A DNA stretch of 44,426 nt from a virus (taxonomy: Duplodnaviria; Caudoviricetes), in the IMG/VR virus record IMGVR_UViG_3300022862_000008, positions 1 to 44,426 of that record. One strand, written 5' to 3'. The notes below the pieces were generated by a model. That model saw only the letters and a program-made list of their open reading frames with translations, made no database searches and was not told where the DNA came from. The position numbers were made by a program, and so were the translations under genes. Below, one piece after another: positions 1-44,426 of this stretch. Within the stretch, counting starts at the first letter, position 1; each line of letters starts with the position of its first letter.

Positions 1-39
1 ACAAACGTCGACATCTTGTATACACTACGCGGCCAGCCA

Positions 40-126
40 GCCGAAGTGGCGGAATCGGTAGACGCAGCGGACTCAAAATCCGCCGCCCTTAAAAGCGTGT
101 GGGTTCGAGTCCCACCTTCGGCACCA
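40..126 (+). tRNA. tRNA-Leu(CAA), prophage integration site
   Basis: 87-nt cloverleaf GCCGAAG...CTTCGGC-ACCA; anticodon arm GCGGA-CTCAAAA-TCCGC with CAA at 74-76; long variable arm; GGTTCGAGTCC T-arm. Confidence 0.97.
69..126 (+). repeat. att core, left copy (58 bp, 3' part of tRNA-Leu)
   Basis: Identical to 43587-43644. Confidence 0.97.
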
Positions 127-157
127 ATGGTTTGCGGGGTATTCTAGCGGTGGTTTT

Positions 158-187
158 CGCTCCGCAATAAACGAACCGCTCCGCAAT
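158..187 (+). promoter_or_regulatory. Putative integrase arm-type sites (CGCTCCGCAAT x2)
   Basis: Copies at 158-168 and 177-187; same motif at 43473-43483 and inverted at 43536-43545, inside the other att end. Confidence 0.7.
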
Positions 188-193
188 TCGATC

Positions 194-223
194 AGGCCTC
201 GCTCACGCGGGGCCTTTTCGTTT
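194..223 (+). terminator. Rho-independent terminator downstream of the tRNA (phage-supplied)
   Basis: AGGCCTCGC-TCAC-GCGGGGCCT stem followed by TTTCGTTT. Confidence 0.75.
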
Positions 224-435
224 CACGCGGCCTCGTCGTCTGACATCGGATCGAAGCGCCGAGCAATCCCGTCGAATCGCGCGGCATCGGCGCGGAGCCG
301 GTCAGCGCTACGCCGGCGAGTCGCCCTCGCCCGCCAGTCGCCACTGCGATTTCTGTCCAGGTCGTCGGCCTGCTGCCATAGCGAAGCCGCCCTCGCGCGC
401 GCCCAGCGCGCCTTGCCGATGCTCTTTTGATCCAT
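223..435 (-). CDS. Small hypothetical phage protein (70 aa)
   Basis: ORF MDQKSIGKARWARARAASLWQQAD...; converges on the terminator. Confidence 0.6.
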   Translation of the reverse strand: MDQKSIGKARWARARAASLWQQADDLDRNRSGDWRARATRRRSADRLRADAARFDGIARRFDPMSDDEAA

Positions 436-496
436 GGAGCCACTGTCGCCGCCGGCGGTCACACGCGCCGATACGGAGGCAACGCCGGCTGACTGC

Positions 497-799
497 CTAC
501 CAGGTCCGGTTCTTCCTCGCGGCCGCGCGGGCCACTTCGCGCTGGTCGATCTCCAGGCGAAGCCGCTGCTGATGCCTGACCGCCCACAGTTCCGACCCGA
601 TCACGCCCTGCTCGTAACTGGTGCAGTCCCGGCGCCCCCGGTACTGGTCGTCAAGATGACGGTCCACCTCGACCCACCAGACGTGATTGTCCACGCGCTT
701 CTGCAGGCGCAGTACCTCCGTAGCGCCGCAGTAGAGCGCATCCGGAAGTTCATCAGGGCGGCTGGCGACCGAGCGCCAGCGGAAGTCAGGAGGAAGCAT
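497..799 (-). CDS. Hypothetical phage protein (100 aa)
   Basis: Protein-like ORF MLPPDFRWRS...; TATCCT -10-like box 6 nt before the ATG. Confidence 0.7.
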   Translation of the reverse strand: MLPPDFRWRSVASRPDELPDALYCGATEVLRLQKRVDNHVWWVEVDRHLDDQYRGRRDCTSYEQGVIGSELWAVRHQQRLRLEIDQREVARAAARKNRTW

Positions 800-840
800 G
801 CCCGCAGGATACGCCCGGGCGTCTCAGAGATTGCGACGTG

Positions 841-2067
841 TCACTTGCCCATCAGCACGAGCCGCTGGCCACCGATCTGAGCCACCACGCGCCGGACACT
901 GTATATACCGCCAGCCAATGAGACTTGGGCTGCGGGTAGCCCCAAATTACGTGGCGTACCCTCAGCGAAGCCGAATTGAGGGCCAACGGGGTCCGCCTGA
1001 ATGAGCCGGCGAGGGGCTGCTGGATCCATGATCAGGGCAAGGATCGGCGCCGCGACCTGATCCATGGAAACATAGAAGCCTTCATCGACATCCGAGCCCC
1101 AGTGGATGCTCACCCCCAGCAACTGCAGCTGGTCGATCTTCGTGGCGTCCCCGAAGCTGTACCCCAACCTTCCGGGGATCGTCTTGGCTTCGTATCCGTA
1201 CCAAGGTTCGTACCCTTCGTAGCCTTGGACCCGATAGTCCCCCTTTGCTCCCTGGCTGGCCGCCTCAGCTGCACTGTGGTTATCCACGATGTAGCGGAAC
1301 ATGCCATACATAGACCGGTAGTGCTGTTCGACCTTGATCAGATCCGTTTGCCCCTCAAGCGTCTCGACCAGAAGGAAGGTTGACCCGCGAAGTGTTGAAG
1401 AGCTCTGCAACGTCCCTTCATTGTCGGTCGTGTCATAAGGGCCGTAGGTGAAGTCAGGGAACAACGTCGTCATCTGCGTTGCTATCCCAGTGGCGAACGT
1501 CTTGATGAACGACGATGCCCCGGTGGCGTAGTAGCCTCCATTCACCTGGTAGGAGGCTACTGTCGCCTCATGGCCATCCAGCACAAATATCGGTGACTTT
1601 GACGACAGGATCGACGCAATTACCTTTGTCTCCGACTGGGTCAATGCGAGATGGTCACGGTTGAGATCTACCCCATTTCCGTTCTGCCGCGTCCCGGCCA
1701 CAAATCCGTCCGGGTTTGCCGTCGGGATAACGATCATTGGGAGGATGGCCAGTTTCGAAAGATCGCCTGGTGCCGCATTGAATGCCAAATCCCGCAAGAA
1801 CTGGAACGCCGCCTCGCGCGGCGTCTCCTCATTCCCGTGTTGACTCGCCACAACCAGAATGCAGCTATTGATGCTGCCAAGTGAGGGCGCCGCTGGCGAT
1901 CCGATCACTACCGCGGAAATGGGGCGGCCCTGCTGAGTCAACCCCAAGGTGTACTTCCTTGCCATAGCCGAGCCGGCGACCACGGCATCCAGAAACGCCT
2001 CGCCTTGCGCGTAAGTAGTGAAGGCTGTGCCGCCGTTCGTCTCAAATGGAGTGGATGGGCCTGCCAT
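841..2067 (-). CDS. M14 zinc carboxypeptidase-domain protein, possibly virion-associated
   Basis: HGNE, NPDG, RQNGNGVDLNRD and DGHE motifs typical of M14 peptidases; coupled to the preceding tail gene. Confidence 0.8.
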   Translation of the reverse strand: MAGPSTPFETNGGTAFTTYAQGEAFLDAVVAGSAMARKYTLGLTQQGRPISAVVIGSPAAPSLGSINSCILVVASQHGNEETPREAAFQFLRDLAFNAAPGDLSKLAILPMIVIPTANPDGFVAGTRQNGNGVDLNRDHLALTQSETKVIASILSSKSPIFVLDGHEATVASYQVNGGYYATGASSFIKTFATGIATQMTTLFPDFTYGPYDTTDNEGTLQSSSTLRGSTFLLVETLEGQTDLIKVEQHYRSMYGMFRYIVDNHSAAEAASQGAKGDYRVQGYEGYEPWYGYEAKTIPGRLGYSFGDATKIDQLQLLGVSIHWGSDVDEGFYVSMDQVAAPILALIMDPAAPRRLIQADPVGPQFGFAEGTPRNLGLPAAQVSLAGGIYSVRRVVAQIGGQRLVLMGK

Positions 2068-3191
2068 CAGGGCTGCACCTTGAGCAGAACCGCTACGGAC
2101 GACCAGTCATGCGTCGTCGATGAATGCGTGCAAGGCGGGAAGGTCGATGAATCATCTCCTTGACGCATCCTGCGAGAGATCACCCAGTGTCGGAGCAGGG
2201 TATACGTCGGCGTCCCCGGACTGGAGGTTGGGGTCACAGGAACCCATCCAGCCGGATAGCTCAGCGTATTGACCGCGCCAGGGTTCGCCAACGCGCACGA
2301 GAATGTGGCGAGTGCCATGCACCCCGGCGCGTCAGCAATGACACTGGGGAGAGGATGCGGGACGTCGGTTGCCGAAGCTCCGTTGCCTGTGGCGTTGGTG
2401 GACACTACAACGGCACCTGCCCCGGTGCTGGATCTTACGATTACCGCGACGCCCGCGAATCGACCAGACGTGGGCTGGGTGATGACCAGGCTCTTGCCTG
2501 CGTCTGTCGCGTCCGCCACCTTGCTGAAGACGCATGAGTAGCCCATGCCAGTAGCGGACTGCGTGCGCGGCGAATCGCGATTGGCCACACGCGTGTAACC
2601 ACTGGGTGTCGCCGGCGCATAGCTGGAACCTGTGAATACCAGGATCAGATCGCCAACCGCGATGCCGGCCGGCAACAGCACGGTGATACTGGTCACGCTG
2701 TCGGCGCCCCCATAGGTCTGAGCCGAGTACGCGGCATCGACCACCTTGGGCGTCGGCAGCACATAGAGAAGGTCGCCTGCCACCACGGCCGCATTCGGGT
2801 TGGTGGAAGTGATGATCCGCTGAATCGTCGGGGAGGTAACCCCTCCCGCACCTGCACCAGCTGCAAGCTCATCGATGGCGGCCTGAACGTCGGTCGCGGC
2901 CAGCCCTGAGGCGGCGGGGTCATATGTGACATCGGCAGCATCTCCACCGCCGCCTGCTGTCACCGCAGCCCATGCCCCGTCTTTGCGCCCGTAGGTGCTG
3001 CCGTCAGACGGAGCGTCGGGAATGCCGCCTCCCGACAGGTCATCCTGCCAGGCACTACCATCCCACGCGCTCAGGGTGTCCGTGTCGGTCGAGTACCAGA
3101 GGCCAACGGCCTCCGGATGGAGGTCCAACGTCGCGGGCCGGGCCGAGGCCAGCCCCTTTCCAAGGTAGTCGGCAAGGCGGCCGCTGGCCAT
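2067..3191 (-). CDS. Tail fibre/spike-like protein
   Basis: Foldon-like GIPDAPSDGSTYGRKDGAW motif, AADVTYD...ATDVQAAIDEL fibre motif, beta-rich Thr/Ser C-terminal domain. Confidence 0.7.
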   Translation of the reverse strand: MASGRLADYLGKGLASARPATLDLHPEAVGLWYSTDTDTLSAWDGSAWQDDLSGGGIPDAPSDGSTYGRKDGAWAAVTAGGGGDAADVTYDPAASGLAATDVQAAIDELAAGAGAGGVTSPTIQRIITSTNPNAAVVAGDLLYVLPTPKVVDAAYSAQTYGGADSVTSITVLLPAGIAVGDLILVFTGSSYAPATPSGYTRVANRDSPRTQSATGMGYSCVFSKVADATDAGKSLVITQPTSGRFAGVAVIVRSSTGAGAVVVSTNATGNGASATDVPHPLPSVIADAPGCMALATFSCALANPGAVNTLSYPAGWVPVTPTSSPGTPTYTLLRHWVISRRMRQGDDSSTFPPCTHSSTTHDWSSVAVLLKVQP

Positions 3192-3766
3192 CAGAGGTTC
3201 TCCGTGTAGATGAGGTTGCCGTCATCGGCAATGAGAAATACCGGCTGGCCGGAGACGATCTCGCCGGTGACCACAGGCAGGATTCCGCCGCCACCGCCGC
3301 CGGTTGCCGACACGATCGGCCGGCGCGGGTCGCTGTTGTCCACGGCGATGCCCGTTCCGGGACGAACCTCCTGCACGGCGCTGTCGGCCTTGGCCAGCGA
3401 TGCGATCGCCTCGGTGGTCAGCGCGATCGACGGATCGCCAGCAGCGCCGTCACCGTCGGTGATCTGGACGCCGGTGCCCTGCTGCAGCTCCCGTTGGAAC
3501 CAGGCGCCATCACCATTTCGGGTCGGAAACCCGACCCCGCCCATGCCGGCCAGCGCCTGGATGTTGGCCGGCACCTCGCGGATCAGCTTCCAGATCGTGG
3601 CCGCGCCGTTCTGCTTCGCCGGCGGCGGGTTGATGATCTGGTCGGCGGTCAGCAGCTTGCCGTCCGGGCCATACAGGTTCTTACCCAGCGTCGCGCCGGC
3701 GTTGCCATCGTCAAGCCTGACGACGCGTCCCAGCTGGTCCTTCAGTTTGACCTTGCGATCGGCCAT
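3191..3766 (-). CDS. Tail fibre-associated structural protein
   Basis: Gly-rich repeats QGTGVQIT / PGTGIAVDNSDP typical of fibre proteins; coupled to neighbours. Confidence 0.6.
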   Translation of the reverse strand: MADRKVKLKDQLGRVVRLDDGNAGATLGKNLYGPDGKLLTADQIINPPPAKQNGAATIWKLIREVPANIQALAGMGGVGFPTRNGDGAWFQRELQQGTGVQITDGDGAAGDPSIALTTEAIASLAKADSAVQEVRPGTGIAVDNSDPRRPIVSATGGGGGGILPVVTGEIVSGQPVFLIADDGNLIYTENL

Positions 3767-4239
3767 CAGGGCGTCTCGGCGCGGTCCGCAGCGATCACGG
3801 CTTGGCAGGCGCGAAGCTGGTCGTCGGCGTCGCGGCCGGCTCGAACAACAGCCCCCGCAAAGTCTGCTCGGCGCTCGGCGGCCGCATCACGTTCGCCGGC
3901 GGCGGCGGCAACGTCGGACAAACGCTGGGTTTCGCAGCCTGCCCACCCGTCGCGCAGCCGGAGGTCACCAGCACGCACGTCAGCCACAACAGCATCAGCG
4001 ACGGCCGGGGCCGCAGCGCGATCTTCTTCATGCTTCGCTCCAATGGCGGCCAGTTTGTCGGCCTGGGTGTGTTCGGTGGCCCGGGTCTGGTTGACCTGCT
4101 CCACCACGGCGGCGCTGGCGCTGGCCTGCTGCCGGGCTTCGGTGCCCTCAGCACGATCGCCGCGCCACGCCCAGCCAGCACCGAACATGGCAGCCGACCA
4201 GGCCACGAAGACCAGCACAGCGATCAGCGTCCGGCTCAT
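3766..4239 (-). CDS. Rz-like inner-membrane spanin
   Basis: N-terminal TM helix, coiled coil, GDLRLR and ADDQLRACQAVI motifs; lysis cassette position. Confidence 0.85.
   Translation of the reverse strand: MSRTLIAVLVFVAWSAAMFGAGWAWRGDRAEGTEARQQASASAAVVEQVNQTRATEHTQADKLAAIGAKHEEDRAAAPAVADAVVADVRAGDLRLRDGWAGCETQRLSDVAAAAGERDAAAERRADFAGAVVRAGRDADDQLRACQAVIAADRAETP
3795..4031 (-). CDS. Rz1-like outer-membrane lipoprotein spanin embedded in Rz
   Basis: MKKIAL...LVTSG-C lipobox, Pro-rich CPTLPPPP, GGAG upstream, alternative frame inside Rz. Confidence 0.8.
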   Translation of the reverse strand: MKKIALRPRPSLMLLWLTCVLVTSGCATGGQAAKPSVCPTLPPPPANVMRPPSAEQTLRGLLFEPAATPTTSFAPAKP

Positions 4240-4240
4240 T

Positions 4241-4456
4241 TCAGGCTCCAGTGTTCCGGCGCGCGCCGGTCAGGTAATAGGAGATGACGCCGCCCAGCGC
4301 CAGGTTCAGGCCGCCGACGAGGCCGGCGAAGATCTCCCGGTTCTCCGGCGGCACCGGCGTGTAGATCGAGACGAAGAGCGCGGATCCGTACAGCGCCAGG
4401 ATGATCATGGCGATGCCGAACCGGGCCGTTCCGATATTGCGTGTCGCGAAGGTCAT
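4241..4456 (-). CDS. Putative holin (2 TM helices)
   Basis: 71 aa, two hydrophobic segments, ISYYLTG motif near the C-terminus; lysis cassette position. Confidence 0.7.
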   Translation of the reverse strand: MTFATRNIGTARFGIAMIILALYGSALFVSIYTPVPPENREIFAGLVGGLNLALGGVISYYLTGARRNTGA

Positions 4457-4779
4457 GCGGCCATCCTCGCCAGCTCGTGCACCTGCTTCATGGCCCACTC
4501 GTACAGCGGCCGGTCAACGATCAGAATCCGCTCGTGGTCCTTGCCGCGCAGTGCAACCACATGGATTTTCGTGGACTCCTGCAGCGCCAGCACTATGAAA
4601 GAGACCCGCTTCTTCAATGGGTCCGTCTCTTGGATCAGGTCGATGGCCTCCTCGACCATGCCCTTGATGTGCCCGAGCACTGCCGGCGATACCGTCCCCG
4701 ACATGCCCTTCGGCTCCAGCAGCGTGAGCGTCGCCCGCAGCTTCGTGAGGGCCGCGTCCTTGGTGCGCTTACTCGGCAT
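4453..4779 (-). CDS. Hypothetical protein inside the lysis cassette
   Basis: 108-aa ORF overlapping the stop/start codons of both neighbours. Confidence 0.7.
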   Translation of the reverse strand: MPSKRTKDAALTKLRATLTLLEPKGMSGTVSPAVLGHIKGMVEEAIDLIQETDPLKKRVSFIVLALQESTKIHVVALRGKDHERILIVDRPLYEWAMKQVHELARMAA

Positions 4780-5300
4780 CAGGCGGGCAACCCGAAGAGG
4801 CGCTTGGCCACCGCCAGTCGCTCGCCGCGGTCGATCAGGCCGTTGCGCCCGCCGTTGATGGCCTTGGTCACGCCGACCAGGTCATCGGCACGAGCCATGG
4901 CCGGGATTTTCGGCCTGGCCACAGTCCAGTACCATCCGGCGGCGTCCACGGCGTCCGGCAGCTCGGCCAGCATCGCCGGGTTCAGCACCGCCCGCTCGTC
5001 GCCGTACTTCCACAGGCTGTAGGTCCGATAGTTGGCCCTGCCGGTGACCTGGATCAGGCCCCTGCCCTTGAACCGTTTGCCGTCGCCGGGTTGGGTGTTG
5101 CCGAGGTCCTTGCGGCCCTCATAGGCGGCGCCGCTGGCATACTCGGTCGCGGTGTTGAAGCCGTCCGACTCGTGCGCCACCTGGGCGAGGAAGTGAGCCT
5201 TCTCCAGCGGCGTGACGATGCCGAAGCGGATGCAGGCGTCCTCCAGCGGCTGGGCGTACTTCCCGGCCCCCATTTTGGCCGCTACGGTTTCAGTGGACAT
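4779..5300 (-). CDS. Endolysin, glycoside hydrolase family 19
   Basis: AHFLAQVAHES, DG.RFKGRGLIQVTGRANY and TKAINGG motifs. Confidence 0.93.
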   Translation of the reverse strand: MSTETVAAKMGAGKYAQPLEDACIRFGIVTPLEKAHFLAQVAHESDGFNTATEYASGAAYEGRKDLGNTQPGDGKRFKGRGLIQVTGRANYRTYSLWKYGDERAVLNPAMLAELPDAVDAAGWYWTVARPKIPAMARADDLVGVTKAINGGRNGLIDRGERLAVAKRLFGLPA

Positions 5301-5414
5301 CGGGGACCCCCTTGATTGATGGGGGCCATGCTGCCGGGGCTGAGGGGTGGTTCAACGGATCAGTTACGATGCGACCAGGCCCCGGATTGGCCGGGGCTAC
5401 CAAGGAGATGGACT

Positions 5415-5606
5415 ATTAACAGTACCGACGAGTCAGTTCGGCTTTTGGCCAAAGAAATCTTCATCCGCCTCGTGAGCCAAGCGCTCGCAACGCCGGGGCA
5501 TGTGCTTGATCCGGCGGCAGCCGGCAAGGCTGCGAACGATGCTGCAAGTGCTTACATTCGGGGCGGCGTCAGCAAAATCTCCGCGCCAGTGACCAATCCA
5601 AAGTAA
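5415..5606 (+). CDS. Small hypothetical protein with possible ATT start (63 aa)
   Basis: AAGGAG 7 nt upstream of an in-frame ATT; ends just before the hairpin at 5618-5639. Confidence 0.4.
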   Translation: MNSTDESVRLLAKEIFIRLVSQALATPGHVLDPAAAGKAANDAASAYIRGGVSKISAPVTNPK

Positions 5607-5611
5607 GGCGC

Positions 5612-5639
5612 AACAAAGAGGCCCGGTTGCCCGGGCCTC
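5612..5639 (-). terminator. Terminator closing the GGY-NN array transcript
   Basis: Minus strand GAGGCCCGG-GCAA-CCGGGCCTC-TTTGTT. Confidence 0.85.
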
Positions 5640-5645
5640 CCTACT

Positions 5646-5768
5646 GCTCCGTGTCGTGTCTCGCCAAATCAAGCCGCACCCAGCCATACCTTGCCAAGCC
5701 AAGCCTGCGGTGCCATTCCGCGCCGGTCCCCGCCCTACCCGGCCGAGCCGCGCCATGCCTTACCTGCG
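5646..5768 (-). repeat. Array of 23 GGY-NN pentamers in two CGCA-led blocks; candidate guide ncRNA
   Basis: Strict 5-nt periodicity: CGCA + 11 pentamers (5764-5710), then CGCA + 12 pentamers (5705-5646). Confidence 0.88.
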
Positions 5769-5771
5769 ATG

Positions 5772-6212
5772 TCAGGCTGCTGGCGTAACCGCGTCCTTGC
5801 TTTCTACCTTTTCCAGCGCGCTCCATACGCCGGACAACTCCTGCAGCTGTCGGTACTTCCTCTCCGACGACCGCAGGTCCTTGATGGCGTCGGCCAGAAG
5901 CTGAGCCCGCAATGCCTCATTGCTCAGCACGTCGGCGAGTGCGCGGTAGCCGCCCGCGCCGTGGCGATCACTGCCCAGCGACACGAATGCCCTCATCGGC
6001 GCCGAGTCCTTCGCCTCCACGGTGACGAACACCCGCAGCAGCTGCCGCGCCTGCCAGATGCGGTGCTGTTGCGCCGCCTCCGTGTCGTCCCATTCGAACC
6101 AGCTGTGCATCGCCGAATTGGGATTCGCCGCCTTCGCGACCACATCGGCCGGTCGGATGATGCCCTCGGCCTTCAGCCGTTCCAGTTCCTCTCGAATCGC
6201 GTCATTGTTCAT
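5772..6212 (-). CDS. Partner protein coupled to the RAMP-like gene (146 aa)
   Basis: ATGA overlap with the upstream gene; P.DVV..A.NP.S.MH..FEWDD..AA..HRI.QARQLLR segment. Confidence 0.8.
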   Translation of the reverse strand: MNNDAIREELERLKAEGIIRPADVVAKAANPNSAMHSWFEWDDTEAAQQHRIWQARQLLRVFVTVEAKDSAPMRAFVSLGSDRHGAGGYRALADVLSNEALRAQLLADAIKDLRSSERKYRQLQELSGVWSALEKVESKDAVTPAA

Positions 6213-6850
6213 GCCGCCATGTCCTGTTCGGTGGCGAGGCGGAAAGTGCCCCACCCCATGCCGGCACTCGCCTTGCTGTCCGGCCTACCCTCCCCAACCC
6301 CCACTTGCGCGCCCACGCGGGCAATCAAGTTGGACACATCGGTCAGGCTGAACTGATCGGCGTCGTAGCGGATGCGGACATCGGCCGCCCACTCGTGCCA
6401 CATCGGCCGCGTGCGCAGGTCCACCACCCCGGTGGCGTTCCGCACGTGCAGGTCCACCCGCTTGTACGGCCCGGCGATCAGCTTCACCAGCGGCGTACCG
6501 TCGTCAACGTCGTAGCCGTCGGCCTCCACGAACACGGAGAGCTTGCCGATCGTCATCTTGAAGCCGACCAACCTACAGGCCGAGATCATGCCAGCGCGGA
6601 AGGCGCCAGCCGGGATGCCCGGCCAGCCTTCCTGGCTGTAGTGCACCGCGGCGTCGCACAGCTCGTCAAAGTTCTTCGCCGTCCGCGTCTTTTTCGACTT
6701 CGCCTGCGATCCCGCCTCCTGCGTCTCGCGGATCTGCTGCTTGGCCTTGGCCGAGAACTTGGCCTGCACGAACGGAGCAGTACCGATAATGCGGAAGGTG
6801 GCCACCTGGATGTTCGGGGCCGGAATCTGGATGCTTTTCGTACTCATCAT
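6209..6850 (-). CDS. Stand-alone RAMP/Cas7-like protein (213 aa)
   Basis: GAGGAG RBS; N-terminal FRIIGTAPF strand, GIPAGAFRAGM (cf. RAMP IPGSSLKG), C-terminal glycine loop GVGEGRPDSKASAGMGWGTF. Confidence 0.7.
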   Translation of the reverse strand: MMSTKSIQIPAPNIQVATFRIIGTAPFVQAKFSAKAKQQIRETQEAGSQAKSKKTRTAKNFDELCDAAVHYSQEGWPGIPAGAFRAGMISACRLVGFKMTIGKLSVFVEADGYDVDDGTPLVKLIAGPYKRVDLHVRNATGVVDLRTRPMWHEWAADVRIRYDADQFSLTDVSNLIARVGAQVGVGEGRPDSKASAGMGWGTFRLATEQDMAA

Positions 6851-6863
6851 TGTCTCCTCAGGG

Positions 6864-7154
6864 TCAAGCCATTGCGGACAGGTACTGGCGCGTTGCGGCT
6901 TTCCGGCTGTCGTCCAACAGGCGGTACAGCTGCAGCAGTTCGCGCTCGCCGGGGTCGGCCGGCTCCGGGGGCGGCAGCGCGGCATTGAGTTCCACAGCCA
7001 GCGCCTGCAGCTGCTGATGGCTGAGCCCGCTCGTTCGTTCTTTCTGCTGTTTCAACTCAGACGTGCGTTCCGCGAGGCGTCGCGCCAGCGTTTCAAAGCG
7101 GGCTGCACTCGGGGAGAAGTTGACAGGCAGGGGCGTTACTGTAGGCTTTGCCAT
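6864..7154 (-). CDS. Hypothetical protein (96 aa)
   Basis: GAGG RBS; C-terminal ERELLQLYRLLDDSRK helix as seen at the end of phage regulators. Confidence 0.65.
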   Translation of the reverse strand: MAKPTVTPLPVNFSPSAARFETLARRLAERTSELKQQKERTSGLSHQQLQALAVELNAALPPPEPADPGERELLQLYRLLDDSRKAATRQYLSAMA

Positions 7155-7264
7155 GATTTCCTCGCTGGAAGTCGTTTTCTGAGACGCCTGGGCTGCCACC
7201 CGGGCGTTTCGCTTTTTACGGGGTCACCCGTATGTAAATCACTCCGATCAGAGGGATTTGCGCC

Positions 7265-7948
7265 CTACGCAGCCTCCTGCAGGACCAGCTGCAGAACGGA
7301 CTCGTGGTAGGTGTGGACCGATCCGAACCGAGGGTCGCGGACGTCGCCGATGGCCAGACCCATATCCCGAGAGAGTGATGCGCAGCGCCGCCCCAGGATG
7401 GACGCGACCTTCAGATCGACGGTCGCACCGACTAGGTTGGCGTAGCCCATCACCGTGAAGTGCTTGTTCTCGGGCTGGGTACGTGCGCCGATCACCGCCA
7501 CTTCCTCCTGCAGCCGGGCCACTTCCGTCGCCTGACGGGCCTGCTCTTGCTCCAGTGCGTCCTGGCGGACCAGCACCTCTACAAGCGCGGCGATACGCGG
7601 GTCCTTGATCGCAGGCAGGCTGGGTTCGCCGGCTCTCCGCTCACAGTCGATGAAGTACTGCCTTGCCTGCCGCCCTTTCTCGTTGCGTTCGACCATCGAC
7701 AGCTCTTTTGCCATGTCGATCGTCAGCTCATATTCCTTGGCCGGGCGCCCCCCTGAGAGGTTTTTCCCAGAATCGGTAAAAACCTCAAAATCCTCGCCAC
7801 GCTTGAACTTGTACTGCTTGATCCGGTCGTTGATCCACGTCCCGAACACCTTGCCGATCTCCAGGAACGCGTGAAGGTCGCGCCCGCTCACGGACTGAAC
7901 CACCTGCCCGCCGATGCGGGCTTCTTGAATCGGGATCAGTGCGTTCAT
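7265..7948 (-). CDS. ant: Antirepressor, AntA/AntB family
   Basis: VSGRDLHAFLE...F.TWI.DRI..Y.F....DF and GGRP.KEY.LT.DMAKELSMVERNEKGRQARQYFI motifs. Confidence 0.9.
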   Translation of the reverse strand: MNALIPIQEARIGGQVVQSVSGRDLHAFLEIGKVFGTWINDRIKQYKFKRGEDFEVFTDSGKNLSGGRPAKEYELTIDMAKELSMVERNEKGRQARQYFIDCERRAGEPSLPAIKDPRIAALVEVLVRQDALEQEQARQATEVARLQEEVAVIGARTQPENKHFTVMGYANLVGATVDLKVASILGRRCASLSRDMGLAIGDVRDPRFGSVHTYHESVLQLVLQEAA

Positions 7949-8109
7949 GCGGCTGCCCCCTTCTCTTCCTCTGCCCGCTGTTTGGCCAGGCGATGCTCGA
8001 TCTCACCGTTCAGGGAGCGATAGTTGGCGGCGGCCTGCTTCTTCAACCACCCGCGCAGTTCAGCGGAGAGGCGAAGCGGGAATGGCGAAAGCTGATGTCT
8101 CTCGGTCAT
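7945..8109 (-). CDS. arc: Arc-family ribbon-helix-helix repressor (54 aa; not in the ORF track)
   Basis: Hand translation MTERHQLSPFPLRLSAELRGWLKKQAAANYRSLNGEIEHRL...; ATGA-coupled to ant. Confidence 0.88.
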   Translation of the reverse strand: MTERHQLSPFPLRLSAELRGWLKKQAAANYRSLNGEIEHRLAKQRAEEEKGAAA

Positions 8110-8124
8110 ATCCTGATCCTTCTC

Positions 8125-8194
8125 GGCTTCACAATGAAGCCAGTGACTTCACTATGAAGCCGAATGATTCGACTGTCAACATCAAAATGAAGCC
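8125..8194. promoter_or_regulatory. arc/mnt divergent control region: three 17-bp operators and Pant
   Basis: GGCTTCA-caa-TGAAGCC (8125), GACTTCA-cta-TGAAGCC (8145), AACATCA-aaa-TGAAGCC (8178); minus-strand TTGACA(8179-8174)-N17-CATAGT(8156-8151). Confidence 0.8.
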
Positions 8195-8209
8195 GATAGA
8201 CTCTCGTCG

Positions 8210-8725
8210 ATGAAGAAGAGCACCCAAGACGATTTCATTCGGACAGCTTTGCGTGTCCCCCCCGCTCTGCACGCCAGAATCCATGAAGAAGCTCGTTCCT
8301 CGGGCCGAACTTTCAACGCTCAGCTGATCCACATGCTCTATGGCTATCTGGAACAGCAGGATGAGGCCGAGGCGATCGACCGTGAGGGCGCGAGGATGGA
8401 GCAGCAGGTTGGTGTTGGATACGGATTGACCGATCCCTTGGACCGCGCGGCGGTGCTCAAATCGCTGCTCTTCCAGGAGCGAAGCCTATTGCGCAGGCGA
8501 GTTGCAGACCTTGGTGGGCGCGATGCGGTCTTGAAACTGGACGAGGCTGAGATAAAAGCCCGTGTGACTGGTGAGAAGATCGTTGCTACCGACGCGGAAA
8601 GGCGCTCCCACATGTCACGGGCCCTGGAGACCTACCCGTTGACCACCCTGCTGACCGATGACGAGCTGGGCAAGCTGGCAGAGCGGGTGATCACCATGCA
8701 GAAGGCGATGGGCCAGGCCAAGTAA
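8210..8725 (+). CDS. Mnt-like Arc-family repressor with C-terminal extension
   Basis: RTALRVPPALHARIHEEARSSGRTFNAQLIHML RHH domain; divergent from arc-ant. Confidence 0.85.
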   Translation: MKKSTQDDFIRTALRVPPALHARIHEEARSSGRTFNAQLIHMLYGYLEQQDEAEAIDREGARMEQQVGVGYGLTDPLDRAAVLKSLLFQERSLLRRRVADLGGRDAVLKLDEAEIKARVTGEKIVATDAERRSHMSRALETYPLTTLLTDDELGKLAERVITMQKAMGQAK

Positions 8726-8774
8726 GGCGACCCGTCCTGGAGGGCGGTAAGATCGCGGGACACGAGGACAGACC

Positions 8775-8993
8775 ATGACCAACGACCGATTCCCTTGGGA
8801 TAAGCACCACGTCACGCCGCAGGCCGAGCGCTTGGTGGCACGTAGCCGTGCTGAGCGGAACCTGGAAAAGTCGTTCCCCAAAAAGTGGTGGCACGACATC
8901 GTGTTCGGTTGGGGCGGGATACTGTTGATCGCCGCCCTTATCGCATCCGCTGTTTTTACGGTCTACTCACTGTGGGGCGTCTTGAGCAAGTAG
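8775..8993 (+). CDS. Small membrane protein
   Basis: GAGGA RBS; C-terminal hydrophobic helix. Confidence 0.6.
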   Translation: MTNDRFPWDKHHVTPQAERLVARSRAERNLEKSFPKKWWHDIVFGWGGILLIAALIASAVFTVYSLWGVLSK

Positions 8994-11654
8994 CTCGGCA
9001 GCCTCGGTGATCTCCGAATCATCATTCGCAACCCCAACGCGTTTCAGCACGTTGATCTGAGCCGGTAGCGCGCCGACAGGAAGATCCGTCGTCTTTGCCA
9101 ACCATCGGACGAAGCGTGGGTTGGTCATCAGACGGGCGCCGATGTTGGAGCCAATGCCACCGAGGCCGAGCCCGAGCGCGGCACCTACCTGCCCCGTCAT
9201 CAGCGCGCCGCCCAGGCCGCCCCAGTAGGCAAATTGCGCGCCCTGCCGTGCAGTGCCTGACGGATTAGCGATGGCCTGCCCACCCTCCTTGATCCGCTCG
9301 GCCACCTTCGCGATCTTGTCCAGGTCGCTGCTGAAGCCGGGGCCGTAACGGTCGAACAGCGCCCGACGTGCCTCGGGACTGGCCTTGTTCCAGTTCGTCA
9401 GGAACGTGGCGGCGCTGAAGGCCTCGCCGGCGGCGTCCTGCGCGCCAGGATTGGCCAGGCCCATGCGGCGAAGCGCCGCCGCGGTGACGGCCTTCTGACC
9501 TTCTTCCGGAAGCGACTGCATTACCGAACGCAGGGTGGACCCCCCATCCTTCACGCCGCCCATGACGGCCTGGTAGATCTTCTCCGGTCCGCCGTTGCGG
9601 TCGATCACGCGGTCGATGTCGTCAATCCGGGTCGCGCGCGCGTTGAAGTAACGGTTGGCACGGTCGAGAGCCCGCTTGGCCTCCGGCGTGGTTGCGGCCG
9701 CCTCCATATCCTGGCTCAGCGCCGCATAGACGGCCTTCCACTTGCTGCGCGGCACGTCCGACACCAGCGACGTGTTCTCCAGCTCCCCGCCGACCAGCGT
9801 GCGCAGCTTGCGCAGCGCCTCGTAGGGGAGTTTCCCGTCGATCTGGCTGGTCAGGTAGTCGTTGACCTGCTTTTCGACGTAGTCGCTGCCGAAATTCTGC
9901 TGATCGATGGCCGAATCTGGCGTCAGGCGCTGCTCGATGGCCTGCGGCGACATCACCTGCCCGTCGAGTTCAGCCCGAGACATCATCTGTGCCTCGATAT
10001 CGGCCTGGGTCGGCAGTCGGGCGTCGATGCTCGCTCGCGTGGGAACCTGGCGGGCGATTTCCTCGTCGGTGATGACCGGCATCAGCGTTTTGCTGGTCTC
10101 GGGGAACATGGCGCGGCGCTGGTTTTCTGCAATGGCTGCCTGCTGCTGGGCCCGCAGCTCCAATTGCAGCTCGTCGGCCTCCTGATACAGCTGCGCGCGA
10201 CGCCCCTCGATCATGCTGGCCATGCGCTCACGGACGCGATCCTGCTCTGCCGTGAGAGCGGTGCGCTGCTCGCCGGCCTCGGCCACCAGATTCTGCCGCT
10301 GGACATTGGTCTCCTGCGCAAGCTCTGCACGCCGCAGCTGTGCCTGCTGGGTCAGGTCCGCCCGCATCTGGTCGACCTGCTCGCGCATGCCCGGGCGCGA
10401 CAGCACGCCCTCAATACCACCAGCGTCCTTCGACAAAGCGCTCTCGATGCCTTCGAGGCGAGCGTTCTGGAAGAAGCGCGACACGCTGGGTGCGCCCGGA
10501 ATCTCTTCGTTCAGCCCTGCCAACGCTGCGCGGACGTTGTCGATACCCACGCGCTCGTCCTGCGGCAGCAGATCATCGAGCCGGTTGTAAAGCTGGTTGG
10601 CGCGCTCGCGGCTGGTGCGGATGAAACCATCCTCGCCGCGAATACCCTGCTCGATCGCGCGACCGGCGCGCTCGGCGCTCGGGTTGCGGAACAGACCGTC
10701 TGCCTGCTGCTGGAGGCCGGTGCCGATTGCATCGGCCTGACGATCGGCGAATCGCGCCATGACGCCAGCGCTGGTCGGGCCGGCCCCGAGGAGGGTTTCA
10801 GCACCTTGCCGCGACCACGCGCCAGTGCCCTGCCCCACGGAAGGCGTAGCGCCAAGGACCGAGAAGTCCTCGATCGCTTCGACCAAGTTCTGCCGGTTCG
10901 CCTCGCCGCCGCGCACGGTTCCGCGGAGAGCTGCAGGCGCACCACTCGATACCAGCGACGGACCAAGCCCGCCCGCGATCCCGGCTGCGATCTGCGCCGC
11001 CGTGCCGCCACCGTTCTCTCGCACCGCACCGCTTGCGCCAGCACCCGCGGCCGCGCTTACCGCTTGAAGGACTGGTTGTGCACTGAGGAAGTCGCCTGCA
11101 CGGCCGGCCAGAGACGGAGCGTTTGCCGCGACGGTGTCCAACTGCGTCGCGGCTGTGCGCGCGGGGTTCACCAACGCGCCTTGGGTTGCCGCCAACGATG
11201 CGCCGGTACGACCAGCGTTGAGACCTGCACCAGCGCCCAAAGTCAGCGCGGTCCCGGTCAAGGCCTCGCCGATGTCACCGTACACCCGATCACCGGCCGT
11301 CTGCGCCTTGGGCAGGCCCAGTGCATCAGCCAGGCGCGCGGCGTTGTCCCTGAAAGACGCGACGGGACGCCCAGTGATCCGCGTCTCCAGCGCACCCAAA
11401 GCATCACCGCCCAACGCACCCAACAGGCTGCCGCCGCCTTGGAGCACAGACCGCAGCCCGAACATGGCGTCGCGCCCCATGCCGTAGTCCCATCCGTCAG
11501 GTGCCACCGCCTGCACAGCCGGGAGATCGGTGATGGGCGCGGTAGTCGGGGATTCTTCCATCACAAAGCCGGGAGGCGGCGGTGGTGCACCTGCGCCGAC
11601 CGGAGTGACGGGTTCCAACTCGAAGCCTGGGGGAAGCGGAGGAATCGTGGCCAT
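8967..11654 (-). CDS. Large internal virion/DNA-ejection protein
   Basis: Ala/Gly-rich helical protein of about 895 aa starting MATIPPLPPGFELE; position equivalent to P22 gene 16. Confidence 0.75.
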   Translation of the reverse strand: MATIPPLPPGFELEPVTPVGAGAPPPPPGFVMEESPTTAPITDLPAVQAVAPDGWDYGMGRDAMFGLRSVLQGGGSLLGALGGDALGALETRITGRPVASFRDNAARLADALGLPKAQTAGDRVYGDIGEALTGTALTLGAGAGLNAGRTGASLAATQGALVNPARTAATQLDTVAANAPSLAGRAGDFLSAQPVLQAVSAAAGAGASGAVRENGGGTAAQIAAGIAGGLGPSLVSSGAPAALRGTVRGGEANRQNLVEAIEDFSVLGATPSVGQGTGAWSRQGAETLLGAGPTSAGVMARFADRQADAIGTGLQQQADGLFRNPSAERAGRAIEQGIRGEDGFIRTSRERANQLYNRLDDLLPQDERVGIDNVRAALAGLNEEIPGAPSVSRFFQNARLEGIESALSKDAGGIEGVLSRPGMREQVDQMRADLTQQAQLRRAELAQETNVQRQNLVAEAGEQRTALTAEQDRVRERMASMIEGRRAQLYQEADELQLELRAQQQAAIAENQRRAMFPETSKTLMPVITDEEIARQVPTRASIDARLPTQADIEAQMMSRAELDGQVMSPQAIEQRLTPDSAIDQQNFGSDYVEKQVNDYLTSQIDGKLPYEALRKLRTLVGGELENTSLVSDVPRSKWKAVYAALSQDMEAAATTPEAKRALDRANRYFNARATRIDDIDRVIDRNGGPEKIYQAVMGGVKDGGSTLRSVMQSLPEEGQKAVTAAALRRMGLANPGAQDAAGEAFSAATFLTNWNKASPEARRALFDRYGPGFSSDLDKIAKVAERIKEGGQAIANPSGTARQGAQFAYWGGLGGALMTGQVGAALGLGLGGIGSNIGARLMTNPRFVRWLAKTTDLPVGALPAQINVLKRVGVANDDSEITEAAELLAQDAPQ

Positions 11655-12907
11655 TATTCGGGCACCCACTGACCATTACGGAGGACCAGCACCTGGCCGG
11701 TTGTGGGATTGCGAGCGCGCTGCGGCTGCGGCTGCGGAGCAGTACCCCCAAACGCTTCAGCTGCAGTCGGCTGATAGCCGGTCGACTGCAGGAAATTGCG
11801 CGTCTTGTTGGCCTGCACCTCAACCGGATCAAGGTATGTGGGCATCTGCAACGTCGACGTCTCGCGATCCGCGTTGCTGATCGGGCCGCTCGGATTCTCG
11901 TAGGCGGCAAGGCCAGCGCCCGCGCCTTGAGAGTAGGACAGGACGTCGGAGTTCAGCACGTCGCCGAGAGTCTGGCCGCCCGGGAGATTGCGCGCGAATC
12001 GGGCAATACCGCCCTGGAAGCCGCGGCCTCCCTTTCTCTCCATCAAGGCGGCGATTTCATCTGCGCTCAGCTTGCGCAATTCGGTCTCCGGCGTGCCCGT
12101 CAGCGCAGCTGCATATGACAGCAGGTTTCGCTGCACGCTCTGCGCACCGGTCTTCTGCCGCGGATTGAGGTCACTGAGCATGCCGCCGTCCGCCGCCGGG
12201 CCTTGGCCTGCGCTCCCGGGTCCTGAAGCGCTGCCCGCGCTCCCGCTGGGATTCCAGCGGCCATCACGCTGCAACGCAAACTGCGCCTGAGCGAGCCCCA
12301 AGCGCCCGCGGGTGGCTTGGGCGGTTGCATTGGAGCTGTTCGCCGATGCATAGCTGGCGGCCGCCGAGGCGTTGCGTTGGCCGATGGTCGACTGGCCCAC
12401 TGGCGTCACGTTGAGGTCCTGTCCGGATTGGCCATATGGGTTGTAGGCGACGCCATCAGCGATCTTGGTCATCTCCAGCGGCCCTTTCGCGAGGCCGAGG
12501 CTGTAGGCGCCGGCGGCGGGCAGATTGCCCTGTAGGGCCTCCGCTACGATGCTGCCGCGGTTCCCGTACTCCTGCCCCGAAAGCCGGGCTGTCGCGTATT
12601 CGTTCGGGTTGAGCCCGGAGCCAGCGAAAGCGCCGGCGGCGCGCGCAGACGCAGGGTCCCAGCCGGCAGCGATCAGCTCGTCGGACAGTCCGGTCTGCTT
12701 TTCTCTCGCCCGCTCCGCCTCCATCGCCTTTTCGCGGCTGAAGCGCGCGGTCTGCACGAGCTGATCCAGCTGGGCGGCCCTCGCCATCCCTCGGTTGTAC
12801 GAGTCCTCGCGACCAGCGCCGCCCAACCCAGCCAGCGCTTGGCCTACCGATGCCCAGCCCTGCGGGGGCTGGCTGTTCGCCTGGAGAATGCTCATCAGGT
12901 CTGCCAT
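11654..12907 (-). CDS. Internal virion/ejection protein
   Basis: Ala/Gly/Gln-rich; C-terminal ARNPTTGQVLVLRNGQWV motif. Confidence 0.7.
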   Translation of the reverse strand: MADLMSILQANSQPPQGWASVGQALAGLGGAGREDSYNRGMARAAQLDQLVQTARFSREKAMEAERAREKQTGLSDELIAAGWDPASARAAGAFAGSGLNPNEYATARLSGQEYGNRGSIVAEALQGNLPAAGAYSLGLAKGPLEMTKIADGVAYNPYGQSGQDLNVTPVGQSTIGQRNASAAASYASANSSNATAQATRGRLGLAQAQFALQRDGRWNPSGSAGSASGPGSAGQGPAADGGMLSDLNPRQKTGAQSVQRNLLSYAAALTGTPETELRKLSADEIAALMERKGGRGFQGGIARFARNLPGGQTLGDVLNSDVLSYSQGAGAGLAAYENPSGPISNADRETSTLQMPTYLDPVEVQANKTRNFLQSTGYQPTAAEAFGGTAPQPQPQRARNPTTGQVLVLRNGQWVPE

Positions 12908-12908
12908 G

Positions 12909-13574
12909 TCAGTAGCCCCAGCGCTTCTGCGAGTTTGCGAAGATCTGTCCGTTGTTGGCCGACGTGATGCCGTTGGCCTGGCCGGACAGGGACGATGCAT
13001 TGGCACCGCCTCCGCCGCCGCCAGCAGCACCTGCATAGGCGCTGGCCACCTGCGAGAACGCATCCAGGCCGGCGTTGCGCCGGATCCCCTGCAGGCGCAG
13101 CTGGGAGAGGAAGTCATCGCTGGCAGACCTGCTCCCGATCAACCCCAGCGCGGTGCTGAGCTGCGCGTTTTGCTGCGCCTCGCCCTGCCGCTGGCGCACG
13201 GGCGCGTCGATACGGCTCATCAGGCTGGCCGTGTCGCCGGCATAGTCGCTGATGCCCAGCGCGGCGTCGTTGGCGGCTTGGCGGTAGGCAGACGATACCC
13301 CGCCGACCTGCTGCAGCCCGCTGGTGGCCGAGCCCTGCGCGGCGCGGACCTGGTTGATGTACTGGTCGAGCATCGAAGAGCGCGCAGCATCGCCGTTGTT
13401 TCCCGCGCGGTCGGCAATCGTGTCCATGACCTCTTTGTCGGCATCCTGCTGGCGCTCAGAGCGCTGCTGGATCTGCCGGCCGAGCTCATTGTCCTGCCGC
13501 TTCTTGGTCTGCTCGGTGTTGTGGTAATTCACACCGGCGCCGATGATGGCAATGGCAGTTGCGACCCAGGTCAT
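12909..13574 (-). CDS. Internal virion/ejection protein
   Basis: MTWVATAIAIIGAG N-terminus typical of podovirus pilot proteins; Gln/Ala-rich. Confidence 0.7.
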   Translation of the reverse strand: MTWVATAIAIIGAGVNYHNTEQTKKRQDNELGRQIQQRSERQQDADKEVMDTIADRAGNNGDAARSSMLDQYINQVRAAQGSATSGLQQVGGVSSAYRQAANDAALGISDYAGDTASLMSRIDAPVRQRQGEAQQNAQLSTALGLIGSRSASDDFLSQLRLQGIRRNAGLDAFSQVASAYAGAAGGGGGGANASSLSGQANGITSANNGQIFANSQKRWGY

Positions 13575-14014
13575 TTCGTTTCCCCTTCGATTTCCAGCGC
13601 CGCGTCGTCCGGCATGATCACGTAGGCCTCGATCTTGTCGAGGTCGGTTTCGTAAGTCAGGTGGCTGGTGATCAGCACGCTGTCGGCATGGGCGTAAATG
13701 GCCCGTTTCATCCCGGGCAGCGAGTCGATGACGTGCGTGCCCAGCAGCTCGACCATGCCGCGCTCGGTGCGCACGGTGACGTGGCCGGTCACGATCAGCG
13801 CATGCCGGTGCCGATGGCGCTTGCCGACCAGCAGCGTCCCGGCCGGAATCACCAGCTTCCGTAGGTATTGCCCAGGCAGGAACGTGTGCTCCACGACGAA
13901 CTCGTGCTGCGGCAGTTGGGCGATGGCGTCCTGCAGGCGGCAGATATCGGCCAGCGTCGGGCAGCTGACCGGTGCCATCATCGCGTCCAGAACTTCGGCG
14001 GGAGCGAGGTTCAT
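13571..14014 (-). CDS. Cupin-like protein
   Basis: EHTFLPGQYLRKLVIPAGTLLVGKRHRHRH beta-barrel-like motif. Confidence 0.6.
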   Translation of the reverse strand: MNLAPAEVLDAMMAPVSCPTLADICRLQDAIAQLPQHEFVVEHTFLPGQYLRKLVIPAGTLLVGKRHRHRHALIVTGHVTVRTERGMVELLGTHVIDSLPGMKRAIYAHADSVLITSHLTYETDLDKIEAYVIMPDDAALEIEGETK

Positions 14015-14634
14015 CGACCGCCACCAGCGGCAGCGCCTGCGCCGAATCCGGGCTGATACAGCAGGCCATACGCCCGGCTGCCGCGGCGCTCCTCGGCCAT
14101 CTTCTGGCTGTTGCTGAAGACGTTGGCCAGGCCGCCGAACACGTCGCCCAGTGCATCCGCCTTCATGCCACCACGGCTGCTCTGCAGGTTGGCCTGCATG
14201 GCCTGGGCGGCCTGTTGCGCGCCGCTGGTGAGGCCCATGCCGGTGCTGGCCTGCGAGATCAGGTTCATGCGCGAGTTGTCGTCAGCCGTGCGCAGGTCCG
14301 CCGCGGCCTGCTGCGCCAGCCGGTCAGCACTGAGGATGCCGGACTGGTAGTTCTCGCCCAAGGTCCGGTTTGCATCGACCGCGGCTGTGCCGCCGGTCAG
14401 TCCGTTGCGCGCCATCGCGAACTTCAGGCTGCGGTCGGCCACGCCCTTCTGCTTCTCCAGCTCGTTGGTATAGAACGACCGTGACGCCCCGAGGAAGTCG
14501 TTGATGTCGTTCTGCCGCGACGCCCCGCCGTAGATGGCGTTGATCTGGTTGACGGCCTGGTTGATGTTGTTCTGGCGCCAGGATTCCTCCTGCGCTGCCT
14601 TGGTCGCTGACCCGTTGCTTCCGCCGCCCATCAT
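14011..14634 (-). CDS. Putative internal virion protein
   Basis: MGGGS N-terminus, Ala/Gln/Asn-rich, ARNGLTGG motif; lies in the ejection cluster. Confidence 0.65.
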   Translation of the reverse strand: MMGGGSNGSATKAAQEESWRQNNINQAVNQINAIYGGASRQNDINDFLGASRSFYTNELEKQKGVADRSLKFAMARNGLTGGTAAVDANRTLGENYQSGILSADRLAQQAAADLRTADDNSRMNLISQASTGMGLTSGAQQAAQAMQANLQSSRGGMKADALGDVFGGLANVFSNSQKMAEERRGSRAYGLLYQPGFGAGAAAGGGR

Positions 14635-15140
14635 TCACCCCGCATTCTTGAAAAGTGGGCGATGTCCTCGCCCCTGAGTCCGTAGCCGCGCGAGACGCCC
14701 TCGGGCCGCATGCCGAGCGAGCGTTCGAACCACTCGATGGCCTTCTCTCTGGTCGTGATGGCGCTGGTCTGCACGCGATGCGCCTGCGTCTCCAGCAGCC
14801 GGTCGATCAGCCAGCGGGTGGCCTTGGTCATCGCACGCCACTGCTCGGCCCATCCCTGCTCCGAGCCGACCATCCAGGACTGCCACACGCCCGGTGCTAC
14901 CGGGTGGAAGCCGCCGGCAGCGGCCGGCATGCCATCCATGCCGACCACAGTGAGCGCAAAGGGCGCCGACTGCGCCCAGGTGTTCACCAGCCAGTGCGCC
15001 GCGGTGTCCGGGTTGTATTCCGGCGTGCCCATCACAGCCAGCAGCTGCGCCTGCTCGGTCTCGCGCATGCATTCGGCCAGGGCAATCAGGTGCACCGGCC
15101 GGCACGGAATGACGTTGGAGGGCAATCGGGCGGTCTGCAT
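14631..15140 (-). CDS. GNAT-fold virion assembly protein (T7 gp13-like)
   Basis: AAAGGFHPVAPGVWQSWMVG...AIEWFERSLGMRPEG pattern; follows the tail nozzle genes. Confidence 0.6.
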   Translation of the reverse strand: MQTARLPSNVIPCRPVHLIALAECMRETEQAQLLAVMGTPEYNPDTAAHWLVNTWAQSAPFALTVVGMDGMPAAAGGFHPVAPGVWQSWMVGSEQGWAEQWRAMTKATRWLIDRLLETQAHRVQTSAITTREKAIEWFERSLGMRPEGVSRGYGLRGEDIAHFSRMRGE

Positions 15141-15179
15141 GGGCAGATTCTTCACCATTGGCCATGTCGTTCAACGGAC

Positions 15180-15671
15180 TCACGACATGCCCCTCAGGTC
15201 CTGCAGGTACAGGCTGAAGGCGTTCCACTGCCACTTTTCCGACCCGTCGTAGGTCAGCCGCACCGACATCGAGGGCGCAGAGAGCGGCATGGGGACGACC
15301 ATTCCCGGCACCGTGTCAGGCGGGATGGCGTATGGGTCAGTGAAGGCGCCGCCGTTGGCCTGGTCATAGCCGATGGCAACAGAAACCTCTCCGATACCCA
15401 CGACATCGAAGCCGTACAGGCTCTTGGTGACGCCAGGCTGGCCAAAATCGAGCCACGGCCACTGGATCATCCCCTGGTATGGGATAACACCTGTGGTGGG
15501 AACCTCGTCGCCCACAACATCCTCCGAGAGGACGTGGATGTTGTCGCCAGACCGCAGGTACAGGTCATCCCCGGCGATGGCCCAGTCGTCGATCTCAAAC
15601 GGGAAGACGTAACGGGACCAAGCCCCCACGGCACCGACGCTCGTCATCGAGTAGACGAAAAATTCAGACAT
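15180..15671 (-). CDS. Tail nozzle/tube protein, C-terminal-like part
   Basis: FVYSM...GAWSRY and WLDFGQPGVTK motifs resembling podovirus nozzle C-termini; AAGGAG RBS. Confidence 0.65.
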   Translation of the reverse strand: MSEFFVYSMTSVGAVGAWSRYVFPFEIDDWAIAGDDLYLRSGDNIHVLSEDVVGDEVPTTGVIPYQGMIQWPWLDFGQPGVTKSLYGFDVVGIGEVSVAIGYDQANGGAFTDPYAIPPDTVPGMVVPMPLSAPSMSVRLTYDGSEKWQWNAFSLYLQDLRGMS

Positions 15672-15701
15672 CTGCCGTCTCCTTCACTTTATGCGCCAGC
15701 A

Positions 15702-17891
15702 TCAGACACCACCCCACGGCAGGAAGCCTGCGGGGCGGTACATCTGTTGAGGCCCCTCTACAATCAGCCGCATTTGCTGCGACAGACCACTGTCGTTGTT
15801 GGACGAATAGAACACTGGGAAAAGCGCGCCAGGTGGAACCGTTGAAGCGAGTCCGCCAGGTGTGTTCTCAGGGGAGTTGTTGAATTTCCATACCCCGTTG
15901 ATGGAGATCCACGCTGTGTGGGCATCAATATCGACAGCAATACCTACCCGTGCACCAAGTGACGGCGCTGGCGCCGCCGAACTGTTGGTTCCGCCGACGT
16001 TGTACTGATTTGTCTGCATGCAACCGACCGTACGGAGGGCTTGGGAGGTAGGATTTGCGGTCAGATCCCCTTCCGCAGTAATCAGCCCGACATATCCGAT
16101 GAAACCTGAGGTGTAACGAGTCCATTCGTATTCGACGTAGTACCGCCCCGTGTTGCGCGACTGGACACCACGCACGCCGCCAAATCCACCGAGCGTGGTC
16201 GGGATGACGACCTCGGCGATCCGGTCATCATCCGAAAGAACGACGCTAGAAGCCCTATCAGCTGCATTCCAGTGCTGAAGGCCGCGAATCTTCAAGGCAA
16301 AGTTCCTGACTGCGGAGACACCGCGCGCATCAGTCACCCGCAGAGTGATTGGTCCATTAAATGACTCCAGAGGGATGCCCTGAAGCACGCCAGAAGCGCT
16401 GATTCCGAGCCCGGCCGGCAGGCTACCGCCCACCTCATCAGCAGTGAATGCGGGGAAGTCGCCCGTCATGACGAACTGATACGAATAGGCGACGCCCATC
16501 TGCCCTTCAGGCGGCTCACCCGTGATATCCGGCGGGGGGAGCGGCGGCGGCGGCGCGGTGCTGGCGATGCCGAACCAGTACTGGCCCTTTGCGGGGTAGA
16601 ACAGCCCCAGGGAGGTCTTGTTGATGTCGGACAGTGACCTGATCAGCGGCTCAATCAGCGGATCGATGGGCACACCAACGTCGCCGGCCTGGTAGTTGGT
16701 CGAGCTGGCCGCAATGCCGATGGACCGGATGCCCTGGGATGAGCCGAAGAACAGGTCATTGGAGACCGGGGCTATGGATCGATGCTGGGTACTGCCCAGC
16801 GGCAGCGCGTCCACAAGCGCCATGCTGGCCGGGTCTTCGTCCACCTGCCAGAGCTGGAAGGCTTCGGAGTTGAACACCACCAGGTTGCCGCGGTACAGCC
16901 CCATCGCAGCGACCGGGTTGGACCCATAGTTCTGCAGACCCGTCGGCAGGTAACCGGCGTCATCAGGGCTCGTCCAGTCCAGCGGGTTGACTGTGGCGCT
17001 GTAACGCACGATGTCGTCGTCGCCGGCGAAGACCTTGCTGGCTGCGATGGCCACGATCTTGGTGTTCGGGCAGTTGGGATCCTCCACGCGGCGGGAGACC
17101 GTCTTCCAGTTGATCGTCCCATCTCGCACGAACCCGCCGATCTCGGTCGGCCAGGTGGGCTCCGTGGTGCCGCTGACATACAGCGGGGACGCCTCCCAGG
17201 TCACGCGGGTGGACGCGACCGCCTCCCAGATCACGTCGTTGTCGATGACCTGCTGCCCAAGGATCGGCGGCCACGCCGGCTCGTCGTTGGCCGAGAAGCC
17301 GGATTCATCCTGCACGGCCTTGTAGACCAGCCCGTCGGGCAGCCCTGCAAAGGTGCCTGCGACGGACAGGTTGTCGCCGAAAATGTGGTGCGTGTGGTCG
17401 GCCACGGAGAACAGCGCGATGCCCGCGCGCGCGTAAGCGGCACCGGCCGGACGGGTCGCGGTTACCTTCGACTGATGCCACGCGCCGCGGCTGCCATCGC
17501 TGACCACGTTGCCGCGCTCGGCCGAAATCTGCAGGTCACTGTTGTCGTACCAGCGGACCTCCACCCAGCCCCTGGTCGCACCGGCGATGGATGCGCCCTG
17601 CTGGATCATGGCGCTGGCTTCGAACGTGCTGCCGGTGCTGGGAACTACCAGCTTCGTCTTGTTGAGCGCCAGGCCGTCGGATACAGACCCGGGCATGCGC
17701 ACGCAGGCGCCGTTGCCGCTGTAGCCACCGGTGGTGACGAACTCAGCGCCGCCGGTGAAGTCCCAGTTGACGTTGCCGGCGGAGAAATCGCCGTTCTCCA
17801 CCTGCGCAGCGGTTGCCGCGGGAGCGGTAATGGGCTGGACGATGTCGCCGGGCTGGTAGAGCGTGCCTGGCTGCCAAAGAGGAACGGCCAT
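15702..17891 (-). CDS. Tail nozzle central part fused to carbohydrate-binding-like, Ig-like and SPRY-like domains
   Basis: ENGDF..G..NW jelly-roll start, EP.WP repeats, propeller-like VRYSATVNPLDW, poly-Pro linker, LPAGLGISASG Ig motif, TGRYYVEY...VGIAVDID SPRY motif. Confidence 0.7.
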   Translation of the reverse strand: MAVPLWQPGTLYQPGDIVQPITAPAATAAQVENGDFSAGNVNWDFTGGAEFVTTGGYSGNGACVRMPGSVSDGLALNKTKLVVPSTGSTFEASAMIQQGASIAGATRGWVEVRWYDNSDLQISAERGNVVSDGSRGAWHQSKVTATRPAGAAYARAGIALFSVADHTHHIFGDNLSVAGTFAGLPDGLVYKAVQDESGFSANDEPAWPPILGQQVIDNDVIWEAVASTRVTWEASPLYVSGTTEPTWPTEIGGFVRDGTINWKTVSRRVEDPNCPNTKIVAIAASKVFAGDDDIVRYSATVNPLDWTSPDDAGYLPTGLQNYGSNPVAAMGLYRGNLVVFNSEAFQLWQVDEDPASMALVDALPLGSTQHRSIAPVSNDLFFGSSQGIRSIGIAASSTNYQAGDVGVPIDPLIEPLIRSLSDINKTSLGLFYPAKGQYWFGIASTAPPPPLPPPDITGEPPEGQMGVAYSYQFVMTGDFPAFTADEVGGSLPAGLGISASGVLQGIPLESFNGPITLRVTDARGVSAVRNFALKIRGLQHWNAADRASSVVLSDDDRIAEVVIPTTLGGFGGVRGVQSRNTGRYYVEYEWTRYTSGFIGYVGLITAEGDLTANPTSQALRTVGCMQTNQYNVGGTNSSAAPAPSLGARVGIAVDIDAHTAWISINGVWKFNNSPENTPGGLASTVPPGALFPVFYSSNNDSGLSQQMRLIVEGPQQMYRPAGFLPWGGV

Positions 17892-18637
17892 CAGCTTCTC
17901 CCCGATCCGTAGCGGTCCTTGACGCTGGGCGGCACCGAGGGCGTGGTCGTGGTGTTCGCATCAAGCGCGTTCTGGATGTTGGCGTCCTCGAAGACGGTTT
18001 CGCCGGCGTTGGTCGGCCATGCCGGCTCTGTCGTTCCCGAGCGCGCGGAGCTGCCGGTGGTCTCGATGACCGTGTACTTGTAGCCGTTGTCGGTGGTCGG
18101 CACGACGACATCACCCACAGCGCGGCCGACGTTCGGCGCCCAGGGCAGGTATGCCGAGGTGTCGCCCTCCAGCCGGTAGGCCAGCCCGTTGCCGTTGGTG
18201 GGGCGGATGAGCGTGCCGGGGAAATAGGTCTTCCCGGGCTGCCAGATCTCGCCCTTCTCGAGCCAGTAATGGAACACGTCGCCGCCTTCGAACTCAGCGA
18301 CCACGTACAGGAAGCCGAGGAACGGCATGGCGAAGTGGATCTGCTTGATAGACGCACCGGGCTTGTCGGGATGGCGGATCACCTCGATCTCGACCTCGGG
18401 GGAAGTCGATGCGATCACCACGTTGGCGAACACGACGAATTTGCCCTGGAAGAAAACCAGCCCCTTGGTGCCTTCGGGGAGAGCGTGCGCGATCCGTGTG
18501 CCCGGGCGGCACTTGATGGTGCGCGCCGCGGTGACGTAGCCGTTGACCAGGTCGTAGACCGAGTCCTGCGACGCCCCACCCTTGTTGCGCAGCCGGGTGA
18601 TACCGGCCTTCACCGTGGAGAGAGACACCTGCCTCAT
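17891..18637 (-). CDS. Tail nozzle N-terminal-like part with W-x-P repeats
   Basis: N-terminal LVNGYVTAARTIKCRPGT; repeated WQPGKTY...PTNGNG / WAPN...PTTDNG...EPAWPT modules. Confidence 0.65.
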   Translation of the reverse strand: MRQVSLSTVKAGITRLRNKGGASQDSVYDLVNGYVTAARTIKCRPGTRIAHALPEGTKGLVFFQGKFVVFANVVIASTSPEVEIEVIRHPDKPGASIKQIHFAMPFLGFLYVVAEFEGGDVFHYWLEKGEIWQPGKTYFPGTLIRPTNGNGLAYRLEGDTSAYLPWAPNVGRAVGDVVVPTTDNGYKYTVIETTGSSARSGTTEPAWPTNAGETVFEDANIQNALDANTTTTPSVPPSVKDRYGSGRS

Positions 18638-19371
18638 GGCGAGTCCTCCGGCCAGCCGCCGACGGGGATCGGGCGTACAACGTTGCGCGGGTCAGACGTG
18701 CCCGGGATGTAGCGCCGCGTGTTGTGGTCGCCACGGACCAGGTCGCGGACGTAGGACGACAGCTGCGATGCGTAGTTGCCAGCGTCGGGCTGGCCGTAGT
18801 GCGCCTTGGCGTTGGCCAGAGCCAGCAGGAACAGCGCCTCCGGGTCGACCGTGGTGAAGTCGCCGTCGGCGGCCAGCGGCATCAGGCCGAATTGGCCCTT
18901 GATGCGCAGCTGCCAGGTGGCATCCACCGGTGCCGGCCAAAGCTCGATGCACTGCCGGACCTCGTAGTGGCTCGGGATGCCCGGGCCGCGCGAGGTGTAC
19001 ATGACCGGATCGATGCCGCTGTACAGCGGGCGCCAGTTGCCATCGCCCTGCGACAGGCCGACCCAGCTGATCATGCGCGGATCCAGCCGCTTCGTGCACT
19101 CATCCGCGTTCGCGTCGAGGTCGTAGAAGCGCGTGCCGGCCACGAGGTTCCAGGTATAGAACCGCTCGCGTCGGAGAACCGAGTAGCGCCGGAACAGCAG
19201 CTCCTGCGCACTGGTGATGAAGTCGTTGAGCAGGTCGGCCATGCCCGGGGGCGGGTTGTTGGCCTGCGCGGCAAAACCCAGGCGACGCAGCAGACGCTTC
19301 CGCATCTCGGCCAGCGTGGTCCGGGGATAGTCGTCGTCGCACTCGCAGTTGTAGCTGATGGGATCTGCCAT
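18634..19371 (-). CDS. Head-tail adaptor (tail tubular A-like)
   Basis: TLAEMRKRL...LNDFITSAQ helix, GIPSHY...IELWPAP motif; position after the capsid genes. Confidence 0.7.
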   Translation of the reverse strand: MADPISYNCECDDDYPRTTLAEMRKRLLRRLGFAAQANNPPPGMADLLNDFITSAQELLFRRYSVLRRERFYTWNLVAGTRFYDLDANADECTKRLDPRMISWVGLSQGDGNWRPLYSGIDPVMYTSRGPGIPSHYEVRQCIELWPAPVDATWQLRIKGQFGLMPLAADGDFTTVDPEALFLLALANAKAHYGQPDAGNYASQLSSYVRDLVRGDHNTRRYIPGTSDPRNVVRPIPVGGWPEDSP

Positions 19372-19384
19372 TGTCGTTCCCGAT

Positions 19385-19419
19385 GAAAAGACGGCCGACC
19401 AGGTCACCCCGGCCGGCCG
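19385..19419 (-). terminator. Terminator after the head genes
   Basis: Minus strand CGGCCGGCCGG-GGTGA-CCTGGTCGGCCG-TCTTTT, imperfect stem with a short T-tract. Confidence 0.55.
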
Positions 19420-19442
19420 CCACCCTCGCCGCCAGCGGGGGA

Positions 19443-19961
19443 TTACTGGTTGGCTGCGCGCGCGGTGCGCTCTGCCTCGATGGCGCCATGGACGCCCTTG
19501 CGCGGCTTCTCGCGAGCAGCCTCTTCGGCCTCCAACGCGTTCAGCTCGTCATCGGACAGGCTGGCCAGGCCGGCAGTGATGTCATCGACCGTGCCGTCCA
19601 GCAGGCTCGGCTGATCTTCCGCCGGGGCCTTGCTCGCCTTCTTGCCGGCCTTCTTGCCTTCGTCGCCGGCCTTGATGCCCAGGCGCTTCTCCAGGTCACG
19701 CAGCTTCGGGAACAGCACCTTGCGGGCGCGGTCGCCTTCGGCCGTCGACTGGTACTTGGATACCAGGCCATCGAAGGCCTTCTGCACGTCGAAGTCCTCG
19801 ACTTCCACTTCGCGCGAGCTGTGTTCGAAAACCAGCTCCTCGCCGTAGATCTCTTCCAGGATCGACTGTTCGTAGTCCGGCACTTCGACCGGGATCTTCG
19901 TGCTGGCGTCGCGATCGATCAGCAGCAGCACGAACGTCAGGGTGGTCAGGGACTTGGCCAT
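19443..19961 (-). CDS. Hypothetical head-region protein
   Basis: Acidic 172-aa ORF with C-terminal TVDDI...L...E....KPRKG motif; coupled to neighbour. Confidence 0.7.
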   Translation of the reverse strand: MAKSLTTLTFVLLLIDRDASTKIPVEVPDYEQSILEEIYGEELVFEHSSREVEVEDFDVQKAFDGLVSKYQSTAEGDRARKVLFPKLRDLEKRLGIKAGDEGKKAGKKASKAPAEDQPSLLDGTVDDITAGLASLSDDELNALEAEEAAREKPRKGVHGAIEAERTARAANQ

Positions 19962-20284
19962 TACTGGACTCCTTCGAGCGTCAGCTCGGTGGCCGCCGCC
20001 GGCGCGGTGGTGACGTTGGCGCGGATGTAGTTGGGCAGGTCGGGGATCTCCACCGGGAAGGTGGTCGCCGAGGTGAGGGTCATCAGCGTGGTGAAGGTGC
20101 CAGCCACGCCGGCCGCGGTCTTCGGCGCGCCCTGCAGCTGCACCACGCCGGTGCCGAGGCCGCCGGCCGGGCCGAACAGCAGGCCTTCGCGGCCTTCGCC
20201 GCCCAGGAGCGGGGTGACGTCCAGAGCCACGACAGCGCCTGCGCTGACGGTTGCCGGGACCACGATCTTCTTGATGTTGGGCAT
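19961..20284 (-). CDS. Putative capsid decoration protein
   Basis: 107-aa beta-rich protein directly after the major capsid gene. Confidence 0.55.
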   Translation of the reverse strand: MPNIKKIVVPATVSAGAVVALDVTPLLGGEGREGLLFGPAGGLGTGVVQLQGAPKTAAGVAGTFTTLMTLTSATTFPVEIPDLPNYIRANVTTAPAAATELTLEGVQ

Positions 20285-20330
20285 TTCAGGTCTCCCGCCG
20301 GCGAGGGGCTGCCCCGCCGGCTGATAGGGG

Positions 20331-21392
20331 TCAGGCGATCGAGAAGACCGCGTTGCTGTTGCGCTTCTTCGTGGTCAGGCCGTAATCGGCCGTCTGCCCG
20401 AAGTAGTGCGTGTAGCGGTCGTAGACGCGCGGCGGGGTGCGCTTGATCATCCAGCGGCCCTGGACCGGACGCAGTGTCAGGGTCTTGCTGTTGAGGAAGT
20501 AGCCGCGCTTGGTCCACGGGTAAGTGATCGCACCCAGGCGGGCGTCGATGACCTCGAAGGACGGATCCCACACGACCGGCACGCCCTTGAACGACAGCGC
20601 CTTGGTGGACGGGTCCAGGGTGATACCGCCAGTGGCGTTGGCACCGATGGTGATCTGACGCGACATCACCTTCAGCGCATCAGCCTGGATGGCGTCGTAC
20701 ATCGCCGCGCCCACGAAGATGGCGTTGGGCTGGCCCATCTTTCCGTAGGTGATGGTCTGGCGCCACAGGGTCTCCATGTGGCTGATCAGGTTGCCGGCGG
20801 TGGCCGTGCTGATCCCCATGTCGGCGAAATTGCGCCAGTACGGCGAGGTGGCCGCATCGATGCCGCCGATGACACCCACGTTCGGGGTGGTGCTGACCAG
20901 CGCGTCCAGGCCCGGAACGGCCTTCGGGTTGGTCGAGCCGTCCAGATGCACTTCGATGTCCCAGTTTTCCTGGAAGCCATCCTTCAGCGTCGACCAGTTC
21001 TCGTCGAGCAGGTTGACGATCTGGATCTTCTCGGCGTCCGACATGACGGCGTTCTTGTCGTCGGTCAGGATGATGCCGTTGTTGGCCAGCTCGGTCTCGT
21101 TCAGCGTGAAGCCGTCGTGCGCTTCGTAGTGCTGGAACGGGGCCTTCCGGACGGTGTCCTTCCGGTTGTAGGTGACCTGGTCGTCGCCGGTGTAGTTCTG
21201 GTAGTTCGAGTCGTTCGAGATGCGCACCTTCTCGTTGAAGATGCCGTTGCCGAAGGTCGAGTCCTTCTTGTTGGCGATCAGCCAGGACGCGAACGGGCGC
21301 TCGGTGGAGAACTGGTCGATGGGGTCGTTTGCCGCGTACGACTCCATCTGACGGTTGGCACCAGCCAGCAGCTGGGCAGTGGTCAAGGGCAT
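20331..21392 (-). CDS. Major capsid protein
   Basis: 353 aa after portal and scaffold; strongly biased codon use; LSFKGVPVVWD...YFLNSKTL motifs. Confidence 0.88.
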   Translation of the reverse strand: MPLTTAQLLAGANRQMESYAANDPIDQFSTERPFASWLIANKKDSTFGNGIFNEKVRISNDSNYQNYTGDDQVTYNRKDTVRKAPFQHYEAHDGFTLNETELANNGIILTDDKNAVMSDAEKIQIVNLLDENWSTLKDGFQENWDIEVHLDGSTNPKAVPGLDALVSTTPNVGVIGGIDAATSPYWRNFADMGISTATAGNLISHMETLWRQTITYGKMGQPNAIFVGAAMYDAIQADALKVMSRQITIGANATGGITLDPSTKALSFKGVPVVWDPSFEVIDARLGAITYPWTKRGYFLNSKTLTLRPVQGRWMIKRTPPRVYDRYTHYFGQTADYGLTTKKRNSNAVFSIA

Positions 21393-21535
21393 GGTTGTAG
21401 CCTCGAAGGGAAAGAGAGGAGGCCCGTGGGGCCTTTGGTCTTTCCGCGCTCGAGGAGTGCGAACCCTCTTTCAGCACTACCGGTGGCGAACCCGGCTTAC
21501 GTCACACGCGGTGTCGGCATCTGCCGATGGGGGCG

Positions 21536-21593
21536 ACTATGCGTCAGGGGTCGGGACTGTCAACGGACATGAAAAACCCCGCCGGAGCGGGGT
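21536..21593 (-). promoter_or_regulatory. Terminator followed by the capsid promoter
   Basis: ACCCCGC-TCCG-GCGGGGT-TTTT, then TCCG-TTGACA-N16-CATAGT. Confidence 0.7.
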
Positions 21594-21619
21594 CGTGGTC
21601 GCGTCGATTGGGTGGTCGG

Positions 21620-21937
21620 TCAGACCGTGCTGCGGTTGTTGAGGCTGCGCAGGTCCAGAAGCATCGAGCGGACCAGCTGCGTCTGGCCGACAATGGCCTG
21701 AGCGAGCGGCGAGCGCATCGGCTCCGGTTCGCCGGGCGAAGCACAGCCTTCGGGACCGTCCGGGAGCAGGACCGCGCGGAAGCACTGGCGTGCACGGATC
21801 AGCTCTTCGGAGAGCTCGGTGAGGAGATTGGCATGCTGCGCCAGGACCTCATCCACCTGCGATACGAATTGATCCGGCGCACGCGGGTCACAAGCGGTAA
21901 TGGCAGTGGCGTCGTACTGACGCAGTCGATCGTTCAT
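21620..21937 (-). CDS. Hypothetical moron-like protein (105 aa)
   Basis: GGAG RBS; has its own promoter motif and terminator. Confidence 0.6.
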   Translation of the reverse strand: MNDRLRQYDATAITACDPRAPDQFVSQVDEVLAQHANLLTELSEELIRARQCFRAVLLPDGPEGCASPGEPEPMRSPLAQAIVGQTQLVRSMLLDLRSLNNRSTV

Positions 21938-21978
21938 AGCTGGCGGCTCCGTTGGTGGGTATTGCGGGAAGAGCTGCC

Positions 21979-22039
21979 AGAATCCCAGCCTCCCGCCCAT
22001 GTGCAACGGACACAAAAAAGCCCCGGACGTGCCGGGGCT
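21979..22039 (-). promoter_or_regulatory. Terminator after the scaffold gene followed by a promoter motif
   Basis: AGCCCCGG-CACGT-CCGGGGCT-TTTTT, then TCCG-TTGCAC-N16-GATTCT. Confidence 0.65.
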
Positions 22040-22153
22040 GGTATCAAGTTGCTGTAAAGACGGGTGGCCGCTTTATAGATCAGCCCCACATCCCGTAGCG
22101 AACGATCAGGATGGCGTGGATCTGCCGAACCAGCTTCGACGGCACGGGCCAGC

Positions 22154-23245
22154 TCATCGACCCTGCGCCTGTGCTTCCGCCACGCCGAAGGAGAAGGCGT
22201 CAGCCGGGTTCTTGGGGGTGGCCGGCACTGCCGGGGCGGCGCTGGCGCGAGCCGGGTTGTTCGGGCGCGTCGCAACCGCCGGTGCTGCAGCAGGGATCGG
22301 CGGCAGGCGCTGGTAAGCCTGCTGGATGGCAGCGGCCCACTGTGCCGGCGGCATGGTTGCCTGGATGATCTCGACCGTCGGCGCGAGGTAGGCGAACTTC
22401 TGCTGGAACTGCGGATCAGCAGTGCGCAGCTGGGCGCCAAGGTCGGCGACCGCCTGCAGGCCCTTATCCTCTTCCTGCTTGGACTGGCTGACGCGCTGCT
22501 GGTTCTGCTGCTGCTCGGTCTGCAGCACGCCCCGCTGGCGGTGCTGGACCAGCTCGACGGCTGCGGCCCGGTCCATATCGCCGGTCTTCACCTTCTCTGC
22601 CAGGTCCGGATGGGCGGCCAGCGGGTCGAAGCCCGGCGCTTCACGGCCCAGCTTCTCGCCCAGGAACTTCAGCTCGGCTTCCATCGTCTCGTAGGCGCGG
22701 TTCATGCGCACCGGATCGCCGGAGTTGATGTCGGTCAGGTACAGCAGCGTGGCGCCGAACTGCTGCGGCGTGGTGCCGGTGGACTGGATGGTCTGCTCCC
22801 AGTCGGTCACCTTGCCAGCACGTTCGCGGAGCGAGTCGGCCTCGCTGGCGCGCTCGGAGAGATCACGAAAGCGCTTCTGCGTGCGCTCGTTGGTGATGCC
22901 CAGTTCCTTGATCTCGTCATCGACGGACTTCGGTGCATCGGGCTGGGCAGGTGCCGCGGGCGCGGCCGGCGCGGCGTTCGGGTCAGCGGCAGCAGCTGCG
23001 GGAGGCTGGTCGCCCTCCCCTTCCACCGGTGCTGACGGTGTAGCCGGATCGGCCACAGCAGCAGGATCAGCCGGAGGCACCACAACGGGCGGCGCTTCGG
23101 CCGTCTCGGCGGCGCGGGCTTCCTCTACGCCAGCGGTGAAGGCATCCAGTTGCTCGGTCGCAGGCGCTTCCACCTGCTCGGTGACGGTCTGGTCGGTGTC
23201 GGGCGCAGGCGCGGCGCCCTGCAGGGTTTCGTTGATGTCAGGCAT
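22154..23245 (-). CDS. Scaffolding protein
   Basis: Acidic, Pro/Ala-rich N-terminus, TQKRFRDL coiled coil; between portal and capsid. Confidence 0.78.
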   Translation of the reverse strand: MPDINETLQGAAPAPDTDQTVTEQVEAPATEQLDAFTAGVEEARAAETAEAPPVVVPPADPAAVADPATPSAPVEGEGDQPPAAAAADPNAAPAAPAAPAQPDAPKSVDDEIKELGITNERTQKRFRDLSERASEADSLRERAGKVTDWEQTIQSTGTTPQQFGATLLYLTDINSGDPVRMNRAYETMEAELKFLGEKLGREAPGFDPLAAHPDLAEKVKTGDMDRAAAVELVQHRQRGVLQTEQQQNQQRVSQSKQEEDKGLQAVADLGAQLRTADPQFQQKFAYLAPTVEIIQATMPPAQWAAAIQQAYQRLPPIPAAAPAVATRPNNPARASAAPAVPATPKNPADAFSFGVAEAQAQGR

Positions 23246-23257
23246 GGTGGTCCTCGT

Positions 23258-25309
23258 TTAGGCGGCGGGGAGCTCGGGTTCAGGCGGCAGCATTTCGGGG
23301 GGCAGCTGCATGCCGGGGTCTTGCATCGCCATGGCGGCGGGATCGTTCGCCGCGGGCAGCGGCAGGCCATCAGGGCCAGGTGCGCCGGGCATGCCGGGCA
23401 CCATCGGCAGCTGCGGAGGCAGCTGCGGGATGATCGAGTACGGGTCGATGCTGGTGTCGCCGGTGCGCTTGATGGTCTCCACCACCAGCTGCTCCAGCTT
23501 GTCGGCGATGTCCTGCGGCGTGGAGCCGCGCAACTGGCCGATCTGCATCACGGACTGCTGCAGCTGCGGCAGAAGCACAGACCACTGCTGCTGCTTCACG
23601 GCGGTGGCCGGCTTGCCCGACGACCCGGCGCGGATATCGACGGTGACCAGCGCCTCGATGAGCGAGACCTGGTCGGTGTTGATCCAGAAGGCCTCCGGGC
23701 CGGCGATGTTCACCACATCGTCCTGGGTGAGTCCGTTGGGCGACATGGCCAGCTCTGCGGTGTACTGGGCAAAGTCGCTGAGCACCTCGTCCAGGGTGTC
23801 GCGGGCGTAGCCGATGCGCGACTCCGTGCCCTGCTGCTGGATGTCCGCCTCGGTGGCGGTCTTGGCCACGGTGATCGTGGACGACAGCGCCTCCTGGATG
23901 CCCCAGATCAGCTCCAGCTCGGAGCGGATGGTGGACGTGTCGTAGAGCGCCGGGTCGATCTGGTTGTACTGGATCGGGAACACCACCGCGTTCGGTGAGA
24001 CCCCGTTGAGGTTGAGCGGGATCATTTCCCCGATGCCGCCACCCTTCATCTTCTCAGCTTCCGCCGGCTCGACCGCGCCAGCATCGAAGCCCAGCTTCGG
24101 GATCGAGCGGCGGCGATGCTCGCGGTAGTTGGTGCGGATCCGGTCGTACTCGTCCAGCAACTCGCGGGAGCGGTCCACCAGCGACTGTGGGTGCCGGCGG
24201 CCATCGACCCACAGCGGCGCCCACTGGAAGAACGGGTAGAAGCGACTGGACGCCTGATCCGGCGTCACCCACGCGCGCAGGTAGCGCTTCAGCCCGACCG
24301 CGATGGTGGCGAACTGCCCGGTCTTCAGGTTCCAGATCTCCCACAGGCACACGCAGGCCTCATCGCCACTGGCCGTGGCCTGGCCGGCGCTGCCCGTCGA
24401 GTAGGCGTCCGCGTCGCTGTCGGTGATCTTGCCGGCGTCCTTCTCGGTGTCGGTCGGGCGGACGTTGTAGAACTTGGTGGCGCTGCCCAGCCGCTCGGCG
24501 TGCTCGGGGTACGCGGCCTTGGCATCGGCCAGCGGCATGAAGATGCGCTGGGCGTTCCACGGGCTGTTCACGTAGTCGCGCAGGCACGGTAGGGACACGG
24601 CGCACTGCATGTCCTCGGCGCGAACGAAGTCCAGCACGAGGGCACTGGAGATCACCGTCTCCACGCCCTGCTCCAGGCTGGCCATCTGCTGCTCGTAGAT
24701 GGCGCGCAGCTCGTCCGGGTTCGGGGCATCGCCTTCGGCCAGCTGGCGCTCGGTGTCCCCAAGCGAGGCGATCTGGGCGCGCAGCGTACCGATCTGCTGG
24801 TCGGTGGCCGGGTCGCGGTCGGTCTCGCGGTGCCAAGCAGCCTTGAACCAGCCAACGCCCACGCTCAGGCCCGAGCGCACGAAGGGATCGGCCACCGCCT
24901 TCAGCCGGCCCTTCTTCCACAGCGAGTCGATGACGATCTCGAGCGTGCGCGACAGCATCTTCGCGTCTTCGGTGCGGCTGGACCCGGCACTGTCGGCTGG
25001 CTGGACGCTGGTCTCCGGGTTCCGTGCGTACAGGAAGCCCGTCAGGATGTTCACGTAGGTGGCAGCGATCGGCACCGAAACGTCGAAGACCTGGGGGTCC
25101 GAAGAGCCGCGGCAGTAGCGCCGGTCCCGCGCGTAGCCCTTGCGGGCATCCTTGTCGAACTCACGGGCGAACTCGATCCGCTTGTGCCAGGCGGCTACGT
25201 CAGCCTCTTCCTGCAGGATGCGCTCGGCCTCGGCCGCCCGCTCCTGCTCGGCCATCGCGTCAGCGTCCAGCGCATCGGCGAAGGCGAATTCATTGGTCTC
25301 GGGCGTCAC
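23258..25309 (-). CDS. Portal protein
   Basis: 683 aa after terL; VGVGWFK, FYPFF and KTATEA motifs of P22-like portals. Confidence 0.88.
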   Translation of the reverse strand: MTPETNEFAFADALDADAMAEQERAAEAERILQEEADVAAWHKRIEFAREFDKDARKGYARDRRYCRGSSDPQVFDVSVPIAATYVNILTGFLYARNPETSVQPADSAGSSRTEDAKMLSRTLEIVIDSLWKKGRLKAVADPFVRSGLSVGVGWFKAAWHRETDRDPATDQQIGTLRAQIASLGDTERQLAEGDAPNPDELRAIYEQQMASLEQGVETVISSALVLDFVRAEDMQCAVSLPCLRDYVNSPWNAQRIFMPLADAKAAYPEHAERLGSATKFYNVRPTDTEKDAGKITDSDADAYSTGSAGQATASGDEACVCLWEIWNLKTGQFATIAVGLKRYLRAWVTPDQASSRFYPFFQWAPLWVDGRRHPQSLVDRSRELLDEYDRIRTNYREHRRRSIPKLGFDAGAVEPAEAEKMKGGGIGEMIPLNLNGVSPNAVVFPIQYNQIDPALYDTSTIRSELELIWGIQEALSSTITVAKTATEADIQQQGTESRIGYARDTLDEVLSDFAQYTAELAMSPNGLTQDDVVNIAGPEAFWINTDQVSLIEALVTVDIRAGSSGKPATAVKQQQWSVLLPQLQQSVMQIGQLRGSTPQDIADKLEQLVVETIKRTGDTSIDPYSIIPQLPPQLPMVPGMPGAPGPDGLPLPAANDPAAMAMQDPGMQLPPEMLPPEPELPAA

Positions 25310-26664
25310 AGGTTGTTTCTCCTACGGGCAGCGACGTCGTTCTCGTCATCCGGCCGGGATTCCAGCCATCTGCGGGTATGGGGCACCAGGGGCGCATTGC
25401 GTTCAACGGACGTCCGCTCTCGGGCGCTGCTCACCGCCGGGAACCTGGTGTGGATGAAGTAGCCGATGGCATCCGGGCCATGGTCGAAGCCGGTCGTCTT
25501 GTCGGGCATGCCGTTGGCGTCGTACGCCTGCTTTTCCAGCGCCTCGGCCAGCTTCGGGCAGCCATAGGGGTTCACCAGCAGGCGACGCTTTCCCTTGGCG
25601 TTGCAGAGCATGGCGTTGACGCTGACCACGCGCGCGCGGATGCGGGGGTTGGCTGCCGGCACGCGAAGGGTGAAGCCGGCGGCACGCAACAGACCAAGAT
25701 CAGAGATGCTGGCGTTGTTGGTGTGGGCGCTGCCACCGCTGGCATCCGGGTATACCGTGATCCGCCGATCGGGAAACCGCTCCTTCAGCGCCTGGATCAT
25801 GGCCGGCGTGTCACGAATCCCGGTCAGCTCCTCCAGCGCCAGCGGCTGGTCTGTGCGGATCACGCAGACGACGGCCGTCATGTTCATGACGTTGAAGTCC
25901 ATTCCCACATGCAGCGGCTCGTCATCGTCGATGGTTGCCGAGGTGCCATTGAGTTTGCGGCTGTAGGTGCCATAGACCGAACCGCTGGTCAGGTTGACGA
26001 AGAGCCCCTCGATGTACGCCTGCACCAACTGCGCCGGATATGTCTCGAACAGGGACGAGATGTAGTCGTCCGGAAGGTTCGCCTCGTTGTCGTAGGTGCT
26101 GGCATGCACCAGGCCGTAGAGCGCGGCCTTCGCCGGCTGCTCGCTCGGCAGCTGTTGGAACTGCTCGTAGACGAAGTTGAACCCCTCGGGGGTCGTGGTC
26201 ACGTCGATGCCGTTCTGCAGGCCGGCAGCCTTCACGCGCAGACGGGCGATGATCTTCCGCCAGGCGTCATGGGCCTTGCGCTTGTTCAGCGTATCGATCT
26301 CATCGACCAAGGCACGCCCGATCTTGAACCCCACGATACTGGCCGGCTTGTCCATCGACCGGCAGATGACCGTGCCGCGGTACTGCCGCCCCGCGTACAG
26401 GTGCACTTCCTTGTTCGACTCGGTGATGTCGGTGCGCAGCCCCCAATCGTGGGCGACCTCCTCGATGGTCGGATAGAAGATGTCGCGGATCTGAGGGTAT
26501 GTGGGCGCGAAGTAGCCGGCCGGCACGCGCGGGTGCTCCCACATGTGCTTGCACAGCGACCCGCAGCCGACCCACGTCTTGCCAGAGCCGAAGCCGCCCA
26601 CGAAGGCACGGAACTTGTTAGGCATCTGGAGGAAGGAAGCCTGGGGCTCGTTAAGCCTGGGCAT
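25306..26664 (-). CDS. terL: Terminase large subunit
   Basis: Walker A GGFGSGKT, Walker B ALVDE, TTTPEG, nuclease GMDFN and DHGPDA. Confidence 0.95.
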   Translation of the reverse strand: MPRLNEPQASFLQMPNKFRAFVGGFGSGKTWVGCGSLCKHMWEHPRVPAGYFAPTYPQIRDIFYPTIEEVAHDWGLRTDITESNKEVHLYAGRQYRGTVICRSMDKPASIVGFKIGRALVDEIDTLNKRKAHDAWRKIIARLRVKAAGLQNGIDVTTTPEGFNFVYEQFQQLPSEQPAKAALYGLVHASTYDNEANLPDDYISSLFETYPAQLVQAYIEGLFVNLTSGSVYGTYSRKLNGTSATIDDDEPLHVGMDFNVMNMTAVVCVIRTDQPLALEELTGIRDTPAMIQALKERFPDRRITVYPDASGGSAHTNNASISDLGLLRAAGFTLRVPAANPRIRARVVSVNAMLCNAKGKRRLLVNPYGCPKLAEALEKQAYDANGMPDKTTGFDHGPDAIGYFIHTRFPAVSSARERTSVERNAPLVPHTRRWLESRPDDENDVAARRRNNL

Positions 26665-27058
26665 GCTTTCTACCGCTGACCACTTCAACTCGCACAGTGG
26701 CCGGCGTGGGTGTGTCGTCCACGTCCGGATCTCGGTCAAGCCCGGCCAGCTTGGCCTTGCCCATCGTGGCTTGGACCATTGCCGCAGCCTGCTCCTTCCC
26801 TCTGGCGACGCCGCGCGCCTCCTCCAGCTCAGCCAGCAGGCTGGCGATGGTCACGCCATGAGCTGTCTGGACAGCTGCACGCAGCTCATCGAGCCTTGCG
26901 GCGATCTTGCGGTTGTCGAGCAGTTCCTTGGCCGAGCGGTTCACCGTCTCCGGCTTCATGGCCTTGGCGTTGTAACTGAGCCGGTATGCCTCGCTGGCGT
27001 TGCCGGTCTCCTGATACCGCTGGCAGAAGGCCTCCTGCTTCGGGGTCAGGGCTCCCAT
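26651..27058 (-). CDS. terS: Terminase small subunit
   Basis: LTPKQEAFCQRY..TGNASEAYRLSY HTH; adjacent to terL. Confidence 0.92.
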   Translation of the reverse strand: MGALTPKQEAFCQRYQETGNASEAYRLSYNAKAMKPETVNRSAKELLDNRKIAARLDELRAAVQTAHGVTIASLLAELEEARGVARGKEQAAAMVQATMGKAKLAGLDRDPDVDDTPTPATVRVEVVSGRKHAQA

Positions 27059-27354
27059 GCCGCCACACCTACGACGCACGGGCCAAAATCGGCAGTTCCC
27101 AGGGTGCAAAGGTCGGCGCCATCCGAGACGCCCGCCGCAAGGCGGCTGCCCTGTGCTGCCTGCACGCTGTTGTCGACACCTGCGTGCTGGTCGCCCCGGT
27201 ACTCTTCGGCGCCCCGGGTGGCGCCCTCACGGGTGTTCCAAAACGGGAGCGGCTCGCGGGTGATGCCCGCCACGGTGCCATCCGCCCTCACGACCGAAGC
27301 GTGCAGGTCGGACAGGGCGTGAAGTCGGGTGCGGAACGTCTGGCGGTCGCTCAT
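27046..27354 (-). CDS. Hypothetical protein
   Basis: ORF starts 6 nt after a late-promoter -10 box and overlaps the terS start. Confidence 0.5.
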   Translation of the reverse strand: MSDRQTFRTRLHALSDLHASVVRADGTVAGITREPLPFWNTREGATRGAEEYRGDQHAGVDNSVQAAQGSRLAAGVSDGADLCTLGTADFGPCVVGVAAWEP

Positions 27355-27361
27355 GACCCCA

Positions 27362-27898
27362 TTACGCCCTGGCTGTGCAGAGGTTCAACGGAGGGTGCTG
27401 GCTTCTGCCGCGGCACTTGCTCTGGCGCGAAGCCAGATGGCACAGCGCCTCGGCGAAGGCGCCGTGGAATCCCCAAAGGTCGAACTGCTCTGGGACGTCC
27501 CTCAGCTCTCGCCCCATCTCTGCAAAGTGGAACGCCAGGTCCTCGGCGATGTCCTCCACCCCCGGGCATCCCGAGATGCTGCCGTCGCTGTGCCGGCCCG
27601 CGTACTCGCACACGAACCAATCCGCGTGGCTGCTGGCCATAGTGTCGGCACTGACCGATTCACTGCGCAGAGCGTAGACCCGACCGTCCGGGTCGGCGAA
27701 CACGACAGTGCTGCAGCTCCTGGCCCGGCGGACTTCCTTCACCTTTGCGAGCGCACGCTCGGCCACCCGCTGCACATCGGCCTTCACCGTCACCACCCCT
27801 ACAGGCAGGGCCGGCCGATGGAACTGACGGTGAGGCGCCTTGTCCATGGTGCTGGACCGACGGGCTCGATCAACGGATTGGAGGCGTGCAGTGCTCAT
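27362..27898 (-). CDS. Hypothetical protein (start uncertain)
   Basis: Protein-like core VFADPDGRVYAL...IAEDL; an internal promoter motif suggests a later start. Confidence 0.5.
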   Translation of the reverse strand: MSTARLQSVDRARRSSTMDKAPHRQFHRPALPVGVVTVKADVQRVAERALAKVKEVRRARSCSTVVFADPDGRVYALRSESVSADTMASSHADWFVCEYAGRHSDGSISGCPGVEDIAEDLAFHFAEMGRELRDVPEQFDLWGFHGAFAEALCHLASRQSKCRGRSQHPPLNLCTARA

Positions 27899-27901
27899 AG
27901 G

Positions 27902-28129
27902 TCACCCTGCCCTCTGTGTGTACTTGCGAGCTGCTCGGCCAGCGGCATAGCGCATGGATCCATGCTTGCCAGCGAAGCGAACGGTGCCGCTGATGGTCAT
28001 TTGGCCAAGGGCGCTGGTCAGCCTCTTCCTGTCCGGGCCTCGCGCACCCATACCGTCGGCCACGTCGCCGGCGAAGTGCCAGCCCGGGTTGTCGGCCAGC
28101 CACTGCCTGATCTGTGCGGCGCGGGTCAT
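27902..28129 (-). CDS. Small winged-helix-like protein
   Basis: MTRAAQIRQWLADNPG...DVADGM...LTSALGQM; ATGA-coupled to rusA. Confidence 0.6.
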   Translation of the reverse strand: MTRAAQIRQWLADNPGWHFAGDVADGMGARGPDRKRLTSALGQMTISGTVRFAGKHGSMRYAAGRAARKYTQRAG

Positions 28130-28470
28130 GCGGCCTCCAGCGTGATTTCCAGACGAGGATTCGCCCGGTCCAGCCCAGCGCGGCGGATGCTCAGCTCCAC
28201 GATCTGGCTGTCGTCCTCGTAGACCCCCGCGTGGGCCAGCGCGTCCAGCGGGGCTTTCAGCAGGTTGTCCACGTCCCGGCGGCGGTTGTCCGGAACCCAC
28301 GCCTCGATACGGACGGCGACCTGAGCCTGGCCGAACCGCTCCGCAGCAATCGCCGCGGCGACGGCTCGGACGCGGTATTCCCGACCATGGGCCGAGATCA
28401 ACATGCGGCCGCGGAAGGTGCGCCAGTAGGTGTTGACCGAGGGTGGCCACGGGAGGATCAGCAGGCTCAT
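28126..28470 (-). CDS. rusA: RusA Holliday junction resolvase
   Basis: LPWPPSVNTYWR and RRRDVDNLLK..LDAL..AG...DDSQI motifs. Confidence 0.93.
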   Translation of the reverse strand: MSLLILPWPPSVNTYWRTFRGRMLISAHGREYRVRAVAAAIAAERFGQAQVAVRIEAWVPDNRRRDVDNLLKAPLDALAHAGVYEDDSQIVELSIRRAGLDRANPRLEITLEAA

Positions 28471-28754
28471 GCCGCCAACCTCCCCTGCCCGTTGAGCCTG
28501 GCCAGTGTCACCGCCAGCGCGTCGATCTCGTCCATCTTCATGACGGTCCACATCACCCGGCGGCCATGCAGGCCGTTGGCGCTGCCCTGGTGGCAGTCCT
28601 TGCACAGGGCGACCACCGTGAAGTGCTGGCCCTGCTTGATGTGGTGGGCATCGGACGGCGCCGGGGCGTCGCAGACTGAGCACGGCAGCCACTTCACCGC
28701 TTCGATGTGGGCGGACTCGGCCGCGGTGAAGGCCTTGGAGTTCTTCGTCCTCAT
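28467..28754 (-). CDS. Zn-binding HNH-like nuclease (Ref/DUF968-like)
   Basis: LPCSVC...DAHHI...VALCKDCH motifs. Confidence 0.75.
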   Translation of the reverse strand: MRTKNSKAFTAAESAHIEAVKWLPCSVCDAPAPSDAHHIKQGQHFTVVALCKDCHQGSANGLHGRRVMWTVMKMDEIDALAVTLARLNGQGRLAA

Positions 28755-28999
28755 GGCGAGGCCATCCAGAACCCATACGCGGCACAGGCCGCGATGCCGA
28801 GCCCGAGGCTCCAGAAGGCGCCGGTGAAGTACATCACCCACGCTACCCATGCCTGCCAGTCCTTGAAGTTGTCGAGCGGGTTGCGGCCGTCGAGCACGCG
28901 GTCCACGAGCCACAGCAAGCCCCGAAACGCCGGAATAGTCACTCCGAAGAAAATCAGCGGGAACGCTGCGATGCTGAGAACATCCAGAATGACCGCCAT
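28751..28999 (-). CDS. Small membrane protein
   Basis: Two hydrophobic segments; coupled at both ends. Confidence 0.6.
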   Translation of the reverse strand: MAVILDVLSIAAFPLIFFGVTIPAFRGLLWLVDRVLDGRNPLDNFKDWQAWVAWVMYFTGAFWSLGLGIAACAAYGFWMASP

Positions 29000-29475
29000 C
29001 ACGCAGCCCTCCGCACCGGCCCGAAGTCGGCCATCTCGTCCTGCGCGCGGGCGGACCACCTCACGCCACGCTCGGCGCCAAAGGCGTGCACGAACTCCAG
29101 CAGCTCGCCCATCTTCCGGCGGGTGTACTGGCTGGTCCGGGCGCCGAGCATGACCGTGCCGCCGCCGATGCCCTGGGCCTGCTTCGTCTCCTGCTCGAAC
29201 GCTGCGGTCAGAACGGCCTTCCAGCTGTCGGTGTCCATCAGGCCAATCTTCCATTCGCCGCCCTTGGTGTGCGGCCATTCGACCTGGCGCGCGATGTCGG
29301 CCAGCGTCGCCCACATGCAGGCGTTCGAATCCAGCGTGCGCTTCGGCTCCCGGACCTCGACGTCGAAGTCTTCGCCGTCCAGCGCCCGGCGGCGGATCTC
29401 GGCCACGGCCCCGTCTATCACCAGAGGCAGGCGGGGGTTGTCCCGGCGTGCTGCGAATAGGCGCTTGCCGGTCAT
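28999..29475 (-). CDS. ninB: NinB-family recombination protein
   Basis: KRTLDSNACMWATLADIARQVEW...WK...TS......M.ELLEFV.AFGAERGV.W motifs. Confidence 0.9.
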   Translation of the reverse strand: MTGKRLFAARRDNPRLPLVIDGAVAEIRRRALDGEDFDVEVREPKRTLDSNACMWATLADIARQVEWPHTKGGEWKIGLMDTDSWKAVLTAAFEQETKQAQGIGGGTVMLGARTSQYTRRKMGELLEFVHAFGAERGVRWSARAQDEMADFGPVRRAA

Positions 29476-29624
29476 CGCGTGGTCCTTGCCATGAAGTAGC
29501 AAGCAAGCGCGCATGCGGAACAGAACGAGGCCGAAGCTATGTTCACCACACTGCCGGCGAGCGCCCAAGGGAGGTTGATTGCGACCATCAGCAAGCAAAA
29601 CCACACAGGCAAGTACCTTTTCAT
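29472..29624 (-). CDS. Small hydrophobic protein (50 aa)
   Basis: ATGA coupling, GGAGAG RBS, two hydrophobic stretches. Confidence 0.5.
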   Translation of the reverse strand: MKRYLPVWFCLLMVAINLPWALAGSVVNIASASFCSACALACYFMARTTR

Positions 29625-29803
29625 GCCGCCCTCTCCCTCTTGATCTCGCTGTCTCGTTCGTCCCAGCCGGCCTGCCATGCCTTGCGCAGCTCGTGGCCGT
29701 CTGGACCCATTTCGTACATCGGGACCGACTCCCGGCCCTTAGCGGCCTCGCGCATCCATCGGCCGGCTTGGTGTGCGTTGCGCTTTTCGTCAATGCCGGC
29801 CAT
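29621..29803 (-). CDS. Rmf/CrpP-like small protein
   Basis: AHQAG...GRESVPMY...RKAWQAGW pattern. Confidence 0.5.
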   Translation of the reverse strand: MAGIDEKRNAHQAGRWMREAAKGRESVPMYEMGPDGHELRKAWQAGWDERDSEIKRERAA

Positions 29804-29954
29804 GCCGCAACCTCGCCACTTCCACGATCGATTCGGCAGTGATGTGCGACACGCGGTAGACCGCCATCACGTCAGCGACAACCTGGCGAGTGGTGAGCGC
29901 GAGCATCGCGGTAGGGATCCCGTCGGCCAGCCTCTGGAGCTTCTGGATGTTCAT
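29790..29954 (-). CDS. Small hypothetical protein (54 aa; not in the ORF track)
   Basis: Hand translation MNIQKLQRLADGIPTAML...; GGAGG RBS; ATGA coupling. Confidence 0.55.
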   Translation of the reverse strand: MNIQKLQRLADGIPTAMLALTTRQVVADVMAVYRVSHITAESIVEVARLRHGRH

Positions 29955-30316
29955 CGCCGGCCTCCGACCTTTCGGCCTGACCTCAGGCCCCAGCCCAGCT
30001 CGGCTGCTGCCGCCTCGACGCGCTCGGGGTTCGCGGGGATCGGAACTTTGGCCAGCACCAGCTGCTCGCGCGGCGGCATCGCCTCAAGCAGATCAGCCGG
30101 CGTCGGCCACGTCTTGCGCTGGCGGCAGAGCACGGCGAACCCGCGCTTGAACCGCGGCGCGTCGAGCTGGGCGTCGTACTGCCGGCCCTCAGTGATTGCC
30201 TCCAGCCAGACGGCGGCGGTCAGCTGGATGACCTCCGCTGCCGGCGTACGCTCCAGGCCTAAGCACATCAAGCGCTTCAGCCCCTCCGAAATTTCCCGTT
30301 TGATCCAGTCCGCCAT
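29951..30316 (-). CDS. Replication-region protein (possible helicase loader)
   Basis: Follows the initiator gene; W.EAI...F..L......WPTPADL pattern. Confidence 0.6.
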   Translation of the reverse strand: MADWIKREISEGLKRLMCLGLERTPAAEVIQLTAAVWLEAITEGRQYDAQLDAPRFKRGFAVLCRQRKTWPTPADLLEAMPPREQLVLAKVPIPANPERVEAAAAELGWGLRSGRKVGGRR

Positions 30317-31043
30317 TTCCGAAATCCTCCAATGCGATCAAGCCCTGCGCCGTTTTCCCGATCTGCTGGACGTTCCCCGGCCCAGCACGAGCGCCGCGCG
30401 GCGCGTCGGCACGGCGGATCCAGTTGCGCCAGGTGCTGTGCCAGTTCGCCTTTCGCCCCTTGGCGCCAGCGACGCCGTGCCAGTAGTCGCGGAACTTCTC
30501 AGCCTCCGCGCGCCAGTCGACCTCGGGGCGTTCGGCAATCGCGAAATCGATGTCCTCGGCAGAAGGCGCCCATCCGTCGGGGAGTCGTGAGCCGTTCGGC
30601 GAACGCCTCGCTCCTGCTTTTTGCTCTTCTGTTTGGTTACTGGTGTCTGGTGTCTGGAGAGCATTGCCTTCGCTATGCGCTTGCATTGCGTCCGCATTGC
30701 GACCGCATTCCGAAGGCATTGCATCCCTGCTCCACCGGGCATTCGCACTGGCGCGGGCCTTGTCCTGCTTGGCCTGGTAGCGCTCGATCTCTTCGTCGGC
30801 GCGCTTGTTGTGCCAGCCGTCAGCCTCCTGCACGAAGAACTCGGCCAGCACCACCTCTACCGCTTCGATCTCTTCCGGGGAGCGGGCGCCGGCCAGGCGC
30901 GCTACTTGACGAACCTCGACCGGAAGCGGCTCTTCCTGCAGGTAGTACCGGCGCAGCAGGCGCGAGTAGATCGCGTCCTCCAACAGCGACAGGTGGGCCG
31001 TCGCTGCTGCGTAGTCGCCGATGTGGTGCTCGTAGTAGTTCAT
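30189..31043 (-). CDS. Replication initiator, DUF1376/YdaU family
   Basis: MNYYEHHIGDY...LS..E..IY.RLL..YY..E.PLP N-domain; FRDYW...W..TWRNW C-domain. Confidence 0.87.
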   Translation of the reverse strand: MNYYEHHIGDYAAATAHLSLLEDAIYSRLLRRYYLQEEPLPVEVRQVARLAGARSPEEIEAVEVVLAEFFVQEADGWHNKRADEEIERYQAKQDKARASANARWSRDAMPSECGRNADAMQAHSEGNALQTPDTSNQTEEQKAGARRSPNGSRLPDGWAPSAEDIDFAIAERPEVDWRAEAEKFRDYWHGVAGAKGRKANWHSTWRNWIRRADAPRGARAGPGNVQQIGKTAQGLIALEDFGNGGLDQTGNFGGAEALDVLRPGAYAGSGGHPADRRRLAGGNH

Positions 31044-31046
31044 GGC

Positions 31047-31364
31047 TCAGGCGGCTCGCGGAGCGTCGTCCGTCAGGCTGGTGATGGGGAACCACGTGCA
31101 ACCGTTGCGCCCGTTGCTGGCCGAGCACTTGCGAACGGCGCCCCGCACGATCAGCCCGTTGCGAGCCAGCTCCGGGAGGCGGCGGGCGAGCATGAAGCGG
31201 TCGAGGCCCGTGGCGCGCGCCAGCTCCAAGCTGGTGAGGCCCGGGTGCTTGCGTACGGCAGAGGCGGCGACGGAGTGCTGCTGGGCCTGCAGTCCAGACG
31301 ACACGATGTGCGCAGCGGCCTCGTGGCTGCTGCTGGGATCGGCGGTACGTGCGGGATGATTCAT
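31047..31364 (-). CDS. Winged-helix DNA-binding protein
   Basis: AR..DP.SSHEAA and PGLTSLELA...RRLPEL...GL motifs. Confidence 0.75.
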   Translation of the reverse strand: MNHPARTADPSSSHEAAAHIVSSGLQAQQHSVAASAVRKHPGLTSLELARATGLDRFMLARRLPELARNGLIVRGAVRKCSASNGRNGCTWFPITSLTDDAPRAA

Positions 31365-31493
31365 TGCCAGCTCCTCAGCCCTTGATCGGGCGGGCATGCA
31401 ACGGGATGACGCGATCGGCGCGGGCCTTCTCGGTGCCGGACTTCAGGCTCCCGGGATTGAAAGCGCGCCACGGGTGGTTCTTGGCAGGTGCGC

Positions 31494-31859
31494 TCACGGC
31501 CAGCGGATCCCGAGCTTGTTGAGCGTCCCGCTCAGGGCTTCGAGGTGCTTCTGCAGCTCGGCCATGGCCTCGGCGGTCGCGGCCTCGGGGGTGATCAGAT
31601 ACCGTTCCATGAGGTAGTGGATCGGGGAGACATCGCGCGTCTCGGCGATGTACTTCTCCAGGTCGTCGATCGACAGGCCGCGGGGCTTGCCGCCGCTGTC
31701 TGCGCCGGCGAGCTTCTCGCTCAGCTTCGAAGGGGCCATGTCCAGGCGGCCGGCGACTGCCGTCACCCCTGCCCCGCTGTAGACCTTGCTGGCGATGTGT
31801 TCGCGGAGCGTGCGATTGCGGGTGAGGCCGTCTTCGTAGGTAATCGTGAGGCTTTTCAT
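31494..31859 (-). CDS. CII-like transcriptional regulator
   Basis: GVTAVAGRLDMAPSKLSEKL HTH; position directly after cro. Confidence 0.7.
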   Translation of the reverse strand: MKSLTITYEDGLTRNRTLREHIASKVYSGAGVTAVAGRLDMAPSKLSEKLAGADSGGKPRGLSIDDLEKYIAETRDVSPIHYLMERYLITPEAATAEAMAELQKHLEALSGTLNKLGIRWP

Positions 31860-31896
31860 GCAGTTATCTCGTTGGTGGGAACGCTGGGGTATTCGT

Positions 31897-31930
31897 GTTC
31901 CCCTGCGTTCCCCTGCTTGGTCGTGAAAAT
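31897..31930 (+). promoter_or_regulatory. Putative pRE-like CII-dependent promoter
   Basis: Tandem GTTCCCCTGC x2 gives TTCC-N6-TTCC flanking a -35 position 17 bp from GAAAAT. Confidence 0.5.
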
Positions 31931-31992
31931 GGCCGCTCACCGAAACGGAGAGCGGCCAGATGGAAATTCAGATCAGGGACGAAGCGGCCATG

Positions 31993-32199
31993 TCAGGCGG
32001 CCTTCTTGCGGCGGGATGCAGCGGCGGGCTTGAACAGGTCGGGCCGCTTCTGAGCCGCCCGCCAGCACCACGCATCCGGCAGTTGGTCGTGGTCCCCACG
32101 GCCGGTCATCGACTGGCGCGGGAGGCCGAGGAAGCGGGCGAACTCGGCGTTCGTTTCGATGCCGAGGGCGGTCTTTGCTTGGGCCAAGGTCGGATTCAT
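31993..32199 (-). CDS. cro: Cro-like protein
   Basis: 68-aa HTH (NAEFARFLGLPRQSM) with RPDLF ending; divergent from the repressor. Confidence 0.8.
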   Translation of the reverse strand: MNPTLAQAKTALGIETNAEFARFLGLPRQSMTGRGDHDQLPDAWCWRAAQKRPDLFKPAAASRRKKAA

Positions 32200-32205
32200 G
32201 GCGAC

Positions 32206-32271
32206 AGTAAATCATCGGTTACCGGTGGTAGTCAACCATGATTTCCACATTTCCGTCAATCATTCGTTACA
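32206..32271. promoter_or_regulatory. OR: three 18-bp operators at 24-bp spacing with pR
   Basis: AGTAAATCATCGGTTACC (32206), AGTCAACCATGATTTCCA (32230), CGTCAATCATTCGTTACA (32254); minus-strand TTGACT-N18-TTTACT. Confidence 0.8.
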
Positions 32272-32765
32272 TGAGCATTGGCGCCCGACTAGAGGAGCTG
32301 CGGAAGGCCTCGCAGCTGACCCAGCAACAGATGGCTGACATCGTCGGGACGACGAAGCAGTACGTCGGTCGCCTGGAAAAAGGCCTGAACCAAAATCCAA
32401 ACGGGGTGTTTCTGACCGGATGGGCACGCCACTTTGCCGTAAGCCCAAGGTGGCTGTCGTCCGGCGAAGGCCCCCGATACGCGACCGAGCGCACAGCGTC
32501 TCAGTCAGCGCGACCCGACTTCGGCAAGCTGGCCGCGTCGGTTCTACTTCTTCGTCACTACCTGGACTTCACCGGCGAACCGGCCGAGTGGATCAGCGAC
32601 GAAGTTCTATTGGAAACGGCGTTCGAGGTGGTCGAGGAGTTCGGCGCAGAGGTCCGCGCTGACAATGTGTTCGACCTGACAAAGGTTCTGGCAAAGAAAA
32701 TCAGGGGTGGAGCGGATGCACAAGGACAGCAGGTTCGAGGAACTCGCGCAGCGGTTGGCACTTAG
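32271..32765 (+). CDS. cI: CI-like XRE repressor without a recognisable S24 peptidase domain
   Basis: IGARLEELRKASQLTQQQMADIVG...VSPRWLSSGEG XRE HTH. Confidence 0.87.
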   Translation: MSIGARLEELRKASQLTQQQMADIVGTTKQYVGRLEKGLNQNPNGVFLTGWARHFAVSPRWLSSGEGPRYATERTASQSARPDFGKLAASVLLLRHYLDFTGEPAEWISDEVLLETAFEVVEEFGAEVRADNVFDLTKVLAKKIRGGADAQGQQVRGTRAAVGT

Positions 32766-33075
32766 GACTGCACAGCTTCGCGGGGAGGCGCAGGAGGCTC
32801 GCCCTGCCCTGCGCCTGGTGGTCGAACAAGCTCCGCAAGGCATGGACTTCATCCTGCGCGAGTCACATTGCCGGATGATCCGCCACTTCCGTCGCCGCTG
32901 GGGCTCTTCAATGCAGATGCTCATCGATCAGGCTTGTTTCGGCTACACCGGCATTGAGGCTCTTCCCGATGACGATCTCATCCAGCTCCATCGCGACCTA
33001 GAGCGCGCCCAAGACTGTATGCGCGATGGTGTTTCCTTCGAAGATGCCGGACTTCTTCGCTCACGATACGGGTGA
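32716..33075 (+). CDS. Hypothetical protein in the repressor operon
   Basis: 119-aa ORF overlapping the cI end; GGAG RBS. Confidence 0.7.
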   Translation: MHKDSRFEELAQRLALRTAQLRGEAQEARPALRLVVEQAPQGMDFILRESHCRMIRHFRRRWGSSMQMLIDQACFGYTGIEALPDDDLIQLHRDLERAQDCMRDGVSFEDAGLLRSRYG

Positions 33076-33078
33076 ACA

Positions 33079-33540
33079 ATGGCTCTGAATGCGCTTCTAT
33101 TCGCGGTGGCACTCGCCAGCGGCCCTGCCGTCACTGATGAGGATAGAGCCACAATTGAGCAAGCCACTCGCACGGCGGACACCTTCGCCTACTGCGCTGG
33201 AGTGTGGGATTTCTTTGCCGCAGCTGAAGCAGCTGGTGATCGCCCCGCTTCCGCAGAGCAGTTCCGCAACATGGGGAATGGAGCGCAAACTGCCGCTCTC
33301 TGGACGCATGCCAAGGCCCACCTGGCCTCTGGCGGGAAGCCAGCCCGTTATGGCGCATGGCTGCCTCTCGTCACGCCGAAGCGCCAAGCGGCGAACCTGC
33401 AACTGCACGCCGCGCTGGAACACGGCGACGTCGAACGCGCCAAGCGTGAAGGCGAGACATGCCGAGGAATGCTGGAGTCGCAGCAGATGGCGATTGATTA
33501 CTTGCGCCAGGACCAAGTAGACCTCGAAACAGGGCCGTAA
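33079..33540 (+). CDS. Exported protein in the repressor operon
   Basis: Signal-peptide-like MALNALLFAVALA; helical body with two Cys. Confidence 0.7.
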   Translation: MALNALLFAVALASGPAVTDEDRATIEQATRTADTFAYCAGVWDFFAAAEAAGDRPASAEQFRNMGNGAQTAALWTHAKAHLASGGKPARYGAWLPLVTPKRQAANLQLHAALEHGDVERAKREGETCRGMLESQQMAIDYLRQDQVDLETGP

Positions 33541-33566
33541 TCTGAACGAAACTGCGTTCGTTCAGA
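33541..33566. terminator. Perfect 10-bp hairpin between the repressor operon and pL
   Basis: TCTGAACGAA-actgcg-TTCGTTCAGA; no clear U-tract. Confidence 0.5.
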
Positions 33567-33583
33567 AATAAAATCGGCTTTTA

Positions 33584-33625
33584 AGTAACTTTTAATTGAC
33601 TGGCACAAGTAACCGATGGTTTACT
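33584..33625 (+). promoter_or_regulatory. OL: two 18-bp operators with pL
   Basis: AGTAACTTTTAATTGACT (33584), AGTAACCGATGGTTTACT (33608); TTGACT-N18-TTTACT, same geometry as pR. Confidence 0.8.
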
Positions 33626-33676
33626 AGCTCCATCGCCCCACGACACCCTCACAACGAGGCGGGGCTGGAGAACGAG

Positions 33677-34081
33677 ATGAGCCAGCAGTCGCAGCAGCGC
33701 TTCACCCAGACCCATGGCGGCGTGCTGACCGTCATCGATTCGACCACCGGCCTCGAGTGGATCGCCAAGCCGCTGACTGGCGAGTTCGAACACCAGAAAG
33801 CCATCGACGCTTGCGCCGCGCTGGACTTCGCCGGCCACAAGGATTGGCGCCTGCCGACCCGCGCCGAGCTGCTCACGCTGGTGGACATCACCCGCCACGA
33901 GCCGGCGATCGATACCGCCGCGTTCCCTGACTTCCCGAAGAGCGGCTGGTTCTGGACATCCGACCTGTGCGCCTGGTCTTCGGCGTCCGCGTGGTTCGTC
34001 TATTTCAGCTACGGCTGCGTCTACTGCAGCCCCCGCGACTACGGCGGGTTCGCGTTGGCCGTGCGTCGTGCCGGTCAGTAA
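33677..34081 (+). CDS. DGR target 1, DUF1566 (C-type lectin-like fold) protein, 134 aa
   Basis: VIDSTTGLEW, AGHKDWRLPT.AEL and WFWTS motifs; carries VR1. Confidence 0.92.
   Translation: MSQQSQQRFTQTHGGVLTVIDSTTGLEWIAKPLTGEFEHQKAIDACAALDFAGHKDWRLPTRAELLTLVDITRHEPAIDTAAFPDFPKSGWFWTSDLCAWSSASAWFVYFSYGCVYCSPRDYGGFALAVRRAGQ
33970..34075 (+). repeat. DGR variable region VR1
   Basis: 106-bp ungapped match to TR 39221-39326; 16 mismatches, all at TR adenines. Confidence 0.97.
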
Positions 34082-34109
34082 TTGGGCTTTCTGACATAGG
34101 GGTCACGAC

Positions 34110-34406
34110 ATGCCAGCCGACTACCAGATTGCCCGTAACGACGACGCTCCGGAGCAGAACGACGAGGCCTACCAGTTCGCCTGCGATCAGGTTGCAGCCG
34201 AGTTGGAGGCCAAGGCCGAAACCGCCGAGATGGTTTCGGCGCTGAGCGGATTTCGGCACGTCGTGCACTTCCTGATGTCGCAGAAGGTTCCGCCGCACCT
34301 GCTGCCTTATGCCCGTGACCTCGCTGAGTTGGTCCGCAACATCTCCGACCGCGTTGACGGGCAGATGCAGACGTTGACCAGCTCCGACATGAGGGACGCC
34401 GCATGA
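34110..34406 (+). CDS. Hypothetical early protein
   Basis: 98-aa ORF, ATGA-coupled to the next gene. Confidence 0.7.
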   Translation: MPADYQIARNDDAPEQNDEAYQFACDQVAAELEAKAETAEMVSALSGFRHVVHFLMSQKVPPHLLPYARDLAELVRNISDRVDGQMQTLTSSDMRDAA

Positions 34407-34588
34407 GGATCGTCGAGAAAACGAACCATCTGGGGCTCGCCATCGAGTACGTCGAGTTCGAGCCGGTCAATACCCCTCAGGTCCAGCAGGTGCGCGCAGA
34501 AATCGACCGCCGACTCGCCGCCATCAACGCCCGCCAGCCTGTCTCCCCTTCCACCGCTGCCGCCGCCTACGCCAGGAGCGCCGCATGA
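34403..34588 (+). CDS. Hypothetical early protein
   Basis: ATGA-coupled at both ends. Confidence 0.65.
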   Translation: MRIVEKTNHLGLAIEYVEFEPVNTPQVQQVRAEIDRRLAAINARQPVSPSTAAAAYARSAA

Positions 34589-34776
34589 ACACCTTCGAGA
34601 ACACCCGCTTCCGCCAGCTGGTCCAGAAGCGCGCTGAGAGCTTGGGTTACTGCCCGATGACTGTCCGCCAGATCGTTCGAGTTGCCGTTGCGACCGGTGT
34701 CGGCACGCTCGCGGCTCAGGCTCACCAGGTCGTGCCCTACCCGGCCAACTCGGCGACGCGCGGAGACGCGGCATGA
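34585..34776 (+). CDS. Hypothetical early protein
   Basis: AGGAG RBS; ATGA-coupled. Confidence 0.65.
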   Translation: MNTFENTRFRQLVQKRAESLGYCPMTVRQIVRVAVATGVGTLAAQAHQVVPYPANSATRGDAA

Positions 34777-34910
34777 CCCCCCAAACCGAACTGACGCGCC
34801 TCTTCGCCGACATCCCGAGGCCTGAGCCGCTGGCACCCATTGACCCGGTAGACGCCGACGAAGCAGTGAACGGCGTCTGCGCCCAAGGAGATAGCGAATG
34901 CGCCATTTGA
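34773..34910 (+). CDS. Small hypothetical protein (45 aa; not in the ORF track)
   Basis: MTPQTELTRLFADIPRP...; GGAG RBS; ATGA coupling. Confidence 0.5.
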   Translation: MTPQTELTRLFADIPRPEPLAPIDPVDADEAVNGVCAQGDSECAI

Positions 34911-35155
34911 CCGCTGCCTTCCTCTGCGCCCTGGTCGCCTCTTTCTGCGCCGCCGTGGTGCTGCGCGCCCTGATCACCAATGCCGACAGTTTCATTCTGA
35001 TCGGCGGTATCGGCGCCCTGTTCTTCGCCTACCGCTGCTGGGCCGAGGTGCGCCAGGCGTGGCCGGCCTTCACCCGCCACTTGGCTCACCGGCGCGCCAT
35101 GCGCCGCGCCGCCCCGCTGGTCCGCATCAATCTGCCCAAGGAAGACGTGCAATGA
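34898..35155 (+). CDS. Small membrane protein
   Basis: AAGGAG RBS; two TM helices and a basic tail. Confidence 0.7.
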   Translation: MRHLTAAFLCALVASFCAAVVLRALITNADSFILIGGIGALFFAYRCWAEVRQAWPAFTRHLAHRRAMRRAAPLVRINLPKEDVQ

Positions 35156-35964
35156 ATGACCTGACCAACCCGCAGGCCGCGATGGCGCAGCAGCCGCGCC
35201 AGCAGTTCGACCTCAGCCCGCAGACGTTCGAGCAGGCCCTGACGTTCGCCGACTACCTCGCCGACAGCGACCTGGTGCCGAAGGACTTCAAGGGTAAGCC
35301 CGCCAATTGCCTGATTGCGATGCAGTGGGGTGCAGAGCTGGGCCTGAAGCCGCTGCAGGCGCTCCAGAACCTCGCGATCATCAACGGACGCCCCGCACTG
35401 TGGGGTGATGCGGTGATCGCGTTGGTCCGCAGCTCGCCGCTGTGCGAGTACATCTCCGAGGCTGACGACGGCCACACCGCTGTCTGCCGGGTGAAGCGCC
35501 GCAGCGAAGCCGAGGAGGTCCGCACCTTCAGCATGGACGACGCCAAGGTGGCCGGCCTGCTCGGTAAAGCTGGGCCTTGGACGCAGTACCCGAAGCGCAT
35601 GCGCCAGATGCGCGCCCGGGCCTTTGCCCTGCGCGACGTGTTCCCGGACGTGCTGCGCGGCATGCCGATCGCTGAAGAGGTGATGGACATCCCGGCAGGA
35701 TCGGACCAGCCGCGCACGACGGCTGCGGTCACCGCCGACAAGGCGCTGCCGCTGTACTCGGAAGCGGACTTCGCAGCGAACCTGCCGAAGTGGTGGGACA
35801 TCATCGCCAGCGGCAAGAAGTCCGCCGAGGACCTGATCGCAACTCTGCAGACCAAGGCCCGATTCACGGCCGAGCAGCTGAAGGAGATCCGCAACCCGCC
35901 AACCGACGTTGACGAGGGCGATGTGGAGAACGACGACAACACCCATACCGGCGTGGAGAACTGA
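35152..35964 (+). CDS. RecT-like single-strand annealing protein
   Basis: LVPKDFKGKPANC...GAELGL.P.QALQN...INGRP and W.QYPKRM...RA.AFALRD.FPDVL.G motifs. Confidence 0.85.
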   Translation: MNDLTNPQAAMAQQPRQQFDLSPQTFEQALTFADYLADSDLVPKDFKGKPANCLIAMQWGAELGLKPLQALQNLAIINGRPALWGDAVIALVRSSPLCEYISEADDGHTAVCRVKRRSEAEEVRTFSMDDAKVAGLLGKAGPWTQYPKRMRQMRARAFALRDVFPDVLRGMPIAEEVMDIPAGSDQPRTTAAVTADKALPLYSEADFAANLPKWWDIIASGKKSAEDLIATLQTKARFTAEQLKEIRNPPTDVDEGDVENDDNTHTGVEN

Positions 35965-35966
35965 GC

Positions 35967-37655
35967 ATGAAGACCGTGAACCTGATCCAGGGGACGCCGG
36001 AATGGCATGCCCACCGCGCCAACCATTTCAACGCCAGCGATGCGCCGGCAATGATGGGCTGCAGCCCCTACAAGACCCGCAGCCAGCTGGTGCGCGAGCT
36101 TGCCGCTGGCACGTCCCAGGAGCATGACGCTGCGACGCTGCGGCGCTTCGCCGACGGGCACCGCTTCGAGGAACTGGCCCGGCCGCTGGCCGAGAGCATC
36201 ATCGGCGAGGAACTGTATCCCTGCGTCGGCGTCGACGGAAAGTTCTCGGCGAGCTTCGACGGCCTGACGCTGCTTGAGGACGTAGCTTTCGAGCACAAGT
36301 CGCTCAATGATGACCTGCGCGCGGCGATGCACGATGGCAACCACGACCTGCCGCTGCACTATCAGGTGCAGATGGAACACCAGGCCATGGTCAGCGGCGC
36401 CGAGCGCGTGCTGTTCATGGCTTCGAAGTGGAACGGCGACGACCTGGTCGAAGAGCACCACTGCTGGTACACGCCGAACCCCGAGCTGCGAGCGCGCATT
36501 GTCGCCGGCTGGGCCCAGCTGGAGGCCGACGTGGCTGCCTACGAGCCGGAGGCGCCTGCAGCGCCGGTCGCCGCCGGCCGCGCGCCGAATCAGATGCCGG
36601 CGCTCCGCATCGAAGTAACCGGCATGGTCACGGCATCGAACCTCGCCGAGTGGAAGGAGCGCGCAATTGCAGTGTTCCAGGGCATCAGTCAGGACCTGGT
36701 CACCGATCAGGACTTCGCCGACGCCGAGAAGACCGTGAAGTGGTGCGGTGACATCGAAAGCCAGCTGGCCGGTGCCAAGCAGCATGCCCTGAGCCAGACC
36801 GAGAGCATCGACCTGCTGTTCCGCACCATCGACGACATCAGCGAGCAGGCCCGGACCACCCGCCTGGCGCTGGACAAGCTGGTCACGAAGCGGAAGGAGG
36901 AGCGCCGCACCGAGATCGGCAACGCTGCGCGCCGCGCCGTGCAGGACCACGTACGGGCCATCAACGAGACGCTGGGCGAGCACGCGCTGCAGATGCCGGC
37001 GACGCTGATCCCTGACCTGCAGGCGGCCATGAAGGGGAAGCGCTCCCTCACCAGCATGCAGGACGCGGTCGATACGGTGGCGACGAACGCCAAGATCAGC
37101 GCCAGCCAGACCGCCGAGCGCCTCCGGGCAAACATGGCGATCTTGGCCGAGCACGCGGAGCACGCCACCCTCTTCGCCGACCGCGTGCAGCTGTGCGCCG
37201 ATAAGGCGCCGGATGATCTGCGGAACCTGGTCGCGGCGCGCGTCTCCGCGCACCAGCAGGCCGAGCAGAAGCGACTGGACGACGAGCGCGAAAAGATCCG
37301 CGCCGAAGAGGCGGAGAAGGCGCGCAAGGCAGCGGAGGTTCAGCAGGCCGTCGCTCAGCAGCCCGCAGCGCCGGCAACTGTGGCCGAGCCCGCCCAGCAA
37401 CCCTCAGCGCCCACGGCCGCGCCGGCAGCGGCTGCCGCGCCGCGAGCGGTTCCCAAACTCAAGCTGGGCGACATCAATGCTCGCATCGCGCCGCTGTCGA
37501 TCTCAGCTGACGGCCTCGCCCAACTTGGCTTTGCGCCGGTCAGCACCGAGCGCGGCGCGAAGCTCTATGACGGTGACCAGTTGCCGGCGATCTGCGAGCG
37601 GCTGATCAGCGTCCTGCGCACCGCAGCCGACACCAGCCTTCCCCTCGCTGCCTGA
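35967..37655 (+). CDS. YqaJ/lambda-exonuclease family protein with long coiled-coil extension
   Basis: QGTPEWH..R...ASDA, SASFDG, FEHK and HYQVQMEHQ motifs. Confidence 0.9.
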   Translation: MKTVNLIQGTPEWHAHRANHFNASDAPAMMGCSPYKTRSQLVRELAAGTSQEHDAATLRRFADGHRFEELARPLAESIIGEELYPCVGVDGKFSASFDGLTLLEDVAFEHKSLNDDLRAAMHDGNHDLPLHYQVQMEHQAMVSGAERVLFMASKWNGDDLVEEHHCWYTPNPELRARIVAGWAQLEADVAAYEPEAPAAPVAAGRAPNQMPALRIEVTGMVTASNLAEWKERAIAVFQGISQDLVTDQDFADAEKTVKWCGDIESQLAGAKQHALSQTESIDLLFRTIDDISEQARTTRLALDKLVTKRKEERRTEIGNAARRAVQDHVRAINETLGEHALQMPATLIPDLQAAMKGKRSLTSMQDAVDTVATNAKISASQTAERLRANMAILAEHAEHATLFADRVQLCADKAPDDLRNLVAARVSAHQQAEQKRLDDEREKIRAEEAEKARKAAEVQQAVAQQPAAPATVAEPAQQPSAPTAAPAAAAAPRAVPKLKLGDINARIAPLSISADGLAQLGFAPVSTERGAKLYDGDQLPAICERLISVLRTAADTSLPLAA

Positions 37656-37742
37656 CCCCCCCCTGCTGCCCGCTCCCCACGGGCAGCGACACCCGCGCCG
37701 GCCGGGTTCCCCAACGCAGGCACCCACACACAGGAGTCCAGC

Positions 37743-37928
37743 ATGAAAGGCCAGCTCGACATCTTCGACCATGACCCGGCCCGGTTGGCGGCCAAGCATC
37801 GCGAGGCGGCGCAACACGCTTTGGGTGCTGGCGATCAGGGCTATTTCACCGCCCGTGAGCGCTACGAGTTCCTGACGGCCGAGGCCGAGCGCCTGGAGCG
37901 TCAGGCCGGGATCAGGGTAGCCGCATGA
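37743..37928 (+). CDS. Hypothetical protein
   Basis: AGGAG RBS; QLDIF motif near the N-terminus. Confidence 0.65.
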   Translation: MKGQLDIFDHDPARLAAKHREAAQHALGAGDQGYFTARERYEFLTAEAERLERQAGIRVAA

Positions 37929-38254
37929 GCAACCGGCATCCCTTCGTCTGTCCGAAATCGCCGATCGGCCGGCCGATCCATTACCCGCGCGACGTGCGCA
38001 CCGTCCGCGACCACCTCCGCCGGCACCTGCGCGAGGAAGGCCAGCAGATGCAGCACCTGGCCGCAGCGTGGGGCGTCTCGAAGCACACGGTCTATGCGCT
38101 GTTCAACGTGGACCGGCCGCTGCCGCCGCAGCACGTCGAGGCATCCATCGCCCACCTGGGCCTGGACGACTTCGACGCCAACGAATTGAGGCTGCTGGCT
38201 GCCCGCGAGGCCGGCTGGCAGATCGACCCGAAGTACCTGATCACCACCCCGTAA
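37925..38254 (+). CDS. HTH-like hypothetical protein
   Basis: QHLAAAWGVSKHTVYALF HTH-like segment. Confidence 0.65.
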   Translation: MSNRHPFVCPKSPIGRPIHYPRDVRTVRDHLRRHLREEGQQMQHLAAAWGVSKHTVYALFNVDRPLPPQHVEASIAHLGLDDFDANELRLLAAREAGWQIDPKYLITTP

Positions 38255-38270
38255 CCACCAGGAGCACCAC

Positions 38271-38696
38271 ATGAGCAACCCGAAGTTCATCAAGATCGGC
38301 GCCGATGGCGCGCAGCTTCCCGACGACGCCACCGGCCATGTCGCCGTCTTCCTGCCCGACCACGGCCTCACCTTCAGCGCCACCAGCGTCGTGGACAGCG
38401 ACGTGCCGCATGAGGAATGCGAGGCCGCGTGCAAGGCGCTGACGCTGGCTGGCCACAGCGACTGGGACCTGCCGACCATCGAAGAGCTGCAGCTGCTCAT
38501 CGACCGAAGCCGCTACAGCCCGGCTATCAACACCGACTTCTTCCAGGACATCCAGAACGACTGGTACTGGACGAATACCCCGGCCGCCTGGTCTTCGGCG
38601 TCCGCGTGGTTCGTCGATTTCGGCTACGGCAGCGTCAGCGGCTACCGCCGCTGCGCCGACGGGTTCGCGTTGGCCGTGCGTCGTGCCGGTCAGTGA
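38271..38696 (+). CDS. DGR target 2, DUF1566 protein, 141 aa
   Basis: AGHSDWDLPTIEEL, PAIN...F and WYWT motifs; carries VR2. Confidence 0.93.
   Translation: MSNPKFIKIGADGAQLPDDATGHVAVFLPDHGLTFSATSVVDSDVPHEECEAACKALTLAGHSDWDLPTIEELQLLIDRSRYSPAINTDFFQDIQNDWYWTNTPAAWSSASAWFVDFGYGSVSGYRRCADGFALAVRRAGQ
38581..38690 (+). repeat. DGR variable region VR2
   Basis: 110-bp ungapped match to TR 39217-39326; 17 mismatches, all at TR adenines. Confidence 0.97.
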
Positions 38697-38721
38697 TTTG
38701 ATTCTCTGCTGAGGCATATCG

Positions 38722-39162
38722 ATGAATTCCCGCTTCCAGCTCCCGCCCATCCTCAAAGCGTGCGAACGGCTCCTGCTCGAAATTGAGCAGGCCGTCCGGC
38801 AGTTCCCGCGCTACCACCGCTACATGATCGGGTCGGACCTGCGCCGCCAGATGATGTCGGTGAACAGCACCGCGAACCGTGCGTGGCGTGACCGCGCCAG
38901 CCAGCCGAAGTGGGTCGGGCAGCTGGTGTGGGAAATCGATGACCTCAAGCAGCATCTGCAGGCCGCCAAACTGTTCCAGGCGTTCCGCAGCTTCCGGCAG
39001 TTCGAGATGCTGATCCGCCTGGCTGAAGAGCTCGGCGCGCAGGCCGGCGGTTGGCGCCGTCGGCTGGCAAACCCCCAAGCCCAGAATGCGCAAGCCAATG
39101 GCGTCGCGCAGCGTGGCCAGAAACTGAGTACCCGTGTCGCCTCTGAGGGGGCCAATTCATGA
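38722..39162 (+). CDS. avd: DGR accessory variability determinant (four-helix bundle)
   Basis: FPRYHRY.IG.DLR and G.Q.GGW motifs; located between VR and TR. Confidence 0.9.
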   Translation: MNSRFQLPPILKACERLLLEIEQAVRQFPRYHRYMIGSDLRRQMMSVNSTANRAWRDRASQPKWVGQLVWEIDDLKQHLQAAKLFQAFRSFRQFEMLIRLAEELGAQAGGWRRRLANPQAQNAQANGVAQRGQKLSTRVASEGANS

Positions 39163-40520
39163 CGAAGCTTCGCTACCAGCACGGATGCGCTGACGGGTCG
39201 AAAGTACATGGGGAGGCGGCCGCCTGGTCTTCGGCGTCCGCGTGGAACGTCAATTTCAACAACGGCAACGTCAACAACAACCACCGCAACAACAACGGGT
39301 TCGCGTTGGCCGTGCGTCGTGCCGGTGAGTTTCAGGGGGAAGTCTCGCTGCAGGATTTGTACCGGGCATGGCGGCGCGCGCGCCGCCAGAAGGTCCCCAG
39401 TTTCAACCAGCTCCGTTTCGACGGGCGTTGGTCCGATGGGCTGCTGCGGCTCGAACGTGAGCTGGTCGGCGGCACCTGGTCGCCGCGCCCGTCCACCTGC
39501 TTTATCGCCACCCGGCCCAAGGCGCGCGAGATCCACGCGCCGGACTTCGCCGACCGCGTGGTGCACCACTGGCTGGTCCCGCAGCTGGAGGCACTGTGGG
39601 AGCCGACCTTCATCCATGACAGCTACGCCAACCGTAAGGGCCGCGGCAGCCACGCCGCCGTCCGCAGGGCTCAGGAATTCAGCCGGCAAGTGCACTCGGG
39701 CCAGGGTGGCGGCTACTACCTGCAGCTGGACGTGGCCAACTTCTTCAACAGCATCCATCGACCGACGCTGTGGGGGATGCTCCGCAAGCGCATGCAGCGC
39801 CGCGGGCTTTCCGCTACGGCGCAGAAGGCCACGCATGCCCTGATCCGCCGGTCGCCGCTGCATGCCGGCGTCCACTACCGCGCCACCGACGCCGAGTTGG
39901 CGCAGGTCCCACCCCACAAGCGGCTGGTCAACGCTCCGGCCGGGCGCGGCTTGCCGATCGGCAACCTGTCCAGCCAGTTCTTCGCAAACGTCTATCTGGA
40001 CGCCCTCGACCAGTTCGTGAAGCACGAGCTCAAGGCAGCGCGCTACCTGCGCTACGTCGATGACTTCGTGCTATTCCACCACGACCGCGAGCAGCTGGCG
40101 GCCTGGCGCGACCAGATCGAGGCCTTCCTGGCCGACCGCCTGGGGCTGCGCCTCAAGGCTGAGCAGCACCTGCGCCGGTTGACCGATGGCATCGACTTCC
40201 TAGGCTACGTGATCTACCCCACGCATACCCTCGCCCGTCAGCGGGTAGTCGGCCACGTACGGCAGGCTCTCGCTGAATGGGAAGGCGTGCACGTCGAGGG
40301 CAACAAGCTGCACGGGCGCCCGTCGGCATTCCGTGACCTTCGCACGCGGCTTGCCAGCTACCAGGGCCACCTGCGGCACGCGAACAGCCACCACCTACTG
40401 GCCTCGCTGCACCACCGCTTCCCGTGGCTGGACTGCGCTGCCACGCCGCGGCGCTTCAGCCATCGAGCCGAGCGCCAGACCATTTCCATTGATTTCAGGA
40501 AGGAGCCGACGAATGGCTGA
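39159..40520 (+). CDS. DGR reverse transcriptase (TR lies in frame within its 5' end)
   Basis: K.REI.AP.F.DRVVHH, LDVANFF.SI, GLPIGNLSSQFFANVYL, RYVDDF and GIDFLGY motifs; DGR-type LxSQ. Confidence 0.96.
   Translation: MTKLRYQHGCADGSKVHGEAAAWSSASAWNVNFNNGNVNNNHRNNNGFALAVRRAGEFQGEVSLQDLYRAWRRARRQKVPSFNQLRFDGRWSDGLLRLERELVGGTWSPRPSTCFIATRPKAREIHAPDFADRVVHHWLVPQLEALWEPTFIHDSYANRKGRGSHAAVRRAQEFSRQVHSGQGGGYYLQLDVANFFNSIHRPTLWGMLRKRMQRRGLSATAQKATHALIRRSPLHAGVHYRATDAELAQVPPHKRLVNAPAGRGLPIGNLSSQFFANVYLDALDQFVKHELKAARYLRYVDDFVLFHHDREQLAAWRDQIEAFLADRLGLRLKAEQHLRRLTDGIDFLGYVIYPTHTLARQRVVGHVRQALAEWEGVHVEGNKLHGRPSAFRDLRTRLASYQGHLRHANSHHLLASLHHRFPWLDCAATPRRFSHRAERQTISIDFRKEPTNG
39217..39326 (+). repeat. 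DGR template region (TR)
   Basis: 11 AAY codons plus one CAC, 23 adenines; matches both VRs. Confidence 0.97.
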
Positions 40521-41097
40521 TATCGAACAGCAGGCCCGCGCCCCCGCCAGCGTGCTGGATCCGTGCTGCGGCAGCCGGATGATGTGGTTCGACCCGGCTG
40601 ATCAGCGCGGCCTGTTCGGCGACCAGCGGCACGAGACCATTACGGTGATCGACCGCACGCACCGCGCTGATGGAACCCGCGTCCTGTCCATCCATCCGGA
40701 TTGCCTCATGGACTTCCGGGCGCTGCCTTTCGCAGACGAGTCGTTCCCGCTGGTCGTGTTCGATCCGCCCCACCTGGTGCGCGCCGGCAAGGAAAGCTGG
40801 CTGGCCGCCAAGTACGGCAAGCTCGGTGCCAACTGGCGCGACGACCTTCGCGCTGGCTTTTCCGAGTGCTTCCGTGTGCTCCGCCCCGAGGGTGTGCTGG
40901 TCTTCAAATGGTCGGAGGTGCAGGTGGCCACTCGTGACGTGCTGGCCCTCACCGACCGCCGTCCGTTGTTCGGGCATCCCTCGGGAAAGCGGGCAGGCAC
41001 CCACTGGATCACCTTCATGAAGGAATCAGTGTCCACCACCCTGGCTACCGTCAAGCCGCCGCGTAACCGGCGCACCAGGCTGCGGGAGGATGTGTAA
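40513..41097 (+). CDS. SAM-dependent methyltransferase (probable DNA amino-MTase)
   Basis: VLDPCCGSRMMWF motif I, VVFDPPH motif IV-like, ECFRVLRPEG. Confidence 0.85.
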   Translation: MADIEQQARAPASVLDPCCGSRMMWFDPADQRGLFGDQRHETITVIDRTHRADGTRVLSIHPDCLMDFRALPFADESFPLVVFDPPHLVRAGKESWLAAKYGKLGANWRDDLRAGFSECFRVLRPEGVLVFKWSEVQVATRDVLALTDRRPLFGHPSGKRAGTHWITFMKESVSTTLATVKPPRNRRTRLREDV

Positions 41098-41630
41098 TGG
41101 CCGGTGCGTTACATGACGAGATCGTCGCAGCATCCGTCCGCTGGCTACGCCGCAACGGGTGCGCCGCGATCCTGTGCGACCCGTTCAAGGCCGGTCCCCG
41201 TGAACAGCCCGACGCCATCGGCTGGCGTGATGGGATATCGCTGGTCGTGGAGGTGAAGGCCAGTCGCTCTGACTTCCTTGCCGACGCCAAGAAGCCGCAC
41301 CGCATCGATCCGGCGGACGCCGTTGGCGACTGGCGCTTCTATGCGGCACCGGCCGTGGTGGTCAAAGTCGAGGACCTGCCGGCCGGATGGGGATTGCTGG
41401 AATGGGACGGGCGCTGCCTGAAGCCTTCGCATGGCGTGCCGCTCGGCAACTGCAACTGGCACAGCGCGCCGTTCCGCGACACGGCGAACAAACGCGCCGA
41501 AACCCAGCTGCTGGTCTCCGCAATCCACCGGCCTGAGTTCGTGCCGCGCCGTGGCGCAAGGCTACGCCCCGGGATCCATTTCGAAGCGTGGGCGGCTCAT
41601 CTGGCAGAACCGGCGGTGGCCAGTGGCTGA
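41097..41630 (+). CDS. PD-(D/E)XK nuclease-like protein (MmcB-like)
   Basis: PDAIGW...VEVKASRSDFLAD.KK...LP.GWGL motifs. Confidence 0.75.
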   Translation: MAGALHDEIVAASVRWLRRNGCAAILCDPFKAGPREQPDAIGWRDGISLVVEVKASRSDFLADAKKPHRIDPADAVGDWRFYAAPAVVVKVEDLPAGWGLLEWDGRCLKPSHGVPLGNCNWHSAPFRDTANKRAETQLLVSAIHRPEFVPRRGARLRPGIHFEAWAAHLAEPAVASG

Positions 41631-41811
41631 TCCCATCACCCAGGCCAAGCACACAGCGCGCGTGCTGATCAGCGAGGCCCGCGCCCGGCGGCTCGTGGGC
41701 CACGGCTTCTGGTGCATGTTCCGCATGGCCCAGTCCGCCCGCCTCCGTGCTGCCACCCTTCCCCGCCCGGCGCCGCCGGCTCTTCCCATCCAACCGGAGC
41801 TGTTCGCTTGA
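41623..41811 (+). CDS. Hypothetical protein
   Basis: GTG start MADPITQAKHTARVLISEARARR; QPELF ending. Confidence 0.55.
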   Translation: MADPITQAKHTARVLISEARARRLVGHGFWCMFRMAQSARLRAATLPRPAPPALPIQPELFA

Positions 41812-41813
41812 AC

Positions 41814-42107
41814 ATGACCCCATCACTTGGCCTGGGAGCCTTGGCGTTCTCGACCACCATGGAAGTCCCGCACATCGCCAAGCGTGAGAGGCCTCTGGCT
41901 CAGCACGACTATGCGGACTACGGCTGCGTCCGCTCGGTCATGGAATTCATGAAGTGGGCGCACGAACAGGACCGCTTCCCGACGGTTCCGGCTGTGCAGA
42001 ACCGATTCAACGTCAGCAAGGCAACGGCGTACAGATGGACCAACGCCCTTGCTGAGACGTACGGCATCGACCCGCCGGTTCGCTCCGGCCCAGGCATCTT
42101 CGAATGA
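41814..42107 (+). CDS. HTH protein (start uncertain)
   Basis: PTVPAVQNRFNVSKATAYRW HTH. Confidence 0.65.
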   Translation: MTPSLGLGALAFSTTMEVPHIAKRERPLAQHDYADYGCVRSVMEFMKWAHEQDRFPTVPAVQNRFNVSKATAYRWTNALAETYGIDPPVRSGPGIFE

Positions 42108-42215
42108 CTGCCGCCAATCTGGAGATCTCCCCCATGACCCAGCGACACATCAGCCACCCCGAGCCGCTGCCGGACTGCGCCGCCGGCCACAGCGCGCGCC
42201 ATCACCACTTGGAGC

Positions 42216-42440
42216 ATGGTCATGCCCACGAATGAGCTTTGCCTGTCCCGAAAGGAGATGCGCGAGCTGTGCGGAACCCCGCTGAAGGACCGCCAGTTCG
42301 AATTCTTGCGGTCCAACGGCATCCGGCACTACAAAGGGCTGGACGACCGGCCGCGTGTGCTGCGCTCCACGGTCGAGGGCGCCGGCGATGAGGTTGCCGC
42401 CAAGGCAATCGCCACCTGGAAACCGAACAAGGCAGCGTGA
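42216..42440 (+). CDS. Excisionase-like protein (DUF4224-like)
   Basis: LSRKEMREL.G.....RQ..FL..NGI.......RPRV pattern; directly upstream of the integrase. Confidence 0.8.
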   Translation: MVMPTNELCLSRKEMRELCGTPLKDRQFEFLRSNGIRHYKGLDDRPRVLRSTVEGAGDEVAAKAIATWKPNKAA

Positions 42441-43468
42441 TGGGAAGAAAGCCGACCAAGCCGGGGGCCATCCCCCGGTTCCGCGCCCGCAAGCAGAAAT
42501 CGGGCGTGGTGCACTACTACTACGATCTGGGCGGAAAGCCGCGCCGGGAGATGCCGCTGGGCGCCGACTACGGCCTGGCCATCAAGCAGTGGGCTGAGAT
42601 CGAGGGTGACCGCGATGCGCCGGCCGCCGCGGTGCTGACGCTGCGGGTGGTGTGCGACGCCTATCGCCGGGAGGTGATGATCACGAAGGCACCCCGAACC
42701 CAGCAGGACAACGCGAAAGAGATGGCGAACCTGCTGGAGTTCTTCGACGACCCGCCCGGCCCCCTGGACGCGATCCAGCCGGTGACCGTCAGGCAGTACC
42801 TGACGTGGCGGACGAAGGACGGCAAGGGACTGGTGCGCGCGAACCGTGAGAAGGCCCTGCTGTCGCATATCTGGAACTTCGCGCGCGACAAGGGCTACAC
42901 GGCGCTGCCGAACCCCTGCGCGGGCATCAAGGGCTTCAAGGAGACCGGCCGGGACGCCTACATCGAGGAGGAACAGTACCGGGCCATTCGGGCCAGTGCC
43001 GATATCGTGGTTCAAGGCGCGATGGACCTGGCCTACCTCACTGGCCAGCGGCCAGCCGACGTACTGGGGCTCACCGAGATGGATGTCCGCGATGGCGCGA
43101 TCAACATCCGACAGGCGAAGACAAAGGCAAAGCTCCGCATCGCGGTCGAGGGCGAGCTGGCGGCGCTGCTGGACAACCTCCGCGCGCGCAAGGCCGGGCA
43201 CAAGGTCCACAGCACTCGCCTGATCGTGAGCGAACGTGGGCGGCCGGTAACCGTAGCCATGATGTCCAGGCGCTGGGCCAAGGCGTGCGCGGCGGCGGGC
43301 GTGACAGGTTTGCAGTTCCGAGACCTGCGCGCCAAGGCGGCCACCGACAAGGCAGATTCGGCTGGTGACATCCGCCAGGCGCAGCGCCAGCTGGGCCATA
43401 CGAACATCACGATGACCGAGCAGTACATCCGCCAACGACGCGGGCACAAGTCGAGCCCAACGCGGTAG
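42440..43468 (+). CDS. int: Tyrosine integrase
   Basis: TGQRPADVL, FRDLRAKAAT and LGH....MT..Y catalytic motifs; adjacent to att. Confidence 0.95.
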   Translation: MGRKPTKPGAIPRFRARKQKSGVVHYYYDLGGKPRREMPLGADYGLAIKQWAEIEGDRDAPAAAVLTLRVVCDAYRREVMITKAPRTQQDNAKEMANLLEFFDDPPGPLDAIQPVTVRQYLTWRTKDGKGLVRANREKALLSHIWNFARDKGYTALPNPCAGIKGFKETGRDAYIEEEQYRAIRASADIVVQGAMDLAYLTGQRPADVLGLTEMDVRDGAINIRQAKTKAKLRIAVEGELAALLDNLRARKAGHKVHSTRLIVSERGRPVTVAMMSRRWAKACAAAGVTGLQFRDLRAKAATDKADSAGDIRQAQRQLGHTNITMTEQYIRQRRGHKSSPTR

Positions 43469-43586
43469 ATCCCGCTCCGCAATGATCCGGCGGCCATTGG
43501 CGCGCAAGGCCTGCGAAGCCATCACAAGCAACTGTTTGCGGAGCGGAAATAGTCACAAAACCCTTGTGGCACAACGAGTTTGGTTA

Positions 43587-43644
43587 GGACTCAAAATCCG
43601 CCGCCCTTAAAAGCGTGTGGGTTCGAGTCCCACCTTCGGCACCA
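43587..43644 (+). repeat. att core, right copy (displaced 3' part of tRNA-Leu)
   Basis: Exact 58-bp copy of 69-126. Confidence 0.97.
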
Positions 43645-43655
43645 TGGAAAACCAG

Positions 43656-43690
43656 AACGCCCCGGATCGACGGATCCGGGGCGTTTTTTT
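43656..43690 (+). terminator. Original host tRNA terminator
   Basis: AACGCCCCGGATC-GACG-GATCCGGGGCGTT-TTTTT. Confidence 0.9.
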
Positions 43691-43722
43691 CGTTCTGCGG
43701 CGGCTCGACAGCGCCGCGGCGA

Positions 43723-44148
43723 CTACTCCGCCGGCGCAATCGGCGGCAGGGTATGCGGCCGCATGGGCGGCACGGCCGGCACCGCCGGTGCTTCGCGCCA
43801 CAGCAGCACCAGCCGGCAGTCTCCCGCCTTTCGGCGGCACATCGCCTCGGCCTTGCGCTGGGCAGCGGCATCGTCCTGCGCAGAGAGGGCAAAGCCCATC
43901 GCACCCGTGCCCGCATACAGCGCCGAGTATCCAGTTTCCGAGGTGCTCGCCACATTGCTGCAGTTGGATGAGCGCTGCGCGCAGTACCCCAGCGCCTCTT
44001 GCAGGGCCGCGCTGACGCTGCGGTTGTTCATCGAATAGCCGTACGTGCCGGTGTCGGCATCGTAGGACACCGCCGACGCCGCGCCCGCAGCGCAAGGCAT
44101 GGCCAATCCTATGGCCAGCAACATGACCCACCGTGGCGCAATCCGCAT
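43723..44148 (-). CDS. Host exported DUF4189-like protein
   Basis: Signal peptide; G.YGYS.N..S..AA..EAL..C....C repeated motif. Confidence 0.75.
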   Translation of the reverse strand: MRIAPRWVMLLAIGLAMPCAAGAASAVSYDADTGTYGYSMNNRSVSAALQEALGYCAQRSSNCSNVASTSETGYSALYAGTGAMGFALSAQDDAAAQRKAEAMCRRKAGDCRLVLLWREAPAVPAVPPMRPHTLPPIAPAE

Positions 44149-44251
44149 TGTGTACTCCGACCTTGGCGTGAAAGGTGGAGTATCCCAAAGGCCGCGCGCC
44201 GTGTGCATCTCTGTTTACCGCGGCGCGCGGTCAGCGGTTCCCTCACGGCAG

Positions 44252-44426
44252 TCAGACCAGACGCAGTGCGGGCTGGCCAGCAGTGGGATTGAGGTGCGCC
44301 GTGCGAGGCGCACCGGCCCCCGCCACCCGGAACGCAGCCACCGTCTGCAGCAACTGCGTGGACTGCTCTTCCATGCTGCGGGCCGCCGCCGAAGCCTCCT
44401 CCACCAGCGCGGCATTCTGCTGGGTG
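44252..44426 (-). CDS. Host methyl-accepting chemotaxis protein, C-terminal fragment
   Basis: TQQNAALVEEASAAARSMEEQ...L...V..FR signature; runs off the window end. Confidence 0.92.
   Translation of the reverse strand, partial: TQQNAALVEEASAAARSMEEQSTQLLQTVAAFRVAGAGAPRTAHLNPTAGQPALRLV

Follow-up and report, generated by a model that had tools for sequence, protein, structure and literature searches.

A two-target DGR of a temperate phage diversifies small lectin-fold proteins of the early module that are probably cytoplasmic

Phage DGRs are nearly always read as receptor-switching devices, which raises the question of what such an element can be for when its targets lie in the early gene module, as they do in the widespread clade considered here. 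The window, by which we mean the whole stretch of 44,426 nucleotides analysed (IMG/VR record IMGVR_UViG_3300022862_000008), contains an intact DGR with a template region (TR), an accessory protein (Avd), a reverse transcriptase (RT) and two VRs. A first-pass annotation made from the sequence had proposed that its targets are intracellular binders made early, for anti-defence or host takeover. We find that small, early, cytoplasmic and non-virion are all well supported descriptions of these proteins, whereas the defence or takeover role is only plausible.

The window corresponds to a whole prophage, and the phage is temperate. A repeat search showed it to be bounded by a 58-bp direct repeat, the copies of which are attL (69-126, plus strand), formed by the 3' part of a tRNA-Leu(CAA) gene, and attR, of the same sequence (43587-43644, plus strand). 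The late genes occupy the minus strand and have a podoviral look (SU10 adaptor, internal virion proteins), with no match to a tape measure protein among them. Every called gene from cI (starting at 32238) to the integrase (ending at 43468) is on the plus strand. This run includes a CI-like HTH repressor (32238-32765), a RecT-like annealing protein (35152-35964) and a RecE/YqaJ-like exonuclease (35967-37655), and it ends with an excisionase and a tyrosine integrase (42222-43468). Gene starts were assigned with a purpose-made codon-model caller and compared by eye with the annotation of Burkholderia cenocepacia phage Magia. The closest RT in named genomes, 94% identical, is that of Stenotrophomonas rhizophila, and because most close RTs are found in Stenotrophomonas and other Xanthomonadales, a Stenotrophomonas host is likely. 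Outside the DGR, an Arc-like gene, an AntA antirepressor and a divergent gene of 171 aa that matches HicB/Arc-like proteins weakly lie between the tail and lysis genes (6209-8725) and, judged by gene content, may form a second immunity region resembling P22 immI, and an M14 zinc carboxypeptidase-like gene (841-2067; Pfam E 8.8e-14) closes the late operon.

The RT (39159-40520, plus strand) is an open frame of 453 aa with an intact YVDD motif (phrog_1423, E 1.8e-97; RVT_1, E 6.4e-16), and is preceded by avd (38722-39162, plus strand; phrog_3206, E 1.5e-18; bAvd, E 4.4e-7, which is below the Pfam cut-off). The TR (39221-39326, plus strand) carries 23 adenines in 12 codons (11 AAC and one CAC) and sits in frame within the 5' end of the RT open reading frame. 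The N-terminus of this frame (39159-39326) is translated TR, its ATG overlaps the avd stop codon, and the homology of close relatives' RTs extends over the TR-encoded N-terminus too. A DNA methyltransferase gene (40513-41097) adjoins the 3' end of the RT gene, and methyltransferases recur at this place in relatives. VR1 (33970-34075, plus strand) forms the C-terminus of target 1, has 16 of the 23 TR adenines changed and is followed by the IMH-type sequence GGTCAGTAATTG; VR2 (38585-38690, plus strand) forms the C-terminus of target 2, has 17 of the 23 changed and is followed by GGTCAGTGATTTG. Over the 106 nt, both match the TR at 83 of 83 non-adenine positions, with changes at adenines only. 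The next best TR-like site on either strand of the entire window matches at only 46 of 84 non-adenine positions, and we therefore agree with the earlier observation that no tail gene contains a VR.

Comparison with relatives indicates that this machinery has been at work. The sequence that follows the VRs is conserved, unlike the one that follows the TRs: the IMH consensus is GGTCAGTaATTgG past 80 VR hits, as against GGTGAGTTTCAGG (IMH*) past 43 TRs. No stable hairpin was found 3' of the VRs (-1.4 to -6 kcal/mol). The 12 variable codons afford each target a theoretical repertoire of 4^23 DNA variants and about 3.5e13 protein variants. Among VRs from the 43 loci that share the window's TR, 75 of 81 hits are distinct (a count in which both VRs of the window and one or more altered TRs are included), and this diversity across relatives records past mutagenic activity. 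Gly, Ser, Tyr and Asp dominate the VR residues, with a bias that is specific to position. The DNA sequencing runs were available as assembled contigs only, in which within-sample variants are invisible, and there the contigs break at the VR cores, for which the TR/VR repeats alone are a sufficient reason. The TR of one relative (L035, 10641-10746) is VR-like at its 3' end, where four adenines are changed; this suggests either homing into the template or recombination with it.

Target 1 (33677-34081, plus strand, 134 aa) and target 2 (38271-38696, plus strand, 141 aa) are both stand-alone Lcl_C domains (PF07603, equivalent to DUF1566; E 2.5e-27 over residues 18-130 and E 1.1e-21, respectively), in agreement with their original description as single-domain DUF1566 proteins of 134-141 aa. 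They are 34% identical outside the VR. An AlphaFold (AF2) model of target 1 (pLDDT 92, from a 72-sequence alignment) predicts a CLec fold with the VR at its C-terminus, in which the variable residues map to the last strands and the loop joining them. Its best match is the C-terminal domain of Legionella Lcl (8q4e; Foldseek E 1.3e-5; Z 13.7, rmsd 4.3 over 117), and further C-type lectin matches are TvpA (Z 8.8) and Mtd (1yu0; Z 8.4). A single-sequence search of the PDB with target 1 gave no match, a profile search found Lcl and nothing else, and a search of the ESM Atlas returned only Lcl_C clusters, mostly viral. The target scaffolds appear to be under purifying selection, with dN/dS ranging from 0.06 to 0.23 in 3 target 1 pairs and from 0.09 to 0.46 in 30 target 2 pairs, all 33 pairs being same-length homologues that are more than 70% identical.

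The position of these genes points to early expression. An unbiased repeat search returned a 38-nt inverted pair, one arm of which lies before cro (32198-32235) and the other before target 1 (33596-33633). Both arms have the form TTGACT-18-TTTACT around one palindrome, and more copies are found between cro and cI. These elements are putative pR/OR (32198-32275, minus strand, with operator-like palindromes) and pL/OL (33596-33633, plus strand), the latter being an inverted copy of the former placed about 45 nt 5' of target 1. A sigma-70 consensus scan of the window called neither promoter, because the -10 box reads TTTACT; a pattern search for pR and pL is circular, the pattern having been derived from those two sites, and it is the inverted repeat that provides unbiased support. 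Target 1 is the first open reading frame past the inverted copy of the cro-side element, and so its earlier placement as the first gene after pL/OL is borne out. The second target had been placed among recombination genes, which is accurate in that it belongs to the same-strand run ending in xis-int and lies two small genes downstream of recT/recE, but less so in that it is the cassette gene directly 5' of avd. On the other side of the immunity region, the gene in the cro position (31993-32199, minus strand, no family match) has its start codon 7 nt past the pR -10 box (32197-32235), suggesting a leaderless message. Two hairpins flank pL: a near-perfect one 5' of it (33541-33566), possibly a terminator, and a GC-rich one in the target 1 leader (33635-33665), possibly an antitermination site. 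Contigs from RNA libraries lie dispersed across early as well as late genes and may derive from DNA, and it is from position and sequence that we infer early expression of the targets.

The layout is not peculiar to this phage. Using the window's RT as query we retrieved 80 viral loci, and together with the window and Magia these form our first set, which contains 169 targets in 79 loci, 120-245 aa long and all on the RT strand, with two targets in 58 loci, three in 16 and one in 5. For the 78 loci with both target and RT, immunity or replication clusters are found upstream in 55 and xis/int downstream in 55; both flanks are present in 38, either in 72 and neither in 6. Non-adjacent targets are the first gene past a gap of at least 100 nt in 16 cases out of 33, and are not in the other 17. 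For 18 loci selected because they contain a distal target of this kind, we sought inverted matches to the DNA upstream of it: the best one lies just before cI in 9 and beats the maximum of 20 shuffles in 6, operator sequences varying from phage to phage. The Magia RT is 38% identical to that of the window, and a second set obtained with it as query contains 181 targets in 75 of 80 loci, again all on the RT strand and 117-282 aa long (the 282-aa target possibly reflecting a start-call error); here 14 of 25 distal targets come first after a gap of at least 100 nt. The early layout therefore recurs in two RT clades that are 38% alike, although the sampled phages are related and do not represent independent draws. 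These counts exclude loci with more distant RTs (below about 50% identity), whose DGRs are of other types and have targets that are long or secreted.

Within this layout, target number (1-4) and combination vary freely among loci. We rejected an obligate two-chain binder, in the manner of VH/VL, because the three scaffold types occur in every combination and single-target loci exist. The third scaffold class, of about 180 aa (for example L006, 9108-9656, and L076, 1352-1897), has a 40-60-residue N-terminal extension without a Pfam match, strand-like in some members and helix-like in others, which might possibly be an oligomerisation module. In Magia (locus L081), gp46 (12163-12627), annotated as hypothetical, clusters with targets, and the corresponding genes of close relatives have VRs; it is likely to be a third target, unnamed in the announcement of that phage.

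Several observations separate the targets from the virion. Whole virus records were examined for 50 of the 80 first-set loci (29 of these records at least 90% complete), and in them all 150 of 150 Lcl_C matches fall within the RT-centred loci. No TR-like site was found in the structural DNA (19-34 kb each) of 10 relatives, where the best sites match at 42-49 of 83-89 non-adenine positions. The window's capsid is common to only 2 of the 50 records. Targets that are 93-96% identical to those of the window occur in phages with P22-like heads and ejection proteins (L003 and L005, the latter with a tailspike), and targets 73-77% identical occur in siphoviruses with tape measures or a lambda-like J. 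Three of the siphoviruses with tape measures (L007, L056 and L057) carry a target-2 scaffold that is 76-77% identical; two further relatives (L017 and L055) have HK97-like heads, and Magia, with the same early target layout, is a myovirus. The targets are thus independent of virion type: with 73-96% identity maintained across unrelated podovirus and siphovirus virions they travel with the early module, and an adhesin on the virion would require every one of these particles to offer the same docking site.

Signals for export are equally scarce. A hydropathy scan found a TM-like segment in none of the 169 and none of the 181 targets, a pattern scan found no lipobox in the first-set targets, and a hydrophobic N-terminus is present in 4 of 169 and 3 of 181 targets, compared with 59 of 120 longer homologues. 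In the window's own pair neither a lipobox nor a hydrophobic segment turned up in these scans, which fits the claim that neither has a signal peptide or a fibre anchor. The C-terminal (second) Cys of the lectin disulfide is retained in 204 of 228 domains of longer homologues but in 0 of 169 targets; this residue lies within the TR-copied sequence, so its absence represents one or few events. On its own, the missing disulfide leaves room for a virion role, since virion proteins fold in the cytoplasm too. Measured against BPP-1, which would call for an anchored tail receptor-binding target among the late genes, what we find instead is bare domains on the early strand; measured against Legionella LdtA, the VR-bearing DUF1566/Lcl_C domain is present, and the hydropathy and pattern scans gave no sign of an export signal or lipoprotein anchor. 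We consider it very probable that the targets are cytoplasmic, non-virion proteins, and they would accordingly be missing from purified particles. This part of the earlier proposal draws on the position behind pL, the lack of export signals, the loss of the disulfide, independence of virion type and a fusion to Acb4 in a relative.

That fusion is a target of 245 aa (L045, 1159-1896), in which PF13876 (E 1e-30) is joined in frame to Lcl_C. PF13876 is the family of the Acb4 anti-CBASS sponge (described in bioRxiv 2024.12.30.630793), and the best PDB match of the N-terminal part is an Acb4 structure (E 0.007). The VR of the fusion has 16 adenine changes and no others, and its neighbours are an exonuclease, RecT, a second target, Avd and RT in one run, then an integrase. 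It is the sole Acb4 in the 50 records, and the fusion is seen in 1 of the 169 targets. A second protein with the same two domains (P0122, 272 aa, present in 5 contigs) is known from the protein alone, making two PF13876-Lcl_C fusions among the 120 proteins listed. The lectin cores of the two are 48% identical and each is nearer to unfused targets, and the fusions therefore appear to be independent. As a sponge must act in the cytoplasm, they support a cytoplasmic location well. They lend moderate support, by analogy, to an anti-defence role: Acb4 is reported fused with Tad2 and Sequestin, and one Acb4 fusion led to a new anti-defence family (in the available text of bioRxiv 2025.07.12.664507). 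Acb4 is also found fused to PF02026, PF13936 and PF12167, however, and a fusion may for this reason mark only what is early and cytoplasmic.

Searches for further partners gave little. A second Pfam domain is absent from 46 of 47 longer first-set targets and from 10 further long targets, and no new fusion partner emerged from the longer-homologue, region and profile searches, the last against 1.84 billion representatives; since such searches are swamped by long multi-repeat Lcl_C proteins, the count of fusions is a floor. A viral scan with P0122 gave matches to the Acb4 part only, at 80 loci. Among the other sponges, Tad2 occurs in none of the 50 records and Sequestin in two, both times in the head gene region; known sponges thus show no enrichment in this group of phages, which speaks against the anti-defence reading. 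These two Sequestin-family genes (PF21825; G001:C1:19142-19318 and G003:C1:20200-20376) belong to relatives that share the window's capsid, and the window gene at the matching place (21620-21937) has no Pfam match.

In the mechanism that we propose, CI would repress pL, and the targets, Avd, TR and RT would therefore be silent in the lysogen and jointly switched on in lytic growth. The two small lectin-fold proteins would each have the 12 codons at their tip rewritten from a single template, and would be produced in the cytoplasm straight after infection or induction. Retrohoming into replicating genomes would yield progeny with differing target alleles, and in the next host the allele of the incoming genome would be expressed first and selected if it neutralised something there. 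With 2-4 paralogous scaffolds per phage, one template could supply several independent binders. A variable binder can be selected only if it is linked to its genome, and must therefore act either on the virion, which the evidence disfavours, or inside the infected cell. The obstacle that changes fastest there is the set of defences carried by the host and by its resident prophages, and for that reason we judge the case evenly balanced that the targets bind and block anti-phage proteins of the bacterium or of a resident prophage. The defence protein as binding partner is the least certain step of this scheme, and it weighs against it that the closest solved folds (Lcl, Bd2740, InvE and Mtd) are surface adhesins.

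The same positional and cytoplasmic evidence would also suit proteins that bind housekeeping or regulatory host factors, such as RNA polymerase, proteases or division and stress regulators, for takeover, the choice between lysis and lysogeny or a wider intracellular host range. The pL operon of lambda offers a precedent, in that N, cIII and kil bind host machinery, and a neighbouring gene family has a weak match, below the cut-off, to the RNAP-binding SutA. Housekeeping proteins change slowly, however, which would make continual hypervariation harder to justify, and the Acb4 fusions point to immunity; we regard host machinery as an unlikely object of the diversification, albeit one to be kept in mind. 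A role in the lysogen, as sensors or exclusion factors that bind proteins of competing phages, would depend on read-through from the cI operon. This is possible given that cI and two genes (32716-33075 and 33079-33540) lie just upstream of target 1 on the same strand with no terminator called there, and there are proposals that bacteria use DGRs to diversify intracellular sensors (PMC10053308; bioRxiv 2023.09.22.558884, in the text available). Against it stand the pR-like, operator-bearing promoter directly 5' of target 1, the hairpin upstream at 33541-33566, and the lack of any conserved effector domain or partner gene beside the targets, all of which make lysogen protection improbable.

We think it very improbable that the targets are virion adhesins, small CLec proteins docked non-covalently on the tail tip or head in the manner of T4 gp38 and setting tropism like BPP-1 Mtd. 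It is true that Mtd (Z 8.4) and adhesins have the same CLec fold, that tail proteins make up most phage DGR targets by the account in PMC8144416, and that the Magia announcement suggests host range (PMC7883833, as far as its text is available). Yet near-identical scaffolds accompany unrelated podovirus, siphovirus and myovirus virions, the genes follow pL on the early strand and encode no anchor domain, one member has a cytoplasmic sponge as its fusion partner, and PC_00009, likely the same cluster, is classed as non-structural/unknown in the portion of Roux et al. that deals with it (PMC8144416). A mostly selfish or neutral cassette in an accessory hotspot of the early operon would explain the free variation in target number and combination (1-4), but would sit poorly with purifying selection on the scaffolds, the position-specific bias in VR residues and a layout kept across RTs that are 38% alike; lectins acting only after release at lysis would be unlinked from the genomes that encode them, so that their variants could hardly be selected. 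To these last two readings together we attach little weight.

If the blocking of defence proteins by these targets proves true, it would amount to an adaptive counter-immunity in which new inhibitors arise by programmed hypermutation and not by the collection of fixed genes. Rather more tentatively, one may picture temperate phages of Xanthomonadales and Burkholderiales as carrying an antibody-like, self-diversifying counter-immunity made up of 2-4 intracellular binders, sometimes fused to Acb4, a generalisation that we hold a little short of evenly balanced. Selected VR alleles would then be baits for the discovery of defence proteins, and the disulfide-free 15-kDa scaffold a natural library of intracellular binders. 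These ideas are directly testable, given a cultured phage with this layout (Magia) and a library of 12 codons.

The DGR clade itself is already known from Magia and Stenotrophomonas SKA14, both published, and what sets the present case apart is that a two-target DGR of a known clade is used otherwise than in the tropism model. The Magia announcement speaks of 'relatively short reading frames', notes two short targets and offers adaptation or host range as a guess, and its available text is silent on early placement and intracellular function (PMC7883833). The text available of Roux 2021 and Wu 2018 likewise holds no link between DUF1566 or PC_00009 targets and an early operon or counter-defence (PMC8144416; PMC5758913), although the latter notes that about half of the category 'd' DUF1566 targets, which include Legionella LdtA, are domain-only and that non-adjacent prophage targets are common (PMC5758913). 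In the parts available, a Lifelines gut-virome preprint reports no DGR aimed at known anti-defence proteins, the UHGV preprint, the Macadangdang preprint, the TaqVP paper and BMC Genomics 2024 give tail or surface readings or no comment, and Belalov 2023 treats DGRs as host immunity by way of hypothesis (PMC10053308). Early-operon placement, independence of virion type and Acb4 fusion were not found stated in the consulted parts of these non-subscription papers; supplements to the sponge preprints may name PF07603.

Among known systems, the Magia DGR (NC_070954; PMC7883833, available in part) is one of the closest, in that RT, Avd and short CLec targets are all shared with the window; its gp57 heads the leftward run past the immunity region, gp47 and gp46 precede avd, and xis-int close the run. 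The DGR of Stenotrophomonas sp. SKA14 may be likened to that of the window by published description, in the parts available, which share the host genus, CLec2/DUF1566 targets and Avd but say nothing of prophage position or function (PMC5758913; PMC6602519); it has one longer and several short targets, eight in tandem in an assembly doubted by Wu et al. (PMC5758913). By description too, the Lcl_C/DUF1566 VR domain is the one assigned to target cluster PC_00009 of DGR clade 3 (PMC8144416, available in part). Legionella LdtA is a surface lipoprotein, whereas targets of the window type lack a lipobox. The Acb4 family (PF13876), absent from the window, is the N-terminal partner of the variable domain in L045 and P0122, where the VR lies in the lectin domain and not in the sponge. 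With the DGR of BPP-1 (mtd-avd-TR-brt) the window has in common the order target-avd-TR-RT, an adenine-specific VR and a C-terminal CLec fold. Mtd has 12 variable residues, and so does the window target. Unlike BPP-1, however, the window has its TR inside the RT open reading frame and no strong stem-loop after the VR, and where BPP-1 diversifies a trimeric tail receptor-binding protein of 376 aa, the window diversifies two bare domains of 134-141 aa encoded in the early run.
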